Part shown: positions 1 to 14,729 of the stretch, piece after piece
Numbering within the stretch: position 1 is the first letter of the stretch
How the letters are laid out: each line of letters opens with the position of its first letter
Assembly (NCBI RefSeq): GCF_006345805.1
Contig: NW_021826179.1
Span: 1 to 14,729, forward strand
DNA from: Octopus sinensis
Lineage: Eukaryota
Reading direction: 5' to 3'
Length of the DNA stretch: 14,729 nt
The notes under the pieces: generated by a model
Seen by the model: the letters and a program-made list of their open reading frames with translations, nothing else
The model's database searches: none
Told to the model about the DNA's origin: nothing
Translations under genes and position numbers: made by a program

Positions 1-7383: not shown

Positions 7384-8139
7384 TTAACATTTACATTTAC
7401 AGGCACTAATTATAGGATACTGAGCATGAATCCAGTTACAAATTTTAGCATCGGGCCAGCAATGGAAACGAAGTAAAATTATAGTTTGTGAATAGCTAGG
7501 TTTACAGCGCATGCCTGGTGGTAAGGAACACGACCGTCCTCGTTGGTGACACTGGCCTTCTTTGATCCAGCGGGGCCAGAAGCGTATACCCAGGTCCTTC
7601 CACGTATATATGACAGGACAATATGTGTACGTCCGGATAAACTTAGCCACTTTTCTCTTCGCTTCTGTCTTAACTTTCAAATCCAACTGTCGGAAACGTC
7701 TCCCAGTTTCATCCTTGAGGTTAATGCGCCCGAATCGAGCTAGAAATGGGGGCCGTCTCCCCACAGGGTAACCCCTCTGAAAGCGCAAGGCGAGGGTCCC
7801 GTTAGGCTTTGTGATACTTTCCTTCGGTCGTTCCACAGACATGAATTCGTCGATAAAAAACCGTCCGAGTAGTTTACGTAAAATCTCCGGCTTTAGGTTT
7901 TCAGCCCTCGGATCGTGTTTTTTGTCGGGTTTCTCGTTTAGGTTGACAGGAAGTGAGTCAGAAGGCACTATGGGAAATTTAGGCCGTTTGGTGACGACAT
8001 TCTTTTCATGACTCTTTCGCAATAGGTTGTAATCACTGAAGCTACTGCTCCCGCTGCCGGCAACACACACAACACAGAGAAGAAGAAGAGGAAGGGATCC
8101 AGCAAGCTTCGAACTCAACATATCCAGATCAGAGCGCAT
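7384..8139 (-). CDS. nog: Noggin (secreted cystine-knot BMP antagonist), 251 aa, coding sequence uninterrupted
   Basis: Hydrophobic signal peptide (LAGSLPLLLLCVVCVAG); clip segment PSDSLPVNLNEKPD..HDP..LRKLLG...FMS; basic segment; C-terminal CPVIYTWKDLGIRFWPRWIKEGQC...SCSLPPGMRCKP...LRFHC...CNWIHAQYPIISACKCKC with all 9 noggin cysteines. ATG at 8139 has A at -3; an alternative in-frame ATG is at 8121. Confidence 0.96.
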   Translation of the reverse strand: MRSDLDMLSSKLAGSLPLLLLCVVCVAGSGSSSFSDYNLLRKSHEKNVVTKRPKFPIVPSDSLPVNLNEKPDKKHDPRAENLKPEILRKLLGRFFIDEFMSVERPKESITKPNGTLALRFQRGYPVGRRPPFLARFGRINLKDETGRRFRQLDLKVKTEAKRKVAKFIRTYTYCPVIYTWKDLGIRFWPRWIKEGQCHQRGRSCSLPPGMRCKPSYSQTIILLRFHCWPDAKICNWIHAQYPIISACKCKC

Positions 8140-8140
8140 C

Positions 8141-8178
8141 CTAGGGGTAAAATAAAAGAAAGAAGGCAGATTTTAGTA
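8141..8178 (-). other. 3' splice site (branch point, polypyrimidine tract, AG) directly upstream of the noggin ATG
   Basis: Minus strand: TACTAAAAT-CTGCCTTCTTTCTTTTATTTTACCCC-TAG|G-ATG. Branch-like TACTAA at 8178-8173; AG at 8142-8141. Confidence 0.72.
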
Positions 8179-8181
8179 CGA

Positions 8182-8293
8182 AATAATAATAATGATGATG
8201 ATGAAGATGATGATGATGAAGATGATGATGATGAAGAGGATGATGATGATGAGGATGAGGATGATGAGGATGATGATGATGATGAGGATGATG

Positions 8294-8360
<67 letters not shown>

Positions 8361-8383
8361 GGATGATGAGGATGATGATGATG

Positions 8384-8417
<34 letters not shown>

Positions 8418-8510
8418 GGATGATGATGATGATGATGATGAATGATGATGATGGTGATAATGATGATGATGGATGATGATGATGAGGGTGATGATGATGA
8501 TGATGATGAT
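8182..8510. repeat. (AAT)/(GAT/GAG)n trinucleotide repeat
   Basis: Directly visible; contains frame-breaking interruptions (GAAT, GGAT). Confidence 0.97.
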
Positions 8511-8567
8511 GAGAAGAAGACGTGGTACATGTAAAGTATTAGCAGACGCTCAGGGAAGGAAAGAAAG

Positions 8568-8810
8568 ATAGATTGAGAGAGAGACAGAGAGACAGAGAGA
8601 GAGACAGAGAGAGAGAGAGACAGACAGAGAGAGAGACAGAGAGACAGAGAGACAGAGAGAGAGAGACAGAGAGAGAGATTAGCTTAATAGAGACGGACAG
8701 AAACAGAGATAAAAAGATAGCTACAGAGAGGGGGAGGGGGAGAGAGAAGGGGAGGGGAGAGAAAGTGAAATAGAAAGAAAGATATTTAACAGCTAGATAG
8801 ACAGACAGAC

Positions 8811-8861
<51 letters not shown>

Positions 8862-8918
8862 ACGAAAGAAAGAAAGAAAGCGACTTAATAGCTAGATAGA
8901 TATGTAGACAGATAGATG

Positions 8919-8972
<54 letters not shown>

Positions 8973-9061
8973 GATAGATAGATAGATAGATAGACATGGA
9001 TAGGCAGATAGATAGACAATTAGATAGATAGAAAGATAGATAGATAGATAGACAGATAGAC

Positions 9062-9104
<43 letters not shown>

Positions 9105-9108
9105 CAGT

Positions 9109-9196
<88 letters not shown>

Positions 9197-9200
9197 AAGA
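8568..9200. repeat. Compound (GA/GACA)n, (GAAA)n and (GATA)n microsatellites
   Basis: Directly visible: GA/GACA about 8568-8770, GAAA about 8810-8880, GATA about 8895-9195. Confidence 0.97.
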
Positions 9201-9643
9201 AAGACAGCACGTTATCCCACCCCAATAGGCCATCCTTTCTTCGCCGAAAATACATACAAGAACAAGAACAACAACAGCAGCAAGCAACAGCAACCACAAC
9301 AACAAAAGCAACAACTCCGTGGTGACGGAAGCAACAATAGTTTAATGGCCGATTCGTCCGACAAACAACCAAAAACAGGAAGTGTTACGAAGATTTTTTT
9401 GGAACAATAAACTGAAATAACTCAAACAAGGGAGCGAGTCAATTTAGAAAGAGGTCTGGGTGAGGTTAGTGTGTATAAAATGAATATTTATGACACCATA
9501 CTGCCGAGATTTAGCTTGTTTCGATGACAGCTGAATGTCAATGGCGGCAGAGAAACTGTCGTCTGCTCTCTTCCAGTTTTATTTTCAAACAATGCGTAAT
9601 GTTTTACTATGGCTGCCCACCTCTCCCGTTCCATCCCTTCGCC

Positions 9644-9691
9644 GTTTATTTAAATAAACTTCCTGAGTTGGTTGTTTTATACTTCCTGAGT
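9644..9691 (-). promoter_or_regulatory. Candidate noggin core promoter: TATAAAA flanked by two ETS-type CAGGAAGT sites
   Basis: Minus strand ACTCAGGAAG-TATAAAA-CAACCA-ACTCAGGAAGT-TTATTTAAATAAAC. TATA at 9681-9675; 11-bp direct repeat ACTTCCTGAGT at 9658-9668 and 9681-9691; it lies in the only sizeable unique island upstream of noggin. Confidence 0.4.
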
Positions 9692-9694
9692 CGT

Positions 9695-10550
9695 AGAGAG
9701 AGAGAGTGTGTGTGTGCGTGTGTGTGTGTATCCGTGTGTGTGTGTGTGTATCCGTGTGTGTGTGTATCCGTGTGTGTGTGTGTGTATCCGTGTGTGTGTG
9801 TATCCGTGTGTGTGTGTGTGTGTGTATGAATGTGTGTGTGTGTGTGTGTAAAAACGCATCTGTTCTTGCTCCTGTGTGTGTGCATACGTATATATGCATC
9901 TATGCATGTATGCATGTAGGATGTATGTATGTGTTTGTATATATATGTATGTATGTACGCATTTATGTATGTATGTATGTATGTATGTATGTATGTATGT
10001 ATGTATGTATGTATGTATGTATGTATGTATGTATGTATACATCTATGCATGTATGTATGTATGTTTGTATGTATGTATGTTTGTATGTATGTATGTATGT
10101 ATGTATGTATGTATGTATGTGTGTACGCATCTATGCATGTAGGATGTAGGTATATTTGTTTGTATGTATGTGTGTGTTTATATATATATGTATGTATGTG
10201 TGTATGTATGCGTGTATGTATGCATGTATGTATGTATGTATGTATGCATCTATGCATGTATGCATGTAGGATATATGTATGTTTGTATGTATGTGTGTGT
10301 ATATATATGTATGTATGTACGCATCTATGTATGTATGTATGTATGTATGTATGTATGTATGTATGTATGTATGTATGCATGTAGGATGTATGTATGTATG
10401 TTTGTGTGTATGTATGTACGCATCTATGTATGTATGTGTGTATGTATGTATGCATGCATGTATGCATGTATGCATCTATATATGTATGTATATATGTATG
10501 TACGTATGTATGTATGCATGTATGCATATATGTATACGTGTATGTGTGTA
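9695..10550. repeat. (GA)/(GT)n with TATCC(GT)n sub-units, then (TATG)n with recurring GCATCTATGCATGTAGGAT motifs
   Basis: Directly visible. Confidence 0.96.
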
Positions 10551-10552
10551 TA

Positions 10553-10955
10553 GAACATCATTGGCCTGGGGCTAAACAACAACAACAGTTATAGCCACTA
10601 ATACTAACTACTATAATGCACATTAGTCAATGTAGTCCTAGATACACTATGCCTGAATAAAAGATGGGGTGGTCACAGCTGGAACATCTTTGATCATTGG
10701 TCTGTCTGGATCAGGACTGACCTGGGGCTAAACAACAACAACAACTATAGCCACTAATACTTGCTACTATACATTAGATAATGTAGTCCTAGATACACTA
10801 TGCCTGAATGAAAGATGAGATGGTCACAGCTGGAACATCTTTGATCATGGGTCTGTCTGCTGGATCAAGACTGACCTGTGGCTAAACAACAACTATAGCC
10901 TCTAATACTAACTACTATGCTGTACATTAGATAATGTAGTCCTAGATACACTATG
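10553..10955 (+). repeat. Tandem repeat of a ~155-bp unit (about 2.6 copies), each containing a retroposon-like 3' end with a (CAA)n tail
   Basis: CCTG(G/T)GGCTAAACAAC at 10565, 10721 and 10875 (periods 156 and 154); AATGTAGTCCTAGATACACTATG occurs three times. Confidence 0.9.
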
Positions 10956-11075
10956 TCACTATGATGGTCAGAGCTAGGATGCGATCCTCCTGATACAGGA
11001 AGTCTTTGAGGGCGCCCAAGGAAACCAAGGGATCACGAGCCACCCATCTCACCGGCAGCAGTTACTAAATATCTT

Positions 11076-14000
11076 GGATCTGTTTCTTAAACGAGGGACA
11101 TATTCATACGGCACAGAATGTGTTCACCTCAATAGACGTCATTGATTGGTTGAAATTGCAGAAATTGAAAAAAAAATATATATCTTACAAACTATAGAAT
11201 TTTCTCAATAAAGCCAAGAGAAAAGATGTTTTATAACACATTCTACCAGTATACGAAGTTTAAAATTGTTTAGTTACGTGGAATTATTTTTAAAAACTGC
11301 CGTTCAAACCGAAAATCCGTTTAGGTTAGGGTTAGGTTATGGGTGGGGGTAAGGGTATCTTTTTTTTCTTCAGAAATGTAAATAAACCCAATCTCTTTCT
11401 TAAACGAGGACATATTCATACGGCACAGAATGCTTTCACCTCAATAGACGTCATTGATTGGTTGAAATTGCAGAAATTGAAGAAAAACAACAACAAATAT
11501 CTTACAAACTATAGAATTTTCTCAATAAAGCCAAGAGAAAAAGATTTTTATAAACACATTCTACCAGTATACGAAGTTTAAAAGTGTTTAGTTACGTGGA
11601 AATTATTTTTAAAAACTGCCGCTCAAACCGAAAAGATCCGTTTAGGTTAGGGTTAGGGTTAGGGGTGGGGGTAAGGGTATCTTTTTTTTCTTCAGAAATG
11701 TAAATAAACCCAATCTGTTTCTTAAACGAGGGACATATTCATACGGCACGGAATGCTTTCACCTCAATAGATGTCATTGATTGGTTGAAATTGCAGAAAC
11801 GGAAGAAAAAAAACAACAAATATCTTACAAACTATAGAATTTTCTCAATAAAGCCAAGAGAAAAAGATGTTTTATAAACACATTCTACCAGTATACGAAG
11901 TTTAAAAGTGTTTAGTTACGTGGAAATTATTTTTAAAAACTGCCGTTCAAACCGAAAAGATCCGTTTAGGTTAGGGTTAGGGTTAGGGGTGGGGGTAAGG
12001 GTATCTTTTTTTTCTTCAGAATGTAAATAAACCCAATCTGTTTCTTAAACGAGGGACATATTCATACGGCACGGAATGCTTTCACCTCAATAGATGTCAT
12101 TGATTGGTTGAAATTGCAGAAAGAAACGGAAGAAGAAAAAACAACAAATATCTTACAAACTATAGAATTTTCTCAATAAAGCCAAGAGAAAAAGATGTTT
12201 TATAAACACATTCTACCAGTATACGAAGTTTAAAAGTGTTTAGTTACGTGGAAATTATTTTAGAAAACTGCCGGTCAAACCGAAAAGATCTCTGTTTCTT
12301 AAACGAGGGACATATTCATACGGCACAGAATGTTTTCACCGCAATAGACGTCATTGATTAGTTGAAATTGCAGAAATTGAAAAAAAAATATATATCTTAC
12401 AAACTATAGAATTTTCTCAATAAAGCCAAGAGAAAAAGATGTTTTATAAACACATTCTACCAGTATACGAAGTTTAAAATTGTTTAGTTACGTGGAAATT
12501 ATTTTTAAAAACTGCCGTTCAAACCGAAAAGATCCGTTTAGGTTAGGGTTAGGGTTATGGGTGGGGGTAAGGGTATCTTTTTTTTCTTCAGAAATGTAAA
12601 TAAACCCAATCTCTTTCTTAAACGAGGGACATATTCATACGGCACAGAATGCTTTCACCTCAATAGACGTCATTGATTGGTTGAAATTGCAGAAATTGAA
12701 GAAAAACAACAACAAATATCTTACAAACTATAGAATGTTCTCAATTAAGCCAAGAGAAAAAGATGTTTTATAAACACATTCTACCAGTATACGAAGTTTA
12801 AAAGTGTTTAGTTACGTGGAAATTATTTTTAAAAACTGCCGCTCAAACCGAAAAGATCCGTTTAGGTTAGGGTTAGGGTTAGGGGTGGGGGTAAGGGTAT
12901 CTTTTTTTTCTTCAGAAATGTAAATAAACCCAATCTGTTTCTTAAACGAGGGACATATTCATACGGCACGGAATGCTTTCACCTCAATAGATGTCATTGA
13001 TTGGTTGAAATTGCAGAAACGGAAGAAGAAAAAAAACAACAAATATCTTACAAACTATAGAATTTTCTCAATAAAGCCAAGAGAAAAAGATGTTTTATAA
13101 ACACATTCTACCAGTATACGAAGTTTAAAAGTGTTTAGTTACGTGGAAATTATTTTTAAAAACTGCCGTTCAAACCGAAAAGATCCGTTTAGGTTAGGGT
13201 TAGGGTTAGGGGTGGGGGTAAGGGTATCTTTTTTTTCTTCAGAAATGTAAATAAACCCAATCTGTTTCTTAAACGAGGGACATATTCATACGGCACGGAA
13301 TGCTTTCACCTCAATAGATGTCATTGATTGGTTGAAATTGCAGAAACGGAAGAAGAAAAACAACAAATATCTTACAAACTATAGAATTTTCTCAATAAAG
13401 CCAAGAGAAAAAGATGTTTTATAAACACATTCTACCAGTATACGAAGTTTAAAAGTGTTTAGTTACGTGGAAATTATTTTAGAAAACTGCCGGTCAAACC
13501 GAAAAGATCTCTGTTTCTTAAACGAGGGACATATTCATACGGCACAGAATGTTTTCACCGCAATAGACGTCATTGATTAGTTGAAATTGCAGAAATTGAA
13601 CAAAAAAACAACAAATATCTTACAAACTATAAAATTTTCTCAATAAAGCCAAGAGAAAAAGATGTTTTATAAACACATTCTACCAGTATATGAAGTTTAA
13701 AAGTGTTTAGTTACGTGGAAATTATTTTTAAAAAATGCCGTTCAAACCGAAAAGATCCGTTTAGGTTAGGGTTAGGGTTAGGGGTGGGGGTGGTGGTAAG
13801 GTAAGGGTATCTTTTTTTTCTTCACAAATGTAAATAAACCCAATCTGTTTCTTAAACGAGGGACATATTCATACGGCAGGGAATGCTTTCACCTCAATAG
13901 ATGTCATTGATTGGTTGAAATTGCAGAAACGGAAAAGAAAAAAAACAACAATATCTTACAAACTATAGAATTTTCTCAATAAAGCCAAGAGAAAAAGATG

Positions 14001-14637
14001 TTTTATATAACACATTCTACCAGTATACGAATTTAAAAGTGTTTAGTTACGTGGAAATTATTTTAGAAACTGCCGGTCAAACCGAAAAGATCTCTGTTTC
14101 TTGAACGAGGGACATATTCATACGGCACACGAATGTTTCACCACGCCAATAGAACGTCATTGATTAGTTGAAATTGCAGAAATTGAACAAAAAAAACAAA
14201 AATATCTTCAAACGTATATAATTTTCTCATAAAGCCAAGAGAAAAAGATGTTTTATAACACATTCTATTCTACCAGTATAAAGTTTAAAGGTGTTTAGTT
14301 ACGTGGAAATTATTTTAAAAAACTGCCGATCAAACCGAAAAGACCCAAATATCTTACAAACTATAGAATTTTCTCAAAAATAAGCCAAGAGAAAAAGATG
14401 TTATATAAACACATTCTACCAGTATATGAAGTTTAAAAGTGTTTAGTTACGTGGAAATTATTTTAAAAAACTGCCGGTCAAACCGAAAAGACCCAAATAT
14501 CTTACAAACTATAGAATTTTCTCAATAAAGCCAAGAGAAAAAGATGTTTTATAAACACATTCTACCAGTATATGTTTAAAAGTGTTCAGTTGCGTGGAAA
14601 TTATTCTAAAAAACTGCCGGTCAAACCGAAAAGATCC
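11076..14637 (+). repeat. 3.56-kb tandem array of 13 units (144-334 bp) with a shared right end and TTAGGG-containing modules; probably derived from a mobile element
   Basis: Every unit ends in AAAAA(C)TGCCGNTCAAACCGAAAA(GA)(T/C)C, at 11318, 11639, 11963, 12290, 12535, 12859, 13186, 13509, 13758, 14092, about 14345, about 14493 and 14637. Confidence 0.95.
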
Positions 14638-14729
14638 GCTTTACCTAGTGGAATTTGAAAAACGTTGACTGTGGTGAAAGAGGAGGGCTTGGCCAAAAAG
14701 GAAAACGTCTGTCTGTCTTCAGCTCTCTA

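What the first reader, a model, noticed from the sequence alone, without database searches (positions are those of the whole stretch)
11076..14637. Array of 13 units with one fixed right end and three discrete left start points
Define modules A (TTAGGG/G-rich plus T-run, ~73 bp), B (~105 bp, begins ATCTGTTTC) and C (~148 bp, begins CAAATATC, ends ...CAAACCGAAAAGATCC). The array reads BC-ABC-ABC-ABC-BC-ABC-ABC-ABC-BC-ABC-BC-C-C. A constant terminus with variable truncation at the other end is not what simple unequal crossing-over produces. It is the pattern expected from rolling-circle (Helitron/Helentron) concatemers, serial target-primed retrotransposition as in telomeric retroelement arrays, or repeated template switching from an element end. 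Two junction types fall at ATC(C/T)-GTTT-like microhomologies. The array may capture a mobile element turning into satellite DNA.
Basis: partly seen in the sequence, partly recalled or inferred. Interest (0 to 1): 0.72.

Follow-up and report, generated by a model that had tools for sequence, protein, structure and literature searches.

The report
Octopus satellite array with higher-order repeats
The 13-unit array is real, but it is an ordinary non-coding satellite in an Octopus sinensis contig that grew by copying a four-unit, 1.2-kb block, so the "three start points" come from only two odd junctions copied several times, not from a mobile element re-inserting.

Summary
Observation confirmed. 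Window 11079-14636 reads BC-ABC-ABC-ABC-BC-ABC-ABC-ABC-BC-ABC-BC-C-C, and each A module carries (TTAGGG)2-3 plus a G-run.

The window is the whole unplaced contig VCDQ01007265.1 of Octopus sinensis. The array ends 93 bp from the contig end and starts 2.9 kb upstream of a noggin gene.

The units are not independent. Units 1-4 and 5-8 form a ~1.2-kb higher-order repeat with 5 substitutions in ~1212 bp. Units four apart differ by a mean of 1.25 substitutions, against 6-12 at other spacings. All A-less BC units are one variant type, and each internal one follows the same C variant. So the three internal C|B junctions are one event copied, and so are the two C|C junctions.

No Helitron, Helentron or retroelement hallmark was found:
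- no terminal hairpin, subterminal inverted repeats, CTRR end, poly(A) or target-site duplication
- no coding capacity, tRNA or Rfam hit
- no other copy in the contig or in any searchable collection

O. bimaculoides shares the left flank up to GGATCT and has no array there.

One point is unexplained. Both odd junctions and the array's right edge use the same breakpoint, ...AAAAGATC|, just 5' of the G-quadruplex-prone telomere-like tract.

Verdict: an ordinary lineage-specific satellite, low interest.

The parts
11079..14636 (+). Whole tandem array, 13 units: BC-ABC-ABC-ABC-BC-ABC-ABC-ABC-BC-ABC-BC-C-C
   Evidence: There is no copy of A, B or C anywhere else in the contig.
11079..12290 (+). Higher-order repeat copy 1 (units 1-4: BC, ABC, ABC, ABC; 1212 bp)
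   Evidence: Compared with copy 2: 5 substitutions and 12 indel events covering 17 alignment columns. Mean substitutions are 1.25 at a spacing of four units, against 6-12 at other spacings.
12291..13509 (+). Higher-order repeat copy 2 (units 5-8; 1219 bp)
   Evidence: Units pair 1=5, 2=6, 3=7 and 4=8. A2 and A6 share the TTATGGG variant.
13510..14092 (+). Partial third block: unit 9 (BC, type 1) plus unit 10 (ABC, type 3/4, with an 11-nt G-rich insertion in A)
   Evidence: unit 9 is closest to unit 5 (6 substitutions) and unit 10 to units 4 and 8 (3 substitutions). One search shows the A10 insertion.
14093..14345 (+). Unit 11 (BC, type 1, heavily indel-laden)
   Evidence: 14-16 indel events against any other unit, but only 7-16 substitutions. 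It shares the type-1 markers CCGC-like and TTAGTTG.
14346..14636 (+). Units 12 and 13 (C only, 148 and 143 bp), each preceded by the identical junction AAAAGACC|CAAATATC
   Evidence: The shared GATC-to-GACC change shows the two C|C junctions are copies of one event.
12283..12298 (+). C|B junction AAAAGATC|TCTGTTTC. The same junction occurs at 13509|13510 and 14092|14093. It equals the ABC sequence minus exactly the 70 nt CGTTTAGG...AAACCCAA, with no microhomology.
   Evidence: It is always preceded by the C variant TTTTAGAAA(A)CTGCCGGT and followed by the type-1 B variant.
13186..13262 (+). Representative A module: CG-TTTAGG-(TTAGGG)2-3-GTGGGGGTAAGGG, then TATC-T8-CTTCAGAAATGTAAATAAACCCAATC. 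The other A modules open units 2, 3, 4, 6, 7 and 10.
   Evidence: A canonical G-quadruplex motif is present in 6 of 7 A modules. TTAGGG is the experimentally determined cephalopod telomere motif (PMC13218726).
11078..11081 (+). Left boundary. The 4 nt ATCT are shared by the unique flank (GGATCT) and the A-end (CAATCT). Orthology with O. bimaculoides ends after 11081.
   Evidence: alignment: the flank is orthologous up to ...TCTTGGATCT, then O. sinensis continues GTTTCTTAAACG (array) while O. bimaculoides continues AGAACTCAGTAG.
14637..14729 (+). Right flank, 93 bp to the contig end. Its first ~15 nt (CGCTTTACCTAGTGG) weakly resemble the A start.
   Evidence: The position-specific test gives p of about 0.016-0.025 for A and is not significant for B or C. 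The whole flank is not A-like (292 of 1000 shuffles) and does not match the O. bimaculoides continuation.

Best explanation
This is a short, non-coding, lineage-specific satellite (tandem repeat) array in Octopus sinensis. Its ~324-bp monomer (A+B+C) carries an embedded telomere-like tract.

The array grew by tandem duplication of multi-unit blocks, through unequal exchange or replication slippage between repeats. That produced a four-unit, ~1.2-kb higher-order repeat [BC-ABC-ABC-ABC].

The three length classes come from only two non-homologous events:
- a precise 70-nt gain or loss of A at the C|B junction
- a precise ~175-nt gain or loss of A+B at the C|C junction

Each event was then copied along with its neighbouring units. 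The A-less unit type is also the unit that abuts the unique left flank, so the internal BC units may simply be copies of the array's edge unit.

Shown: the module order, the higher-order repeat, identity by descent of the junctions, absence of mobile-element hallmarks, and absence of the array at the orthologous flank in O. bimaculoides.

Inferred: the duplication mechanism, the direction of the two events (deletion or insertion), and the idea that the shared breakpoint ...AAAAGATC| reflects fragility beside the G-quadruplex-prone, telomere-like tract. No function is implied; the array most likely evolves neutrally.
For: - Order and coordinates.
- Higher-order repeat: block 1 against block 2 gives 1202 matches and 5 mismatches. 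Mean substitutions are 1.25 at a spacing of four units, against 7.3, 10.2, 9.0 and 6.3 at spacings 1, 2, 3 and 5.
- Diagnostic variants: B1, B5, B9 and B11 are one type. C4, C8 and C10 (TTTTAGAAA(A)CTGCCGGT) always precede the C|B junction. Both C|C junctions share GACC. A2 and A6 share TTATGGG.
- Non-coding: no Rfam hit inside the array and no tRNA anywhere in the window. ORFs are 41 aa or shorter, apart from one 80-aa ORF with no relatives. A six-frame query also found nothing.
- No inverted repeats or hairpins at unit or array ends.
- Lineage-specific: the O. bimaculoides orthologue shares the 151/157-bp repeat and the flank up to GGATCT, then diverges. Argonauta has no trace of the array.
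- Both features are established for satellites: higher-order repeats arise by co-amplification of adjacent monomers, and degenerate telomere tracts are often interspersed in satellites (PMC5615363).
Against: - Homologous unequal crossing-over cannot itself create the two odd junctions, and both use exactly the same left breakpoint as the array's right edge. For two independent events, the chance of sharing one position in a ~325-bp unit is roughly 1 in 325. This hints at a site-specific process that was not identified.
- The octopus genome could not be searched, so a dispersed parent element is not excluded.
- The array lies 93 bp from the end of a small unplaced long-read contig. Most differences between copies are indels: 17 of the 22 differing columns between blocks 1 and 2, and 14-16 indel events in unit 11. 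Copy number and fine detail may therefore include assembly error.
Confidence: 0.7

Rival explanations
1. The array is a mobile-element concatemer. ABC would be a non-autonomous Helitron/Helentron-type or retroposon-type element whose C end (or, on the minus strand, whose 5' end TCTTTTCGG...) is a true terminus. The array would record repeated initiation or termination at that terminus, with truncated copies, and would now be turning into a satellite.
For: - One exact boundary (...AAAAGATC|) is shared by all junction types and by the array edge.
- Read on the minus strand, this gives a constant 5' end with variable 3' truncation. [quoted passage not shown]
- On the minus strand the unit can be phased to begin with TC after an A (GGA|TCTTTTCGG).
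- Mollusc genomes are known to carry satellite-like arrays inside Helentron-derived elements (PMC7492417).
Against: - After correcting for the higher-order repeat, only two truncation classes exist, each arising once.
- There is no hairpin at the 3' end on either strand (z-scores from -0.8 to +2).
- There is no terminal CTRR, no 11-mer inverted match between the left and right flanks, and no palindrome in the right flank.
- There are no terminal inverted repeats and no poly(A) or target-site duplication; the C|B junction keeps both TC dinucleotides.
- There is no ORF with relatives and no tRNA-like head.
- There is no other copy or fragment in 11 kb of neighbouring DNA.
Confidence: 0.1
2. The units grew instead of shrinking, with telomerase involved. 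An older 148-bp C repeat, still present at the right edge, would have acquired B. A double-strand break at the C|B junction was then repaired by inserting telomeric repeats plus ~42 nt of filler, creating A. The longer unit was later amplified. The locus could be subtelomeric, with the G-strand pointing towards the contig end. This differs from the best explanation only in the direction and cause of the two events.
For: - A is a clean 70-nt insertion or deletion relative to BC, with no loss or duplication of flanking bases. From my own knowledge (Nergadze et al. 2004, 2007; not checked here), telomeric-repeat insertions at break sites are reported to look like this.
- A starts with irregular then regular telomere repeats: TTTAGG, TTAGGG, TTAGGG.
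- All tracts share one orientation, pointing towards the nearby contig end.
- The shortest and most diverged units sit at the array edge, as expected if edges are older.
- Degenerate telomere tracts are common in subtelomeric satellites (PMC5615363).
Against: - There is no outgroup copy to set the direction of the events.
- The leftmost unit is BC abutting unique DNA, not C.
- The high divergence of the right-edge units is mostly indels and may be assembly error.
- The chromosomal position is unknown because the contig is unplaced.
- The noggin contig in O. bimaculoides is also unplaced, so it gives no positional information either.
Confidence: 0.25
3. Part of the structure is an assembly artefact. 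The number and order of units, or the duplicated 1.2-kb block, could result from mis-collapse or over-expansion of a repeat at the end of a long-read contig.
For: - The array lies 93 bp from the end of a 14.7-kb unplaced contig.
- Differences between copies are mostly single-base indels in homopolymers: 17 of 22 differing columns between blocks 1 and 2.
- Unit 11 has 14-16 indel events.
- Four of the five substitutions between the blocks are transversions, which is unusual for natural mutation.
Against: - The module differences are 70 and ~175 nt with precise, reproducible junctions, which is beyond consensus error.
- The blocks carry consistent diagnostic substitutions in a coherent pattern.
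- An artefact would change copy number, not the existence of the three unit classes.
Confidence: 0.1

Closest known systems
Satellite DNA with higher-order repeat organisation (for example primate alpha satellite)
   Same: It is a head-to-tail non-coding array. A multi-monomer block is amplified as one unit, so monomers one block apart are far more alike than neighbours. Array edges are more diverged. Growth by unequal exchange is the standard model (PMC5615363).
   Different: The array is very short (3.6 kb, about 2.5 blocks). Its monomers differ by whole modules (A or A+B missing) and not only by point variants. Genome-wide abundance is unknown.
Subtelomeric (telomere-associated) satellites with interspersed degenerate telomere repeats
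   Same: Every full monomer carries a short, partly degenerate tract of the host telomere motif TTAGGG in a single orientation (motif from PMC13218726). Such tracts are frequent in subtelomeric satellites (PMC5615363).
   Different: The chromosomal position is unknown. A single-copy developmental gene (noggin) lies only 2.9 kb away. No terminal telomere array is present in the contig.
Helentron-derived non-autonomous elements (HINEs) carrying satellite-like arrays in the Pacific oyster (Cg_HINE; PMC7492417)
   Same: The host is a mollusc. The array is a short satellite-like array of a few to about a dozen monomers in gene-rich DNA, with a microsatellite ((GTAT)n, 9888-10551) upstream.
   Different: None of the defining substructures is present: no subterminal inverted repeats, no 3' palindrome and no conserved right flank. 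The upstream microsatellite and flank are present in O. bimaculoides without the array, so they are not part of one mobile unit.
Head-to-tail telomeric retroelement arrays (Drosophila HeT-A/TART; telomere-associated Penelope-like elements of rotifers)
   Same: The copies are head-to-tail with one constant end, and telomere repeats lie between the full-length units.
   Different: There is no reverse transcriptase, no poly(A), and only two truncation classes, each a single event. If the G-strand had primed synthesis, the constant end should be the T-run side of A and the C end should vary, which is the opposite of what is seen (inference from the sequence).

Membership tests
Satellite DNA with higher-order repeats | Head-to-tail tandem copies of a monomer, non-coding | tested here: met
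   for the array. No coding or RNA-family signal.
Satellite DNA with higher-order repeats | Monomers one block apart are much more similar than adjacent monomers | tested here: met
   Mean of 1.25 substitutions at a spacing of four units, against 6.3-12 at other spacings. Blocks 1 and 2 differ by 5 mismatches in ~1212 bp.
Satellite DNA with higher-order repeats | High copy number or long arrays elsewhere in the genome | not testable with these tools
   No octopus genome can be searched by DNA here. Exact scans of metagenome and viral collections gave 0 hits.
Helitron | 5'-TC and 3'-CTRR termini, insertion between A and T | tested here: not met
   No CTRR at the last bases of the unit on either strand. 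On the minus strand CTAA lies 3 nt in from the end (...CCTAAACG). A TC start is possible only by shifting the phase.
Helitron | Hairpin 10-20 nt upstream of the 3' end | tested here: not met
   DNA folds of both unit ends on both strands give energies of -0.5 to -3.4 kcal/mol and z-scores of -0.8 to +2.0.
Helitron | Rep/helicase partner or dispersed copies | tested here: inconclusive
   Neither was found in this 14.7-kb contig. The rest of the genome is not searchable here.
Helentron non-autonomous element (HINE) | 11-12 bp subterminal inverted repeats in the left and right flanks | tested here: not met
   0 inverted 11-mer matches (up to 1 mismatch) between 9501-11078 and the right flank; shuffles give a mean of 0.66. 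Only 93 bp of right flank is available.
Helentron non-autonomous element (HINE) | [quoted passage not shown] | tested here: not met
   No perfect palindrome with a stem of 5 or more. The fold of 14590-14680 has a z-score of 0.02.
Serial target-primed retroelement array | Poly(A) or simple-repeat tail at the constant 3' end; target-site duplications | tested here: not met
   The constant end is ...CCGAAAAGATC with no tail. The junctions are clean with no duplication.
Serial target-primed retroelement array | Many independent 5' truncation points | tested here: not met
   There are only two truncated classes, each identical by descent with shared flanking variants.
Serial target-primed retroelement array | Reverse transcriptase or a polymerase III (tRNA/5S/7SL) head | tested here: not met
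   No Pfam, Rfam or tRNA signal in the array and no ORF with relatives.
Subtelomeric telomere-associated satellite | Host telomere motif embedded in the monomers in a uniform orientation | tested here: met
   13 matches, all on the + strand and all in A modules, against 0.05 expected. The motif identity comes from PMC13218726.
Subtelomeric telomere-associated satellite | Position next to a chromosome end | not testable with these tools
   The contig is unplaced and contains no terminal telomere array.

The most novel reading that the evidence does not exclude
The shared breakpoint ...AAAAGATC| is a genuine, repeatedly used terminus. The locus would be a subtelomeric array in which a short non-autonomous element, or a broken chromosome end, was repeatedly extended. 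Telomerase would add TTAGGG repeats at the C end, and synthesis would then restart at different internal positions. That would make it a cephalopod counterpart of telomere-associated retroelement or template-switch arrays, caught while becoming a satellite.
Probability: 0.07. Interest if true: 0.6.

Novelty: new member of a known kind. Interest (0 to 1): 0.2.

Why it matters
As it stands, it matters little. It is one more species-specific satellite in a very repeat-rich cephalopod genome, on an unplaced contig.

It is useful as a worked example. Unit-length heterogeneity with an apparently fixed end can arise when one or two odd junctions are copied inside a higher-order repeat, so junctions must be tested for identity by descent before a special mechanism is invoked.

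The exact re-use of one breakpoint beside a G-quadruplex-prone telomere-like tract could be of modest interest for how interstitial telomere repeats destabilise or seed tandem arrays. That would hold only if the pattern recurs at other loci.

Tried and rejected
1. Known RNA gene or SINE head in the unit: no Rfam hit inside the array. The mir-297-type hits elsewhere are microsatellite artefacts, all below gathering score. ARAGORN found no tRNA.
2. Coding potential: the 80-aa ORF has no relatives. Exact look-ups of the recurrent 39-aa and 35-aa ORFs found nothing. A six-frame chimeric query gave 6640 word candidates, none with E of 0.001 or better.
3. Other copies: none in the contig. Exact scans of metagenome contigs (two patterns) and viral contigs gave 0 hits. 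These collections are not expected to hold octopus DNA, so this says little.
4. Empty-site test with O. bimaculoides: the left flank is orthologous, but the 207 bp that follow match neither the O. sinensis right flank nor the array. A clean empty site could not be shown.
5. Right flank as a decayed A module: the whole flank is not significant (292 of 1000 shuffles). Only the first ~15 nt are suggestive (p about 0.02).
6. The 21-nt match at the O. bimaculoides contig end as an inverted array copy: it does not extend inward.
7. The 19-nt, 79% inverted match between B and the right flank (I4/I5): it is not above shuffles (139 of 500).
8. Microhomology-mediated origin of C|B through ATCYGTTT: rejected, because the junction GATC|TCTGTTTC keeps 2 nt more than that model predicts.
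9. Argonauta hians noggin locus: no array.
10. Literature: the library held no paper on cephalopod satellites; the two papers that matched 'cephalopod' plus 'satellitome' concern other animals.
11. L003 could not be read in the scripting sandbox, so its first 360 nt were transcribed.
Full report
**What is there.** The window is the complete 14,729-bp contig VCDQ01007265.1, reversed, of assembly GCA_006345805.1. Published work identifies that assembly as Octopus sinensis. There are 13 C ends, 11 B starts and 7 A modules, in the order BC-ABC-ABC-ABC-BC-ABC-ABC-ABC-BC-ABC-BC-C-C, spanning 11079-14636. TRF finds periods of 323/324, 244-253 and 148 bp with scores of 700-2200. Each A module begins CG-TTTAGG-(TTAGGG)2-3-GTGGGGGTAAGGG and continues TATC-T8-CTTCAGAAATGTAAATAAACCCAATC. 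Telomere-motif dimers occur 13 times against 0.05 expected, all on the + strand and only in A. TTAGGG is the one experimentally determined cephalopod telomere motif (PMC13218726). Six of the seven A modules contain a canonical G-quadruplex motif.

**The units are not independent.** Units 1-4 (11079-12290) and units 5-8 (12291-13509) align with 1202 matches and 5 mismatches. The full difference list is 5 substitutions plus 12 indel events. Over the shared BC part of units 1-8, units four apart differ by a mean of 1.25 substitutions. The means are 7.3, 10.2, 9.0, 6.3, 9.5 and 12 at spacings of 1, 2, 3, 5, 6 and 7 units.

Diagnostic variants agree:
- B1, B5, B9 and B11 form one type (GTTTTC; CCGC and TTAGTTG in B5 and B9, TTAGTTG also in B11).
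- B2 matches B6, and B3 matches B7.
- B4 and B8 differ only in the length of the A-rich tail.
- C4, C8 and C10 share TTTTAGAAA(A)CTGCCGGT.
- A2 and A6 share TTATGGG.

So the array is a four-unit, ~1.2-kb higher-order repeat [BC-ABC-ABC-ABC]. It is present twice and followed by a reduced third block (units 9-10), a further type-1 BC unit (unit 11) and two C-only units.

**Consequence for the "three start points".** Every internal C|B junction (12290|12291, 13509|13510, 14092|14093) has the identical sequence AAAAGATC|TCTGTTTC. Each lies between the same C variant and the same B variant, so all three are one event copied by block duplication. The two C|C junctions share AAAAGACC|CAAATATC, including the same T-to-C change, so they are also one event copied. 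The first BC is simply the unit that abuts the unique left flank. The A-less internal units are of that same type, so they may be copies of the edge unit. Only two non-canonical junctions need explaining, not six. Co-amplification of adjacent monomers is the textbook origin of higher-order repeats (PMC5615363).

**Tests of the mobile-element readings.**
- The array has no Rfam hit, and no tRNA is found in the window.
- ORFs are 41 aa or shorter, apart from one 80-aa ORF, which has no relatives. A six-frame query against 5.8 billion clustered proteins also found nothing.
- Single-strand DNA folds of both unit ends on both strands are no better than shuffles (z-scores -0.8 to +2.0).
- There are no terminal inverted repeats.
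- The features that define Helentron-derived HINEs are subterminal inverted repeats, a 3' palindrome and a conserved right flank (PMC7492417). All are absent: 0 inverted 11-mers between the flanks and no palindrome. No CTRR sits at a unit end on either strand.
- The constant end is ...CCGAAAAGATC, with no poly(A). BC equals ABC minus exactly the 70 nt CGTTTAGG...AAACCCAA, with both flanking TC dinucleotides kept. So there is no target-site duplication, and the ATCYGTTT motif flanking A was not used as microhomology.
- No fragment of A, B or C occurs in the other 11 kb of the contig.
- If the telomeric G-strand had primed copying, the T-run side of A should be the constant end and the C end should vary. 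That is the opposite of what is observed (inference from the sequence).

**Comparative evidence.** The neighbouring ORF at 7384-8139 (-) is a noggin gene (Pfam E = 8.9e-54). Its O. bimaculoides orthologue lies on a 6.7-kb unplaced contig (L003). That contig shares the 151/157-bp repeat and the unique left flank. Orthology runs through ...TCTTGGATCT and stops exactly where the O. sinensis array begins. O. bimaculoides then continues for 207 bp to its contig end with sequence that matches neither the array nor the O. sinensis right flank. The array is therefore absent from that position, but a clean empty site cannot be shown. The Argonauta hians noggin locus has no trace of the array.

**What remains unexplained.** The C|A, C|B and C|C junctions and the array's right edge all break after the same nucleotide...AAAAGATC|. 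For the two independent odd junctions, coincidence at one position of a ~325-bp unit has a chance of roughly 1 in 325. Three explanations are possible:
- nested insertions at one site (C, then BC, then ABC), with A perhaps being a telomerase-mediated insertion at a break, since it is a clean telomere-repeat-led indel
- two deletions starting at a fragile point just 5' of the G-quadruplex-prone tract
- a true element terminus

The direction of the events cannot be set without outgroup copies. The first ~15 nt of the right flank weakly resemble the start of A (p about 0.02). If that is real, even the last unit runs on in phase and the array does not end at C. Separately, the first 21 nt of the O. 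bimaculoides contig resemble the A-end/B-start junction in inverted orientation. The match does not extend inward.

**Caveats.** The array sits 93 bp from the end of a small unplaced contig. Differences between copies are mostly homopolymer indels, and unit 11 has 14-16 indel events. Copy number and single-base details may therefore include long-read consensus error. The 70-nt and ~175-nt module differences are too large to be explained that way. Genome-wide distribution is the decisive missing piece.

**Verdict.** The best reading is an ordinary, lineage-specific, higher-order-repeat satellite with an embedded telomere-like tract (confidence about 0.7). It is a new member of a known kind and of low interest.

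Noticed in passing
window 7384-8139 (-): Intact single-exon noggin gene (251 aa, Pfam Noggin E = 8.9e-54). Its closest relatives are O. bimaculoides noggin-2 (same 90% cluster) and Argonauta hians noggin-2 (78%). In both O. sinensis and O. bimaculoides it sits on a small unplaced contig surrounded by repeats.
   Followed up: partly
window 5446-6213 and 6540-7155; L003 3075-3525: A ~31-bp minisatellite (TTTTAACCAGGGGTGAATTTAGGTCAAAATA) downstream of noggin forms its own larger periods: 122 bp repeated ~4 times, and a 254-bp unit repeated 3 times at 98-100% identity. The 31-bp array is conserved at the same position in O. bimaculoides. This is a second example of block-wise repeat growth in the same contig.
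   Followed up: partly
window 10565-10955; L003 343-694: A 151-bp repeat (2.5 copies) lies immediately upstream of the array's left flank. It is conserved as a 157-bp repeat (2.3 copies) in O. bimaculoides, so it predates the array and is unrelated to it.
   Followed up: yes
window 1168-1247 and 1278-1357 (-): Two adjacent 80-nt copies (75% identical) look by eye like tRNA-derived SINE heads on the minus strand. The reverse complement shows A-box-like GTGGCTTAGTGG and B-box-like GTTCGATTCC. ARAGORN calls no tRNA there.
   Followed up: no
window 1928-2022, 4330-4424, 4826-4867 (inverted); L002 11736-11827: A ~95-bp dispersed repeat is present three times in the contig and matches the Argonauta hians noggin locus at 84-89% identity. 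By eye, a related sequence is also in O. bimaculoides L003 at about 1800-1900. It is probably part of an old octopod interspersed element, usually next to microsatellites.
   Followed up: no
L003 1-21: The first 21 nt of the O. bimaculoides contig (AAAGAAACCCAGCTGTTTCTT) resemble the A-end/B-start junction of the O. sinensis array (AAATAAACCCAATCTGTTTCTT), but in inverted orientation. The match does not extend inward. It could be chance, or the edge of a related repeat that broke the assembly.
   Followed up: partly
window 277-765, 2868-3335, 4044-4824, 8192-9204, 9706-10551: About a quarter of the contig is microsatellite: (TA)n, (GAT)n, (ATG)n, (TAGA)n, (GTAT)n and (GT)n. These produce long spurious ORFs (His, Asp and Met runs) and dozens of sub-threshold mir-297, mir-3149 and mir-466 Rfam matches, which are composition artefacts.
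   Followed up: yes
window 11079-14636: Differences between repeat copies are mostly 1-nt homopolymer indels, and 4 of the 5 substitutions between the two blocks are transversions. That pattern fits residual long-read consensus error better than natural divergence.
   Followed up: partly
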